Translations under genes and position numbers: made by a program
NCBI GenBank assembly: GCA_026387265.1
Contig: JAPLLZ010000054.1
Span: 1-51,669 of the forward strand
Source of the DNA: Candidatus Omnitrophota bacterium
GTDB taxonomy: Bacteria > Omnitrophota > Gorgyraeia > Gygaellales > Profunditerraquicolaceae
Reading direction: 5' to 3'
DNA length: 51,669 nucleotides
In this document: positions 1 through 51,669 of the stretch, in pieces
How the letters are laid out: each line of letters begins with the position of its first letter
How positions within the stretch are numbered: the stretch's first letter is position 1
The notes under the pieces: generated by a model
Seen by the model: the letters and a program-made list of their open reading frames with translations, nothing else
The model's database searches: none
Told to the model about the DNA's origin: nothing

Positions 1-3000
1 ATAGAAGATATCCGCCGTACCCATGCTACCTTTATATAGCCAGGTAATATTTTTATCCGTCGCCCCAACTAACCAGTTCTGGCTGGCATCCGGCTGCTGA
101 ATGGTGAATGAACCGATGATATCAAAACTGGCACTGGTGCCGTAGACATTGACATTACCGTTATCTACCACCCTAACCTTAATATCATCACTAATCGCAT
201 CGGGGATATTGTTCCAGGTATAATTTTGTGTCGCATCCACAGTACCGGTATCATTAATGACATTGGTAAATTCACCTGCATTTTTAGAATAATACAATTT
301 AACGTAGGAGACTTTAGTGGAACCATTTAAGCTCCAGGCAATGGTGTTAGAGTTAGAGCCGACCACTAAATTTACATCCTGGGCCGGCTGGCTTACGGTT
401 ATCTTAGGTCTCATAGAGAAGGCCGCCGCAGATACACCATACACATCCGGATATCTTAATGGGTCAGCATCAGATACCCTAATAAAACAGGTCTCGGAAT
501 TCTCATCGGCAACTGAGGTCCAAGTATAAGAGTTAGCTCCAGGAAGATGTCCGCTATGATCAGCAATAATTGTACTCAAGCCCCCCGTGGGGGTAGTTTT
601 ATATTCAATTTTTACATTAGAGATTGTTCCATATTCATACCAGCTGATATCTTTGGAATCTCCTTTATACCAGACCTGGCCGCCGTTAGGAACAATATCG
701 GTAATCGCACCCAATATTTTTATAGCATTAGCACAAACAGCAGCAACATTGACATCGGCAGAATGGCTTATTCTAACTTTTACACTATTACTGACCGCAT
801 CAGGAATTTCCCAATCAAATGTTTTTTGAACATTATGAGCAGAGTTAGCCACTTCCTGAATTAAATGCGTCTGGCCTTCATCGCTAAAACCGTTCGTAGA
901 ATATTCTACTTTAATCGGAGAATATGTTCCTTGTGGAGTCCATTTGATCTGATGAGTTGAACCAACTGCCCATTTCAACCCGGATTCAATCGGCTCATTC
1001 ATAACAATTTTACCTTCAATCTCAAAGGCATCACTCTCTGCGAATACCTCGGTATTATTCACTTGTTCTATCCGCACCTTAGCTGCTTTGGCATTATTAG
1101 TGATTGAATCCAGAGGCAAACTAAATCCCGCGTATGGGCTGGCGTTAAAAGCAACAGTAGCTACAGCAGTTCCCCAGGGAGGATTACCGGTTTTAGAAAA
1201 ATAAATACTTACATTACCCATCGGCGCGGTACCCAGAGTAGTCCAGGCAATCGAGAATGGATCACTGATATGGCCGATCGTAGCAGTAGTCGGAGCAGTA
1301 ATACTGATCCCGCTTTTAACCATAAAGCTCGGGCTGGGACAATAGACTACGGCATATCCGGCATCCGATACTTTAATTTTAGCACCAGCGGCGGATAGTA
1401 TATCCTGATTTGTAGGAATGCTCCAATCATACGGGCTAAGCGCAGAACCACGGGAAGCAACAATGTTATAAGCATAAAGATCTGCACCGTTATCCTTGGA
1501 ATAATCGATACGGACATTATCTACTATGCCGGTAACTGACCAAGCGATATTGTTATTGCTTGTACCAATCGTCCATTTATCCGTAGCAATAGGCGAAGTA
1601 ACCGCGATAATTGCACGGACTTCAAAAGTTGCAGATATTGCCCGGGTTGCTTCTTCGTTATTCGGATCAGATATTCTTAACTTACAAGTTTTGGAATTAG
1701 TCGTAATAGGAACTGACCAGTTATACTCACCTGTGTTATCAAATAACCCAGTGCCTCCTCCTATATTATTATAGGCAATGCCATCTGTGGAGAACTCTAG
1801 TTTTATCTGAGGAATATTTGTTCCAGTCTTGCTCCATTTAACCAAATAGCTTGAACCAGCGGGTAAAACTTCTCCATCTGCCGGGCCAGGATCATTAAAG
1901 GTAAATGATCCCTTAATCTTAAAGGCCACACTTTCATCTAATTCTTTATTAGGATTACCAACAGAGGTAACTTTTACTTTTACGCTATTTGATACTGAAT
2001 CAGGTATAGACGGAGACCATGTCCAGCTTCCTGAACCGCCCGTACCTTTAGAAATACCTGTAGCGATCGGATCGCCATAACCAGTACCGTAATCATAGTA
2101 AACATTTACATCTGATATGCTTCCTGTATATAACCAGGTAATATTTTTATCCGTAGACCCCACTGTCCAGTTAGAAGTATCATTTGGCTGCTGAACAGTA
2201 ATGGAACCAATAATGTTAAAAACCGCAGACAAACCAAAAACATTGGGATTACCCGTCCCTCCAGTTTTATCCACAACCTTAACTACCGTAGTGCCTCCAA
2301 GATTATCCGGGATGCTGCTCCAATTACAAGTCCCTAACGTCGCATCAACTCCAGTAAGAATCGTCTTATCAAACGGACCGCTTATACCATTGGTGCTAAA
2401 AAGCACATCCACATTTGAAACTTTGGCTGAACCATTTAAGCTCCAGACAATGGCATTACTATAAGAAGTCCCCACAATAAAATCCGCCCCCAGTACCGGC
2501 TTGCTTACGCTGATTACCGGCCGCATGGAAAACGGCGCCGCAGACTCAATCGGTATCGCTAAATTATTGTGGTCGCTTATTTTAATATAGCAATCTTCAC
2601 TGTTGATATCCGGCACGACCGGCCAGATATATTGATTGCTGCCGACACTATGCCCGGGATCATTAAGTACAATAACACCATCGTAACTTCCGCTAAAAGA
2701 AGTTTTATATTTAATATCTACATTAGTAATCGTGCCACTGGCCGTCCAGGAAATAGTTTTATTGGTTTCATCTTTATACCAAATCTGGCCGCCGTTAGGG
2801 CTCATCGCCGTAAAAGCGCCTTTAATGGTAAATGGATTATCGCTGGCATCACTCACTGGTAAACCGCCGATACTAGTCAAGCGTAGATAAACAGTATTGC
2901 GGATAAAATCAGGAACTTCCCAGGGAAATGGTAATGTCGCAGATGGCCAACCAGGATGCGCAGTATGTAAATCCGTAGCAAAAGTCGGATCCGTAGAATA

Positions 3001-6000
3001 TTCAATTTTTAAATTACCAATAGTCCCAGTCTTCTCCCAAGTTACATCAAAATTCGCACCGACCGCTAAAGTATTATAGCCATTGGGATCCGTAAGCAGT
3101 ATCGAGCCCTTAATATAGTTGTCCGCGGTAGTCTCTCCGAATACTTGCGCGTTACTCTTGTCCGAAACTTTAACTTTAGCAGTAGACGTAATCGTATCCG
3201 GAACCGTCCAGGCGTAAGTCTTAGTTCCGGCAGGCAAAGCACCCGCCTGATCAATAATAGAATGCCATAATGTTCCATCAAAATAATCAATCACATAACC
3301 CGGGATATTACCGTTAAAAGTCCACTCCAGAGTAAAAGGTTTACCGACGACTAACGTCTCGGCGTTCATCGGATGAACCATAAATATACTACCGATAATT
3401 GCGTTTTCCCCGGTAGAGATATCAATTACATCGTTGGCATTAGTTTTTTCATAAATACGCGCCTGAACCGTTGCGCTAGGATCATCAGGAATTGTCCAGT
3501 CAAATTCAGCCGTTGCCCCTGATGTTCCGGCATTAATATCTTCTGCACCAATCACATTCTTCCATTCGGTATGCCCGGAATCAGTAGAATATTCTATTTT
3601 ACATTTACCGAGCGTACCGGTAGGAATCCATTTAATTAGATAGTGATTGGTAATGGGCATATTCACATTGGCATTAGGCTGCACCAATTGTAAAACTCCC
3701 ATAATGGCAAATAACTGAGAATCGCTTTTTACAGTGCTATCGCCAACCTTAGATATCCGCACTACCGTATCACCATTAGGGCTATCTGGAATAGTCCAGC
3801 CATATTTTAAAGAAGTAGGATCCAAATTATCGGCAATCGCCGGGGTCTCCCAAGTACTTCCGGCATCTAATGAATATTCTATCTTTATCTTCTCAACCTT
3901 ACCTTTAGGGGCCAGCCACTCAATATCCGGGCTTGCTTCAACCCGCCATTTAGAATTCGCGTCGGGCTTAGTAATCTCCAGGACCGGTTTAATCTTAAAA
4001 TCATTAGTACTAACTCCATATACGGTAGGTTCAGTTGAATCGCTCACCCGGATACGGCAGGTATCAGAAGTAACTAAAACATATTGTCCTGTGGGAATAG
4101 GCCAAGTATAAGGATGCGAGTTAGCGGCGCGTCCGGCCAGAACTTCAATAGGATAACCGCCTGTTCCGCTGGCCGTATCCAGATAAATATCAACGTTGGC
4201 GATGGTGCCGGTAAAACTCCAGTCGATATTATTAGATATGCCGTTTACCGTCCAGGTTTCGGGACTGCCGGGATTTTTCCCCGGAGCAACCAAAGTAACT
4301 GTGCCATGAACCGAGAAATCCGCAATTGATGCATCATTAACATATGTTGCATCAGAAACCTGCACAATCTTTACCCTATATTTATTACTGGTAGTATTAG
4401 GAACCGGCCAAGAATAGTGACAGATATGGCTGCCGTCTTCATTATTATTATAAGACTTAGTGGTAATTAAATTAGGATAACCGTCCAGGCCGCTGTTGGT
4501 ATCATAATATAAACTAATATTGCCAAGGGTACCGGTATATTTCCATTGGACATCAATAGGATCGCCGCCCACATGATAAGGAGCGCTATTATTAGGTGAG
4601 CCGCCCGGCTCAGGCGCCAAATCCAGAGAACCTTTGATCTGGAAGGCTTCTGATTCATCATTAACATCAGTATCGGTTTCCGCTTCAACCTTAATCTTAT
4701 TATCCACGTTAAGATCTACAGCATCTGGAACAGTCCAATTATAGTTAGGCAGCGAAGAATCTACACCGGTAGCAAAAGCCGCTCCGTAAGTTACGCCGTC
4801 AGGAGCAAAATAAAAAGCCAACGTGCCGATATCGCCGGTTTTAGACCAGGTGATCAGATGGCCTGAACCTACAATTAAAGCCGTGGCATTTTGATTGGAA
4901 TTATTAGGGCTGGTAATCGCCACCGTCCCCTTAACCTCAAAAGTATTTTCGGAAGTAATATTGATATCATTGGGGAAAGCATTGCTTTCCACGCGGATAC
5001 GCAATTTATCGCTAATCGGACAGGCTACCGGATCCCACAAATACCCATCAGCATTCAAAGTATTGGTAATAATCGTCCCAGTCGATCCGCCGTCGATGCT
5101 GTATTTTATATTTACCGTAGGCACATTACCTTGAGTAGTCCAGGTAATATTACGCTGCTCTCCTAAACGCCAAACCTGGCCGCCATTAGGCACCAAGTTA
5201 ATCAGGCGAGAACGTATGGTCAAAGGCTGCGCAGAAACAGAATTAATCGCTGAATCCGAGCTACTCACTACTTTGATTTTTACCTGGGTATTTTTACCAT
5301 TATCTCCGGCTTTAAAAGGATTACCATTGACTGGTAAAGTCCAAGTATAGGTACCATTACCTGTACCTGCTGGAATAGTATTGGTATTATCAATGACATT
5401 AATAAAAAGATCGTTGCCATTATCTTTAGAATAAAATAAATTTACTGTTCCTAATTGCCCGGTAACATTCCAATTTATCAGCTCTTCGGTTCCGCATAAC
5501 CAAGTTAGCGCCGAATCTCCAGAGTTAATCGAAGGACGCGTAAGTGTAACTGTCCCGCGGATAGTAAAATCATTTTCGCTTACTGAGAAAACTTCAGTAG
5601 CTTTTCCTGTTTGATAAACTTTAACGCGCGCTTCTTGTCCAACAATCCCGGCCACATCCGGTATCGTCCACTCATACGCCCCGAGGCTGGCATTTACGCC
5701 GTTAACGATAAAACCTTGATAGCCGTCAACACCACTATTGCCATCCCAGCGTAATTCCACCGTACCAAAGGTAGTCGGATTAGCAGTCCAGGTAATATTT
5801 AAAGGATCCCCGACAAATTTACTAATCCCGGTGGCTGTCGGATAAGTTAATTTAAGATAAGGAATTACTTTAAAAACCGAGGATGCACCGGCGGTTCCGG
5901 TGGTCAAATCCTCATCGCCGTCCAAAGCAACTTTAATTTTAACCGTGTCACTTCTGTGTGCAGGTAAAACCGTCCATTCGTAAGTTCTGGGAGTAGCAAT

Positions 6001-9000
6001 ATTTACTACGCCTTCGGTTAAAAGCACCGGCCAGGAAGTTCCTCCATCTAAGGAAAGGCGGATATCCGCGGTTCCGGTTATAGTACCAAAAGTAGTCCAG
6101 GTGATAACTTTGGTATTACCTTCCCCGGCATCAGTAACCCTTAAGATCTCATTAAGATGCGGCTCACCAACCGTAATGGTTCCTTTAATACTAAACGGGA
6201 CATCAGAATCATCATAAATATTCTCATTATCTTTATTGCAAACGCGGATTAAAACATTATTAGCGCCCAGATCATTAGGCACCGTCCAATTGAATGTCTG
6301 CATTACCTCCTGGGTACCGGCAGCAAGATTATTTTCCGGACGGGCATTTGCACAATAATTCCAAGAACCTGCCCCGACTTTATATTTAATCACCACATAA
6401 TCCATCGCGCCATGTATGGTCCATTTAATCGGTTTAACTTCATTATATCTCCAGATCTCTCCTCCAACAGGCTCATTCACAGTGATAGAAGCCTTCAAAT
6501 GGAAATCTGCGCTTACACCGTAAACCGTAGGATCATTTGCTTGCACGACTTTAATTTTAGAGGTGGGACTTGAACCGGTGACCGAAAGAGGAATATTCCA
6601 AATCCATGATCCACCCGCCGCATCAGTACCGGCAGCAACACTGCTGGCAATCGGCAATTCCCCATAAGTAAAACCAGCGTTACTGGAATAAAATATATTT
6701 ACTGTACCGTCGCTTGTGCCCCCTCCTAATAAACCCTTCTTAGACCAGGAAATCGTTTTAGTGTCTCCAGATAACCAAATCTCATCAGTAGTAGGAGAAA
6801 CATTATAAATATTGCCTTTTAAAGTAAAATTACTGGTGGGGCTTTCCACCAACCCGGCATCTCCGTAATTAAGAATAATTTTTAATTTATTCTGCGTGCC
6901 AATTAAATTCTCGCCGCCTAAACTTGATGGAATACCTGCCCAGCTCCAGGTGTTTCCGCTAGAACCGTCGTTGCCGGGAACAGCCACAGCCGTTAAGGTC
7001 TGGTTAAAATTGGTTCCGTCAGTAGACAACTTAATCGTGGCATTTGCCGGAGTGAGCCCGTTTAAGTTTCCATTCGTGGCCCAGGAAATATCATGCGTTT
7101 CTCCAATTAACCAGGTATTCGGAGGCTGGACAATAGTAAACTTTCCCCGGATGGAAAAATTAGCGTCTGAAACATCATAAAATCTGGTCGGCGTACCCGG
7201 ATCTTTATCAGAATCAATAACCCGCACCCTTAGCTGATTACCCACCAGATTACCGGAAGTGCTATAACTAGCCGGAACCGTCCATTCCCAACGCCCTTCA
7301 TTTTCTACGCTGGAGTTATTATTCACATCCAGCCCGGTAATTAAGGCCAAGGGAAGCCAGCTTGAGCCAGCGTTTGTCGAAAGTTCAATCCTTACTTTAT
7401 GTGCACCGTTAGTTCCCGTACCCAGCATACTCATCATATCGGCATACTTCCAGACAATATCGTGATTTTCACTTACCGCCCAACTTTCACCGCCGTTGGG
7501 GGAGATCACGGTAATCGGCGTCAACTCCGTGAGCGCCCAATTAAGCGTTACGTTACCAGTAGTTGTAGTATTAACGCGGGATATAGTAAAAGAATTCACC
7601 GTATCGGTTTCGCGAGCGGTATCTTCAAGTTGCCACTTGCCTAAAGTAGCATTGTAGCCAAATTTATTGACCGTCCCCAAGTAAGCACTCGCCACCCATA
7701 TTTTATCTAGGTCATTATCATATGCTATACCATACGGATACGAATCAGCAACTAATGAATCGATAACTTCCCCACTTTCAGGGTCAATTACGTCGACGAC
7801 ATTGGAGCCTTCGCACACCACCAACATCTTATTACGCGTACTATCCCAGGCCATCTGCCTGGGCATAAGATCAGTAGGTAAAGCATCAGTAGTAGAATTG
7901 GTAGTGACTGTAGCACGATTATCCGTCATAAATGCTCTGCGCACATAGTTACCGGTAGAGGAATTGACAATCGATGAGACTGCCCAGAGAGTATCCTGAG
8001 TCATACTGCCAACACCTTTAGTCGGCGCATAGAAAATCATAGCATAGTATTGATTTGTAGAACCAAAATCCGGGTTTAATGAACGATTACCATCCGAACA
8101 ACGAAACCTATATATATTGTCATCCAGCTCGGTGACCACCCACATGTAATTTGTGGCATCACTTGGCGTAGGATCATAACATATCCCGGTAGCGCGTCCT
8201 TGCGACCCGTTATAGTTAGTCACCGTATAAGGACTAGCATACATCATCTTGGAGGTAACTGGATAAGGAGTGGCCCCTGTATAATAGTTAGCAGTCCAGG
8301 CACAGTTTGTACTCGGATCCCAGGAAATATCGACGGGATTTTGCCCGACACTGTAGGTGCGCTCAAACGCCCCGGTTGAGGCATTTAGGCGCGTAACGGA
8401 ATTAGCAGAGTAATTGGCAATCCATATTGAACCGCCGCCATTAGTTACGGCAATCGGGTTGGTGCCGGTAGCGTAACTGCCGATTTTTGCTCCGGTGGCC
8501 GCGTTATATTTGGTAACGGTATTGGCCGCATAGTTGGTAACCCATACCGCCTTAGGATTAGTTGATGAATCATAACAAACTCCTTTTACGCTTAACTTTG
8601 TAAAACTCGGAGCAAAGCGTACCTCGTCATCATAGGTAGCAGTAGCTGTATCTGTCGGGCCTGATGTATTTATTATCGGGAACATGCGCATGGTATCAAT
8701 TACCGGGTTCAGTGTTGGATCTGCTGGACCAACTGAACCAGTGGCTACAGCTGTATCGTATACCGAACGAACATTAGTACCCTGATCCGTCATTTCCACC
8801 ACAAACCAATCTATAACAATATTAGAGCTTGCTACAGTTGCGGCGCGATCAAATTGTACTTGCGAAGCATTCAATATCTTACCCCGCACATTATCATATG
8901 CCTCTACACCGACAACATACCTATTTGATCTATAAGTATAGATTAAAAATGCATGGTCTAGATTAGTAATATCAGGGTCAGCGTGGCCGGGATTTATATT

Positions 9001-9492
9001 TTGCGTTTTTGTAGTATCAGCCGCTGCCAAAACCGTCTCCCCGGCCGTCACAATCGCTCCATCAGTAAATTCCACCACCTGCCAAACCACATTTACCGTT
9101 CTAGCATAAACCGTAGTGCCGTATTGCGTAGAATCACGTTGAAGATGCAATGTACTTTTATTGGGAATATCAGCGCTGATTTGGGCAATCTGTTCGCAAT
9201 CACTTCTGGCAAAATTCGCACGGGCCTGAACAATGGCAAACGCCTGGTAATTATCGGCCAGATCCGAAGTGAGAGTAATGGTTTTTTGGGTATACGCCGG
9301 GTTAGTCACTGCTCCCGGAGAAAAAGCACTTATCCCGCGCTGAACATTGACTCCTGAGGCAAATTCAACTACTACATAAGTCACGTTGCAGGCGACAGTG
9401 GCATAATCGCGCGAAATAATTAATTTACTATCGGATTCAAAAACAGCAGTAAATAAAACATTGCGACTGTATTGGTGGTATTGGACGCCGGG
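1..9492 (-). CDS. Giant adhesin-like surface protein, main reading frame (>3,160 codons, 3' end outside the window): 3-4 N-terminal beta-sandwich repeats, a beta-propeller (about 8600-7650), then about 24 tandem ~100-aa Ig-like modules
   Basis: Manual minus-strand translation gives coherent protein in the same frame at 9468, 8760, 8520, 540 and 1 (e.g. VNVVWQVVEF, AVWVTNYAANTVTKYN, ITVISPNGGESW, NWLVGATDKNITWLY). The ORF track has no in-frame stop-terminated ORF here, consistent with a frame that stays open to base 1. Confidence 0.9.
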
Positions 9493-9698
9493 CTAGGATA
9501 TAGCAAGACCATTGTCTTAGACTGATTTACTGATTGTATATCTATTACCTGCGAGATATCATCAGAACCGAAATAAACTGAACCCATCTGCGACCGCTTA
9601 ACCTGGGCGGCCTGCGCATTATTAACCAAAAAAAGCATTACCACTAAACTCAAGGCTAAAGGTAATTTTCTAAATTTTTTAATAAAATTAAGCCACAT
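9420..9698 (-). CDS. N-terminal segment of the giant protein (Sec signal peptide plus half of the first repeat), cut off from the main frame by a -1 frameshift
   Basis: ATG at 9698 lies 1 nt after the upstream TAA. MWLNFIKKFRKLPLALSLVVMLFLVNNAQA is a signal peptide with an AQA cleavage motif. The frame stops at TAA 9420 while the -1 frame completes the repeat (SRNVLFTAVFESDSKLIISR...VVVEF). Confidence 0.8.
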   Translation of the reverse strand: MWLNFIKKFRKLPLALSLVVMLFLVNNAQAAQVKRSQMGSVYFGSDDISQVIDIQSVNQSKTMVLLYPSPASNTTNTVAMFYLLLFLNPIVN

Positions 9699-9699
9699 T

Positions 9700-10176
9700 T
9701 TATTTTTTTGGCCCTTCTTCTTTAGGAAGCTGCGTTCCAAATGGCACAATTTCCTCAAAAGACTGCAACTCTTTTGACACAGGACTCATAAACCTAACTA
9801 CCCTGGCTAATTTAGTCAACACCCTAGTTTTGCTTCTCTCTTCACCGTTAACTGTCTCTTTGGAAACTTCAGATATCTCTGCATATTTTATCCAAACACC
9901 CTCTCCGGGAATAATCTCTTTCAGGCTATTCTTGCGTTCCACTTTAGTGTCTTTATCAATGGTCAAGGCCATTTCATAAGATGTTCTTTTATCCAACCCG
10001 TAATTAATGGCAATAAAATTAGAGGTAATGGCCACTACCTTGCCTTCTAAAATTTTCTCTTGGGTTACTTTTTTAGGTTTGTTAGCTTCTAAAGGCTCTT
10101 CAGTAAATCCCAGGCTCTTTATACCTAAAACTAAAACCAGCACCAATACCAATTTAATGATTCTTAAGCCTATCAC
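9700..10176 (-). CDS. Exported hypothetical protein (small OB-fold/DUF5666-like)
   Basis: ORF 9700..10191. The more likely start is GTG at 10176, after a GGAGGGG Shine-Dalgarno and overlapping the upstream TAG (TAGTG). Hydrophobic N-terminus; LEGKVVAI...IDKDTKV...GEGVWIKY pattern. Confidence 0.65.
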   Translation of the reverse strand: MIGLRIIKLVLVLVLVLGIKSLGFTEEPLEANKPKKVTQEKILEGKVVAITSNFIAINYGLDKRTSYEMALTIDKDTKVERKNSLKEIIPGEGVWIKYAEISEVSKETVNGEERSKTRVLTKLARVVRFMSPVSKELQSFEEIVPFGTQLPKEEGPKK

Positions 10177-11441
10177 TATTTTCCCCTCCAATACTCACCG
10201 GTAAATGTAAAATCCTGCACGGCTAAGCCTTCTTTACGTAAGCTTAAAACACCCTTCATTTTACCATCAGAACTAATATCTGCTCGCCATAGTGCTATTC
10301 CTGTAGGAGCCGCTTGCATCGTCTCCCAAATAATTTTTCCGCTCTCTCCGTTTCTTATGGAATAATTTGAAGAGGCGAATTTTTTCTGTTCTAAGTTTGT
10401 CGAAATAAATTTTTTCTGAGAAAAAGTCAGGGTGTCGGTTTGCGCGGCGCCTCCGGAAGCTGGTGTAAGAGTAATCTGCCAGATGGTGCCTTCCAAGGCT
10501 TCCTGCGGTTTTGGCGTTGAACGAACAACCGGCTGTGCCTCTGCTACTTTTACAGAAGCAGAAGTTTTATCCAGGTTTAAAAAAACCGGTTTGCTCTCTT
10601 TAGCTGTAACCGCACGCTCTTCATTTAGAATAACGCCTTTATTTCCCTTAAGCGCAAACTTAGCTACTAAGGTCAACCCTAATCCTACCAATGCCACCAC
10701 TAAAATTGTAGTGCCGACTTTTAATCCCGGGCCTTTTACCGGCTCTTTAGTTTCATTATCGCCTGCTTTTTCATCTTGGCTTTCTTTATTTATGAATTCA
10801 GCCCTAACCCGATTCTGAAATTCCACTCCCCCTAAAACTCCTTTTTTCTGCAGGGCATTATGCAGATCTAAATCCCCAGCCTTGATTAATTCTTGCATAA
10901 ACTGTTCATATGTTTTCTGTCCCAATAAATTCAAAATTATATTTCTTTCTTCCTGCATAAATTCCTGCATGGGCATCTCTTTATTTATATAAAGAGAATA
11001 GCTGGTGTAAGGATAATCTTTTGCGGAAAAAACCAGGTTGAGTTTTTGCGGATTTAAATGAATATACGCGGTAAGTTTTAAAAGATAGGAATCCTTTTCC
11101 ACCAGGGCAGTTTTAAACCTGTCTCTAAAGAGATGGCCTTTTCTACCGTATTTGCCATTAAAGTATTTAGTGTAAGAAGAATTCAGCCCATGCATAATCT
11201 CCGAAATTCCTCCCTTAAAATCTTCCTGGTCCTGATCAGGTAATTCTAATAGAAGATGAAAATGGCTCGGAAGTAGAGCGTAAGCATATAATTTAAATTT
11301 ATATTGTTCTTTGTATTTTTTTAATAATTCAAAATACGCATTGTAATCTGACTCTTCCTTAAATATATCCTGATTATAAATACAGCGGCTGGTTATGTAA
11401 TAGAGTGCATCTTCTAATGATATTCTCGGTGGTCTTGGCAT
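10176..11441 (-). CDS. REP-associated tyrosine transposase (RAYT/Y1 HUH) domain fused to a transmembrane helix and an exported beta-domain
   Basis: N-terminal motifs MPRPPRI, YYITSR..NQDIF, SHFHLL (HUH), YFNGKYGRKGHLFRDRF and YIHLNP (catalytic Tyr). TM segment TTILVVALVGLGLTLVAKFAL. C-terminal domain paralogous to 13858..14442. Confidence 0.9.
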   Translation of the reverse strand: MPRPPRISLEDALYYITSRCIYNQDIFKEESDYNAYFELLKKYKEQYKFKLYAYALLPSHFHLLLELPDQDQEDFKGGISEIMHGLNSSYTKYFNGKYGRKGHLFRDRFKTALVEKDSYLLKLTAYIHLNPQKLNLVFSAKDYPYTSYSLYINKEMPMQEFMQEERNIILNLLGQKTYEQFMQELIKAGDLDLHNALQKKGVLGGVEFQNRVRAEFINKESQDEKAGDNETKEPVKGPGLKVGTTILVVALVGLGLTLVAKFALKGNKGVILNEERAVTAKESKPVFLNLDKTSASVKVAEAQPVVRSTPKPQEALEGTIWQITLTPASGGAAQTDTLTFSQKKFISTNLEQKKFASSNYSIRNGESGKIIWETMQAAPTGIALWRADISSDGKMKGVLSLRKEGLAVQDFTFTGEYWRGK

Positions 11442-11456
11442 TCTTTACCTTCTTTT

Positions 11457-11485
11457 ACCTGGCACTTTTCATTTGTGCCTGACAC
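11457..11485. repeat. REP-like hairpin immediately upstream of the RAYT-fusion start codon
   Basis: ACCTGGCAC-TTTTCATTT-GTGCCTGACAC: GGCAC/GTGCC arms plus the quasi-palindrome GTGCCTGACAC, 16 nt from the ATG. Only one copy seen in the window. Confidence 0.45.
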
Positions 11486-11500
11486 TTTTTATAATTTTAC

Positions 11501-11530
11501 AAAAAAAACCAGCCATTTTTCCTGGCTGGT
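11501..11530 (-). terminator. Intrinsic terminator (riboswitch expression platform)
   Basis: ACCAGCCA-GGAAAAA-TGGCTGGT followed by a T run, located between the aptamer and the RAYT-fusion gene. Confidence 0.85.
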
Positions 11531-11559
11531 ATTAGTTAGCTGCTTTTAAACTTTTAAAT

Positions 11560-11640
11560 TCTAGCAACCTGCCAATCCTTAAACCTAGGATGCACGGCTT
11601 TGCGTCCCTCAATCTCTTGAGGTTTGCCCTTCGAACTATT
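11560..11640 (-). ncRNA. c-di-GMP-I (GEMM) riboswitch aptamer
   Basis: Minus strand reads GGGCAAACC-TCAA-GAGA-TTGA-GGGACGCAAAGCC...GGCAGGTTGC, matching the GGCAAACC / GNRA-capped P2 / GGGACGCAAAGCC hallmark of the class I c-di-GMP aptamer. Confidence 0.92.
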
Positions 11641-11656
11641 TTTTCTTTCTGGTAAA

Positions 11657-11686
11657 AATATAACATATTTTAAGGCGTTTTACCAA
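11657..11686 (-). promoter_or_regulatory. Candidate sigma70 promoter for the riboswitch leader
   Basis: TTGGTA-18 nt-TATATT with an extended -10 TG, overlapped by the inverted repeat TGGTAAAA/TTTTACCA. Confidence 0.4.
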
Positions 11687-11768
11687 CTATTTTATTTTTT
11701 AAAACTAAAATCCTAAATTCTCTCTTCTAACCGACTAAAATTAGGCAAGCTAAACAACTATCTTTGCC

Positions 11769-13250
11769 CTAAATCTTGACATTAGCTTTAATTATTTTTT
11801 GTTCTTTTGTCGGTTTATCCTCCTTATTCGTAGCCACAGAGTTAATTTTATTTACCACCTCCATACCAGAAACAACTTCTCCAAAAATAGTATGCCTTCC
11901 GTCCAAGCCGGGAGTAGATTTTACGGTAATAAAAAACTGGCTGCCATTAGTATCCGCGCCGGAATTAGCCATGGCTAAAATCCCGGGTTTATCAAATTTA
12001 ACCTTATCGCTAATTTCATCACTAAAAGGCTTTTTCCAGATTGACTCTCCTCCAGTTCCTGTAGCTGTAGGATCACCGCCTTGAATCATAAAATCTTTAA
12101 TTACCCGGTGAAAAGTAACTCCGTTATAATAACCTTTTTCTACCAAGCCTATAAAATTCTCACAGGCCAGCGGGGCTATCTCCGGGAACAATTTAACTTT
12201 AATCTGCCCCTGATTAGTTACAATAATCACTTCTGATTTTTTCTTCATCTCCACGAGCTTATCCGCATCTTCTTTATCTTTAACAAAATCTTTTAAGTTG
12301 GCCCGTTTAAAAAGATCATCTAAGAAATCCTGGGCAATTTTACGCTTGCGGCCGACAGTGAGCATCTTACGGTAATATTCCTGTTTAGCCGCATCATATT
12401 CTTTTAAATTCGCCTTCCTGGCATAAAGCAGGCGGAAAACTACATCCCCATAATAATTCTTGGCTGCAATGAAATCTCCGGTTTTAGAATTAAGAATCCG
12501 GTAAGCGTCGTCCTTAGGAATCATCCAGAGATCGATTAAAGCCTCCAGTGACATAACATTAATCCATGATGCGCCCTTTTGGCCTAATGGCTTTTTTTGA
12601 ACATAAGTATCAAACCATAATTTTGGATTTTTCTTTGCCTTGCGCGCAAACTCCTGAGCTTCTTTTTGTTGATCTTTGCCAAATAAAATATACTCACTTT
12701 CAAAAGAATTATAGCTGTTAAGGAATTTATCTTTCATTTCCTGCTCAGCAACCTTAACTTCAGGATCAAGCTTAGTTTTAAGCAGCTTATTCACCATTAA
12801 CAATTCTTCAATACGCGTTTCAAAGGTTGCCGGGTCTTCGTTAAAATTTACTAACACCCAACCCCGGTATTTCTCCCCTCCATATTCAACGTTTTTTTCT
12901 GCCAGCAACCGCTTAACTTCTGACAAAACATCCTCTTTAGATATAAAGATACCAGTATCCCTGGCTTCTTTAATAAAAACCAGATTCTGCCACGCTTCCT
13001 GACGCGTATCTTCATCTGTGCGTTCAGCTTGCATTCCTGAGCGTGTAAAAAGCAGTGCCGTTTTGTAATAGTTAAGGAAGGTTGCCCGACTAATGGGCTT
13101 ACCAAATGCCTCTCCAACGGTTTCAAACTTAATAATGTCCTCAAATTTGTAGGCCCAAGCAGAAGAAGCAACCAGTAAAATTAAAAAAATAGTGCTTAAA
13201 ATTATTGTAGGTAAGTTTAATTTTTTATGTGTTTTTATGGTAGTATTCAT
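11769..13250 (-). CDS. Exported foldase: SurA/PrsA-like N-terminal region plus C-terminal cyclophilin-type peptidyl-prolyl isomerase
   Basis: Signal/TM at the N-terminus. C-terminal cyclophilin motifs APLACENF, YYNGVTFHRVIKDFMIQGGDP, GILAMANSG, TNGSQFFIT and LDGRHTIFGEV. Confidence 0.9.
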   Translation of the reverse strand: MNTTIKTHKKLNLPTIILSTIFLILLVASSAWAYKFEDIIKFETVGEAFGKPISRATFLNYYKTALLFTRSGMQAERTDEDTRQEAWQNLVFIKEARDTGIFISKEDVLSEVKRLLAEKNVEYGGEKYRGWVLVNFNEDPATFETRIEELLMVNKLLKTKLDPEVKVAEQEMKDKFLNSYNSFESEYILFGKDQQKEAQEFARKAKKNPKLWFDTYVQKKPLGQKGASWINVMSLEALIDLWMIPKDDAYRILNSKTGDFIAAKNYYGDVVFRLLYARKANLKEYDAAKQEYYRKMLTVGRKRKIAQDFLDDLFKRANLKDFVKDKEDADKLVEMKKKSEVIIVTNQGQIKVKLFPEIAPLACENFIGLVEKGYYNGVTFHRVIKDFMIQGGDPTATGTGGESIWKKPFSDEISDKVKFDKPGILAMANSGADTNGSQFFITVKSTPGLDGRHTIFGEVVSGMEVVNKINSVATNKEDKPTKEQKIIKANVKI

Positions 13251-13254
13251 TTTT

Positions 13255-13797
13255 TTATTTTTTAGTATTTACAATTGTAAATTTAACTGGATCAGAAACT
13301 AACTGCTCGCCAAAAGCGTCCAAACCAATTTCTGCACCAAAAACATTCTGATAAACCGCCACCACCGTATAAGTCCCCGGTTCAGTTATCTCGAAATATC
13401 CTTTTAAATTCCGGGGATATTCAGATTTCGCTTCCTCATTAGGAGCTAATAATTTAAAATAATCTGCCTTAGGATAACCGGTTTCAAAAAAATTCTGGCA
13501 GGGCAGTTTTGCACCCGATGGCGAGGTTAACTCAAAATAAACCTCTTTTTGGTTTTTAGCAGCCTTTTGAGCGCTGATATAAAACCTCTGATTCACCATC
13601 ACCGGATTGTTCCCTAGATTTTTCAAACTAAAATTAACATTAATTGGCTCATTAGGCGAGTATTCAGTTTTTTCTAATATCAGGCTAAATTTAAGTTGGG
13701 TATCGGCACATAAAACAGGCCTGCCTAAAACCAACACTAAAACAACTGTAAAAATAGCTGTCGCCAACCCGCAAAAAAATATGTTTTTTTTGATCAT
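13255..13797 (-). CDS. Exported hypothetical protein, Ig-like fold
   Basis: Signal peptide; LKFSLILEKTEY.PNEPINVNFSLKN ... ITEPGTYTVVAVY beta-sandwich pattern. Confidence 0.65.
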   Translation of the reverse strand: MIKKNIFFCGLATAIFTVVLVLVLGRPVLCADTQLKFSLILEKTEYSPNEPINVNFSLKNLGNNPVMVNQRFYISAQKAAKNQKEVYFELTSPSGAKLPCQNFFETGYPKADYFKLLAPNEEAKSEYPRNLKGYFEITEPGTYTVVAVYQNVFGAEIGLDAFGEQLVSDPVKFTIVNTKK

Positions 13798-13857
13798 TTA
13801 ATATTCCCTAGAATTAATAAAATTATTTATAAACGCGCTACATTACTTTCAATAACT

Positions 13858-14442
13858 TTATTGATTAATAACAGCTTCAGACGCTGCTGGCTCCACTACT
13901 GCCGGAATAGGCTCTACTACAGCCGCCGGAGGCGGCACTACTGCGGCCTTATTCGACGCCAAGCTATAGAAATTAAAGTCCGAAACTCTATTTTTCTTAT
14001 CTCGAATACTCAAAACCCCCCGCATTATCCCGTCGCTACCTATATCGCCACGCCAAAAAGCTGCGCCTTCTTTCTCTGAAACTTGCATCGTTTCCCAGGT
14101 ATAGGTCTCCCCATCTTCTAACAAGCGCATAGAAAAATTAGTAGCCTCAAACCCCCTAACCACCATGTTTTTAGAACTTACTTTACCATCAATAAAACTT
14201 ACAACATCTTTTTCGGTTTTACCTTTACCAGACATTGCCTTAGTCTCAATAGCCCATTCTGTACCATTAAGCTCTAGTTTTTTCTTTGCGACCATATCTT
14301 GTGTTTTACTATTTAGTTTTTTTACAACAGGCGCAGCTGTCTTTTGCTCCGCTTCTCCTTTAGCAAACCACTCCGCAAAAACAGAACTTGAATTCATCGC
14401 CAAAAACCCTAAAACTACAAGCACCGAAAGCAATCTCTTCAT
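13858..14442 (-). CDS. Exported hypothetical protein; stand-alone paralogue of the RAYT-fusion C-terminal domain
   Basis: Signal peptide MKRLLSVLVVLGFLAMNSSSVFA. Shares L.GT.W.I, WETMQ, WR.DI.SDG.M.GVLS.R and DF.F with residues ~317-415 of 10176..11441. Confidence 0.8.
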   Translation of the reverse strand: MKRLLSVLVVLGFLAMNSSSVFAEWFAKGEAEQKTAAPVVKKLNSKTQDMVAKKKLELNGTEWAIETKAMSGKGKTEKDVVSFIDGKVSSKNMVVRGFEATNFSMRLLEDGETYTWETMQVSEKEGAAFWRGDIGSDGIMRGVLSIRDKKNRVSDFNFYSLASNKAAVVPPPAAVVEPIPAVVEPAASEAVINQ

Positions 14443-14542
14443 TCTACCCTCCTATTGTTATCGCCAACTGATTTATTATGCCCGTTTACTTGATTTACAA
14501 CCTTACTGTAAAATATCACCTCCCTCTCTGCATCCTTTCGCT

Positions 14543-15577
14543 TTATTGCACCCGCTGCTTACCATCATAAGCTTCCCAAGTAAGCAAATATTTCTTAACC
14601 CAATCTATATCTTTATCATCACCTTTAGCTAAACTCAAGTAATATCTAAAATGTTTGCTGGCTTTTTGGCGGTTCACCAGGTACTCTGCATAAATGTAGC
14701 CTAAATTAAAATGCGCATAAGCATGATTGGGATCGATCTCAACCACCTTCTCAAACTCTATCGCTGCGCGGTCATACTGTTTATTTTTGGAATAAAAAAT
14801 ACCTAGGTTATAATGCATCTGCGCAGTTTCTGCTATTAATAACTTGTTCTGCCGGGCAAGCTCCGCAATCTTCTTAGGCACATTTTGCACTTCATCCCAC
14901 ATCATCTTATTTTTCTTCAGCGCTTCAGCCAGTTTATCTTTACAATCTTTTAATTGCAATTTTAACGAAGTATTCTCCAACTCTAGCTTAGTCTTCTGCT
15001 GCCTAATCTGATCAAATTCACTTTCCTGGCGTTTGGCGCTATTTTGAATGGCAGTTTTTTCTTTTTGCAAGTCTCCAAATTTTTTATTTAAATCTTTAAT
15101 CTTAACGGTTGCCTCTGCTTTATCGCAAGAGACTTTAAGAGTATTCCATTTTGCAATCAAGTCTTTTTGCGCTGCCTGAAGGCGGCTAATTTCATCCTTC
15201 TGGCTCAGATTACTACCCTGTAATTCATTTTTTTCTTTAGCCAGTGCGGCTAAATCTTTATTAATTTTCTCCAGAGAAATCGCCAACTCAACCGCCTTAC
15301 TTCTTTCCGGCAGAAGAGTTTTAATTTGCGTCATAAGATTTTCCCGGTCAACTTTAACCGCTTCATTTTCCTTAAGCAGCTGGGCATTTTCATTCTTAAG
15401 GGTAACACTTTCCTGGCTTAATCTTTGATAACCCGGATTGATATCTTCTAGCTGTTTAGATAAATCCTGTACTCGCTTAGTTAGATTCTTCGACTTATAA
15501 GCAAAAAATATAATACCGATACAGGCTACTAAAATCGCTACACCCACAACTATTGTCTTTAACTTTAGCTTACTCAT
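14543..15577 (-). CDS. Membrane-anchored coiled-coil protein with C-terminal TPR repeats
   Basis: Start re-assigned to ATG 15577 (AGGAG SD, overlaps the secretin stop). N-terminal TM, long heptad region, and TPR motifs AQMHYNLGIFY...AHFNLGYIY. Confidence 0.8.
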   Translation of the reverse strand: MSKLKLKTIVVGVAILVACIGIIFFAYKSKNLTKRVQDLSKQLEDINPGYQRLSQESVTLKNENAQLLKENEAVKVDRENLMTQIKTLLPERSKAVELAISLEKINKDLAALAKEKNELQGSNLSQKDEISRLQAAQKDLIAKWNTLKVSCDKAEATVKIKDLNKKFGDLQKEKTAIQNSAKRQESEFDQIRQQKTKLELENTSLKLQLKDCKDKLAEALKKNKMMWDEVQNVPKKIAELARQNKLLIAETAQMHYNLGIFYSKNKQYDRAAIEFEKVVEIDPNHAYAHFNLGYIYAEYLVNRQKASKHFRYYLSLAKGDDKDIDWVKKYLLTWEAYDGKQRVQ

Positions 15578-17591
15578 TGCTTGCGTCTCCTTTAAGTGTC
15601 GGCTTATATTCCTCTTCCTGTTTAATACTAGAATAATCACGATAGGATTTAATTTCTTCTTCGGGTGCTCCTTTAGCCTCTACCTTTTTCTCCGGAACGT
15701 CTGCATCTTTAAAATCCGGCTTTTCTGTAAAAGGCGCATAAGCATTATACTCTTTATTCGGCTCATCCTGGAATCTTGGCTCACGCCTGTCCCCAGTAAC
15801 TAAAATATCCCCGGAAGTAATATGCGGCGTAATCATTACTAAAAGCTCGGTTTTCTCAGTTTTACTTGTCTTGTTTTTGAAAAAATAACCTATCAGGGGA
15901 ATCTTACCTAAAAATGGGAATTGTTCTACAGCCGCAGTTTTATCTTCTCTACGCAAGCCTCCGATAATAATCGTTGAACCATCCTTAACCATTACTGTAG
16001 TTTCTGACATAGAGGTATCAATAATCGGAATTTTATTACCGCTGGGAGTATCCAAAAAAGAAACAACGCTGGAAATTTCAGGTTTTATTTTCATCGTAAC
16101 ATACCCGTCATCATTTATCGTCGGCGTTACCGACAACTGGATACCGACATCCACAAAAGTCACCTCTTCCGAAACTGTAGAGGTACTTTGGCCGGTAGTA
16201 GTAGTAGAAGTAACATAAGCCTGGCGTTCACCTACGTGAATTTTGGCTTCCTGGTTATTGACTATCGAAATTTTCGGGTTAGAAAGAATCTGGGTGTTCC
16301 CCAAAGTCTGAACATATTTGAGTACAATATCGACGTCACGCTTAGAATCCATAATACCCAAATGCAATACCCCCGGGCCGGCTTTGGAAGTAGATGAAGT
16401 GGTTCCGGTATTACCGGTAAAAGGATAGGAACCAATTTGATTATTCATTGTATTTTTTAAATAATCATACCGGGACTGAAAAGTATTAGTGGTATCTGTT
16501 TCGATAGGCTTAATCACGCTAAAAGGATTGGCTCCGAAATAAGCCATCCCGTATTCAGATGCCGCAGCAAGCAAACCTTCCCATTCAGCCCCCGTTTCTA
16601 ACTGATCCGATAACTTAACTTTTATAATTGTACTATCAATTAATACTTGTTTTGTTTTCTGGTCAAGGCTAGCAATCAGTTTTTCAATATTCACCATTCT
16701 CTCAGGTAACGTCTGTATAATCACCTGATTGGAGCGTTCGTCTGCTTTAATTGTACCAACTTTTTTCGTATCCAGCTGCGCCTTCAACTGCTCCTCTACA
16801 TCTTTGGCTTTAGCATATTTTAATTGAAACACCCGGACTAAATTTTTTTGTTCTAGCGTAGACAGGGCTTTTTCGATTTCGGCAATTTTCTCCGGCGTAT
16901 CCATAATTAAAGCTGTACCAGAATCAGGCTCAACTAAAACCCTGCCGATTTCACTCTTTAAAGCATCCAGCATCGCAAATACCTGCTCAGGTATGGCATA
17001 TTTAATTCTAAAGACTTTGACTTCACGAATATCCGCAAATTTTTTCCCGAAGAGAGATTTATACTCTTCGCCGGTCATAATGTTATAAATTTCTCCCTCT
17101 TTAGTATACGCCAGGCCGTTTGAACGCAACATTATATCAAAAACATCTCTGGCCGGAACATTTAATACCATCAACGTAACCCTGCCGGAAACATCTTTTG
17201 TAGAAATCATATTGATGCCTGTTTTCAACGATAGGAACTTTAGAGCATCGGTAACTTCTATATTACGTAAATCTAAAGAAATCCTCGCATTCATCCCCAC
17301 AGCTACAGGATCGGCGGCATTTTGAACGAGCGACTTTGATACTGGCTGCAAAGGTGTTTCTGCTTGCGTTGCGGCAACAGGCAAAGCTGAATTTCCAACA
17401 GCAGTTACCGCAGTGGATATATTTGCCTGATTCGCTACTACAGGCGCCGATACCACCGGTTGAGAAGTAACCATAGAGGTATTCGAGGCCTGAGCTAAAC
17501 CAGCCGGACGCTCTTCAGCCTGAGCTTTATAAAAAAGAAAAAAGGAACAGGCCAGGATAATAAAAATAATTGTTCTTTGAATAATTTTCAC
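15570..17591 (-). CDS. Outer-membrane secretin (GspD/PilQ family)
   Basis: ISLDLRNIEVTDALKFL N0 domain, DERSNQVII N domains, ILSNPKISIVNNQEAKIHVG, VGIQLSVTPTIN and PFLGKIPLIGYFFK...KTELLVMITPHI secretin signature. Confidence 0.93.
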   Translation of the reverse strand: MKIIQRTIIFIILACSFFLFYKAQAEERPAGLAQASNTSMVTSQPVVSAPVVANQANISTAVTAVGNSALPVAATQAETPLQPVSKSLVQNAADPVAVGMNARISLDLRNIEVTDALKFLSLKTGINMISTKDVSGRVTLMVLNVPARDVFDIMLRSNGLAYTKEGEIYNIMTGEEYKSLFGKKFADIREVKVFRIKYAIPEQVFAMLDALKSEIGRVLVEPDSGTALIMDTPEKIAEIEKALSTLEQKNLVRVFQLKYAKAKDVEEQLKAQLDTKKVGTIKADERSNQVIIQTLPERMVNIEKLIASLDQKTKQVLIDSTIIKVKLSDQLETGAEWEGLLAAASEYGMAYFGANPFSVIKPIETDTTNTFQSRYDYLKNTMNNQIGSYPFTGNTGTTSSTSKAGPGVLHLGIMDSKRDVDIVLKYVQTLGNTQILSNPKISIVNNQEAKIHVGERQAYVTSTTTTGQSTSTVSEEVTFVDVGIQLSVTPTINDDGYVTMKIKPEISSVVSFLDTPSGNKIPIIDTSMSETTVMVKDGSTIIIGGLRREDKTAAVEQFPFLGKIPLIGYFFKNKTSKTEKTELLVMITPHITSGDILVTGDRREPRFQDEPNKEYNAYAPFTEKPDFKDADVPEKKVEAKGAPEEEIKSYRDYSSIKQEEEYKPTLKGDASNE

Positions 17592-18253
17592 TTGAGCTCA
17601 AACTCCTCGTTATCTAAACTTAATACAATTTTATCCTTAAAAATAGCCTGCACCCTTGCTTCACCTACCATATCCCCTCTTTTTACAAAAAATGTTTTAA
17701 GTTCCTTTGTATCTTCAATCATTGCATCCGGATCGCTAGACCAGGAAATTCCGACTAATTTTAAGCTTGCCGCTAACTCCAGGCTTTTTGAAGAAGGAGA
17801 AGTATCCACAACCGCTTTCTTAGGCCCCATGGTAAAAATATCTCTTGCCCTAACCTTTTCTAAATAATAAGAGGCGGCCTTGTTTAATCCCGTGGGTTCC
17901 GGAAAACTAGTTTCAATCTTAGCTGCCGGCGCATTTGATTCTAAACGCGGCGTCTTATTTACATTAATTAAAGAAACAACAAAATTAACCGAAAAATATG
18001 TTAAGAGCAATGCTGCTATAAAACCAAGAATTCTGTTTACGGCTTTAACATCTAATTGCTCCAGATTAAAACCTTGCGACCATTTTCCTAATCGTACTTT
18101 TAAAAAAGAAATCCTCCCCAGCCATGCCCCAAAATCCAACCAGCTCATGTTGCGCCGCGACGACTGAGCATGCACCCCAATGGAATTCATCTTAGAGGTT
18201 TCAATAATCTTTAAAAGCTGTTTTTCTGGAGTGAGAGATCGTTCCTGTGCCAT
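17588..18253 (-). CDS. GspC/PilP-like secretion-system accessory protein
   Basis: Single TM followed by RDIF...LKLVGISWSSDPDAMIEDT...FVKRGDMVGEARVQAIFKDKIVL (HR domain-like); coupled to the secretin gene. Confidence 0.75.
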   Translation of the reverse strand: MAQERSLTPEKQLLKIIETSKMNSIGVHAQSSRRNMSWLDFGAWLGRISFLKVRLGKWSQGFNLEQLDVKAVNRILGFIAALLLTYFSVNFVVSLINVNKTPRLESNAPAAKIETSFPEPTGLNKAASYYLEKVRARDIFTMGPKKAVVDTSPSSKSLELAASLKLVGISWSSDPDAMIEDTKELKTFFVKRGDMVGEARVQAIFKDKIVLSLDNEEFELK

Positions 18254-19080
18254 CCGCTTGTTATATCCTCATTAATTATTTCCTGAATTAACGCCGCGTC
18301 AATCACAAATTTATTTTTAAGCACCAGGTTTTTAAGTGCCCGATGGCAAAGCATGGTTATCCTCCTGGGATACCCCCGGGTATATTGATGCACCTCTTTA
18401 ATTGCATCATCTAAAAACAGATGCATATTCGCAGAATAACCCGCCTGCTTAACTCTAAATTCAATCATCTCCCTGGTTTCTTCAAAATCCAAAGGATTCA
18501 AAGTATACTTAAAACTAATCCGGTCAAAAAAATTAGAGATCTCTGTAATTTTAGCATGTAATTCCAGCTGACCCAAAAGCACTAATTGAATAAGCTTAAA
18601 CTCATTAGTCTCATAATTTAAAAGCACACGCAGGACTTCCAATGATGATTCATTTAATTTCTGAGCTTCATCAATAATCAAAGTAACGGTTTTGTTCTCC
18701 GTTACTCCTTTTTGGAACAAAAATCTTTCTAACCCTTCCCGCAATGCCACAATTCCCATGGGAGTATCATTATTAATAGCAATTTCAAAATTTTTGGCCA
18801 AAGAAACAAGAAAAGATTCTTCACTTTCAAAAGAAGGATCTAAAATAATATGAAAAATAAAATCCGGCCGGTCCTTTAATTCTTGGATCAATTTTCTAGA
18901 CAAGGTTGTCTTGCCGGTTCCCACATCGCCCAAAATTACAGAAAGGCCTCTTTTAAGCCTAAGCTCAATCAAGATGTTGGCTAAAGCAGATTCATGCTCT
19001 TTAGATAAATAGAAAAAATCCGGATCCGGGCTGGTAGAAAAAGGCTCTTTTTCGAATCCTAACACCTTGAAATAGCTCAT
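18211..19080 (-). CDS. exeA: ExeA/GspA-family AAA+ ATPase
   Basis: YFKVLGFEKEPFS.SPDPDFFY, Walker A GDVGTGKT, Walker B LIIDEAQ and GYPRRITMLC. Confidence 0.88.
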   Translation of the reverse strand: MSYFKVLGFEKEPFSTSPDPDFFYLSKEHESALANILIELRLKRGLSVILGDVGTGKTTLSRKLIQELKDRPDFIFHIILDPSFESEESFLVSLAKNFEIAINNDTPMGIVALREGLERFLFQKGVTENKTVTLIIDEAQKLNESSLEVLRVLLNYETNEFKLIQLVLLGQLELHAKITEISNFFDRISFKYTLNPLDFEETREMIEFRVKQAGYSANMHLFLDDAIKEVHQYTRGYPRRITMLCHRALKNLVLKNKFVIDAALIQEIINEDITSGWHRNDLSLQKNSF

Positions 19081-19150
19081 TTTTCAATCCTAAGTTAATA
19101 ACTTAAAAGGCAATTAAAAATTAAACCTGATTTCATCTAGGAAACCAGGT

Positions 19151-19459
19151 TTAGCTTGGTGTTTGCGAATCAGAAGCAATAATACTTTCCGGGCTATTCG
19201 CAAAGTTTTCGGTATTTGCTTCCTCCATCAATTTTTTCCGGATCAAGCTTAACGAATAACCTTGCTGCATTAATTCTCTAAATTTTAGCCGATTCTTAAT
19301 CGTACTTCTATCATAATACCTAATGTTAGCTTTTTTAATGATTACCGGTAACAGCCCAAAATTGGTATAATGATTTACAATCTGGTAAGAAACATTAAAC
19401 TCGCTCATAATTTCTTTAGCGGTGATCATATCATTTTCATCGATGCGATTGTTAGTCAT
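19151..19459 (-). CDS. MerR-family HTH regulator (short, no obvious sensing domain)
   Basis: ITAKEIMSEFNVSYQIVNHYTNFGLL...RYYD...GYSLSLIRKKL winged-HTH pattern. Confidence 0.8.
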   Translation of the reverse strand: MTNNRIDENDMITAKEIMSEFNVSYQIVNHYTNFGLLPVIIKKANIRYYDRSTIKNRLKFRELMQQGYSLSLIRKKLMEEANTENFANSPESIIASDSQTPS

Positions 19460-19477
19460 CTACCACCTTTTTATGAG

Positions 19478-19532
19478 ATATCATAACTATGATATATACT
19501 ATATATCTACCAGGAATTTCCCTTTTAGTCAA
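19478..19532 (-). promoter_or_regulatory. Promoter and overlapping inverted repeats upstream of the MerR-ExeA-secretin operon
   Basis: TTGACT-17 nt-TAGATA; ATATCAT-AACT-ATGATAT (19478-19495) and GATATATA-C-TATATATC (19491-19507). Confidence 0.5.
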
Positions 19533-19709
19533 GATAAATTAGTAAATTTAACTTGCCACTAAACTATGCCTAACCTAAAAAGCGGGAAGAACTTAGCTTA
19601 TATTTACCATGCCGGCGCATACCCTTTAATTTGAATAAAAACCAAAAATAAGGTAAGCTTTTACGGAAAGAATTTTGGGTTGCGTAGAATTTTAAGAAAA
19701 CTTAGATAT

Positions 19710-20099
19710 TTATTTTTTAAGGTTCCTGTGGGTCCTAAGCACTGCTTCTAATAAAGGCAAGCTGGCATCAAAATCAGCTCCCTTATAAAATACTCCAGAC
19801 ATACCATGAGACCTGGCTTCCTGAATTTTTGGATCGGCGATATATGAACTAATAATAATTATCGGGGTAGTCGCATCAAAAGTCCTAATGCTCTTTAATG
19901 CATCAACACCGTCCATAATCGGCATTCTTAAATCCATAAAAACTATATCCGCTTGTTTCTGCCTGACTAATTCAATCGCCGCCTTACCATCAGCAGCAGT
20001 AATCACCTTGTAACCTTTTGACTCAAGCCAAAACGTCATCAGGTTCCTGAAATCAGCCTCATCATCAACTACCAGCACTCTAATACTTGTACCATTCAT
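19710..20099 (-). CDS. Single-domain response regulator (CheY-like receiver)
   Basis: VLVVDDE, IVFMDLRMP (phospho-Asp) and IIISS motifs. Confidence 0.92.
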   Translation of the reverse strand: MNGTSIRVLVVDDEADFRNLMTFWLESKGYKVITAADGKAAIELVRQKQADIVFMDLRMPIMDGVDALKSIRTFDATTPIIIISSYIADPKIQEARSHGMSGVFYKGADFDASLPLLEAVLRTHRNLKK

Positions 20100-20123
20100 G
20101 GATCAACCTCCTTATTAATTATT

Positions 20124-21539
20124 CTAATTTAATGGAACAGTAAAACTAAATTTTGCACCCTGCCCATTATCGCTCTCCACCCAAATCTTCCCACCGTGCA
20201 ACTGAACAATTTCTTTAGCAATTGATAAACCTATTCCTGTACCGCTAACATCGGTAGCCACTCTTTCCCCTGTCTGATAAAATTTATCAAAAACTTTTAC
20301 TAACTCATCTTTGGAAATTCCGATTCCAGTATCCTGGACACTAACCATGACCTCCCGGTCACCGGAAGGCTTTGCTTCCACTGTAATCGTACCATTCTGT
20401 GGGGTAAATTTAATGGCATTTCCAATCAGATTATTTAATACCTGAATTATTTTATCCGGGTCTACCTTAACTTGAGGTAAATTGACTTGAGCTTTATTCA
20501 CCAATGCAACTGTTTTAGCATTCGCCCAAGCAGTTAATCCATCAATTGATTCTTGGATGACTTTATCAATAGCGCAAGCGGTTAAAGTAACATTCATCTT
20601 GCCTGCTTCAAGTTTTGAAAGATCTAATAAATCATTAATCAGGAGGCTAAGCCTTTTGCAATTCCTGGAAGCAATGGAAAGGAACTGATGCTGATTATCC
20701 GTAAGCGCTCCCCCGGCATTACTAAGCAAAAAAGTTATTGCTTTATCAACAGAAACCAAAGGTGTTCGTAATTCATGAGTTACGTTAGCTACGAAACTCG
20801 CCTTTAACCGGTCTATTTCTTTCTGTTTAGTAATATCGCTTAAAACAGAAACCATTCCTACGGTCTGGCCATTTTCATTCTCGATAACTGCGCTACTGGC
20901 CCGGATCGTCTTACTTGTTTCATTATTCTGACTGAATAATTCAATCTCTTTACCGTTGTTACTCTTAGAATCTTTAACCAAAGACACTAGTTGTTCATCT
21001 TTAAGACTGTCATCTATGGCCTTGCCGATTTTATCTTTTTTACTGATCCCCAGAAGCCTTTCCGCAGCCGGGTTCATCATTACCACTTTGCCCTGGGCAT
21101 CAACTACCAGTAGGCCTTCGGCAACACTGCGGATAACCGCGTCTGTCTGCTTTTTCTCAGAAATAACCCGGTTGTACTTATCCCAGACTATTTCTTCATT
21201 TTTGGTACTCTTCTCAATAATACTTTCATATTTCTTGCTAACTTCTTTAGTATTTTGCTCTATTCTTTTATTAAGCTCCTGGCCGAATATGTTAGAAACA
21301 ATTTTAGCAACTTCCTGGGAGTCCTGCTGAGAACCCAATACCGGGCCGATCTCTCTTAAAACAGCATGTTTTATAGTTTCATTGTCGATGAATACAACAG
21401 GTGCAGCCCCACCCCTTCTTCGCGCATCTTCTTCCCGTATTCTTGCTGCCTCTGATAGTTTTGCCCAATGGATCAATAACAGCGCAATCAATATGCTAGC
21501 AATAAATGTTGCAATATATATTATGGTTAAGAGTGGCAT
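20124..21539 (-). CDS. PAS-domain sensor histidine kinase
   Basis: N-terminal TM, PAS (MNPAAERLLG), H-box THELRTPL, N-box QVLNNLIGNAIKFT and G-boxes DTGIGI / GTGIGL. Confidence 0.95.
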   Translation of the reverse strand: MPLLTIIYIATFIASILIALLLIHWAKLSEAARIREEDARRRGGAAPVVFIDNETIKHAVLREIGPVLGSQQDSQEVAKIVSNIFGQELNKRIEQNTKEVSKKYESIIEKSTKNEEIVWDKYNRVISEKKQTDAVIRSVAEGLLVVDAQGKVVMMNPAAERLLGISKKDKIGKAIDDSLKDEQLVSLVKDSKSNNGKEIELFSQNNETSKTIRASSAVIENENGQTVGMVSVLSDITKQKEIDRLKASFVANVTHELRTPLVSVDKAITFLLSNAGGALTDNQHQFLSIASRNCKRLSLLINDLLDLSKLEAGKMNVTLTACAIDKVIQESIDGLTAWANAKTVALVNKAQVNLPQVKVDPDKIIQVLNNLIGNAIKFTPQNGTITVEAKPSGDREVMVSVQDTGIGISKDELVKVFDKFYQTGERVATDVSGTGIGLSIAKEIVQLHGGKIWVESDNGQGAKFSFTVPLN

Positions 21540-21725
21540 AAAATACTTTTAATTAACGGTCTCCTTACCTATACCTTAACGGTTTTTCTTATTTTACCAA
21601 TAACCCTGCATTTGTCTATTGATTTTACCAATAATTTAGCTTCCCCATTTTAAGGTAACAATCCCCCTTTAACCTACAATTGGCGATTTTAAGCTATCGT
21701 TAAAATACTTAAGCAACAATAAAGA

Positions 21726-22121
21726 TTATTTCGCTAATTTCTTTTTTCCTTCAAGCTTGTGCAACTCAATTTCACAATGCAGTTGTTTACTGATAATTCT
21801 CTCTGTTTCAGCTCTAGTGTTAGCAAGTAAAAGCAGCTCTTCCTGAAATTTAATCCGCTGGGCAGTTTCTTTTTTAAGTTCTAACAGTCTGCGCCAGGAG
21901 AAAACAGCCAAACCAATACTTAAAACAACCAGCAAGGTAATAATCTCATCAATATAAGTTATTGCTTTAGGGTTTTTTTGGAATAATTCTACCAAGAAAA
22001 TAAAAACATTAAAAAAATAAGAAAAAACCAGGAAAATAATCGTAACAATCGCCAACACGAGAATATCTTTCAATATAGTTGCCCGGCCTTTCTCAGTAAC
22101 TAACTTTTTAACGGTATCCAC
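21726..22121 (-). CDS. Hypothetical membrane protein (2 TM plus S-helix-like tail)
   Basis: ORF 131 aa; two hydrophobic segments followed by ELKKETAQRIKFQEEL. Confidence 0.6.
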   Translation of the reverse strand: MDTVKKLVTEKGRATILKDILVLAIVTIIFLVFSYFFNVFIFLVELFQKNPKAITYIDEIITLLVVLSIGLAVFSWRRLLELKKETAQRIKFQEELLLLANTRAETERIISKQLHCEIELHKLEGKKKLAK

Positions 22122-22159
22122 CTAACCACCCCTAAGTATCTTCTTAAATAATCTGGTGT

Positions 22160-22483
22160 TTATTTTATTCTTTTTCTTAAATGATTAACTCCTTTTACGG
22201 CAATAAAAATACAAAAAGCCACAATTAAAAAATCAATTGTCGTATTTATAAACTGCCCGTAATTCAAAGTGACTGCCGGAGCATCTGCCGTTGAAGCTTT
22301 AATTATTATTTTTAAATTTTTGAAATCTACTCCCCCTAAAAGTACCCCAATCGGCGGCATCATCACATCATTTACCAACGAAGTAATTACTTTGCTAAAT
22401 GCCGCACCAAAAACAATGCCTACGGCCATGTCGACAGCATCGCCCTTTACTACAAATTCTTCAAATTCCTTGATTATCGACAT
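22160..22483 (-). CDS. mscL: Large-conductance mechanosensitive channel (short C-terminus)
   Basis: IKEFEEFVVKGDAVDMAVGIVFGAAFSKVITSLVNDVMMP and LNYGQFINTTIDFLIVAF. Confidence 0.95.
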   Translation of the reverse strand: MSIIKEFEEFVVKGDAVDMAVGIVFGAAFSKVITSLVNDVMMPPIGVLLGGVDFKNLKIIIKASTADAPAVTLNYGQFINTTIDFLIVAFCIFIAVKGVNHLRKRIK

Positions 22484-22583
22484 ATATCATCCTTTCTTTA
22501 ACCAAGCTATCCGATGATTTAAAAATAAACCCGCTCCATGTTTACTTCTCTGTTATTCAATATTGCAAATAAGGTAAACTACC

Positions 22584-22892
22584 TTAATAACCAACCCCTT
22601 TAACGATAATCGCATTAGTAAAAGTTGATTTTTCTCTTAAGACGGCAAGCGTTTTATATTCCGAAGAACTAAGCCACTTCTTTATATATCTGGCGGCAGG
22701 AAATTCAATTATTACTATTCTTCCAGGCTTCCAGTTGCCAAAAACCGGAATAACCTGGCTGCCTCTGGCCAAATACTTTCCTTTGTATTTTTCTACAATC
22801 GCAGGGACCTGCCGAACATATTGCCCATAAGCACATTTACTTTTTTTATTACGCTTAACTTTAATTTCAACTATAAAATATACCGGCATCAC
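22584..22892 (-). CDS. DUF1330-family protein
   Basis: Y..YV.QV...VEKYKGKYLARG ... W.PGRIVIIEFP...WL.S.EY..L...RE pattern. Confidence 0.85.
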   Translation of the reverse strand: MMPVYFIVEIKVKRNKKSKCAYGQYVRQVPAIVEKYKGKYLARGSQVIPVFGNWKPGRIVIIEFPAARYIKKWLSSSEYKTLAVLREKSTFTNAIIVKGVGY

Positions 22893-22908
22893 AACTCTTT
22901 TCTGGATT

Positions 22909-23292
22909 CTATTTATCGCCTTTTAGCCAATTAAGGGCATCACAACAATTCTCAAAGACCTGCTCTTTATTTTCTGTCTTAATTTTTTCACCCTGACTCC
23001 AAAGTTTATGCCATTCTCCAGATAAACCAGCTTTAACCACGATTGCGGACTTGCCGCCTCCGATTCTTTCTTCATTAGCCATATGAAATGCTCTTATCTT
23101 CTGTAAATCATCTACGAACACATTGCTAAATTCCAAAGCAGTATGGTCAAAAATTACATTAGCACCCGGCAGGAAACGGGAATGGCACAAAAGGTCTTCT
23201 GCCATAGCAATGAAATCCCGGGAATTCATCTGCCCCTCTGTGATCACCATCAATAAATCTGTTAAATCTGTATAAGTTATTTTATAATGCAT
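22909..23292 (-). CDS. Hypothetical protein (STAS/SpoIIAA-like)
   Basis: ORF 127 aa with VIFDHT..., KSAIVV and VFE...ALNWL pattern. Confidence 0.55.
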   Translation of the reverse strand: MHYKITYTDLTDLLMVITEGQMNSRDFIAMAEDLLCHSRFLPGANVIFDHTALEFSNVFVDDLQKIRAFHMANEERIGGGKSAIVVKAGLSGEWHKLWSQGEKIKTENKEQVFENCCDALNWLKGDK

Positions 23293-23343
23293 AGTTTATT
23301 TTACTGCAAATAAAAATCTCCCGCAAGTAGTTTATCTTGCCAG

Positions 23344-24078
23344 TTATTTTAAACTTTTCCGGATAACCCTCTTTTTTTGTAAATACGCCTGACGTTTATA
23401 CTGCGGAAACCGCTCAATCGCATACCTCAACATAGTTCTAGGCATAATATGAGAGTATTTTTTTAAAAATCGTTCTTCAGCAACGCTATCTCTTTTACCT
23501 ACTTCGCGCAACATCCAACCGACTGCTTTATGGATTAAATCGTGTGGATCGCCGATTAATATTGCTGCTATTCTTAACGTATCCCTAAAATCATTATTTT
23601 CGATGAAATAAAATGTAGAAACAATGGCCACCCTTCTTTCCCAAAGCAAATCAGAACTTGCTAATTTATAAATGACGCTTCTGTCTTTATCCGCCAGAAA
23701 ATCACCGACGATATGTTTTGCTGAGACATCCACTAGATCCCAATTATTAATGTACCGGCTATACCGTAAATATGCCTTATATATTCTTTCTTTACCCAAT
23801 GAATCCGCTTTGCGGTATTTTAGAATAAAGATAAGCAAGGATAATAATCTTTCTTCATGGATTGGTGATTTCAGCAATCTTAAAACTTCATTAAAGCTCA
23901 AATCCTGGTAGCGCCAAGCTAAACTCCTCAACACCGGAGCTCTTGCTCCTAGAAAAATGTCCCCCTGGGCGTATTCTCCGCAGCCGGTTTTAAAAAACCT
24001 TTGCAAGATTTTGGCTTGCTGCCTATTACTACTTTTGCGCAATTCATATTTTAACTTTAATAAACTCATTTTCATCAC
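23344..24078 (-). CDS. DNA alkylation repair protein (AlkD-like HEAT repeat)
   Basis: FFKTG.GEYA.GDIFLG, INNWDLVD, LWERRVAIV, HDLIHKAVGWMLREVGK and MPRTMLRYAIE. Confidence 0.9.
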   Translation of the reverse strand: MMKMSLLKLKYELRKSSNRQQAKILQRFFKTGCGEYAQGDIFLGARAPVLRSLAWRYQDLSFNEVLRLLKSPIHEERLLSLLIFILKYRKADSLGKERIYKAYLRYSRYINNWDLVDVSAKHIVGDFLADKDRSVIYKLASSDLLWERRVAIVSTFYFIENNDFRDTLRIAAILIGDPHDLIHKAVGWMLREVGKRDSVAEERFLKKYSHIMPRTMLRYAIERFPQYKRQAYLQKKRVIRKSLK

Positions 24079-24093
24079 TATTGTAAAATTTAT

Positions 24094-25023
24094 TTATAAC
24101 AATTCTTCTGAATAAACATAAGTTTGCAATGCAATTCTGGCGATAAACTTTTTGGAAGCAGTAGCACTCTTATTTTTATGTTGAGTCAATACGCAAATTA
24201 TGAAATCGCCTTTACGGCTAAACATTATCCCCACATCATGGCAAACATTACGCTCTAAACCCGTCTTATGTGCAACCGTAATATTTACCGGTAGATATTT
24301 TGGAAGCCGGTCGTTTACGCGCTGCAATTTTAAAATTTTCAGGCATTTATCAGAAATCATCCTATTTACTAAATTTCTGTGATAAATCTGCTCTAATAAC
24401 CAAGCCATATCTTGCGCCGTAGTATAATTTTCCACTCCCTGGTCTCTTAAACGAAAGTCGGCGATTCTTCTTGAAAAATTGGTATTTTTTAATCCCAAAT
24501 AATTAAAAACGCTGTTTAAATAATCAACCCCGAGCATACTGGTAAGTATATTCGCTGCGGTATTATCGCTATCATAAATCATCAGGCCAATTAACTCTTC
24601 TATAGTAAAAACTGTTCCGGGCCGCACATCCTTTAACATTCCTGAGCCGGAGAATTTATCGCTATTTCTTAAAATAATCTCCTGGTCGAGATTAATCTTG
24701 CCTTCTTCAGCAGCTATAAAACAAGCCAACATAATCGGCATTTTTACCAGGCTTGCCGATGGAAATAATCTGTCTTTATTATAAGAGGTCTCCCAGCCAG
24801 TCTGTAAATCTTTAATTACAAAACCTGCTTCACCTTTAAATAGTTTTATCTCATTAGACAATTTCTGCTTGAGCCTCTCCCAAGCTGCTTTTTTTGATTC
24901 AAAAATAATCTGCTGGCGCTTAGCCTGAGCATAAGCATGATATCGAAAAACAAAATACACTCCACAAGCAAGCAATATCCCAATAAAGATAATGCCGATT
25001 TTTTTCTTATCTGTTAATGTCAT
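24094..25023 (-). CDS. Membrane-anchored serine hydrolase of class A beta-lactamase fold (probable DD-peptidase)
   Basis: SxxK (SASLVK), SDN and HKTG motifs; N-terminal TM; the omega-loop Glu166 equivalent appears absent (FSRRIADF). Confidence 0.85.
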   Translation of the reverse strand: MTLTDKKKIGIIFIGILLACGVYFVFRYHAYAQAKRQQIIFESKKAAWERLKQKLSNEIKLFKGEAGFVIKDLQTGWETSYNKDRLFPSASLVKMPIMLACFIAAEEGKINLDQEIILRNSDKFSGSGMLKDVRPGTVFTIEELIGLMIYDSDNTAANILTSMLGVDYLNSVFNYLGLKNTNFSRRIADFRLRDQGVENYTTAQDMAWLLEQIYHRNLVNRMISDKCLKILKLQRVNDRLPKYLPVNITVAHKTGLERNVCHDVGIMFSRKGDFIICVLTQHKNKSATASKKFIARIALQTYVYSEELL

Positions 25024-25337
25024 TTATTTTTTGTTTCCTGACGATCTTCCTTGCGCTGTTGGCGTAATTCTTTCAGCTCTTCTTTATCCGCTTTCATCTT
25101 TTTACGGATTGAAATTAGCTGCTTATTTAAAGGTTTAGCCTGATTTTCAATTTTTTTAAGCTCTGACTCTAGCTGTTCGGCTTCTTTACGCAAAGATTCA
25201 AGCTCTTGTTGAATCTTTGCCGCTTCATCCTGGCTTTGAGGGGTATTTGAAACTGGCCCCTGTTGAGCCTCAAGCCTTAAAGTACAAACAGACATCATAA
25301 CTACGGCTATCCCTGCTATTGCTAACTTTTTTATCAT
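25020..25337 (-). CDS. Exported coiled-coil hypothetical protein
   Basis: Start re-assigned to ATG 25337 (AAGGAGGGG SD); signal peptide followed by heptad repeats. Confidence 0.65.
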   Translation of the reverse strand: MIKKLAIAGIAVVMMSVCTLRLEAQQGPVSNTPQSQDEAAKIQQELESLRKEAEQLESELKKIENQAKPLNKQLISIRKKMKADKEELKELRQQRKEDRQETKNK

Positions 25338-25449
25338 ATACCTGCCCCCTTCCTTAAATTCATACAAATAATAACCCGCTAAAATCAACTGTTTCAGCGG
25401 GCATAAAACTAAATACTGGTATATGTATAATTACTACCGTTTAAGTAAA

Positions 25450-25929
25450 TTAAGGATGCTCTACAATTGACTTGGTCATAACACCAATAACTACCTTCAT
25501 GAAGATTACGGCTACTAAAAGCCCGATTGAAATCCAAAGAAAAACACTATCTTTTATCTGCGGTTTTAAATCATTTACTTTGGTTTTAGTAATATTATCG
25601 CCTAATCTTTTTGCTTCAGTTTTATCACTTAACATTATGAAATATTCAATAAGCGGCAAAACCGGTATGACCATAAAAATATTTCTAATAATCGTTTTGG
25701 ATGGCTTTGCCGCAAGGCCGCCTTGATCAATAACCTGAATTCCGGACAAATATTTACCCATACTTTGCCCGTTAAAACAATCCTTAAAAAGAATCACCAC
25801 AATCCAAATAGCCCAAGTAATATTTCTTCCCAGAAATAGAGAAATTGCTATAGCAAAAAACTGGGCAACAATAGAATCAATAAAGAACGCACATACTCTT
25901 TTATTAGGGCCCGGTTTATAAAAATCCAT
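25450..25929 (-). CDS. RDD-family membrane protein
   Basis: KRVCAFFID, GQSMGKYLSGIQVI, IIRNI and RLGD..TKTKV. Confidence 0.88.
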   Translation of the reverse strand: MDFYKPGPNKRVCAFFIDSIVAQFFAIAISLFLGRNITWAIWIVVILFKDCFNGQSMGKYLSGIQVIDQGGLAAKPSKTIIRNIFMVIPVLPLIEYFIMLSDKTEAKRLGDNITKTKVNDLKPQIKDSVFLWISIGLLVAVIFMKVVIGVMTKSIVEHP

Positions 25930-25988
25930 CTAGAGCCTCCATTTCGGTTAAACGCTTAAGCGGTTAATTTGAATTTACCGATATAAAG

Positions 25989-26366
25989 CTACGCTTTACT
26001 TGTTTTCTCGATACAATCAATCAAAGATCTTAAGCTTACGGGTTTGGCAAGAAAAGAATGCCCACCGATCGTACCCATACCTTCTTTAATCTCTGATTGT
26101 TTTGCAACTCCGGTTAAAAATACCACCGGGATATCTTTAGTCTTGCTATCATTTTCTAACTGACAGCAGATATCACCGCCATCAACATCCGGCATCATAA
26201 TATCCAGAAAAATTATATTCGGATTAAACTCTTTGGCAGCAATCAATCCGTGCAACCCGTTATTTTCTGCCCGCACTGTGTATTTTCCTGTTCCTTCAAG
26301 GTTAAGCTTTATTAATCTTGTAAGGTCCGCCTCATCGTCAATAATCAATATCTTTTTCTTATCCAT
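25989..26366 (-). CDS. Single-domain response regulator
   Basis: Start re-assigned to ATG 26366 (GGAGG SD); ILIIDDE, IIFLDIMMP and FLAKP. Confidence 0.9.
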   Translation of the reverse strand: MDKKKILIIDDEADLTRLIKLNLEGTGKYTVRAENNGLHGLIAAKEFNPNIIFLDIMMPDVDGGDICCQLENDSKTKDIPVVFLTGVAKQSEIKEGMGTIGGHSFLAKPVSLRSLIDCIEKTSKA

Positions 26367-26713
26367 TAAGGTACCCTCCTCCCCCGTTACCCCTGAACCT
26401 CGCCTATGATGGCTTTTATAACCGCTGATTTCGAAAGATCTATAATACAATCCGCAAACGTTATTTTTACTCCAAAAACACCTGCTTTCTGCCTATCTCT
26501 TTATACTTAATTATAACTTTAAAGACGTATAATACAATATAAATATGAAATAAGAAAACACCTGCTTAATTAAAATAAATACTTACTCTTTAGAATATCC
26601 TTTTGCAATTTCTATATAAATGAAAAAATATATTACACTAAAAACAACCCAGCTGCGCTATTTAACAAGCAGCGATTATTCCGGATAAACTTTTACCTTT
26701 TAAAAACCGGAAT

Positions 26714-28024
26714 TTATTTAGCTTTCGTAAATTCTAAAACACTTTTCTTCTTGTTTGAAAAACCCTTACAAACTTTTTGAGATACCTTCAAGGCCTCATT
26801 GTTGCTTTTAGTTTTCTTATAGTAAGAACCTAAGAGAGCATAAGCGGCTATTTCTTTCGGGTTTAATTTTATTGCCTTATCGGCAGCCGCAATTGCTTTT
26901 TTATACCTTCCAAGATTTGCAAAGGCTATGCTTAATTTTAGATAAATAGAAACCTTATCTTGCGCGAACCTTAAACCGGACTTATATATCTTTATAGCTT
27001 TTTTGTTTTCCCTAATTTTCTCGGAATTTTTCAAAAAAGTTGAGTTAATTACAACTGCGTTTTCTTTAAGCTTATCGCAATAATTACATTTATTGCATTC
27101 GCTGTTACATTTAGTTATTCTTTCAAAAAAATTATTTTTCTTAAGCACATCGTAATTAATAAAATCAAAATAAATCAGTCCCGGGCAATCTAAAATTTCT
27201 AATAAATCACCATTAAAATCCTGATGAATATAGGCCTTCAGGCAAGTTTCAATCTTAGAGGTAGGAAAGAATCTGGTAGATAACTTATAATAATCCGCAA
27301 TCTGAGCATAATACGGCAAGGCTTCCGGCGGTATAAAAGGAACACTAAAAACTTTTGCGGGATATTTCAAATATATTTTGATACAGAATCTATCGTAAAA
27401 AATATCATCGATTAATTTATTCGGGCTTTGAGTATTATGTGACAAAAAATTATAATGCATATTTCTGAATGGGCAATTTCTCAGGCACCCCTCATTAAGC
27501 ATTATTTTTATTTTCAAACCGGTTTTATCCTTAATTTTCTTAATTAAAGAGGTGTCGCGATTTATATCCCTATCGACCGTTAAAACATCCACACCAAGAT
27601 CCTTAAGATATAAAGCATGTTCCACTGTTTTTACGTAACAATTTACAGATGACTCTACTTCCATTCCTTTAATTTGTTCTTTAATCGCACAAATATAAAC
27701 AGGATTTGAAACTACCACGCTTTTTAGCCCTATTTTTTTTAATTTTTGAATATAACTAATAATCTTTGAAAAGAAATCACTTTCTAGCCCATCTTTTCCT
27801 TCACATGTCGCATTTAAGAGTAGCTGGGATTTTATATTCAATAAGTTGCATTTTTTAATTATTTTGGGGATTTCATTCAAGTAGCTACTTTTCTGAGAAC
27901 TATGCCTTCCTGAACCTACGTATTGGCGGGGTATTGGAAAATAAAAAGCTTCAATATTATCTTTATAGGCATCTAAAAGATCCAGCAAGTTTATATCTTG
28001 ATTATATCCAATAGAAAATTTCAT
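26714..28024 (-). CDS. U32-family (peptidase-like, Fe-S) protein with C-terminal Cys cluster and TPR repeats
   Basis: LLLNATC, SSVNC, VDRDINRD, NEGCLRNCP, CNSECNKCNYC, then a TPR (IYLKLSIAFANLGRYKKAIAAADKAIKLNP). Confidence 0.8.
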   Translation of the reverse strand: MKFSIGYNQDINLLDLLDAYKDNIEAFYFPIPRQYVGSGRHSSQKSSYLNEIPKIIKKCNLLNIKSQLLLNATCEGKDGLESDFFSKIISYIQKLKKIGLKSVVVSNPVYICAIKEQIKGMEVESSVNCYVKTVEHALYLKDLGVDVLTVDRDINRDTSLIKKIKDKTGLKIKIMLNEGCLRNCPFRNMHYNFLSHNTQSPNKLIDDIFYDRFCIKIYLKYPAKVFSVPFIPPEALPYYAQIADYYKLSTRFFPTSKIETCLKAYIHQDFNGDLLEILDCPGLIYFDFINYDVLKKNNFFERITKCNSECNKCNYCDKLKENAVVINSTFLKNSEKIRENKKAIKIYKSGLRFAQDKVSIYLKLSIAFANLGRYKKAIAAADKAIKLNPKEIAAYALLGSYYKKTKSNNEALKVSQKVCKGFSNKKKSVLEFTKAK

Positions 28025-28027
28025 TTT

Positions 28028-29191
28028 TTATTTTCTGGCTGCTGCCTTATAATTAAACCGCTTTGAAACAAGCCATTCAAAACCCAGTGCGCCAGGTTTA
28101 GTTACTATTATGGCTTCTGTCTTGCCGAGTTGTATATTTTTATAGGTATCTCTGTCAACCGTAAAATGTTCTGTATTATGGCCAGGCCTCCAGGAACCAA
28201 CATCAACATGATAGGTTGTGGTATTTTTAGAAACAGTCGAAAATTGTCTTACAACTGCCACAGTATGGCAGACCGGTTCATTTTTGTCACCTACGCCATT
28301 CACTAATAGAAGCGTGTTATTTGTAAAAATAATCGAGGCAAGCAAAGAGATAACCGCTATCCAAATAAAATCTTTATGCGCGGCTGCCCGCCCCCGAATC
28401 CCTAAACCTGCCGCAATAAGATATAAAACAGCCGCAGGAACCGAAAATAACAGGCCCAATCTAAAAACCTTAGATTCATCCAGCGGCGGATAAGCAAACG
28501 TCCAGGAATAAGCCACCAAAGCGGCCACCAATACCAGAGAGGAAAATAAATAAAACATTACCGTTTTAATTCTTAAACGCGGTATACCCAAAAATTCCTG
28601 ATTGGCAAAATAATCCGGGAGGTTTTCCGATAGCTTAACAAGACTGGCAATTGTTTCCGTAATCAAAGAGTCACTAAGGTGGGTTTTATTAAACCCCACC
28701 CACGAAACCACTATACTTCTTCCGTTATGCTTAACCTGACTGAATCCGGTGCTGTAAAGATGCTTTATAATATTTCTCTTTTGCTCCGATTGAAAATAGA
28801 CACGCGCAAAATCCACAGTATCGGATAAAATATAATAACTGTTATCAAAATCGACATCACCAGTTTGCAATTCAGATGAAAACCCTATTTTCTTGGCAAG
28901 CTTGTCAAATTTACCTTCAGGCACCACCATAAATTCCCCGTGAGATAAACAGGGCACACTGACTGTAAGAATGGGCGGTGAATTCTTGGTGCTCGGAGTA
29001 TACTGAAACCAATATTTAATACCATTTTTGTTTATTACATATCTACCCAGGGAATTACATTTAGCACCTAAACTCAAAGCTGTTTCTTTCGCAATATTTT
29101 TATTATTTCCTTGGCGGGAAAACTTACAGCTTTTTACAATAGCAAATACCAATAGGAAAATTACCCAAGCAATAGCTATAAATGTCCCCAT
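28028..29191 (-). CDS. Hypothetical multi-pass membrane protein
   Basis: ORF 387 aa: N-terminal TM, soluble domain, three TMs and a C-terminal beta-domain. Confidence 0.65.
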   Translation of the reverse strand: MGTFIAIAWVIFLLVFAIVKSCKFSRQGNNKNIAKETALSLGAKCNSLGRYVINKNGIKYWFQYTPSTKNSPPILTVSVPCLSHGEFMVVPEGKFDKLAKKIGFSSELQTGDVDFDNSYYILSDTVDFARVYFQSEQKRNIIKHLYSTGFSQVKHNGRSIVVSWVGFNKTHLSDSLITETIASLVKLSENLPDYFANQEFLGIPRLRIKTVMFYLFSSLVLVAALVAYSWTFAYPPLDESKVFRLGLLFSVPAAVLYLIAAGLGIRGRAAAHKDFIWIAVISLLASIIFTNNTLLLVNGVGDKNEPVCHTVAVVRQFSTVSKNTTTYHVDVGSWRPGHNTEHFTVDRDTYKNIQLGKTEAIIVTKPGALGFEWLVSKRFNYKAAARK

Positions 29192-29355
29192 ATAATCTCC
29201 CCCGATTTTATCTTAAGGAATAAACTCTATTATACTAAATATACCACAGATATAATTATAGCTCTATGGATGTGTTAAACAAGAAATATAAGTTAGATCA
29301 GCTTGGAGTTTTGCAGGTTGTTAAAGAAGAAAAGAAAACTGTATTTATTTTTTAT

Positions 29356-29724
29356 CTAAATCGGGCGAAGCTTTTTTGCAGGAGGCGCTCCCCAACTAAC
29401 GCTTTTCCCATCAGGCATTAAATTGATGGGGGGAATTTTACCCGATTCTTTTATTTTAAATCTTGCACAATTGACATTATTATTAGATAAACAGTATTTA
29501 CTTGTGATTTCACTAAATCTGGCAAAATCATTAATCGAAAGATCTTTATATATCGGGCAAATATTTACCATTTTACAAACATATCCTATTTTCTTAATTG
29601 TTTTATAAAATGGGCAATTTTCATACTGCTCAGTACAGCAAAAGAGTGTTGTGTTGGTCTCTTGAATTAAATTGATGAAAGATACGCATTCTCTTACATA
29701 ATCAACATGCATCGGACAATTCAT
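29356..29724 (-). CDS. Small Cys-rich putative metal-binding protein
   Basis: 10 Cys in two related halves (CP...C...CC....CPFY and C...CPIY...YC....CARF...P..L.PDG). Confidence 0.65.
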   Translation of the reverse strand: MNCPMHVDYVRECVSFINLIQETNTTLFCCTEQYENCPFYKTIKKIGYVCKMVNICPIYKDLSINDFARFSEITSKYCLSNNNVNCARFKIKESGKIPPINLMPDGKSVSWGAPPAKKLRPI

Positions 29725-29936
29725 TCTACCCCGCTCTTTCTTGTGCCTTAAAGCATTATTGGAAGGCTTCAGATAAAAGCACCGTATATAATTATAAAAC
29801 GATATAAATGTTAATCAAGGGATATTTAACTACGTTATAAACATTGTGATAGATAATGCCTCCCCTCTCTAGATTTATCTTTCTCTTTAGCCGTTAAAAT
29901 AGTATAATTTGAATCGAGGATTCAAAGGGGGACTAT

Positions 29937-30299
29937 ATGACAAAAATTGCTTTCACAGCCGCAGTATTGTTGGCCATATCCGCCATACTTTTTAGTATGG
30001 CATATGCCGAAAATGATGAAAACGTAAGCCTTACGCAAACAGATAAAGAACTACCTGAAGGCATGGAGGTGCGGCATATCGATAATAAACCAGGCTATAA
30101 AGTAGTCGTACCCAAGGGAACATCGATCAGTAAAGTAGGCGATTTAAGGGTAATCGAAGGACCAGGTGAATATACCGCGCGTAAATCGGTAGAATATGAC
30201 GAACGATTAACCAAGATGAATTCCGATATTGAGTCGCTCCGCAAAGAGATTGACGAGATTAAAGACACTTTGTCTCAAATGCAAAAACCTAAACAATAA
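29937..30299 (+). CDS. Exported hypothetical protein with C-terminal coiled coil
   Basis: Signal peptide ending AYA; AAAGGGGG SD. Confidence 0.65.
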   Translation: MTKIAFTAAVLLAISAILFSMAYAENDENVSLTQTDKELPEGMEVRHIDNKPGYKVVVPKGTSISKVGDLRVIEGPGEYTARKSVEYDERLTKMNSDIESLRKEIDEIKDTLSQMQKPKQ

Positions 30300-30354
30300 A
30301 TAGTACTTTCTAAAAATTACTCCCCGTTAAAACCTCTTTTTCTAGAAAGTTAGC

Positions 30355-30384
30355 AAAAAAAACGCCCAACAAATAACGCTGGGC
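30355..30384 (-). terminator. Intrinsic terminator between convergent genes
   Basis: GCCCAGC-GTTATTT-GTTGGGC followed by a T run on the minus strand. Confidence 0.6.
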
Positions 30385-30472
30385 TAATTTTTGTTCCCTC
30401 ATATGACAACATTGCGCAACTAGTATATAACAGAATAGACCAAAAAATTATGTAAAGCCTGGCTGTTGTTGT

Positions 30473-30976
30473 TTAAATTACAATCTTAAATTGACTAATT
30501 ATATACCTGCCAATAAAATGGCTTAAGATAATTACAAAAATAGCAATAATAATATGTTTAAATATTTCTGAATATGGGTTTACTTTTCTATTTTTGGCTA
30601 TTGCGTAACTCATGATAGCTAATAACGCCAACCCCCAACCGATTGAATATGGCACCGCCAGATTGATCGGTAACACAGACACCAGAATAATAAATGTTAA
30701 TGAAACAAATATCCTTGTAAAAAAATTACTTAAGGTAGAAAACCATATTTCTTTATTATCAATACATTCAGATTCTTGATAAATATGGATACCGAAGGAA
30801 TCAGCGATATTATCAGCTAAAGCAACCACTAACATACCGGCAATAATGCTCAACTTAGGGTCTGAAAGAGTATCCAGACCGGTAATAATTCCTAAATTAG
30901 TAATAATGGCTGAGGTTGCGCCAAAGCTAAATTTAGTTTGATAACGACGGCATTTGTTTTCTAGATTAATTGACAT
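30473..30976 (-). CDS. VIT1/CCC1-like membrane protein
   Basis: FSFGATSAIITNLGII.G, ALADNIADSFGIHIYQESE; five TMs. Confidence 0.75.
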   Translation of the reverse strand: MSINLENKCRRYQTKFSFGATSAIITNLGIITGLDTLSDPKLSIIAGMLVVALADNIADSFGIHIYQESECIDNKEIWFSTLSNFFTRIFVSLTFIILVSVLPINLAVPYSIGWGLALLAIMSYAIAKNRKVNPYSEIFKHIIIAIFVIILSHFIGRYIISQFKIVI

Positions 30977-31189
30977 ATTTTACGCCTCCAATTGTGATGT
31001 ATTCTACTCCAAATAATAAATCATCGCAACTTATTTATGCAGAAGCTTCTTTAAATTTTACCCAAGTAAATAAATTTGCCCAGATGATTATCTATTAACT
31101 GGGCAAATTTAGCTCCCTCTATTGAAGGTTTTTTTAGCGCAGCGGGCCTGCAATATTTAAACGCTGATAAGAAATTGATTACCCAAAAC

Positions 31190-32107
31190 CTAGTATTTAG
31201 CACATAACCCGGGAACATCTTCGTGGCGAGTACGCTTAGCAGGAGACCTCTGTATGCTTTTAACAAAACAGTTACAATCAAGAACGGAGTAAGAATATTT
31301 CTTTCTTATTACTTCTTCAATTATATCGTAGACTAACCCTCCATCATAAAGATGCGTCTCGTAACATTGATAAATTTCTCCGTGCGGCATTATTTTTGAA
31401 ATTCTTTCATAATTATATTTGTTTAGTTCTATTTCTCCTATATTCAAATGTTTTACTCCAATGTCCTCAATTAAAGGAAGCATCGCAAAAAGTTTCTTTC
31501 TATGCAGCTGCCATGCCGGAGTCTCAACAGTAACAACCTTCAGATAATGCACAGCTTTTTTTAAATTATTGTATACTACCTTTGAAAAATTCGAAGCACC
31601 CAGGTGAAACCTGATTTCATCAAAACCTATTTTTTTCAATTGAGCAAGGACTTTAGAATCAGCTAAAATACCATTAGTATAAAGATAATACCATGGCTTG
31701 TGCCCACTTCGTCTTTCTATATCACGCAATACTTTCATATAACTACTTATAACATCCAGATATAAAAGAGGTTCTCCTCCGCCGCTAAAACTCATTGCTG
31801 TAGGCCTAAAGTTATTAGAAAGTGCTTGTTGCTTAAAAAGTGACGCTTTGGTTGCTAAATGCTCCTTGGCCGTCAAATTACTTCCTTGATTCTTATCAGA
31901 ATTACAATATGTACAATTCAAGTTACATTTGTTTCCGGAATAAAAATTACGAGAGGATAAATCTGGAACAAAACAATGATAGCAGCCAGGAGACAATTTT
32001 CCAATATGAGCACAATGTCCGGAGGCGTCATATATAAGTTTCTTAATTGCCTTTTGCCGCTTAAATTTTCTTTGGTAGGCTTCTTGAATTGATATTAATT
32101 TCATCAT
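31190..32107 (-). CDS. Radical SAM protein (PFL-activase-related)
   Basis: GKLSPGCYHC, CNLNCTYC (CxxxCxxC), SFSGGGEPL, YLYTNG, FDEIRFH and VTVETPA. Confidence 0.88.
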   Translation of the reverse strand: MMKLISIQEAYQRKFKRQKAIKKLIYDASGHCAHIGKLSPGCYHCFVPDLSSRNFYSGNKCNLNCTYCNSDKNQGSNLTAKEHLATKASLFKQQALSNNFRPTAMSFSGGGEPLLYLDVISSYMKVLRDIERRSGHKPWYYLYTNGILADSKVLAQLKKIGFDEIRFHLGASNFSKVVYNNLKKAVHYLKVVTVETPAWQLHRKKLFAMLPLIEDIGVKHLNIGEIELNKYNYERISKIMPHGEIYQCYETHLYDGGLVYDIIEEVIRKKYSYSVLDCNCFVKSIQRSPAKRTRHEDVPGLCAKY

Positions 32108-32445
32108 TAGCCTCAGTTAAAAGTAAAGATTGGTAGGTTTTAATATAGATTATCACAAAAGGTTAAGAAGTCAAACTTCTTCCCCCAGGATGCGAACCAG
32201 TCGCTCCCCGTAAAAGCTCCCCCCCTAAGATCCCTTTTCCCAGAGACTCGCCAAAATAAAAGACTCATCGGAAGATGAGCCTTAACAATTGGCTCCCCGT
32301 GGTGGATGAGTTTAGCAACTGGGTGCAATCGGTGGAAACGGATATATTTTATAAAATTCACGAACTTTTGCAAGTGTAAGCCAATATTTTTCTTGAATAT
32401 TGAAGATTAAAAGAGGATAATAAATCCACAATTAAAGGAGGTTGT

Positions 32446-32844
32446 ATGCATAGTAAAATTGGTGTTGTTTTTATGGCATTTTTCGTTGTCACCTTATCCG
32501 GTTGCGTAAGCGTTAACCGCATTGGCGATTTCACCATCATTTCCTCTAAGAATATCGATTTATCCCGGGGCGCGAATTTCAAAAGAGGAACGACCAGAGT
32601 TAAAGGACAGGATATGGTCAGTACCATGGGATTTGTCCCTGTCACCCCGAACATGAAGACTGCAATCGACAAAGCTATCGAGAGTACCCCGGGAACCGTT
32701 GCCCTTCTCGATGGAGTTATCTCGCAAAAAACCACCGCTTTTAAGGTAGGGTATATGGTAGAAGGAACGCCGCTCATCGACCCAGCCCTTTTGGCCGATA
32801 CGATCCCTACGCCGGTTGATCAATCGTCGCCGAAGTCGAAGTAA
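32446..32844 (+). CDS. Lipoprotein (TRL/Bor-like)
   Basis: Lipobox LSGC; AGGAGG SD; GDFTIISSKNI...RVKGQD...KTAIDKAIE. Confidence 0.75.
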   Translation: MHSKIGVVFMAFFVVTLSGCVSVNRIGDFTIISSKNIDLSRGANFKRGTTRVKGQDMVSTMGFVPVTPNMKTAIDKAIESTPGTVALLDGVISQKTTAFKVGYMVEGTPLIDPALLADTIPTPVDQSSPKSK

Positions 32845-32953
32845 ATGCGCATCAGGTATTTAAAATTTCTCGAACCAAAGATAAAAAGGTAACTTTTAAA
32901 TTTGTCGCTTCAGAACTGCAAAATAAAAGAAATAGCTCTATACCCCACAACAA

Positions 32954-32991
32954 GAAGAGGCCCTTCAGCATATTCGCCAAAGGGCCTCTTC
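32954..32991. terminator. 12-bp stem-loop between convergent genes
   Basis: GAAGAGGCCCTT ... AAGGGCCTCTTC; the U-tract is weak. Confidence 0.5.
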
Positions 32992-33097
32992 GTAATAATT
33001 GGCTCACTTAGTGTGACTAGTTTAGAACTTTTCTAGTGTCAAATGAAAAACAGAAAAACGACATTAAAAACTCGCCTTAATTACTTAAACTGCTCTT

Positions 33098-33331
33098 TTA
33101 CTTTGGAACAGATGAAGAAGCAGGCTTTTTGATAACAGACCAATATATTATTGCTCCTAAAAGCTGAAGAAAAATAACTACTAAAATCCAGACAATCCTA
33201 TCATTCGGATTCTTAAACTCCCTGTTGACGCAATCAATTATCATACGTATCCAAAACACAAAGATGAAAATAACCAGTGCCGCTATACCGATAGTAAATA
33301 TCCCAGCTGCAAGAACACCTAAAATCTCCAT
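33098..33331 (-). CDS. Small membrane protein, PLDc N-terminal-like
   Basis: FWIRMIIDC...DRIVWILVVIFLQLLGAIIYW. Confidence 0.8.
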   Translation of the reverse strand: MEILGVLAAGIFTIGIAALVIFIFVFWIRMIIDCVNREFKNPNDRIVWILVVIFLQLLGAIIYWSVIKKPASSSVPK

Positions 33332-33586
33332 ATATTACCTCCCTTTTCGCTTTTTCTCCGATACTTCCAAAAAACTAGCTATCGACACTTTATAAAATGA
33401 TTATACCACTTTCATCTTAAAAATAAAACAAAAACTCCTTGCAACTATTTCGCTACAAGGAGTTAATAAAATTATTCTCCCCTTTATCAATGAATACAGG
33501 ACGGCATTAATTGACTTGCCTAAAGAAGAATTGTACGTAATCTAGTTTTTGCGAGTACACTTTAGCCAGTAAATCTTATTTTACCT

Positions 33587-34246
33587 CTATTCATCATTAG
33601 CGAGGGGACTCATTCCCACTTCTACGACATTAACATCACTTGCCGATACAATCTCAAGCACTATAGATTCATTATTCAATGGGGCTGTTGTAGTTGAAAA
33701 ATAGAAAATCCCATTCATTTTATCTCCTTCCCCACTCATTCTAACATCCTGGAAACCCATTGGCATTCCCCCAACAAAATTAGCTGCCTTATACGGCCCG
33801 GAGATCTTGACTTGCAGTATAAACTGTTCACCTGAATTCCAGATTCCCTGTGTTTGATTTAAAATAATCTGCAAGACGAAATCTTCCCCTCGTCTCTCTT
33901 TTTTATACTGATATTTATGAGATATTGCTCTTTGTTTATTAACATTAACTGTGTGAGCGGTAATGCCACCTGATTGGTTTTCACTCTTCACGATATGTAT
34001 TTCTTTTTTATTATCGTTTTCGTTCATTTTAGGCCTCCAAGGTTTATCGAAAATAAACGTTAGGATCGCCACTATGGCCGCCAAAACAAATATAATTTCT
34101 ATAATTTTTGCTGTAAGCCTCTGTGAAACAAGAGCGTTAACTACTTGATCAAAATTATTCACAGTAACGGTATGCGCGGTAATGCCACCTGATTGGTTCT
34201 TGCTTTCAACTATATGTGTTTCGCTTTTATTTTCGTTTTTAGACAT
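33587..34246 (-). CDS. Hypothetical protein with a duplicated HIVxSxNQSGGITAHTVxVN motif flanking a TM helix; probable internal in-frame start at 34027
   Basis: The motif occurs at aa 11-30 and 84-103; 23-bp identical DNA repeat at 33957-33979 and 34176-34198; GGAGG lies 6 nt before ATG 34027. Confidence 0.7.
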   Translation of the reverse strand: MSKNENKSETHIVESKNQSGGITAHTVTVNNFDQVVNALVSQRLTAKIIEIIFVLAAIVAILTFIFDKPWRPKMNENDNKKEIHIVKSENQSGGITAHTVNVNKQRAISHKYQYKKERRGEDFVLQIILNQTQGIWNSGEQFILQVKISGPYKAANFVGGMPMGFQDVRMSGEGDKMNGIFYFSTTTAPLNNESIVLEIVSASDVNVVEVGMSPLANDE

Positions 34247-34495
34247 CTACCCCCCCAAGTTCTTTCAATTACCATAAAATGATTACCCAATACACTTAAA
34301 TTATACCACTGAAATATATAAAGAAAAGAAGAAGTCGCTCAACTAAACCTTTGCTGTAGTATGCAAGGGGGATATTTGAAATGGTTTTAAAGATAGAATA
34401 ATCCTCTAGGACTACAAACCTGTCGTCGTCTGCAAGACTCCCGAAGGATGCCGCAGTAGCAAGACCCCGAAGTCCTTAGTTTACGTAATTTTCTA

Positions 34496-34524
34496 TTGCC
34501 TTCCAATCAGAATCCGTGTATAAT
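34496..34524 (+). promoter_or_regulatory. sigma70 promoter of tRNA-Asn
   Basis: TTGCCT-17 nt-TATAAT, 32 nt upstream of the tRNA. Confidence 0.75.
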
Positions 34525-34556
34525 TTATAACCTAAAGTTATAAATTATAATATTAT

Positions 34557-34632
34557 TCCCCCTTAGCTCAGTTGGTAGAGCGAGAGACTGTTAATCTCCA
34601 GGTCCTAGGTTCGAGTCCTAGAGGGGGAGCCA
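34557..34632 (+). tRNA. tRNA-Asn(GTT)
   Basis: Cloverleaf: TCCCCCT/AGGGGGA acceptor stem, anticodon loop CTGTTAA, GGTTCGAGTCC T-arm, encoded CCA. Confidence 0.97.
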
Positions 34633-34639
34633 AAAAATC

Positions 34640-34667
34640 GGCCCAGCGTTTTTTGCTGGGCCTTTTT
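34640..34667 (+). terminator. Intrinsic terminator after tRNA-Asn
   Basis: GGCCCAGC/GCTGGGCC stem followed by a T run. Confidence 0.85.
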
Positions 34668-34763
34668 GTTTTTAACTACTAATTTTATGTGGCAAAAGTG
34701 GTCACCGCGCTTCAGACCTATATGGTAGGATTAAATAAGTTTTCATTGCTGTATCGCGCGGTC

Positions 34764-34805
34764 TAAAATAAAACCGCCTGCTTTTAAATTGGCGGTTTTA
34801 TTTTA
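34764..34805. terminator. Bidirectional terminator-like hairpin at the end of the ABC-F gene
   Basis: Perfect 15-bp inverted repeat TAAAATAAAACCGCC / GGCGGTTTTATTTTA. Confidence 0.75.
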
Positions 34806-36728
34806 AATAATTTGATTTTCAAGCGCTTTTATCTGAACATCCATCTCCTGGAACAACTTTTCAATCTCTTTCATTCTGCGCCCATATTCCTTAGCCGTTT
34901 CTTCATCACGGTAGAAATGAGGATTGGACAAAGCCCGCGCTTTTGCATAACTCTCTAACTCTAGCTCCTGCTTTTTCTTTAAAATTTTATTGATTTTATC
35001 ACGAATTACTGAATTATTCGTCTTACGCTTTTTCTCCTGGCTCTTACGTAACTGCTCTTCCTCTTTAGCCTTTTCTTTAGCATCATCAACTAGTTTAACC
35101 AGTTTCGGTTTGGATTTAACCGTATTTCCCCCATCCGTTAAAGTATCGCGTTTTTCCAGGTAATAATCAAATGTCCCGGGGAATTTTCTAATCCTGCCAT
35201 TTTTAACCTCAAAAACATTGTTAGCTACCGAACTTACAAAATAAATATCATGGCTGATAAAAGCAATCGTGCCTTCATAATTCTTAAGCGCCCGCACCAA
35301 AGCATCAACCGCATCCACATCCAAATGCGTAGTCGGTTCATCTAAAAGCAGAAAGTTCGGCGGATTGATTAAAAGCTTAGCTAAAATAAGCCGGCTTTTT
35401 TCTCCTCCGGAAAGGACCTTCACCTTCTTCTCTGCATCATCACCGCTAAATAAAAATGCGCCTAAGATAGTCCGGATGGATTCCTCGGCCATATAACCGG
35501 GAGCTGCGCTATAAGCCTCCTGCAAAACAGTATTTTCTACATTTAGAACATCCGTACGGGTCTGCGAAAAATACCCGATATCTACATTATGCCCAACCAC
35601 CCTGTTACCGCTATCAATCTCGACAATTCCCGCCAATATTTTTAATAAAGTGGATTTACCTGCCCCGTTCTCTCCGGCGAGAACTGCTTTCTCGCCTTGA
35701 GTTATTTCAAAATCCAACCCATCATAAACCCGGATATCCCCGTAAGCTTTTGCAATATTTTCTAACCTGATAACCAAGTGTCCTGAGCGGCGGGTCTGCG
35801 GAAAAGTAAAGGTACCGATACTCTGCCGGGGATCCGGCGGCACAACAACTTTCTCCTCATCCATTCTTTCTAAAACTCTGCGCTTGGCGCGCACAGAAGC
35901 AGCTTTATTCGGTTGCGCATGAAATCTTGCCACAAACTTCTCTAACTGGTCTATCTTTTTATCCTGCTCCTTAGACTGTTTAATTAAATGCGTACGCTTT
36001 TGCAGTTTTATTTCTTCATAATGCTCATAATTACCATGCACTTTAGTAATTGATCCGTTTTCCAAAATCAAACTGTAATTGGTCACATCCGTTAAAAAAG
36101 CCCGATCATGAGAAATCATGATAAATGTACCCCGGAAACCTGCTAAATAATCTTTAAGCCATAAAGCAGCGTTTAAATCCAAATAGTTAGTCGGCTCATC
36201 AAGAAGTAAAAGATCATAATGATAGGTAAGCAGCTTAGCTAAAAGTACGCGCATCTGCCAGCCGCCGCTTAATTGCAGAATCGGACGGTTGAAATCTCTT
36301 TCTTTAAAACCTAACCCGGAAAGAATTTTTTCTGCTTTGTGTTCCAATTCAAAAAACCCCAAAGTTTCCAATTCATGTAAAATCTCTCCATACCGGCCTG
36401 ACCCGGCCTGATTAGCCGACTCCAAAGCTTCTTTTTCTTTTTTCAAACTCATAATCCGGTCATCCCCCTCGGTTAATTCTGCCAAAACCGTACGTTGCGA
36501 AGTAAAACTTGCCTCCTGAGGAAGATAGCCAATATGCACACCTTTATTTAATCTTACCTGGCCTTCGGATGCCTCAATCTCCTGGAGAATCAAAGAAAAT
36601 AACGTACTCTTCCCCGTACCGTTAGGGCCAATTAGGCCAATTTTCTCACCCTGGTTAATGACCAAAGAAACATCCTTAAAAAGAATTTTAGGCCCGTAAT
36701 TTTTTGAGAGATTGCTAATGTTAATCAT
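34803..36728 (-). CDS. ABC-F family ATPase (YheS/Uup-like)
   Basis: Two ABC domains (GPNGTGKS, LSGGW, LLLLDEPTN; GENGAGKS, LSGGE, LLLDEPTT), no TM, C-terminal coiled coil. Start set to ATG 36728. Confidence 0.93.
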   Translation of the reverse strand: MINISNLSKNYGPKILFKDVSLVINQGEKIGLIGPNGTGKSTLFSLILQEIEASEGQVRLNKGVHIGYLPQEASFTSQRTVLAELTEGDDRIMSLKKEKEALESANQAGSGRYGEILHELETLGFFELEHKAEKILSGLGFKERDFNRPILQLSGGWQMRVLLAKLLTYHYDLLLLDEPTNYLDLNAALWLKDYLAGFRGTFIMISHDRAFLTDVTNYSLILENGSITKVHGNYEHYEEIKLQKRTHLIKQSKEQDKKIDQLEKFVARFHAQPNKAASVRAKRRVLERMDEEKVVVPPDPRQSIGTFTFPQTRRSGHLVIRLENIAKAYGDIRVYDGLDFEITQGEKAVLAGENGAGKSTLLKILAGIVEIDSGNRVVGHNVDIGYFSQTRTDVLNVENTVLQEAYSAAPGYMAEESIRTILGAFLFSGDDAEKKVKVLSGGEKSRLILAKLLINPPNFLLLDEPTTHLDVDAVDALVRALKNYEGTIAFISHDIYFVSSVANNVFEVKNGRIRKFPGTFDYYLEKRDTLTDGGNTVKSKPKLVKLVDDAKEKAKEEEQLRKSQEKKRKTNNSVIRDKINKILKKKQELELESYAKARALSNPHFYRDEETAKEYGRRMKEIEKLFQEMDVQIKALENQII

Positions 36729-36743
36729 AGTAATTGATTTGTT

Positions 36744-36844
36744 AGATCCTTCGCCCGTCACAGGGCTTTGGCGGACTCAGGATGACTCCATTAAAACATT
36801 AATAATTAATTTTTTGGTCATCCGCCACTGAAACGTTGGCGGAT
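36744..36844. repeat. REP-like remnants in the recR / ABC-F intergenic region
   Basis: AGATCCTTCG...TTTGGCGGA-CTCAGGATGAC half element and palindrome ATCCGCCA-CTGAAACGT-TGGCGGAT (36820-36844). Confidence 0.55.
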
Positions 36845-36897
36845 AATCGTCGCGTATTTATACGTAGCCTTAAAAGACAGAAATTTCTATGCTCCGA

Positions 36898-37497
36898 TTA
36901 AATTGTGCGGCGAGATTCTAGCGACTTTGAAAGAGTAGTGGCATCGGCATATTCCAGATTTGAACCTACCGGTATTCCTAAACCAATACGGCTTAAAGAC
37001 ACACCCAGAGGTTTAAGCAATTTAGTTAAATACATAGCAGTAGTTTCACCTTCTGTATCCGCGTCGGTAGCAATAATTATTTCTTTAAGGCTTCCCTGCT
37101 TTATTCTCTGGATTAAACCGTCAATTTTTAAATCGCTGGGGCCTCTCCCCTCTAATGGCGATATAGAACCCAAAAGCACATGGTAAGAACCATGAAAATT
37201 ACCTGCTTTTTCAATTGCTGTAACATCGCTAGGTTTTTCTACCACGCAGACGATATCTTTCTGCCGGCTTAAATCCTGACAAATCTTGCAGATATCTTCT
37301 TCACTTAAGTTATTACAAATCTGGCATGAGCGCACACTTTCTTTTACTTTATTCAAAGATTCAGCCAAAGTTTTAATCTCATCATTAGTCGCCCCTAAAA
37401 CATGCGCAACAATGCGTTCGGCGCTGCGACGGCCAACTCCGGGAAGTTTAATTAAACAGTCGATTAATTTTTCAATGGAAGCCGTGTAATTGGCCAT
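36898..37497 (-). CDS. recR: Recombination protein RecR
   Basis: KLPGVGRRSAERI, zinc finger CQIC...CKIC, CVVEKPSDV, YHVLLG and EIIIATDADTEGETTA. Confidence 0.97.
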   Translation of the reverse strand: MANYTASIEKLIDCLIKLPGVGRRSAERIVAHVLGATNDEIKTLAESLNKVKESVRSCQICNNLSEEDICKICQDLSRQKDIVCVVEKPSDVTAIEKAGNFHGSYHVLLGSISPLEGRGPSDLKIDGLIQRIKQGSLKEIIIATDADTEGETTAMYLTKLLKPLGVSLSRIGLGIPVGSNLEYADATTLSKSLESRRTI

Positions 37498-39170
37498 TAG
37501 TTCTCTTTAACCACCCTTCCTCCAAACATTTCCAAAGCGGATTTAACAAATGGGTTACTGCGCGCATCCACGTCACGTTTCATCTCTGCATTTAAAACAA
37601 AATTTATCCTAAGATCAGCATTACATAATTCTGAAGCTGCTTTTTCCACCAACGCCTTGTTTTCTTTTTTATCCAAAGACTCTTTATGCAAAGAGCAACT
37701 TTTAGGAAAAGCAACGGTAACCAGGTCGCCTTGCACTTTCATCGGCTCACCTTCACTTAGATAAGTAGATACAGACATCTTAATTGTAGATAAATTATTT
37801 ATAATGCTATCCCAAACTTCCTTTACTTTTTCTAAGGGAACTGAAATAACCGGCGCAAGGCTATCTTTTACTATTGGAACCTGTTGCGGCTGCTCTTTTT
37901 TCGTAGAGGACAAATCGTTAGTTTCTGAATTAATCTGATTTAATGAATTTGACTGGTTCTTTTGGCTTTGCTTATTGGAAAGCAAACCACCGTTCTCTAA
38001 CTTGTGGCTTTGCTTATTAGGGGGCAAACCATCGCCCGCTGACTTGTGGGTTTGGCTATCGGTAGCCAAACCACGGCCTTCTGGCCGATTATGCGCTAAC
38101 CTGACTAAACTTATCTCCAGCGGTATGCGCTGAGAATCCAGGCGCTTAGTCATCTCCTGTGTAGCAATTAAAATATTAAAAGCCGTAAAAATCTCATCTA
38201 AACTCATTAGCTGGCTTTGTTTAAATAAACGATCACATATCTCCTGCGGCAAATCTACCAATTTATTATCTGCCTGGGAAACTTTCGCAACCATAAGATT
38301 GCGGAAGTGTTCAATAAGATTAATCAGAAACACGCCCGGATCTTTACCGTCATCAATTATCTCATTAAAAAGTTTCAAAGCCTGCGCGGGATCTTTTTGA
38401 ATTATTTTATCCGTGAGCGCGAACAAAACATCCTGTTCTACCATACCCAGAACAGAAATAGCATCTTTTAAAGATATCCTGTCCTTAGAAAAAGACGCCA
38501 GTTGGTCTAAAACTGATTCGGCATCCCGCAGCGATCCATCACTGCTACGGGCAACGGCTGCCAGCACCTCTTTATCCACAATAATCTTTTCCTGATGGAT
38601 AATTTTTTCCAGTTGCGCGATAATTTCGATAACTGTAATCCTACGGAAATCCATCCGCTGACAGCGGGATATAATCGTCGGTATAACTTTTTGCGGATGA
38701 GTAGTAGCAAAAATAAACTTTACAAATTCCGGCGGTTCCTCAAGAGTTTTAAGTAAAGCATTAAACCCGTCAGGAGTTATCTGGTGAACTTCATCAATAA
38801 TATAAACCTTATACTTGCCATGCGTAGGAGAAAACTTCACATTCTCGCGCAAAGCCCTGATTTCATCGATCCCGCGATTAGAAGCTCCGTCAATTTCAAT
38901 TACATCCAGAGAACGCCCCTGATTAATCTCAAGACAGGATGGGCATTTTTGGCAAGGCTTAAGCGTTGGGCCTTCCTTACAATTAAGCGCTTTGGCTAAT
39001 ATGCGGGCGGTCGAAGTTTTGCCTACTCCCCTTGGCCCGGCAAAAAGATAGGCATGGGCAAGACGGTCCTTAGAAATAGCATTTTTTAAAGTACCGACAA
39101 TATGATCCTGCCCGATAATACTTTCGAAATCCTGAGGACGCCATTTTAAAGCAAAAACAGTATAAGACAT
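37497..39170 (-). CDS. dnaX: DNA polymerase III subunit gamma/tau
   Basis: ALKWRPQDF, HAYLFAGPRGVGKTS, ALNC...PCQKC..C, EIDGASNRG, IIDEVH and TIISRCQ. Confidence 0.97.
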   Translation of the reverse strand: MSYTVFALKWRPQDFESIIGQDHIVGTLKNAISKDRLAHAYLFAGPRGVGKTSTARILAKALNCKEGPTLKPCQKCPSCLEINQGRSLDVIEIDGASNRGIDEIRALRENVKFSPTHGKYKVYIIDEVHQITPDGFNALLKTLEEPPEFVKFIFATTHPQKVIPTIISRCQRMDFRRITVIEIIAQLEKIIHQEKIIVDKEVLAAVARSSDGSLRDAESVLDQLASFSKDRISLKDAISVLGMVEQDVLFALTDKIIQKDPAQALKLFNEIIDDGKDPGVFLINLIEHFRNLMVAKVSQADNKLVDLPQEICDRLFKQSQLMSLDEIFTAFNILIATQEMTKRLDSQRIPLEISLVRLAHNRPEGRGLATDSQTHKSAGDGLPPNKQSHKLENGGLLSNKQSQKNQSNSLNQINSETNDLSSTKKEQPQQVPIVKDSLAPVISVPLEKVKEVWDSIINNLSTIKMSVSTYLSEGEPMKVQGDLVTVAFPKSCSLHKESLDKKENKALVEKAASELCNADLRINFVLNAEMKRDVDARSNPFVKSALEMFGGRVVKEN

Positions 39171-39202
39171 ATTGGAATAATATTAATTTTCTTCAGAATG
39201 AC

Positions 39203-39445
39203 TCATTTAAACAACATCTCTTTCAGCCTTCTGCGGCCAGTTGTTGATTTATAGAATTTCTCTCTTTGCCGAGCTTCGCTTAACGTTGTAAAGAATTCTG
39301 TATGAATTACTTTGTAAGGACGATACGAACTCGATGATTTAACCCTGCCTGAGTTATGTTCTTTTAGCCGCTCATCAACATCATCAGAAACACCTGTATA
39401 CGTTCTCGTCTTTGCATCATTAAGAAGGACATAAACATAAAACAT
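39203..39445 (-). CDS. Small GIY-YIG endonuclease
   Basis: FYVYVL...TYTGVSDDVDERLKEHNSG...A..REKFYKS..GRR. Start re-assigned to ATG 39445 (AAAGGA SD). Confidence 0.9.
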   Translation of the reverse strand: MFYVYVLLNDAKTRTYTGVSDDVDERLKEHNSGRVKSSSSYRPYKVIHTEFFTTLSEARQREKFYKSTTGRRRLKEMLFK

Positions 39446-39469
39446 TTTTTCCTTTAGTTCACTACGGAT

Positions 39470-39545
39470 CCGCCATTTTGCAAAAGCAAAATGGCGAGAT
39501 CTCGCCAAAATTTACTAGGTTTTACATGAAGCAAATTTTGGCGGG
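39470..39545. repeat. Composite REP-like double hairpin upstream of GIY-YIG
   Basis: CCGCCATTTTG-CAAAAG-CAAAATGGCG-AGATCT-CGCCAAAATTT...AAATTTTGGCGG; same architecture as 41703-41744. Confidence 0.7.
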
Positions 39546-39732
39546 TAGTCGTGGACGAAAGGCGAACCCTACAACCCATTGAAATAGAGCTACTTATAAA
39601 AATTCATCGAAAACGTAGCATGGGTTGGCTCATCGCCCTAGACGAACCCATTTTCAATAAACCTACAAAACCCAAAGAACCAACGAACTCAGCTCCCTAC
39701 TATGACTACGTTATTTAGCGACTGTTTGCTCA

Positions 39733-40452
39733 TTAGCTCTTTTCCCAAAAAAGTTCTCCGGAAGCGCTCACGATAAAAAGACGCATATATTGCTTCTTCC
39801 AAGATTCATTCTCCGACAAAAATGCGTCAAGTTCATTCTGCCCTTTGCCTCGCGGATACTTTAAATAATCATCAAAATACACCAACAACGCAGTCATATC
39901 TGGACGTTGCGTAACTTTTGTTTTGCGATCTATCGCTTTTTGAATCAGATCTATTTTTTCTGCGATCGATTTGCTACTCTCCCCTACTTCATCTTCCACT
40001 GAAATTTGCAGTCCGGTTTTCTTAGTGCCTATTTTAGTAACTTTGCCAGTCGTAGAAACAGAACCTTGTTCTAAAAAATACAACATTCTTAGATGCTCTT
40101 CTTCGTCTCTGTCTGCCTGTGTTATTTCTATGTGCTTAGGTATAGACTCGTCACTACTTTCAAGCCGGACATCAAAACTCTTTGTTCTCTGTTTTTTCTG
40201 ATTGCGTGGAATATAAGTTATCCTTACACCTTGCCATTCTTGTTGCTTGCGCTGGAGAAGGTGATACAAAGGGAATAATTCCTCATAAAAATTCTTTGCT
40301 ATCCCTTTATGTAAAATATTTTGATTTTTCAGTTCTTCTCTATAGTCTTTTGTGATAGCTAGTTTTTGTTCAAACCATTTAATAAACTCTTCTGGAGTTC
40401 TTGCTTGAGAAAGCTCAGTTTCAGTTAGATAGTCTTCGAGCATTAAGTTCAT
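39733..40452 (-). CDS. Hypothetical protein, possible PD-(D/E)xK nuclease fold
   Basis: ORF 239 aa; SFDVRL...KHIEITQA resembles a D...ExT nuclease core; preceded by an AAAGGGA SD. Confidence 0.55.
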   Translation of the reverse strand: MNLMLEDYLTETELSQARTPEEFIKWFEQKLAITKDYREELKNQNILHKGIAKNFYEELFPLYHLLQRKQQEWQGVRITYIPRNQKKQRTKSFDVRLESSDESIPKHIEITQADRDEEEHLRMLYFLEQGSVSTTGKVTKIGTKKTGLQISVEDEVGESSKSIAEKIDLIQKAIDRKTKVTQRPDMTALLVYFDDYLKYPRGKGQNELDAFLSENESWKKQYMRLFIVSASGELFWEKS

Positions 40453-40463
40453 TCATTCCCTTT

Positions 40464-40916
40464 TTATACCATTACTTCTGGCTTCCACTCTATAATCGGC
40501 TTGAAAGCATTCCATCTTGCTTCGCCGGTTAATTCGGGCCGATAATCTTTATTGGTTTCGATTTCAAATGCTCCGGCAGAGCAAATCATAACCCACAATT
40601 TCGGCATAAAAGGTGAAAAAATCTTAGCCCAACTCTTATAATGCTTATCTGACCAAAGGATTAACACTTCTTGACCTTGCTTAACCTTCTCAAAAGCCAT
40701 GCGTAAATGTTTGTAGTCCTCTTTATGGAAAATAAGACCTGTAACAGGATCAGCAAATTTCGAACATATAACTGTTAAAACAGCATAGGGATAATATTTA
40801 CGGCCATTAATTTCAAATTCTTGCGTTTTATCAAAACGAAGAAATTTGGTTACCTTACAAAGAACTCCGTCAATCTCAGCCCACTGCTTATTGTTAATAA
40901 AATGCTTCTGGGCCAT
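40464..40916 (-). CDS. Hypothetical protein
   Basis: ORF 150 aa; its AGGGAG SD overlaps the cassette boundary. Confidence 0.65.
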   Translation of the reverse strand: MAQKHFINNKQWAEIDGVLCKVTKFLRFDKTQEFEINGRKYYPYAVLTVICSKFADPVTGLIFHKEDYKHLRMAFEKVKQGQEVLILWSDKHYKSWAKIFSPFMPKLWVMICSAGAFEIETNKDYRPELTGEARWNAFKPIIEWKPEVMV

Positions 40917-40966
40917 TTTTACTCCCTACAGGGTTCGCGTCCACGACAACTCAGGACCTCAAAAAC

Positions 40967-41058
40967 TGGCGGAGAGGCTGGGATTCGAACCCAGGGAACC
41001 AGTTGCCCAGGTCAACTCATTAGCAGTGAGTTGCTTTCGACCACTCAGCCACCTCTCC
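40967..41058 (-). tRNA. tRNA-Ser(GCT)
   Basis: GGAGAGGTGGCTGAGTGG..., anticodon loop CTGCTAA, long variable arm, GGGTTCGAATCCC, encoded CCA. Confidence 0.97.
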
Positions 41059-41093
41059 AATTTTCAAATTTTTTCCCGCTAAATGTCCTCTAA

Positions 41094-41573
41094 TTAGTTA
41101 CAGGATCCCGCCTTATGATTAACACGCTTGCGGGAAAAGAAATCTTTTAGTAAAGAACTGCACTCTGCCTGAAGGATTCCTTTAGTTACTTTAATACGAT
41201 GATTTAACTTTTTGTGGTTTATGATATTTACTACAGAACCACAAGCGCCGGTTTTAGGATCACTGGCGCCAAAATATAAGGTTTTTATACGCGCTAAAAC
41301 CAACGCTCCGGCACACATGCTGCACGGCTCAATTGTAACATAGAGGCTAGCCTGGTTCAACCACTTTGTCCCTAGATAATTTGCGGCACTGGTAATAGCA
41401 ATTATTTCGGCATGGGCGGTAGGATCTTTTAAGCGCTCAACCTGATTATGGCCCCTGGCAATAATCAGGTTATTGTGAACAATAACTGCTCCAACAGGTA
41501 CTTCATCCTCCTGGAAAGCTCTATAGGCTTCTTTTAAAGCCTCCTGCATATAATACTGCTGGACTTTTAGCAT
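41094..41573 (-). CDS. tadA: tRNA-specific adenosine deaminase
   Basis: EVPVGAVIV, DPTAHAEI (HxE), TIEPCSMCAGAL (PCxxC) and DPKTGACGS. Confidence 0.97.
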   Translation of the reverse strand: MLKVQQYYMQEALKEAYRAFQEDEVPVGAVIVHNNLIIARGHNQVERLKDPTAHAEIIAITSAANYLGTKWLNQASLYVTIEPCSMCAGALVLARIKTLYFGASDPKTGACGSVVNIINHKKLNHRIKVTKGILQAECSSLLKDFFSRKRVNHKAGSCN

Positions 41574-41602
41574 TCTCTGTTTACTATAGAAAACATTTAA
41601 TA

Positions 41603-41676
41603 TGCGCCCAGCTGGGGTCGAACCAGCAACCTTCAGTTCCGTAGACTGACGCTCTATCCAGTTGAGCTATGGGCGC
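41603..41676 (-). tRNA. tRNA-Arg(ACG), CCA not encoded
   Basis: GCGCCCA/TGGGCGC acceptor stem, anticodon arm TCAGT-CTACGGA-ACTGA, GGTTCGACCCC T-arm. Confidence 0.95.
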
Positions 41677-41775
41677 AAGATTTAAAAGATTCTTGCCAGT
41701 TGCCCGCCAAAAAATATTTCTATTTTTTTGGCGAGGTCTCGCCACACCTAGTATAGCGGGAAACTATGGGCGCAA
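41667..41775. mobile_element. 85-bp REP/MITE-like insert flanked by a 12-bp duplication of the tRNA-Arg 5' end
   Basis: CTATGGGCGCAA at 41667-41678 and 41764-41775; the internal hairpin is CCCGCCAAAAAA...TTTTTTTGGCGAGGTCTCGCCA. Confidence 0.6.
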
Positions 41776-41808
41776 AAACTAATTTAAGTATTGATGAAAA
41801 CAGGACTA

Positions 41809-41837
41809 ATTATACCTGCTTTTTTCCAGGCTGTAAA
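41809..41837 (-). promoter_or_regulatory. sigma70 promoter of the tRNA-Arg / tadA / tRNA-Ser transcript
   Basis: TTTACA-17 nt-TATAAT on the minus strand. Confidence 0.75.
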
Positions 41838-41890
41838 GAAGCTTTTGGGCGGATTTTCACAGCGGGCCAGGAATCAACACCTTCTATGGA

Positions 41891-42772
41891 TCACTTTCCT
41901 TCTTTTGCGATCTCTTCTATCTGAACCGAAGTATGCCCGAATTGCTGAAAACGATTCGTTTTAAGTTTTACATCACAAGGATTACAGTCACCGAATTCTC
42001 CGCATTCCCTAAAGCTATTGTTAATAGAAACCTGTGGGTCTAAAAGGTTGCCCACCGGAGAAAACGAATTATAAAGATCATGGTGGCACCGGAAAATATC
42101 CGCACCCGGACCGATAATGAGTTCGCTGGTACGGCACAAACATCTTTTACGCTCTCCTGTGCCTACCGCATCGGGATAAAAATATGTCCCGTAAAACTTT
42201 TTATCATATTCACCCAGGAATTCTTTGGTCCTAAAATCAATCCCGGATTTAAGGCAGGTATTTTGCGCTGCTAAAACTTTACTTTTAAATTTAGGATGAA
42301 GAATACCGTATAAGCCGATTGAAAATCCGGCAGTTTGTAATTTTAAAGCATTTTTTAATAATTGACCCAGGTCCATATGCTCCGGATGATAACTTACCCG
42401 GAGATTCGAATATACCGCGCCCCGAGAGAGGCGGCAGGGATCAATTTCTTTTATAAAAACGTCTACATCAAAGGTGAGATTAGTCAAGATATCAATGTTT
42501 AAATCCTTACGGATATTCTTGATTATCCAGATAAAATCAGGATGCAGGCTTGGCTCCCCGCCCTGAAGGGTAACTGGTAAACTTGCATCACAGTCTATGC
42601 GGTTTAATGCCTCGGCCCATTTTTCTCCGGAAATAATGCTACACTTTCCCCTGCTGCTTCTGCCTTGAGAATTAATACAATAATCACAGCAGATATTACA
42701 ATCCAAAGTTAAAAAACAGGCGATGTAATTATAATTTTTTGGAATAGCTACGGCTTTTAAATTCATTTTCAA
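41891..42772 (-). CDS. Radical SAM protein
   Basis: CNICCDYC, TLQGGEPSLHP; C-terminal Cys cluster (C.C...CH...C....DCNPCD). Confidence 0.88.
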   Translation of the reverse strand: MKMNLKAVAIPKNYNYIACFLTLDCNICCDYCINSQGRSSRGKCSIISGEKWAEALNRIDCDASLPVTLQGGEPSLHPDFIWIIKNIRKDLNIDILTNLTFDVDVFIKEIDPCRLSRGAVYSNLRVSYHPEHMDLGQLLKNALKLQTAGFSIGLYGILHPKFKSKVLAAQNTCLKSGIDFRTKEFLGEYDKKFYGTYFYPDAVGTGERKRCLCRTSELIIGPGADIFRCHHDLYNSFSPVGNLLDPQVSINNSFRECGEFGDCNPCDVKLKTNRFQQFGHTSVQIEEIAKEGK

Positions 42773-43718
42773 TTTTTTCCTTAACTTTCTCCGGCAGAAT
42801 GTATTTCATACACTTTTTCTTCTTATTGCATACCGGCTTTAAGCAAGGTATGCATTTATAATCTGACGCGGGCAATATATATGGGCCGCAACCATAAGAA
42901 TATATTTCTTTATGCGAGGTCGGACCGAATAAAGCTACCACTCTTTTACCTAGTGCCAGGCAAATATGCAAACCAAGGGTATCGGCCGTAACCACTAAAC
43001 GGCAGGAATTAATCCAATCAATATAATTATAAATATTCGACAATCCTTTCTGCCATGAGATCGTATATTTATCTTTTAACAAAACCTCCAGCCTCTGCCA
43101 GCAGGATTCCGGCCACGACTTATTAGTCCATTTATCGCTCGTAGTCCAATTAAAACCAATATCGTATTTAATATTTGACTTTGGCTTATAACCCAGGATA
43201 TAACGTTCTTGCTTCCAGGTTTTGTTTAACGCTTTAGCCAAAATCTCCTGAAAACAATGCTGATTTAACTTCTTTTTACTGTGTTCTCGGCAAATTTCAA
43301 TCAAATCACTATCACCTATAATATTTTTAAGGTAATTTCCGATATGAGCTTGCCCGCCTTTTAAACCAAAACCTAAGCGCTGCTTAGCATTAAGGGAGCT
43401 GGCTAAAAAACACACCTCCGGTATTTTTTCCAGGTTAATCACCAAATCATAATATTCTTTTTTTAATTCATTTATTATTGAAGGATTGTAAATAAATATC
43501 CGGTGAATATATTTATTATGTTCTAACAACTGCTGCGCTCTCCCGTCAACCAACCAATCTACTGCCCAATCCTTATAATAATTAAGTATAAAAGTCGTAC
43601 GCAGCACATCTCCAAGGCTTGTGGTGATACTCAACGCCTTATCCAGGGTCTCTGAATAACCCATCTTGATTATTAAAACTTTCTGTTTTAACCTTTTTTG
43701 TTTTCGTGTCGGAACCAT
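42729..43718 (-). CDS. Glycosyltransferase family 9 (heptosyltransferase-like)
   Basis: KVLIIKMG, SLGDVLRTT, YDLVINLE, CRLVVTADTLGLHI..ALGKRVVALFGPT, C.PC....C..CM. Exact start uncertain. Confidence 0.88.
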   Translation of the reverse strand: MVPTRKQKRLKQKVLIIKMGYSETLDKALSITTSLGDVLRTTFILNYYKDWAVDWLVDGRAQQLLEHNKYIHRIFIYNPSIINELKKEYYDLVINLEKIPEVCFLASSLNAKQRLGFGLKGGQAHIGNYLKNIIGDSDLIEICREHSKKKLNQHCFQEILAKALNKTWKQERYILGYKPKSNIKYDIGFNWTTSDKWTNKSWPESCWQRLEVLLKDKYTISWQKGLSNIYNYIDWINSCRLVVTADTLGLHICLALGKRVVALFGPTSHKEIYSYGCGPYILPASDYKCIPCLKPVCNKKKKCMKYILPEKVKEKIENEFKSRSYSKKL

Positions 43719-45139
43719 TCCTGCCGTAAACTCCTTATAAAAATACAAAAAGATGTCCATAAATTGGTTTTAGTGACATAAATCTTCTTTCTAAGAATAT
43801 ACATTTTTGTTAAATAATAAGAAAAGGTGAAAACAGGATTATGCTTGATAAAAATTAAATATTTTAAAACCAGATTTTTCAGTAACGGGAAAACAATAAC
43901 TACCGGTCCCAATAGCGCCAAATTCATCTGCGCGTTTTTCTCCTTTTTCGTAAAACAATTAAGCAATGATTCATGCTGATAAGATGTATGCATTTTTTCA
44001 AAATCAAAGGAATAAACCCCTGAATCCACCGTTTTTTGCCCAAGCTCGGTTCCCGGATAAGGATAAAAAATCGGAAACTCCGCCCAGGTAACCTTACTTT
44101 TAAGTGAAAGCTCCAGTGACTCTATGTCGTTTTGAAGCGTTGTATTTGGTAAGCCGATAACACAGTTAGTAAAAGTATAAATCCTGTACTTATCGCAAAT
44201 AAGATGCGCATTGATAATCTGCTCATCAGACATCGTTCGTTTAAGCAAGTTTTTTCTAATTTCATAGTTGCCTGATTCAATTGACATACTTATTGTATGA
44301 CAGCCGGCATTTTTTAACAAGCGCACCATATCTTCAGTAAGAAGATCCGCCCTGGTTAAAATGAAAAAAGGTAAATTTATCTTATTTTTGTATTTTTGAG
44401 AAAATTCTTCCAGCCAGTCATCAGCGCTATAAGCAAAAATATCGTCATAGAACTTCACAAAACTCAACGGCCAGCGGCTCTTAACAGATAAAATCTCATC
44501 TATTACATAATCCACGCTGTGCCTCCTGACGGAGCGGCCTTTCCCTTGATAAAGTTTTCTCCAGGCAGAATTAAAACAATACGTGCAATCATAGGGGCAG
44601 CCGCGTGAAGTAATAATACTTTTCAGCGGATACTTACCCAGCGGGGTATTGTCATACAATAAAGAATAATCCGGCAAAGGCAAGGAATCCAGGTCATCAA
44701 TCAGATTCCGCAGGGTAAAAACTTTTAAATTATTTTTCGTCACTATATTAGGTATATTATCTGTTGATTTATTTTCCTCAACCGCCTGCAGCAAATCCGC
44801 AAATGCCTCTTCACCTTCCCCTACACATATAGCATTAAAACTATTACCTTGGATCATCTCAGGATAAAATGTCGGATGCGGTCCACCCATAATTGTAAAA
44901 ACATCCGGAAAATTCTGCTTAATCGCGCTATTCAACCGGAAATAATGCTTTGCTTCTCCTGTAGAAGAACTAAAACCCAGAATATCGGGTTTAACCTGTG
45001 AAATTAATTTAAGTGGATCAGAAGAATTTGTTTCACATAGATATACCTGATGCCCCTGTTTCCGGGCTACTGCGGAAATCGCACACAACCCTATCGGCAC
45101 AATAAAATTTTCGCTTTTAAATATAAAGAGGATCTTCAT
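43688..45139 (-). CDS. Cobalamin-binding radical SAM protein (class B methyltransferase-like)
   Basis: N-terminal B12-binding domain (PIGLCAISA, PDILGFS, MGGPHPTF, ICVGEGE) and SRGCPYDCTYC. Confidence 0.9.
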   Translation of the reverse strand: MKILFIFKSENFIVPIGLCAISAVARKQGHQVYLCETNSSDPLKLISQVKPDILGFSSSTGEAKHYFRLNSAIKQNFPDVFTIMGGPHPTFYPEMIQGNSFNAICVGEGEEAFADLLQAVEENKSTDNIPNIVTKNNLKVFTLRNLIDDLDSLPLPDYSLLYDNTPLGKYPLKSIITSRGCPYDCTYCFNSAWRKLYQGKGRSVRRHSVDYVIDEILSVKSRWPLSFVKFYDDIFAYSADDWLEEFSQKYKNKINLPFFILTRADLLTEDMVRLLKNAGCHTISMSIESGNYEIRKNLLKRTMSDEQIINAHLICDKYRIYTFTNCVIGLPNTTLQNDIESLELSLKSKVTWAEFPIFYPYPGTELGQKTVDSGVYSFDFEKMHTSYQHESLLNCFTKKEKNAQMNLALLGPVVIVFPLLKNLVLKYLIFIKHNPVFTFSYYLTKMYILRKKIYVTKTNLWTSFCIFIRSLRQEWFRHENKKG

Positions 45140-45145
45140 CTACTT

Positions 45146-46936
45146 TTAAAGAGTTGGGTATGTTTTGATTTTGTGCTTTTGGATTCTTGCTACCTTTTTC
45201 ATATTTCCCTTTAATGTATAAAACTCGATCATTTCGTTCATTGCACCAATATTTTCCCTCTTCTCAAACTCATTAGAAGACAATATTTCAACGTTCGAAA
45301 AAAATCCCTGTGCTTTTAATCTCTCCACTTTTATTCTGTTGTTATATATATTTGATATTGTAAAAAACAGATAAATTAAACAAAGATATCCTGTGAAAAT
45401 AATAAAAAATTTATTTAAGTTACACCAACTCCCGTTTTTAATATACCAGAAAGAGGGGCTGACAGGCGTTTTCCATCTTTTCATTATCCAAATAACTGTT
45501 ATAGAGAAAAATAAGAATAACGGAAGCGCTGATTTTAATTTTATCTCCAAGTCTCTTATTTGAAACAATACGGAAGCGAAAATATCGCTGATTGCCTTAA
45601 TTCTTGCCATCAATCCCGGGGTGCGGCTAATATAGCTAAAATCTAATCGCGTTATAAATTCGGAAACCACCAGCAGATTCCATAAAACAAACAAAACCGA
45701 TATTGTGCCAAAAATATATAACACATATTTTTTCTGCCCCCGCAAAACCCTAGCAAGCAATAAAACAAAAATGGGGAATTCCGTAAGCAATATCCTGGCG
45801 CCACAGGTCCCTCCACCCCAGGCATAATTATAACTAAACACAAATACCTTAATAAACAAACACGAGGCTAAAATAACCAAAAACAGATCATTCATCTTAA
45901 GCGTATTTATATTATTGTTGTTTTTAGCGCTCCTTAACCCCTTGAATAGATTAACACCTGCCAATATAAATCCTAATAAACAAAAATAAAAAATCGGTGA
46001 AGTATATAAAAATCCCCGGTAAGAAGAAAACAGTAGCTCAATCAAGTAGTTATCATTAAAATTTAAAGAACCTACCTCCCCAACATGAAATGTACCGTAT
46101 TTAATATAATCGTTTATTATCTTTAAAGCCGCTACCGGTATTAACCCGAGCAGAAAACTAATCCCATTAAACCATTGTACTTTTTTTAATATCACCAGGT
46201 AGACAAACAAGATTAAAAGAAAAAATAATTGGAACCATATATCAACCTTGGCTACTAAACAGATCGAAAAAAACAAACCGTACAAAAACCAATAAGCACT
46301 TTTTTTGTTAATCACATAAACACACATCCAAATCGAGATAACCGAAAATAAAGAAGCAACTATATTAGCGTTGCCGGTTTCCTGTATCGTAAAATAGAAA
46401 AACGGCGTTCCGATAAATACAGTCAAAACCGAAAAGATAGAAACGTATTTTGAGAAAAATATCCTGGAAAACCTATAAGTAAGTAGCAGTGTAAGAAAAC
46501 TGAACAATACAGTGCTAAAAGACATTGCACATCTGGCCAGCCTGTCTACTCCATATCCAACTATACCATTCAAGCAAAGTTTATCCGCCACATAATAAAC
46601 AAGCTTTGCATAAGCATAAAATGGCGCCCACAAAGTAACTCCGCCGTGAGCATGAAAATCGGGTAAATTATATGATTTCGAAATACCTAGTTTGCCGGAA
46701 GGAAGATTAAAAGGATAACGGGGATCTGTGTGGTTTATTACATTAAAATCGCCGTCCTGAACTATACTTGCAGTATAAGAAAGATAAATCGGCTCATCGG
46801 GCCCGGGGAAATTTGCATCATAAACAACAAACAAGTAGAGAAAAAAAACTACGGTCAGGATAATTCCGCCTAAATGTTTAAGCTTACCTGATTGTATCAT
46901 TCTATTTGTCATGCGAAAATAGGCCCCATAGCACAA
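45146..46936 (-). CDS. Multi-pass membrane GT-C fold glycosyltransferase (ArnT/PMT-like)
   Basis: GPDEPIY early acidic motif, about 12 TMs, WGGGTCGARIL; the start may be 46912. Confidence 0.7.
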   Translation of the reverse strand: MCYGAYFRMTNRMIQSGKLKHLGGIILTVVFFLYLFVVYDANFPGPDEPIYLSYTASIVQDGDFNVINHTDPRYPFNLPSGKLGISKSYNLPDFHAHGGVTLWAPFYAYAKLVYYVADKLCLNGIVGYGVDRLARCAMSFSTVLFSFLTLLLTYRFSRIFFSKYVSIFSVLTVFIGTPFFYFTIQETGNANIVASLFSVISIWMCVYVINKKSAYWFLYGLFFSICLVAKVDIWFQLFFLLILFVYLVILKKVQWFNGISFLLGLIPVAALKIINDYIKYGTFHVGEVGSLNFNDNYLIELLFSSYRGFLYTSPIFYFCLLGFILAGVNLFKGLRSAKNNNNINTLKMNDLFLVILASCLFIKVFVFSYNYAWGGGTCGARILLTEFPIFVLLLARVLRGQKKYVLYIFGTISVLFVLWNLLVVSEFITRLDFSYISRTPGLMARIKAISDIFASVLFQIRDLEIKLKSALPLFLFFSITVIWIMKRWKTPVSPSFWYIKNGSWCNLNKFFIIFTGYLCLIYLFFTISNIYNNRIKVERLKAQGFFSNVEILSSNEFEKRENIGAMNEMIEFYTLKGNMKKVARIQKHKIKTYPTL

Positions 46937-47095
46937 TCTTCATTGTGCATTATAAAAAGGAATATCCGAATATTACTTAATAATCATCCAACTCAGGTAG
47001 TAACCAATAAAAAAATAGCATTCTTAAAAACTTTTATCCAGGAATGCGCTTTAGCGGTACTTATGTTTTTTAATTGTAATAAAATGCGGCTGGAG

Positions 47096-48046
47096 TCAAT
47101 CCAACCCTCTCAACCAACTTTGCAGCGACTTTAATATACTATCTTGATCGAGATGATGTAAACGCCGCAGATACTCCCGAGTACCATATTTCCTGCAAAA
47201 CTCATTCGCCAGGCCAATAGTTTTAAAAGGTATTTGCGCGTTTTTCTCCAATAAAAATTGCCCTAGGATACTAGCAATACCACCACAAACAAAATGTTCT
47301 TCCAATGTAATAATAAACCTGGAATCTTTTATTACCTGCCAAATCATTTCCTTATTCAACGGCTTTACCCTGAACAAATCTATGACGCCTATTTTTAATG
47401 AAGCAGAAGACATTTCCTCTGCCACTTTTAAAGCGGTAAACGCCATTCTCCCTGTTCCAATTATATATCCATCCCTGCCTTCTTTTAATACCGTAAATCC
47501 TTTAGCGATATTAAGTTGCTTAGCCCTTCTATAGATTAAAGGCAGTCCTTCCCTGTCGAGCCGGATATATTGAGGGCCTGATTGCTTATAGCAAGTTTTG
47601 GTTATTTCCCCTGCCATCATACTATCACTAACATTATAAATGGACATTCTCGGCAAAAGGTTCATCAAACCAACATCCTCATACCCGTGATGGGTCGGCC
47701 CCAGGGTAGAATAATCGAACCCAGCGCCTATCCCGACAACGGTTACCGGCAGATTCATACCACACAAAGCTACCCTTATTTGTTCATAACAACGCATAGT
47801 AGCAAAAGGAATAATCGCATATATAAAAACTATTTTTTTCGACATAGCCAAACCGGCAGCCACCCCCACCATATTCTGTTCAGCAATACCAATATTAATA
47901 TACTGCGAGCTAAGTTTCTTCTTGAAAGCATCATGGCAGATTGCTCCCGTGTCAGAAGTAACCAGAATAATATTCTTATCTTTTTTAGCTAAATTATACA
48001 GGGAATTGAAAAAAGCATCCCTCATCCCGATCACCCAACGCTTCAT
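47096..48046 (-). CDS. Transketolase, C-terminal (pyrimidine-binding) subunit
   Basis: INIGIAEQNMVGVAAGLA, RCYEQIR, GPTHH and ITLEEH. Confidence 0.92.
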   Translation of the reverse strand: MKRWVIGMRDAFFNSLYNLAKKDKNIILVTSDTGAICHDAFKKKLSSQYINIGIAEQNMVGVAAGLAMSKKIVFIYAIIPFATMRCYEQIRVALCGMNLPVTVVGIGAGFDYSTLGPTHHGYEDVGLMNLLPRMSIYNVSDSMMAGEITKTCYKQSGPQYIRLDREGLPLIYRRAKQLNIAKGFTVLKEGRDGYIIGTGRMAFTALKVAEEMSSASLKIGVIDLFRVKPLNKEMIWQVIKDSRFIITLEEHFVCGGIASILGQFLLEKNAQIPFKTIGLANEFCRKYGTREYLRRLHHLDQDSILKSLQSWLRGLD

Positions 48047-48065
48047 AATCTACTTAACCTCTCAT

Positions 48066-48947
48066 TCATAGCTGCTTAAACGTTAGCTCTTTTCTGGCTA
48101 TTTTCAATTCTTTGCCTGCGGGTATCCGATAGTGCCAAATCGGTTTATTTTCCATAAAAGAAACGCCTTTACCTTTTACGGTCATGGCCAATATCACCAA
48201 AGGTTTACCAAAAGTACGTATTCGTGCTTTACGGAAAGCGTAAAAAATGTCTTCACAAGAATGCCCGTTAACCAATTCAACTTCCCAGCCGAAAGATTCC
48301 CATTTGTCTTTTAAAGGTTCCAGGTCAAGAGAGTGTTTAAGAAAATCAGTTGCAGAAAGACGGTTGTAATCGATAATCGCAATTAAATTATGCAAATGGT
48401 GATGCCCGGCGAACATCGCCGCTTCCCAAACCGAACCTTCATGGCATTCACCATCACCCAGTAAAGCTACAGATAAATATTTTTTATTATCTATTTTTGC
48501 GGATAAAGCTATCCCGGCGGCTATTGATAACCCCTGCCCGAGTGAGCCGGTAAGAGCTTCAACTCCGGGTACGTGGCTCTCAGTCAATCCACCCAAGATG
48601 CTTCCATTTTGACTAAAAGTCATTAGTTTTGATGGCGGAAAGAATCCAAGATCTGCTAAAACCGGATATAAAGCCAGTGCGGCTTGACCTTTACTTAAGA
48701 TAAAACGGTCGCGGCCCGGCCAAGAATGATTTTTCGGGTTAAACTTCAAAAGACCAGAATAATAAAGGACAACCAGAATATCCGTACAGGAAAAGGATGA
48801 AGCTACGTGACCGGCTCCGGCGCGTACAGCCATCTTAAGGATTTTCGCCCTTACCCAGCTAGCTTTCCTGCGCAAACACATTATCTCTTTGGCAGTGAGC
48901 CTTTTATTAAAAGGTATTTTATTTTTTGCCATCAACCAGGTGTTCAC
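48066..48947 (-). CDS. Transketolase, N-terminal (TPP-binding) subunit
   Basis: GHVASSFS, RDRFILSKG, TGSLGQG, GDGECHEGSVWEA and KGKGVSFME. Confidence 0.92.
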   Translation of the reverse strand: MNTWLMAKNKIPFNKRLTAKEIMCLRRKASWVRAKILKMAVRAGAGHVASSFSCTDILVVLYYSGLLKFNPKNHSWPGRDRFILSKGQAALALYPVLADLGFFPPSKLMTFSQNGSILGGLTESHVPGVEALTGSLGQGLSIAAGIALSAKIDNKKYLSVALLGDGECHEGSVWEAAMFAGHHHLHNLIAIIDYNRLSATDFLKHSLDLEPLKDKWESFGWEVELVNGHSCEDIFYAFRKARIRTFGKPLVILAMTVKGKGVSFMENKPIWHYRIPAGKELKIARKELTFKQL

Positions 48948-50637
48948 TTTTATTTTTTTGCTTCCATTTCTGAATTATCCCAAGAATACCACAAGAACAA
49001 CCCAGCCACAAGAATATTCTCATATAAAGCTCGTGGCGGCCTCCAAAGTTATCAGTAAATACCGCCTGTAAAAGAGCATAGGTTACAACTATGCTCAATA
49101 GCGCAGCCAGCACAGCCAAACGCCAACCTGGCGACAATAAAAAGAAGGCCATTATCCAAAACACCCACATCAAGCGGTAGGCATTAGTTGAAGATAATGC
49201 CTTAGACATAAGGATCTTATCCCAATATCCCAATATTTTTAAAGCGGTTTTTGACCAATTTCTTTGCCCCCAGTAACCCAAAAAGAAATACGCATCCAGA
49301 TCCAGGCAATACCGGAATCTTTCAGTCATATGAGCATCTCCGCAATACAACCATTTAAGCTTACCCGACGGCTCCACCTTAACGCTTTGCATAAACGCAA
49401 ACTCCTTCGGAAAATCAGGAATAGCATATTTAAACCCAAACAGATTAAGGAATCTTGCTTTTAGAACCTGCCTTTCCCAAATTAAAGGAGATTTTATATC
49501 AGGCAGGAATCTTGTCCAATGATTATAATATCCCTGGTTCCGCAACATCCTTTCTTCATAAAATCCCCACATGTGCCCGGATTGCGTTTCATAAAAAAAT
49601 TCTTTATACCTAAGCTCCGGATTGCGGTATAAACCAAGCTGGCCGAGCATTCTCAATAAAGTATTGCGAAAAAACATGCCAGGATCTGAACGTATTGACT
49701 CTAAGCTGGCGCGTAAAAATAAATCATCTGCTTTTAAATAACCCAGGTCTTCCTGAGCTAAATTCAAGGTAAACATGTGCGCACGCAGCGGATCGACGCT
49801 CCTTACGCGGCTGGGCCATTCCGATAACATATATTCATATACTTTTTGCGATGCTGGCCCGTTATCTTTTGAAAACTGCTGGTCCTGGGCCCGCATCATT
49901 CTTGCAGATAATGCCCAACCGGTATGATGAGTAATTCCCCAATACCCGAAATTTTTATAATAAATAAAGCAAACAAGATTATATATAATTGTACAAGATA
50001 ACAAAAAGAACAAAACCGATTTAAAATTACGATGGCTCAAAATACCAAAAAATGCAAAAATTGGAATCAAGATCAAGGCTTCGGTCCGCGCCAGAGAGCA
50101 TAAAGAAGTCATTAATATTAAAAATACAAGTGAACGCCTGTCAGGATTCTGCACCCAGATTATAAAACGGTCTACGGTTAAAAGTAAAAGCGGCACAAAG
50201 ATAGTAAAGACAGAAATATGGTGAAAATTCACAGCAATAGATAGATTCGAAGCGGTTAATATCCCCACCACGAAACCAATCCCTTTATGAAATCTATAGC
50301 TTATCCGGTAAACCAACACTACCATAACTATTCCCAACAAATGAATTAAGCCGGCCAAAACATAAGGATGACCCTCAAAGATCAGATAGAGGATGTTTTT
50401 AACAACCGGGATAAGCGGTGGCCGGAAGAGAATCGGATACAAATCGAATATTCTCCCTGAAACTAATTGCAACCCGCATATATCATAGCCGTAACTATCC
50501 ACACCTGCATACCAGGTATAAGCCCAAAAGGTAACCAGGTGATTTATGACCGCTACGCATAAAATTAAAGGTAAAGCTAAATTTTCTATATGCTTATTCT
50601 TCATTTTTATATTTATTTGGTTATTCTTTCCGGTCAA
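48919..50637 (-). CDS. Membrane GT-C fold glycosyltransferase-like protein
   Basis: GVDSYGY, FRPPLIP, RTEALI; multiple TMs with a large loop; GRHEL near the C-terminus. Confidence 0.65.
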   Translation of the reverse strand: MTGKNNQINIKMKNKHIENLALPLILCVAVINHLVTFWAYTWYAGVDSYGYDICGLQLVSGRIFDLYPILFRPPLIPVVKNILYLIFEGHPYVLAGLIHLLGIVMVVLVYRISYRFHKGIGFVVGILTASNLSIAVNFHHISVFTIFVPLLLLTVDRFIIWVQNPDRRSLVFLILMTSLCSLARTEALILIPIFAFFGILSHRNFKSVLFFLLSCTIIYNLVCFIYYKNFGYWGITHHTGWALSARMMRAQDQQFSKDNGPASQKVYEYMLSEWPSRVRSVDPLRAHMFTLNLAQEDLGYLKADDLFLRASLESIRSDPGMFFRNTLLRMLGQLGLYRNPELRYKEFFYETQSGHMWGFYEERMLRNQGYYNHWTRFLPDIKSPLIWERQVLKARFLNLFGFKYAIPDFPKEFAFMQSVKVEPSGKLKWLYCGDAHMTERFRYCLDLDAYFFLGYWGQRNWSKTALKILGYWDKILMSKALSSTNAYRLMWVFWIMAFFLLSPGWRLAVLAALLSIVVTYALLQAVFTDNFGGRHELYMRIFLWLGCSCGILGIIQKWKQKNKSEHLVDGKK

Positions 50638-51669
50638 TTATCGAATAACTCTTTTAATATCACATTTGCAGCATTTTCTGCGATCAGCCGGTTACCTAAA
50701 GGAGTGCAATGGCCAAAATCCCCGGCAAAATTATCCACAAAATAATCTTCGTATTTTGCATTTTTTAAGGCATTTATAAATATTTTTTCATTATCCACAA
50801 AAATAATGCCTTCGGTTGATTCAAAGATTTTCTTCAGCGGTTCTGTGCTGCGTAAAGGATATTGCATACATACCATTTTTATTCCTCTTTGTTCGGCAAT
50901 CTCCTTTATTGTTTGATAGTTGTAACGTGTTGCGGGGCTATAATATCTTAGCCTGATCTCATTTGCCCGGCTGTAATACTTCTGCGCTTGCGGATATTTC
51001 TTTTGATCCATATAAGAAGTAGCGATAAGGCCGTATAGCCGGTCGCTACTTATATTTTCCTTAAGAATCTTTTTAGACAATTCCTCTATCTCTTTAAATC
51101 TGCCCTGATATCGATACGAACTCCCTAAACCGATATACGCCTCCATAATTCTAGGATTTAACTCTAATGCTTTCTTAAACATCATATCTGCTTCCGGATA
51201 TCTTGAAAGCTCTACATACAGATGCCCTAATTCCACATACAGCTGAGTATCATTGGGAACTGCATCTATTGCTTTCTTCAAGATTTCTTCGTGCTCTTGA
51301 TTTTTCTTTTGATCCCGGTAACAAGCCGCTAACCCCATATATGCGTTACTATTGCTCGGATTCAAAACCAAGGCTTTCTTGAACATCTCTTCGGCTTGCT
51401 GATAATCTTTTTCTTCCCGATAGCAGCGGCCCAGCTCGGCATAAGCGTTATCATCACGGGGGTTTATTTCTATTGCCCTCTTAATAATTATCTTTGCTTC
51501 TTGGTTTCTCCCCTGTTCTCGATAAGAGCGGCCTAAGCCGACATATGCGTTATCATTCTTAGGATTCAGCTGAAGGGCCTTCATAAACATCTCTTCGGCC
51601 TGCTGGTAATCTTTTTGATCCCGGTAACAACGGCCTAAGCCGACATATGCGCCATCATTTTCCGGATTC
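50634..51669 (-). CDS. TPR-repeat protein with a C-terminal SGNH/GDSL-like segment (5' end outside the window)
   Basis: The frame is open to the window edge (NPENDGAYVGLGRCY...); 34-aa TPRs; C-terminal MQYP...FVDN...DNFAGDFGHCT (DxxGH). Confidence 0.85.
   Translation of the reverse strand, partial: NPENDGAYVGLGRCYRDQKDYQQAEEMFMKALQLNPKNDNAYVGLGRSYREQGRNQEAKIIIKRAIEINPRDDNAYAELGRCYREEKDYQQAEEMFKKALVLNPSNSNAYMGLAACYRDQKKNQEHEEILKKAIDAVPNDTQLYVELGHLYVELSRYPEADMMFKKALELNPRIMEAYIGLGSSYRYQGRFKEIEELSKKILKENISSDRLYGLIATSYMDQKKYPQAQKYYSRANEIRLRYYSPATRYNYQTIKEIAEQRGIKMVCMQYPLRSTEPLKKIFESTEGIIFVDNEKIFINALKNAKYEDYFVDNFAGDFGHCTPLGNRLIAENAANVILKELFDN

Follow-up and report, generated by a model that had tools for sequence, protein, structure and literature searches.

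The window, by which we mean the whole stretch of 51,669 nucleotides analysed here, carries on its reverse strand an open reading frame (ORF) that is almost certainly a real, conserved gene. The features of this gene and of its immediate surroundings are listed below.

33587–34246, reverse strand: full-length ORF of 219 residues (stop codon at 33587–33589), comprising motif copy 1, a transmembrane (TM) helix, motif copy 2 and a beta-sandwich domain, from homologue searches
34157–34246, reverse strand: motif copy 1, residues 1–30, with core residues 11–29
34049–34108, reverse strand: single hydrophobic TM helix, residues 47–66, from KD scan, AF2 helix and alignment
33938–34027, reverse strand: motif copy 2, residues 74–103
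33590–33934, reverse strand: C-terminal beta-sandwich (the 'SGPY' domain, C-domain class 2 of the family), residues 105–219, from AF2
34025–34027, reverse strand: internal in-frame ATG (Met74), predicted start of a 146-residue soluble form
34034–34038, reverse strand: internal Shine-Dalgarno (SD) sequence GGAGG, six bases 5' of the Met74 codon
34250–34256, reverse strand: ribosome-binding site of the first ATG, a G-run with three bases spacing
34300–34308, reverse strand: extended -10 promoter element TGGTATAAT of the gene (a weaker overlapping consensus match is also listed)
33433–33464, reverse strand: intrinsic terminator-like hairpin of 13 pairs with a T-run, 3' of the gene
34557–34632, forward strand: tRNA-Asn (GTT), bordering the variable region in which the gene lies

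The same extended -10 element, TGGTATAAT, recurs before the next gene (33400–33408). With a promoter of its own and a terminator-like hairpin behind it, the gene probably forms a single-gene transcription unit.

The original prediction, made from the sequence of the window, described a duplicated motif on either side of a TM helix, and this description is correct. Residues 1–30 and 74–103 are identical at 22 of 30 positions (73%), and the corresponding DNA shares 70 of 90 bases. The same codon is used for 15 of the 22 common residues, and the core NQSGGIT is encoded by 21 identical bases; a repeat search returned the two copies as a pair of 85 nt with 81% identity and 219 nt spacing. Between them the KD scan places one hydrophobic helix (about residues 47–66; AF2 helix 32–66 or 46–67), which ends, in the family alignment, in a conserved L-x-[YF]-F/I-x-x-P. 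Relatives from several phyla retain both copies, the helix and the start codon, so the duplication cannot be put down to chance in a single sequence. The flanks of the helix hold 2 K+R versus 5 K+R in the window protein, a charge bias that is reversed or ambiguous. Across the family, the net charge is +3.1 before the helix and -0.2 after it, which predicts that the N-terminus lies inside and that copy 2 and the domain of the full-length fused form lie outside the cell, away from copy 1.

The gene belongs to an undescribed, conserved bacterial family. The window protein matched nothing in Pfam, NCBIfam or PADLOC, and a full-text literature search for the motif string found no paper. One search returned 39 homologues and another collected 98 representatives; relatives occur in Planctomycetota, Pseudomonadota, Bacteroidota, Ignavibacteria-type bacteria, Hydrogenedentes and Omnitrophota. 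Full-length relatives are 33–63% identical and retain both motif copies, the helix and the C-domain. A word-based search recovered only one short relative. Pattern matches in IMG/VR viral contigs included no confirmed relative, and tblastn with the family member P0019 found no match in phage and plasmid collections.

The same parts also occur as separate genes. Seventeen other non-redundant loci are split into two adjacent genes, 12 of them at the point of the internal start. In these 12 operons a motif-TM gene stops straight after the helix and a motif-domain gene begins with an ATG at -17 to +21 nt; two show ATGA overlaps and four have an in-frame stop. The five further loci are pairs of a TM-motif gene and a motif-domain gene. 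In fourteen loci a TM-motif-domain gene occurs alone, without copy 1. We refer to the motif-helix protein as part A and to the motif-domain protein as part B. Part A consists of the motif, a low-complexity linker and one TM helix, or of one or two TM helices followed by the motif, and has no Pfam or PADLOC match; B parts carry domains of 80–250 residues devoid of NTPase or repeat regions. Split B proteins lack a signal peptide and should therefore be cytoplasmic. Motif-bearing genes are nearly always paired or tripled, either side by side or fused. The family has switched repeatedly between fused and split forms: in a tree of B parts the two interleave, well-supported branches force six to eight or more changes, and fused and split forms stand as sisters in P0020/L084 (well supported), P0019/L082 and P0025/L021.

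These comparisons bear on the nested start. The original prediction had noted that the second Met has a GGAGG of its own, and Met74 indeed follows this SD sequence, whose duplex with the anti-SD has an energy of -9.3 kcal/mol. Since the gene holds three further in-frame start codons with SD-like runs (-8.0 to -8.8), the case for Met74 rests on the comparative data rather than on the GGAGG alone. In 55 of 70 non-redundant fused proteins the stretch from the helix to copy 2 contains a Met, versus 0.40 expected (binomial p = 3e-11), and the other 15 mostly have V, L or I at this position. Start-codon statistics draw on the loci with DNA from the related-locus search; in these, all five Val codons are GTG. 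An SD duplex of -6 kcal/mol or stronger precedes the internal start in 18 of 25 fused loci, and in 17 of the 25 it is among the lowest 5% of its own gene. Loci of the Bacteroidota type lack an internal SD, as expected for that phylum. The residues that the internal SD encodes vary among loci (WRPK, KENK, LGVN, GRGK). Across the family, then, the internal start codon is conserved together with a ribosome-binding site in front of it, as in genes with a functional nested start, and Met74 is probably used. The conserved start and ribosome-binding site, together with the many relatives that are split at this position, strengthen the earlier suggestion that a 219-residue and a 146-residue form may both arise. 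From these sequence comparisons we infer that both products, one membrane-bound and one soluble, would be made.

The motif spans 17 residues, [VI]xSxNQSGGITA[HG]xVN[IV]. In 202 distinct instances the S at -3, the Q, both G, the T and the A are conserved at 97–100%, and copy 1 is conserved as well as copy 2. The motif is used as a module, and its two copies co-vary. It may stand at the N-terminus, internally or at the C-terminus, and it is followed by at least 19 different classes of C-terminal domain. An HNH nuclease and a retron NDT effector also carry it. Outside the core, motif copies are 0.337 identical within a protein versus 0.245 between proteins, a value that none of 10,000 permutations reached and to which the shared ancestry of subfamilies contributes. 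In AF2 monomer models the motif is disordered (pLDDT 37–59), and AF2 with a 67-sequence alignment of fused proteins predicted no contact between the two copies in the monomer. We infer homotypic pairing of the motifs, and lean slightly towards the view that the motif is a self-association module.

The original prediction had likened the motif to RHIM/BASS-type amyloid signalling motifs. In genetic logic the family does resemble amyloid signalling, since a membrane partner and an adjacently encoded protein share a short motif. However, the G-phi-Q-phi-G signature of RHIM, PP and BASS3 is absent from the profile of 202 instances, which reads S-x-N-Q-S-G-G-I-T-A with the Q flanked by N and S and not by hydrophobic residues, and no NLR or Bell-type partner was found. 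In particular, no long motif-bearing protein, NLR or other receptor appeared among proteins of 385–2000 residues, which is weak evidence. A core that hardly varies across phyla is no worse a sign of a specific fold or binding site than of RHIM/BASS, and we consider amyloid-type templating, which would rest on analogy, doubtful. We also set aside a reading of the motif as a double-glycine leader, since its hydrophobic register ahead of the GG does not fit.

The C-terminal domain was modelled by AF2 with pLDDT 90–98 as a generic beta-sandwich with an Ig/CBM/cohesin-like fold. Foldseek matched it to 9ifr (E = 7e-4) and 2cwr (E = 9e-4), with TM scores of 0.45–0.49 on the target, and VIA aligned it with such folds at Z = 6–7.1 (rmsd of about 3–3.6 Å over about 100 residues); scores of this size are also reached between unrelated sandwiches. 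The resemblance to CBM2/CBM3, cohesin, pilin and CLIPPER-type sandwiches is at the level of the fold and concerns the C-terminal 115 residues of the window protein only; a PDB profile search, Pfam and NCBIfam gave no sequence match. The SGPY domain also occurs with other N-termini, and in P0050, P0092, P0064, P0070 and P0052 it lies behind signal peptides and lipoboxes. These contexts and the adhesin/CBM-like fold fit an extracytoplasmic binding role. Among the other classes, the class-1 domain gave only noise against PDB sequence profiles, and representatives of most others had no Pfam, NCBIfam or PADLOC match. The ESM Atlas held no usable feature match for P0001 and led from the class-1 domain to unnamed clusters only. 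The SGPY beta-sandwich and the class-1 alpha/beta domain each represent a new domain family.

Two relatives connect the motif with known defence effectors. Locus L070, from Bradyrhizobiaceae, holds three consecutive motif genes, which encode a protein with two TM helices and a C-terminal motif, a class-1 B protein and an HNH nuclease. This nuclease matches PADLOC PDC-M68A (4e-34), CBASS effector endonucleases (7e-24) and SduA, and the same HNH domain is joined in P0084 to the C-domain of the window protein. Locus L013, from Sessilibacter corallicola, is an operon of a motif-TM gene, a motif-NDT gene (NDT_II-A, 5e-29) and the retron reverse transcriptase (RT) RT_II-A (8e-152). NDT_II-A was found in only three of 400 genomes of the same class; the other two matches begin later in the profile, and so they do not show the motif to be a general feature of the retron NDT_II-A.

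The window gene is accessory and patchily distributed, and its surroundings beside a tRNA gene vary between genomes. The island beside tRNA-Asn that the original prediction had pointed to is variable: the gene was found in two of 301 Omnitrophota genomes and in none of 11 genomes of the same genus, positions 21.3–34.5 kb of the window have almost no DNA match in five congeners, and the cargo beside tRNA-Asn is different in each of the five examined. It is the only motif-bearing gene of its genome. We also considered, and rejected, a simple integrated element. A search for tRNA-derived direct repeats gave nothing but promoter-like repeats and, at 32216–32230, 15 nt that repeat the 3' end of tRNA-Asn in inverted orientation, and no integrase turned up. 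PADLOC applied to the gene and six neighbouring ORFs gave nothing except a weak radical-SAM/pVip match among the neighbours, and no RT or NDT family matched the ORFs scanned on the island side (21.7–33.3 kb) or the ABC-F gene on the other side. Across about 55 loci the neighbours are heterogeneous, with a modest share of defence genes. No conserved partner gene was found at these loci, and an all-against-all BLAST of 320 flanking ORFs grouped only B parts that the regular expression had missed. Because the motif is found elsewhere on nucleases of defence type and on the effector of a retron, and because the gene is patchy and lies in a variable stretch beside a tRNA gene, the most likely role would be defence against phage or in another conflict, possibly by abortive infection. 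We hold this assignment tentatively, at a little under an even chance.

We propose that the gene is a member of a family of self-contained two-part modules. Part A would be a short motif-bearing tail on a membrane helix and part B the same motif on a variable globular domain; in this genome the two are fused in frame, with the ribosome-binding site and ATG of B kept inside the gene. Because these are kept, two products are expected, a 219-residue membrane form and a 146-residue soluble cytoplasmic form. The motif, disordered as a monomer, would pair with other copies of itself and thereby bring part B to the membrane, where part A is anchored. If Bab/Agp and HET-S/NWD2 are a guide, assembly might also pass a signal from the B domain to a membrane-perturbing helix. 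We put the entire line of reasoning, as far as two products that motif pairing joins, at an even chance. That the motif is a new prion-like or other self-templating element of bacterial immunity, so that dual initiation lets a single gene encode both a sensor and a membrane executioner, seems to us as doubtful as amyloid-type templating. If so, one tag of about 20 residues would link a sensing domain of any kind to disruption of the membrane or destruction of DNA.

Other explanations account for parts of these data. The protein could be an ordinary bitopic envelope protein, of which only the 219-residue form matters: the helix would be a signal anchor, the beta-sandwich would be displayed outside for binding, the motif would serve as a stalk or as a strand for oligomerisation, and the internal start would be left over, unused, from an ancestral fusion of two genes. 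The C-domains behind signal peptides and lipoboxes, the likeness of the fold to CBM, cohesin, pilin and adhesin sandwiches, the family-wide bias towards N-in and C-out and the fourteen loci without copy 1 all agree with this. However, most fused lineages retain the start codon and SD even though the residues encoded there change, close relatives interchange fused and split forms, and the cytoplasmic location expected of split B proteins without a signal peptide, like the fusion of the same C-domain to a cytoplasmic HNH nuclease, is at odds with a domain that acts outside. Copy 1 would also be left without a role, yet it is conserved like copy 2. We regard an envelope protein as improbable, and a toxin-antitoxin-like pair as slightly more so. 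In the latter the motif-TM protein would be a membrane toxin of the Hok/TisB type, neutralised through the shared motif by the soluble motif-domain protein, with no sensing role and no link to phage. Such a pair would look like the two-gene operons seen here, in which a tiny hydrophobic protein comes first and translation is often coupled through ATGA overlaps, and the patchy accessory distribution of a self-contained unit agrees with it. At least 19 unrelated C-domains, among them toxic nucleases and the retron NDT effector, are nevertheless ill-suited to a simple antitoxin, and fusion across a membrane helix would separate toxin from antitoxin if the protein is N-in and C-out.

Unlikely, but less so than these two, is that the motif docks all its carriers onto one conserved host factor, such as a protease or adaptor for which it is a degron, a chaperone or a membrane insertase, so that A and B share a partner rather than bind each other. 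A near-invariant core across distant phyla is what a conserved host partner would impose, and docking would also suit the tolerance for N-terminal, internal and C-terminal positions, the disorder in monomer models and the lack of a conserved neighbour gene for a dedicated partner. A simple docking motif would not, however, require its genes to be almost constantly paired, tripled or fused, and within one protein the flanks of copy 1 co-vary with those of copy 2. The invariance could also be explained by the horizontal spread of a young family, which is rare and patchy.

The proposed module, in which A and B pair through their motifs, resembles known amyloid signalling systems in several respects. 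The comparators are BASS1–10 and the fungal HET-S-NWD2 (Dyrka et al., bioRxiv 10.1101/2020.01.06.895854) and Bab/Agp, the BASS11 abortive-infection system of E. coli (Ibarlosa et al., bioRxiv 10.1101/2024.11.07.622273). As in these systems, a short G/N/Q/S/T-rich motif of beta type is common to the products of adjacent genes. This hallmark of amyloid signalling is seen in the 12 plus five gene pairs and in one three-gene operon; in the window both partners are nested in one ORF. Again as in these systems, one partner is very small and has a hydrophobic helix thought to act on the membrane. The other has an N-terminal motif ahead of other domains, and the motif is also found on immune effector domains, its genes lie in variable or defence regions, and motif pairs co-vary, being more alike within pairs than between them. 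Unlike the comparators, the family has no Bell, Babybell or HeLo domain, part A being a motif and a TM helix only. In most loci the motif of the small partner is N-terminal, not C-terminal, and the second partner is a small domain of 80–150 residues instead of an NLR or TPR receptor. The sequence of the window family is unrelated to the G-phi-Q-phi-G core and its motif is far more invariant than known amyloid signalling motifs. Many members are also fused into one gene with a nested start. Fungi, animals and a few bacterial systems are known to use short adaptor motifs that relay signals from one immune protein to another. The present family would be a very compact addition, in which one 17-residue tag is placed on a membrane helix with no further domain, on numerous small domains and on established defence effectors. 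It may represent a novel means of connecting defence proteins to the membrane.

Nested in-frame starts that give two proteins per gene occur in the S107/S105 holin-antiholin of phage lambda and in the long and short forms of ClpB, IF2 and CheA. As in these, the internal start of the window family is conserved with its own ribosome-binding site, and the long and short predicted products share a C-terminus. Unlike in these, the predicted forms differ by a whole motif-and-helix module, one being membrane-bound and the other soluble, and in many relatives a genuine boundary between genes falls at the same break point. The family is an unusually clear natural example of switching between a two-gene form and a single-gene form with a nested start, and should be useful for gene callers, which now report the long ORF only.

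A retron of type II-A consists of an RT and an NDT-like effector (Mestre et al. 2020, PMC7736814). The domain of the window gene is a beta-sandwich, not NDT, and its scanned neighbours include no RT or NDT. In L013 the NDT_II-A effector carries an N-terminal motif and is preceded, in the same operon, by a motif-TM gene. This Sessilibacter corallicola retron operon and the three-gene operon of Bradyrhizobiaceae offer concrete targets in cultured organisms.

The original prediction placed a repeated motif on both sides of a transmembrane helix, with a good GGAGG Shine-Dalgarno (SD) sequence before a second, internal Met. Both features were borne out. Residues 1–30 and 74–103 of the protein are identical at 22 of 30 positions, and their coding sequences at 70 of 90 bases; a repeat search returned the two copies as 85 nt at 81% identity spaced 219 nt, and between them lies a hydrophobic stretch of 19–20 residues that AlphaFold2 models as a long helix. 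All seven codons of the core NQSGGIT are identical between the copies; seven other shared residues differ in codon, so a very recent duplication and an assembly artefact are both excluded as the source of the repeat. The gene and its signals are:

33587–34246, minus strand: open reading frame of the motif gene, 219 residues
34308–34300, minus strand: extended −10 element TGGTATAAT, a sequence match
34027–34025, minus strand: internal ATG (Met74), with GGAGG at 34038–34034, six-base spacing
33464–33433, minus strand: terminator, a 13-pair hairpin

A G-run ribosome-binding site precedes the first ATG. Having its own promoter element, ribosome-binding site and terminator, the gene is a single-gene unit. 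TGGTATAAT (minus strand) also occurs, with similar flanks, at 33400–33408, before a small PLDc_N membrane-protein gene (33098–33331); this gene and the motif gene each have a separate terminator.

A word-indexed search returned 39 relatives and an exhaustive HMMER search 98 representatives. Seventeen full-length relatives (33–63% identity) keep the first copy, the helix, the second copy and a C-terminal domain. None of these had a match in Pfam, NCBIfam or PADLOC: the family is conserved across phyla yet unnamed. GTDB genomes and metagenomes of JGI supplied the relative loci L001–L087, which represent Phycisphaerae, Sedimentisphaerales, Pirellulales, Brocadiaceae, several Pseudomonadota, Bacteroidota, an Ignavibacteria-type genome and Hydrogenedentales. 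IMG/VR gave no confirmed relative, and P0019, a relative with the commonest C-terminal domain (class 1), was matched in neither the INPHARED phage collection nor the PLSDB plasmid collection.

Family members combine a part with motif and membrane helix (A) and a part with motif and variable C-terminal domain (B), either fused in one reading frame or split. In 55 of 70 non-redundant fused proteins a Met lies between the helix and the second copy, where the Met content of these proteins would predict about 40% (binomial p = 3e-11). In the other 15 the residue at this point is mostly V, L or I; where DNA was available, all five Val codons there were GTG, and two Ile codons were ATA. The anti-SD duplex before the nested codon reached −6 kcal/mol or stronger in 18 of 25 non-redundant fused loci with DNA, and in 17 of the 25 it fell within the lowest 5% of codon positions in its own gene. 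The three clear exceptions include the Mucilaginibacter genome L011, where no SD is expected because Bacteroidota, as a phylum, do not rely on SD pairing. The residues encoded by the SD region differ among loci (W-R-P-K in the window; K-E-N-K, L-G-V-N and G-R-G-K elsewhere), so it is the nucleotide signal that is conserved and not the peptide.

At 12 non-redundant loci the halves are two separate, adjacent genes. The stop of the first gene comes a few residues past the helix, and the second, starting within −17 to +21 nt, begins at the position equivalent to Met74; the junction is an ATGA overlap in two loci (L077, L084) and a single in-frame stop in four (L008, L021, L029, L073). On a maximum-likelihood tree of the commonest B part, fused and split forms interleave, with at least 6–8 changes counting well-supported branches alone. 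The fused/split sister pair P0020/L084 is well supported, the pairs P0019/L082 and P0025/L021 less so. Switching this easily would be expected of a B product that is made separately in either layout. The conserved start signal, together with 12 operons cut at that point, supports the proposal that the second copy has its own start, and two products are predicted. In the window gene three further in-frame start codons have SD-like runs, so that sequence alone is insufficient to settle on Met74.

Net charge over 15 residues averages +3.1 before the helix and −0.2 after it across the family, and the N-terminus with the first copy is therefore predicted to be cytoplasmic. This agrees with the tail-anchored A and cytoplasmic B proteins of the split operons. 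A fused full-length protein in this orientation would place the second copy and its domain outside, so that only an internally initiated product could meet the first copy. In the window protein the bias is reversed (2 against 5 K+R) and gives no orientation call.

The profile of 202 distinct motif instances reads [VI]-x-S-x-N-Q-S-G-G-I-T-A-[HG]-x-V-N-[IV]. S(−3), Q, G, G, T and A are each present in 97–100% of instances, some positions having been partly fixed by the search pattern, which left S(−3), N(−1) and the two flanking V/I free. Outside the core, the flanks of the copies co-vary, with an identity of 0.337 within and 0.245 between proteins; 0 of 10,000 permutations matched the within-protein value. 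Thus I-H-I-V-x-S occurs in both copies of the window protein and of its closest relative, and V-x-G-D-V-x-I-S in both copies of another subfamily. AlphaFold2 predicts the motif to be disordered in the monomer (pLDDT 37–59) and, given 67 fused sequences, predicted no contact between the copies.

The motif is modular, being found before at least 19 unrelated C-terminal domain classes; closely similar N-modules bear different domains (P0006, P0117, P0038). The commonest domain is an alpha/beta fold of about 85 residues (n = 74), and the beta-sandwich of the window protein is second (n = 31). Most loci have a tail-anchored motif-TM protein as the membrane partner; in five, one or two helices precede a C-terminal motif.

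In the window protein, residues 105–219 are predicted to form a seven-strand beta-sandwich (pLDDT 90–98). Its closest structural neighbours are the CLIPPER adhesin domain, CBM2/3, cohesins and Gram-positive pilins, at scores (Foldseek E = 7e-4, TM about 0.45–0.49 on target; VIA Z = 7.1 or less) that, for this predicted model, do not separate relatives from look-alikes. A sequence search against PDB chains gave no match. The domain belongs to a larger family (P0043–P0109), also unnamed. There it mostly stands behind a different hairpin, T-Q-V-N-I-G-S-P-G-S-x-Q-I-I-N-Q-Q-R, after an N-terminal helix, sometimes a signal peptide or lipobox, and once an HNH nuclease. These varied N-termini make it a portable module of binding type that serves on either side of the membrane.

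The evidence best supports a self-contained module of two products, linked by like-with-like motif pairing. A would supply motif and membrane helix and B motif and variable domain, and pairing of the motifs would hold the two together or make them signal. The originally proposed likeness to RHIM/BASS-type amyloid motifs extends to the genetic logic, which matches that of Bab/Agp amyloid signalling and of BASS/NLR pairs, but no NLR, Bell-type domain or G-phi-Q-phi-G signature, as known from those families, was found. The nearly invariant motif core agrees just as well with a defined fold or with docking onto a conserved host factor. These absences and the near-invariant core argue for a new version of the shared-motif signalling modules and not a BASS member; an amyloid mechanism, suggested by analogy, is a minority hypothesis.

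The HNH and retron effectors linked to the motif point to conflict systems. In L070, a metagenome contig assigned to Bradyrhizobiaceae by its BjrC174 sRNA (near copy L069), three consecutive genes bear the motif:

L070:2894–4991: operon of a two-helix membrane protein (C-terminal motif), a 124-aa class-1 B protein and a 428-aa HNH protein

The 428-aa protein has an N-terminal HNH domain and an internal motif. Its matches (PADLOC PDC-M68A 4e-34, CBASS effector endonucleases 7e-24, SAVED-HNH 2e-22, SduA) make it a predicted nuclease of the CBASS/Shedu effector type, and P0084 joins the same HNH domain to the window's own C-terminal domain through a related hairpin. In Sessilibacter corallicola C21 (L013, 5956–8254), an overlapping operon encodes a motif-TM protein of 75 aa or less, an effector with the motif at its N-terminus (NDT_II-A, 5e-29, whole profile) and a retron reverse transcriptase (RT_II-A, 8e-152) with an N-terminal extension of about 180 residues. 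By the scheme of Mestre et al. (PMC7736814) this is a type II-A retron; no Rfam RNA family matched in the locus.

The 130 flanking ORFs, taken from about 55 loci, show no recurring partner. A minority are of defence type (Cas8e, retron/DRT reverse transcriptases, AriA/PtuA-type ATPases, AbiLi, mad3/mad8, ShosA), an uncontrolled tally that is suggestive of a defence link; transposases are also present. In a Woeseiaceae MAG (L014:5971–7138; near copy L081), two different motif-domain genes stand behind a single motif-TM gene, and the second of them encodes a coiled coil and a zinc-ribbon-like C-terminus. Several B proteins may thus share one membrane partner.

The window gene turned up in 2 of the 301 genomes of the phylum that were sampled and in none of 11 same-genus genomes (92–96% completeness). 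Within its own 1.56-Mb assembly no other gene bears the motif. It lies in a region of about 13 kb (21.3–34.5 kb) that at the DNA level is almost unmatched in five congeners and is a mosaic of accessory genes, among them:

22160–22483: MscL gene
23344–24078: DNA alkylation repair gene
24094–25023: class-A beta-lactamase-like gene
31190–32107: radical-SAM protein, 305 aa, partial prokaryotic viperin match (PADLOC pVip 5e-8, about 100 residues)

Other genes there encode a U32-peptidase/TPR protein, an RDD protein and a response regulator; the 305-aa protein has only distant radical-SAM paralogues in same-genus genomes. No integrase was seen in this interval. An island beside tRNA-Asn is thus a fair description, a defence island a putative one; the pVip similarity of the radical-SAM gene is weak. 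In all five congeners tRNA-Asn follows an adjacent ABC-F gene in the same direction at about 27 nt, whereas in the window it is inverted relative to that gene (34557–34803). The tRNA 3' end recurs as an inverted 15-nt copy at 32216–32230, and together these suggest a rearrangement at the tRNA. The genes beyond tRNA-Asn differ in every congener examined. In the same-genus genome G284 (L095:464–3967), ORFs of 337 and 825 aa stand at tRNA-Asn where the window has the motif gene, and are another strain-specific cargo at this site.

Follow-up and report, generated by a model that had tools for sequence, protein, structure and literature searches.

Small cassettes stacked behind tRNA-Ser genes of Omnitrophota, with a single-domain GIY-YIG nuclease as candidate mobility enzyme

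Introduction

Among systems that accumulate single-gene cassettes at a set place in the chromosome, only integrons are, to our knowledge, well understood. The commonest known route to tRNA-linked islands is integration by a tyrosine recombinase, and both ends of such islands carry the tRNA 3' segment as a direct repeat, usually of at least 15 nt. The attC sites of integrons have an R''/R' core (RYYYAAC ... GTTRRRY), with the crossover at G|TT (PMC2727003, PMC5027507). Of a different kind are the single-domain GIY-YIG proteins called Ssn, which cut single-stranded DNA near hairpin repeats flanking their own genes; a stem assembled from two separate strands also supports cleavage (PMC11893778).

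Here we analyse a stretch of 51,669 nt from a Candidatus Omnitrophota bacterium (contig JAPLLZ010000054.1; hereafter the window), in which two genes lie between a tRNA-Ser gene and dnaX. Judging from sequence comparison, these genes are very probably the cargo of one cassette in a phylum-wide family. A search of the literature gave no description of such a cassette system, and a small mobile cassette family stacking behind Omnitrophota tRNA-Ser genes is apparently undescribed.

Results

A first-pass annotation of the window had read the two genes as a promoterless 1,357-bp cassette, inserted at the apex of a near-perfect palindrome and devoid of a recombinase. Much of what it reported is real. 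The left arm (39548-39569) spells GTCGTGGAC-GAAAG-GCGAACCC and the right arm (40931-40947) spells GGGTTCGCGTCCACGAC; together they make an inverted repeat of 9+8 bp with a 5-nt bulge that brackets the two genes. The gapped arm pattern has exactly two matches in the window and none in 100 shuffles, and both arms are single-copy in the 1.56-Mb genome with 2 mismatches permitted. Both copies of the CCCTACA direct repeat are present (39567-39573 and 40924-40930), a Shine-Dalgarno sequence, GGGAG at 40922-40926, directly adjoins the right arm ahead of the gene 1 start at 40916, and the minus strand is free of sigma-70-like sites from tRNA-Ser to gene 1, as the word promoterless implied. The figure of 1,357 bp is correct as the spacing of the CCCTACA copies but not as the length of the unit, which is 1,428 nt and has its junctions outside the arms, G73|CCA at 40970/40969 and CCCG|CCA at 39542/39541 (Table 1).

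Read on the minus strand, the cassette consists of CCA, a short leader, the 5' arm, the two genes, the 3' module and a terminal ...GACTACCCG. From its sequence, the leader looks like a deleted form of a 55-nt 'type 2' leader, the end of which is ...CCTGAGTTGTC. The 3' module matches a profile built from other cassettes (nhmmer E=5e-46), and in an Rfam search, where tRNAs were the sole matches, it fell into no family. Past the cassette end is a 77-nt mini-cassette containing a terminator-like palindrome, TGGCGAGATCTCGCCA, and then a T-run (39492-39507). The mini-cassette is found alone behind tRNA-Ser(CGA) in the source genome (G000:C11:2406-2468) and again behind tRNA-Ser genes or cassette ends at L177, L195, L207, L224, L239 and L243. 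Cassette, mini-cassette and a GIY-YIG nuclease gene together make up the tRNA-Ser(GCT)-dnaX interval of the source genome.

Table 1. Features of the cassette and its surroundings, in window coordinates
Feature	Position	Strand	Remarks
tRNA-Ser(GCT)	40967..41058	-	ARAGORN; Rfam tRNA 62.5 bits; G73 = 40970, encoded CCA = 40967-40969
Whole cassette	39542-40969	-	1,428 nt; boundaries from occupied versus empty tRNA-Ser sites and right junctions of other members
Short leader GTTTTTGAGGTCCTGAGTT	40948..40966	-	Compared with L144, L154, L196
5' arm GTCGTGGACGCGAACCCT	40930..40947	-	Right arm of the first-pass annotation; directly 5' of the Shine-Dalgarno sequence
Cargo gene 1	40464..40916	-	ORF, 150 aa
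Cargo gene 2	39733..40452	-	ORF, 239 aa
Conserved non-coding 3' module	39542..39732	-	About 190 nt; holds the 3' arm and the tRNA-like terminus GACTACCCG
3' arm AGGGTTCGC-CTTTC-GTCCACGAC	39548..39570	-	Left arm of the first-pass annotation
Mini-cassette (CCA...GGCGGATCCG)	39465..39541	-	77 nt; built of hairpins
Single-domain GIY-YIG nuclease gene	39203..39448	-	Pfam PF01541, E=1e-15; 81 aa from ATG
dnaX	37497..39170	-	Conserved right-hand flank of the insertion hotspot

The insertion target is tRNA-Ser(GCT). In every sampled same-genus relative the interval from this gene to dnaX is empty or otherwise filled, its length within the genus ranging from 24 to 2,335 nt, and in 13 same-genus intervals that we inspected G73 is followed by T/A-rich sequence without CCA. 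In two genomes (G427 and G012) the right junction, GGGTCCG|TAAAATTTTCC, runs into the flank that follows CTCTCCG| in empty relatives. Junctions of modules and tRNA genes read ...GACTACCCG|CCA(G)TTTTT... and ...CTCTCCG|CCA, and sequence divergence sets in directly past CCCGCCA. All insertions come after ...CCG at the end of either a tRNA-Ser or a cassette, in fixed orientation and with no duplication. The two kinds of end have only CCG(CCA) in common, together with a loose GGGTTCG...CCGCCA resemblance, in agreement with the earlier remark that the site mimics a tRNA T-arm; the likeness of the cassette end covers the segment from T-arm to 3' end. Other small inserts, in G020 and G021, are flanked by true 12-13-nt tRNA-end repeats.

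The CCA itself is unevenly distributed. It is encoded in 25 of 28 tRNA-Ser genes with cassettes and in 0 of 7 without cassette-like sequence behind them, and it is absent from most tRNA genes of the source genome. Of 15 module ends, 12 have it directly behind them, including ends beyond which no other unit can be recognised, so that the exact crossover lies either before or after CCA and the CCA may have arisen at the RNA level. Terminal units finish CCCG|T/A, with no CCA.

The same framework recurs across the phylum. BLAST detected the 3' module in 58 of the 401 Omnitrophota genomes sampled and in none of the 17 further members of the genus; the alignment comprised 55 distinct copies, and nucleotide identity in other families is 91-94%. 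The exact 15-mer GTGGACGCGAACCCT of the 5' arm occurs in 15 of the 401 genomes, versus 2 for the reversed control, and is invariably 5' of a different cargo; arms and module around unrelated cargo were also seen in 89 metagenome stretches. The 42 arm-to-arm cassettes measure 271-3,012 nt and carry 29 cargo families, including restriction-modification systems, HNH, methyltransferases, a class A beta-lactamase family protein, EamA and glyoxalase; the families listed contain no integrase, resolvase or transposase. At least 29 unrelated cargo families are thus carried by cassettes that share leader, 5' arm and ~190-nt 3' module. Some 30 arrays begin at a tRNA-Ser gene (GCT, TGA, GGA or CGA) in one orientation, and their units, single or in tandem, all lie on the tRNA strand, with up to 5 modules (L160). 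The generic order is CCA, either a 19-60-nt leader or a GIY-YIG gene, the 5' arm GTGGACGCGAACCCT, cargo, the module with its inverted 3' arm (AGGGTTCGC-N5-GTCCAC), and GACTACCCG. Avd-like genes (PF05635) occur in some arrays. A contig scan with AGGGTTCGCN{0,6}GTCCAC was discarded as unspecific, given chance matches in unrelated phyla. The first-pass annotation had staked its cassette on the discovery of an empty site, a circle or another cargo in some related genome; alternative cargoes in the same framework are abundant, and the cassette therefore survives on those terms.

As to the cargo of the window cassette, gene 1 has 16 homologues, every one uncharacterised, and gene 2 is found elsewhere with other partner genes. 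AF2 models reached pLDDT 84.5 (gene 1) and 77.9 (gene 2), and neither had a Foldseek match in the PDB with E below 0.1. Weak rows likening gene 2 to XisH, RuvC or Argonaute-like proteins were not significant. In a different order, the same cargo (89% amino acid identity) follows another tRNA-Ser gene, with anticodon TGA, and shows homology that begins at the 5' arm and stops at the 3' arm. Neither cargo protein has a match in Pfam, PADLOC, NCBIfam or PHROG, and inside the unit the absence of a recombinase is thereby upheld; the claim does not extend to its surroundings, where the GIY-YIG nuclease gene starts ~100 nt beyond the left arm.

PF01541 spans nearly all of this single-domain 81-aa protein, which has as nearest solved structures the UPF0213 proteins 1ywl and 1zg2. 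Close homologues were found in 6 of 40 module-bearing versus 0 of 40 module-free genomes (p=0.013), five of the six within ~1 kb of a module or array. Among 17 GIY-YIG ORFs in the loci, nine have a hairpin GTCCACAATTA-N3-TAATTGTGGAC or a 5' arm directly 3', and an exact 16-mer serving as proxy for the GIY leader, TTGGCGAGATCTCGCC, overlaps weakly with module-bearing genomes (5/13, p=0.027). The window gene has the hairpin mini-cassette on its 5' side and is without the usual CCA start and the downstream arm. Given that it adjoins the window cassette and that its relatives are physically linked to the family elsewhere, it is a candidate for the enzyme; given that 34 of the 40 module-bearing genomes are without a close homologue, it may be just a frequent passenger. 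We therefore regard the gene as one that may encode the mobility enzyme or may be a selfish passenger, and offer the former only tentatively, at clearly less than even odds.

Compensatory covariation between 5' and 3' arms was absent when partners were shuffled (p=0.38 within the same cassette, p=1.0 across the junction), which leaves a helix unproven; the arms may instead be sites where a protein binds. The arm extensions (CTAATT or GTTGTC versus AATTA or GACTA) covaried in no clear pattern, and RNAalifold on the 55 module copies gave no convincing fold on either strand. Mismatches in the arms favour sense-strand G.T (17) over A.C (4), and the 5-nt bulge of the 3' arm differs from cassette to cassette.

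Discussion

We favor the possibility that the window holds one member of a phylum-wide cassette family whose units are inserted site-specifically at ...CCG|, carry split-hairpin arms, are moved by a GIY-YIG enzyme and are expressed by read-through, and put the probability of this statement as a whole at roughly 0.45. In this working model: (i) each unit would be inserted at the ...CCG| of a tRNA or of the preceding cassette, and the cassette end, by imitating the T-arm-to-acceptor segment of a tRNA, would serve as the next target; (ii) the two arms would form, or be recognised as, a split hairpin, probably in sense-strand single-stranded DNA; (iii) the likeliest candidate for the enzyme would be the GIY-YIG protein, which would serve 'autonomous' units in cis and units such as that of the window in trans, in a manner modelled on the hairpin-directed single-strand nucleases of the Ssn kind; (iv) the candidate cleavage region would be the 3' arm plus GACTACCCGCCA, with a predicted cut at CCG|, and the predicted circle junction would read ...GACTACCCG|CCAGTTTTTGAGG; and (v) the cargo would be expressed by read-through from the tRNA-Arg/tadA/tRNA-Ser unit, with tRNA-Ser(GCT) as the presumed source, and transcription would terminate in the mini-cassette.

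A bolder version, which we consider rather doubtful, is that Omnitrophota possess a second, independently evolved capture platform in which any tRNA-Ser gene (in a sister family also tRNA-Asp) is both docking site and promoter and a GIY-YIG protein of ~80 aa cuts and pastes single-stranded DNA at ...CCG|CCA; the nuclease would read either a hairpin to which each cassette arm contributes one side or the tRNA gene's own T-arm. If this were true, it would be the first class of mobile element driven by a stand-alone GIY-YIG domain, and a second platform with another site, target and enzyme would mean that cassette stockpiling evolved more than once. It would also account for the exchange of accessory genes (restriction-modification systems, transporters, a beta-lactamase-family gene) among small-genome, uncultured Omnitrophota. 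Should GIY-YIG be the enzyme, the very large 'housekeeping' UPF0213-like family would gain a function and a compact, hairpin-programmable insertion of DNA at the universal end of tRNA genes would become amenable to study.

It is also conceivable, if unlikely, that a tyrosine recombinase acts in trans, the cassettes being integrase-less, CIME-like satellites that accrete in tandem at the tRNA-Ser 3' end under the integrase of a helper phage or ICE, or under XerC/D. The ~90-nt leader side and the ~190-nt module side would then be attP arms: the conserved flanks are of attP size and the inverted repeats could be arm-type binding sites, and the tRNA 3' end target, the tRNA-like cassette end and the tandem arrays all accord with such a scheme. 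What weighs against it is that a search with PF00589 in 15 cassette-bearing genomes found no tyrosine recombinase gene adjoining any array, that 7 of the 15 have just two, Xer-sized, recombinases, and that none of the 29 cargo families listed is an integrase. Furthermore, the CCG(CCA) identity of tRNA and cassette falls short of the usual length of overlap plus core sites, and the arms are unlike dif.

We think it quite improbable that the units are RNA-mediated 'retro-cassettes', in which a tRNA-like 3' end gains CCA and cDNA is made through template switching onto tRNA-Ser-CCA or cassette RNAs, a scheme resembling the Neurospora Mauriceville plasmid. In genomes where most tRNA genes have no encoded CCA, it stands at every internal junction, and a tRNA-Ser gene has it only if a cassette comes next; this distribution would fit, as would the G.U-compatible sense-strand changes in the arms and the Avd-like genes; however, no reverse transcriptase was seen inside or beside any array, the terminal units have no CCA, and the right junctions in G427 and G012 fit DNA-level insertion after G73.

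Slightly more improbable still is a non-autonomous transposon, either a mobile insertion cassette or a cargo-bearing MITE, with the arms as ends for a DDE transposase encoded elsewhere. The cargo does lie between inverted repeats of 15-18 bp, and an IS3 copy adjoins a homologous cassette in L013. Nevertheless, no target duplication lies outside the arms, where the flanks (GAGTT / TACCCGCC) do not repeat each other, conserved sequence extends past both arms as far as the CCA and CCG junctions, the cassettes keep strictly to their target and orientation, and the 5-nt bulge makes the ends unequal; as each arm occurs once in the source genome, no parent IS with the same ends resides there.

That the arms are the long-range 5'-3' stem of an mRNA (for RNase III processing or stabilisation, for example) from an old resident operon that never moved is scarcely credible, for although they bracket the transcript exactly, from Shine-Dalgarno sequence to 3' UTR, and show the sense-strand wobble bias, the module is distributed patchily, being absent from the 17 other same-genus genomes yet 91-94% identical in other families, and the framework surrounds unrelated cargo; a stem in mRNA may be a secondary role of the arms. 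Equally hard to credit, and on the sequences compared already contradicted, is the first-pass model of a hairpin behind tRNA-Ser that was split at its apex with duplication of CCCTACA. Removal of the DNA between the repeats does leave a clean hairpin, and in some cassettes, those with a type 3 leader (L160, L163, L204, L234), the tRNA is directly followed by a local GGCGAACCCTG...CAGGGTTCGCC hairpin, but the arms are conserved parts of every cassette and travel with the cargo, and empty sites in six relatives (G003, G335, G023, G010, G004, G166) have no such palindrome. Nor is CCCTACA a target duplication: the left copy is part of the conserved TTGTAGGGTTCGC of the 3' module, the right one is made of the 5' arm end plus this cassette's own Shine-Dalgarno sequence, and the TGTAGGG on the 5' side reads AGAGGAG, AGGGGGAG or GGTAAGG elsewhere.

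Returning to the cassette family with its candidate GIY-YIG enzyme, several described systems resemble it in part. The Seg proteins of T-even phages are encoded by intergenic GIY-YIG genes beside tRNA genes and spread with flanking DNA; unlike the window protein they have a DNA-binding domain, they move by double-strand-break repair between homologous genomes, and they build no cassette arrays with defined ends. IS200/IS605 elements and their passenger or MITE derivatives, PATEs (single-strand 'peel and paste'), share with the cassettes insertion 3' of a short motif without duplication and in fixed orientation, an element end that repeats the short motif, hairpin-forming ends and small non-autonomous derivatives. 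In contrast to these elements, no HUH family, and hence no Y1 HUH transposase linked to the cassettes, is found among the listed cargo families, the cassette hairpin is split over two ends instead of being subterminal at each, and the target is a tRNA end.

With tRNA-targeted elements and CIMEs the cassettes have in common insertion at the tRNA 3' end, a tRNA-like distal end and recombinase-less tandem units. They differ in that the units are of 0.06-3 kb, the tRNA repeat is just 3-6 nt and not 15 nt or more, no integrase was found in cis or nearby, and insertion follows G73, outside the mature tRNA body. The Ssn system (NTS/SRM repeats) offers a single-domain GIY-YIG protein of ~80-100 aa, a gene flanked by hairpin-forming repeats and an IS-like layout. 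Ssn is, however, described as a modulator of transformation and not as a cassette mobiliser, and its repeats are 28-nt dispersed hairpins with no tRNA link (PMC11893778); the window protein, a possible member of the Ssn clade (cd10448), is nearest to UPF0213 structures.

The comparison with integrons, already drawn in the first-pass annotation along with the caveat that the site is not attC, is borne out on both counts. The cassette junction is CCG|CCA instead of G|TT within GTTRRRY, a motif that is absent at the boundary; any tRNA-Ser gene can offer its 3' end as the platform, where no IntI or other integrase lies; and the palindrome is divided between the two ends of the integrated cassette, which has an extra conserved module of ~190 nt. 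As in integrons, small and mostly promoterless cassettes of diverse cargo line up in one orientation, each with its own imperfect-palindrome site containing unpaired bases, at a fixed platform and with presumed expression from an upstream promoter. The layout resembles that of integrons, while the site differs, as the enzyme probably does.

Organization of the locus

The host of the window is an Omnitrophota MAG (G000) of 1.56 Mb and 39% G+C, of which the window is contig C55. The inverted repeat described in the first-pass annotation was recovered with identical arm sequences and positions; the gapped arm pattern matched twice in the window and not at all in 100 shuffles, and each arm is single-copy in the G000 genome with two mismatches allowed. 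Calling the insert promoterless was also borne out, as we found no promoter-like site between tRNA-Ser and gene 1, whose Shine-Dalgarno sequence adjoins the right arm. CCCTACA copies start at 39567 and 40924. A palindrome, TGGCGAGATCTCGCCA followed by TTTTGCTTTT (39492-39507, minus strand), scores as an intrinsic terminator, and 13 of 401 Omnitrophota genomes contain this exact 16-mer (control, 0).

Features of the cassette locus in the window
Feature	Position	Strand	Placement or description
tRNA-Arg(ACG)	41602-41677	-	first in minus-strand gene order
tadA	41094-41573	-	between tRNA-Arg(ACG) and tRNA-Ser(GCT)
tRNA-Ser(GCT)	40967-41058	-	between tadA and gene 1
gene 1, 150-aa ORF	40464-40916	-	after tRNA-Ser(GCT)
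gene 2, 239-aa ORF	39733-40452	-	after gene 1
non-coding DNA, ~190 nt		-	between gene 2 and GIY-YIG gene
small GIY-YIG gene	39203-39448	-	between non-coding DNA and dnaX
dnaX	37497-39170	-	last in listed order
whole cassette, 1,428 nt	40969→39542	-	CCA to ...CCG
hairpin mini-cassette, 77-nt	39541→39465	-	after cassette, before GIY-YIG gene
left (3') arm GTCGTGGAC-GAAAG-GCGAACCC	39548-39569		inverted repeat half
right (5') arm GGGTTCGCGTCCACGAC	40931-40947		inverted repeat half

The arms travel with the cargo

Both arms are an integral part of the cassette. A gene 1 homologue (89% amino acid identity) is found at locus L013 of GCA_040753015.1, an Omnitrophota MAG of another order, with the same second gene as in the window but behind a different tRNA, tRNA-Ser(TGA). 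Nucleotide homology between these loci starts at TGTGGACGCGAACCCT and stops at GGGTTGTAGGGTTCGC(C/T)TT, and therefore both arms moved together with the cargo; the tRNA-to-arm spacers are not alike. Further gene 1 homologues lie behind an identical 15-mer, either alone or with other partner genes. The exact 15-mer GTGGACGCGAACCCT has one copy in each of 15 of the 401 sampled Omnitrophota species genomes (reversed control, 2), and the framework around all copies is constant: it starts at a tRNA 3' end or tRNA-like end ...ACCCGCCA, continues with a ~55-nt leader, the 5' arm and a cargo that differs every time, and closes with a conserved 3' module ending TTGTAGGGTTCGC-N5-GTC(C/T)AC-GACTACCCGCCA, after which the next cassette often comes. 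A stricter 3'-end pattern retrieved 89 metagenome stretches, whose sequences part company directly after CCCGCCA. The CCCTACA copies had been read as direct repeats; one is part of the conserved TTGTAGGGTTCGC, and the other combines the 5' arm end with the window cassette's own Shine-Dalgarno sequence, at which position other members read AGAGGAG, AGGGGGAG or GGTAAGG. At L013:5330-6560 the homologous cassette has other sequence in place of the outer half of its 3' arm, followed by an IS3-family transposase, and 3.8 kb downstream (7745-7768) the tRNA-Ser 3' end recurs as a 24-nt copy.

The cassette is missing from every sampled relative of the same genus. The tRNA-Ser(GCT)-to-dnaX distance, 1,799 nt in the window, is 24 nt in G003, 204 nt in the closest sampled relative (G335; dnaX 98% amino acid identity), 272-302 nt, with a small resident ORF inside, in several genus genomes, and 423, 832, 1,076, about 1,750-1,780 or 2,335 nt in others. 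None of the sampled relatives' intervals contains a CCA after G73, the palindrome or either arm, and the empty site thus exists without the hairpin that had been proposed as a pre-existing target. A small element of another, classical att type occupies the same hotspot at L260 (G020:C10) and L263 (G021:C83), where inserts of about 100 and about 135 nt follow tRNA-Ser(GCT), each bracketed by a 12-13-nt direct repeat of the tRNA 3' end (CCAGCCTCTCCG).

Target site and junctions

Cassettes share one anatomy and a fixed orientation, and their target lies directly after tRNA-Ser G73. Where the array start was on the contig (about 30 loci), a same-strand tRNA-Ser (GCT, TGA, GGA or CGA) lay directly upstream with one exception, an array starting at a tRNA-3'-end-like fragment 50 nt past tRNA-Leu. 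CCA is encoded in 25 of the 28 tRNA-Ser genes that precede cassettes; all seven tRNA-Ser genes lacking cassette-like sequence downstream read CTCTCCG/T... (slash, boundary), with no CCA. Most G000 tRNA genes have no CCA (only about 10 of 43 encode it), and both of its CCA-encoding tRNA-Ser genes carry cassette DNA. Several CCA-encoding tRNAs of G000 (Ser-GCT, Ser-CGA, His, Ala-CGC, Asn, Asp) adjoin mobile-looking DNA.

The right junction is fixed by genomes G427 and G012, in which TAAAATTTTCCGACAAGGAG comes directly after the element end ...GGTTGCAGACGGGTCCG; the same flank directly follows CTCTCCG in G024 and G023, whose sites are empty. Several terminal cassettes end CCCG/TTTT or CCCG/AAAA. 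It follows that an inserted unit begins with CCA and ends in ...CCG, with the crossover directly after G73.

The only other CCA-encoding tRNA-Ser of G000, tRNA-Ser(CGA), is followed immediately by a solo 63-nt mini-cassette (C11:2406-2468; CCA AATTTCG...TGGCGAGATCTCGCC...GGCGGATCCG), the same unit as window 39465-39541. Hairpin units of ~60 nt, TTG(C/A)(A/T)ACCAATTCG...CGGTTCGATTGCAAACGGGTCCG, also occur downstream of tRNA-Ser or a short way upstream of dnaX at L005 (G011:C2, about 22700-22800), L166:805-870 and L269 (G017:C49:380-470); they appear to be gene-less mini-cassettes sharing the ...CCG end.

Distribution and cargo

Searching with the terminal 120 nt of the 3' module gave matches in 58 of the 401 Omnitrophota species genomes sampled, spread over two classes, and in 0 of the 17 further genomes from the window's genus; the best matches (91-94% identical) are in other genera and families. 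This patchy distribution points to horizontal arrival in the window lineage. Arrays carry at most five modules (L160).

Other cargoes in the same framework, which the first-pass annotation had suggested seeking, were found: 42 arm-to-arm cassettes of 271-3,012 nt encode 33 distinct proteins in 29 families. These include AccI and MjaI restriction enzymes with their methylases, HNH nucleases, SAM methyltransferases, a class A beta-lactamase family protein, and EamA, glyoxalase, FRG, TPR, HEAT, YbjQ, CNNM, MscS and Avd-like PF05635 proteins; among the families listed for the 42 cassettes there is no integrase, resolvase or transposase. The beta-lactamase-family gene (PF13354, E=2e-45; L157, G168:C1, about 1030450-1031950) sits beside a DUF4440-like gene. 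The gene 1 and gene 2 proteins gave no family match and no fold match (Foldseek E below 0.1), with reasonably confident AF2 models (pLDDT 84.5 and 77.9, respectively). Gene 2 has different first-gene partners at other loci. Behind tRNA-Asp, which shares the CCGCCA 3' end, there is a sister family with a different end module. At L276:3621-5460 a related cassette behind tRNA-Asp (3' end CCCCGCCA; cassette end ...GGTTCGAACAAAACTTAATACACACCGCCA) carries a gene 2 homologue.

A candidate enzyme

The recurrent array neighbour is a single-domain GIY-YIG protein (17 ORFs in about 90 loci). Nine of the 17 are preceded by CCA and a hairpin mini-cassette and have their stop directly at the hairpin GTCCACAATTA-N3-TAATTGTGGAC, which is the 5' arm; this placement defines a 'full' unit, CCA–GIY-YIG–5' arm–cargo–3' module–CCG. 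Six of 40 module-bearing genomes have a close homologue of the window protein (55% identity or more), against none of 40 without the module (p=0.013), which leaves 34 module-bearing genomes lacking one; five of the six lie no more than about 1 kb from a module or array. The structures nearest to the window protein are UPF0213. By analogy, the best precedent for its role would be the Ssn family, ~94-aa single-domain GIY-YIG nucleases that cut single-stranded DNA beside hairpin repeats flanking their own genes, also when the stem is given as two strands (PMC11893778).

Other tRNA genes have paralogues of the window gene inserted in their 5' portion, accompanied by 17-22-nt duplications; this looks like another insertion mode of that nuclease family, acting on the 5' side. 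At G000:C32:~69700-70155, C66:~27950-28432 and L013:3380-3920 (tRNA-His, tRNA-Ala and tRNA-Ser(TGA)), the tRNA-start copy is upstream and (C/T)CCGCCA follows.

Proposed mechanism and alternatives

We favor a working model in which: (i) insertion would occur at the ...CCG boundary of a structure consisting of a stem and then 8-10 nt; (ii) this structure would be the T-arm plus acceptor strand in the tRNA gene, and the arm helix plus GACTACCCG in the cassette; (iii) recognition would probably take place in single-stranded DNA; (iv) the linked candidate GIY-YIG nuclease would catalyse the reaction, in trans on the window cassette, a step to which we assign a probability of about 35%; and (v) cargo would be expressed by read-through from the tRNA/tadA unit, terminating at TGGCGAGATCTCGCCA and the T-run. 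The arms showed no compensatory covariation, and their mismatches favor G·T on the sense strand (17 against 4).

A tyrosine integrase or XerCD acting in trans is unlikely, although the least so of the alternatives: no tyrosine recombinase gene was found near arrays in the 15 cassette-bearing genomes, seven of which have only two Xer-sized genes. An RNA/CCA-mediated route is a long shot, and a transposon bounded by the inverted repeats is quite improbable. A palindrome split by the insert is scarcely credible, given that the genus empty sites have no hairpin and the arms moved with the cargo; the idea that the arms serve only as RNA structure is just as hard to credit.

Relation to known systems

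Full-text literature searches found no description of a tRNA-Ser cassette system. Although integron-like in its workings, it fails the tests that define an integron, having no IntI and no attC core, and likewise fails those for tRNA-integrase islands and TIR transposons. We rate the cassettes as belonging with site-specific cassette arrays, a kind already known; if the GIY-YIG mechanism were true, the system would be categorically new.
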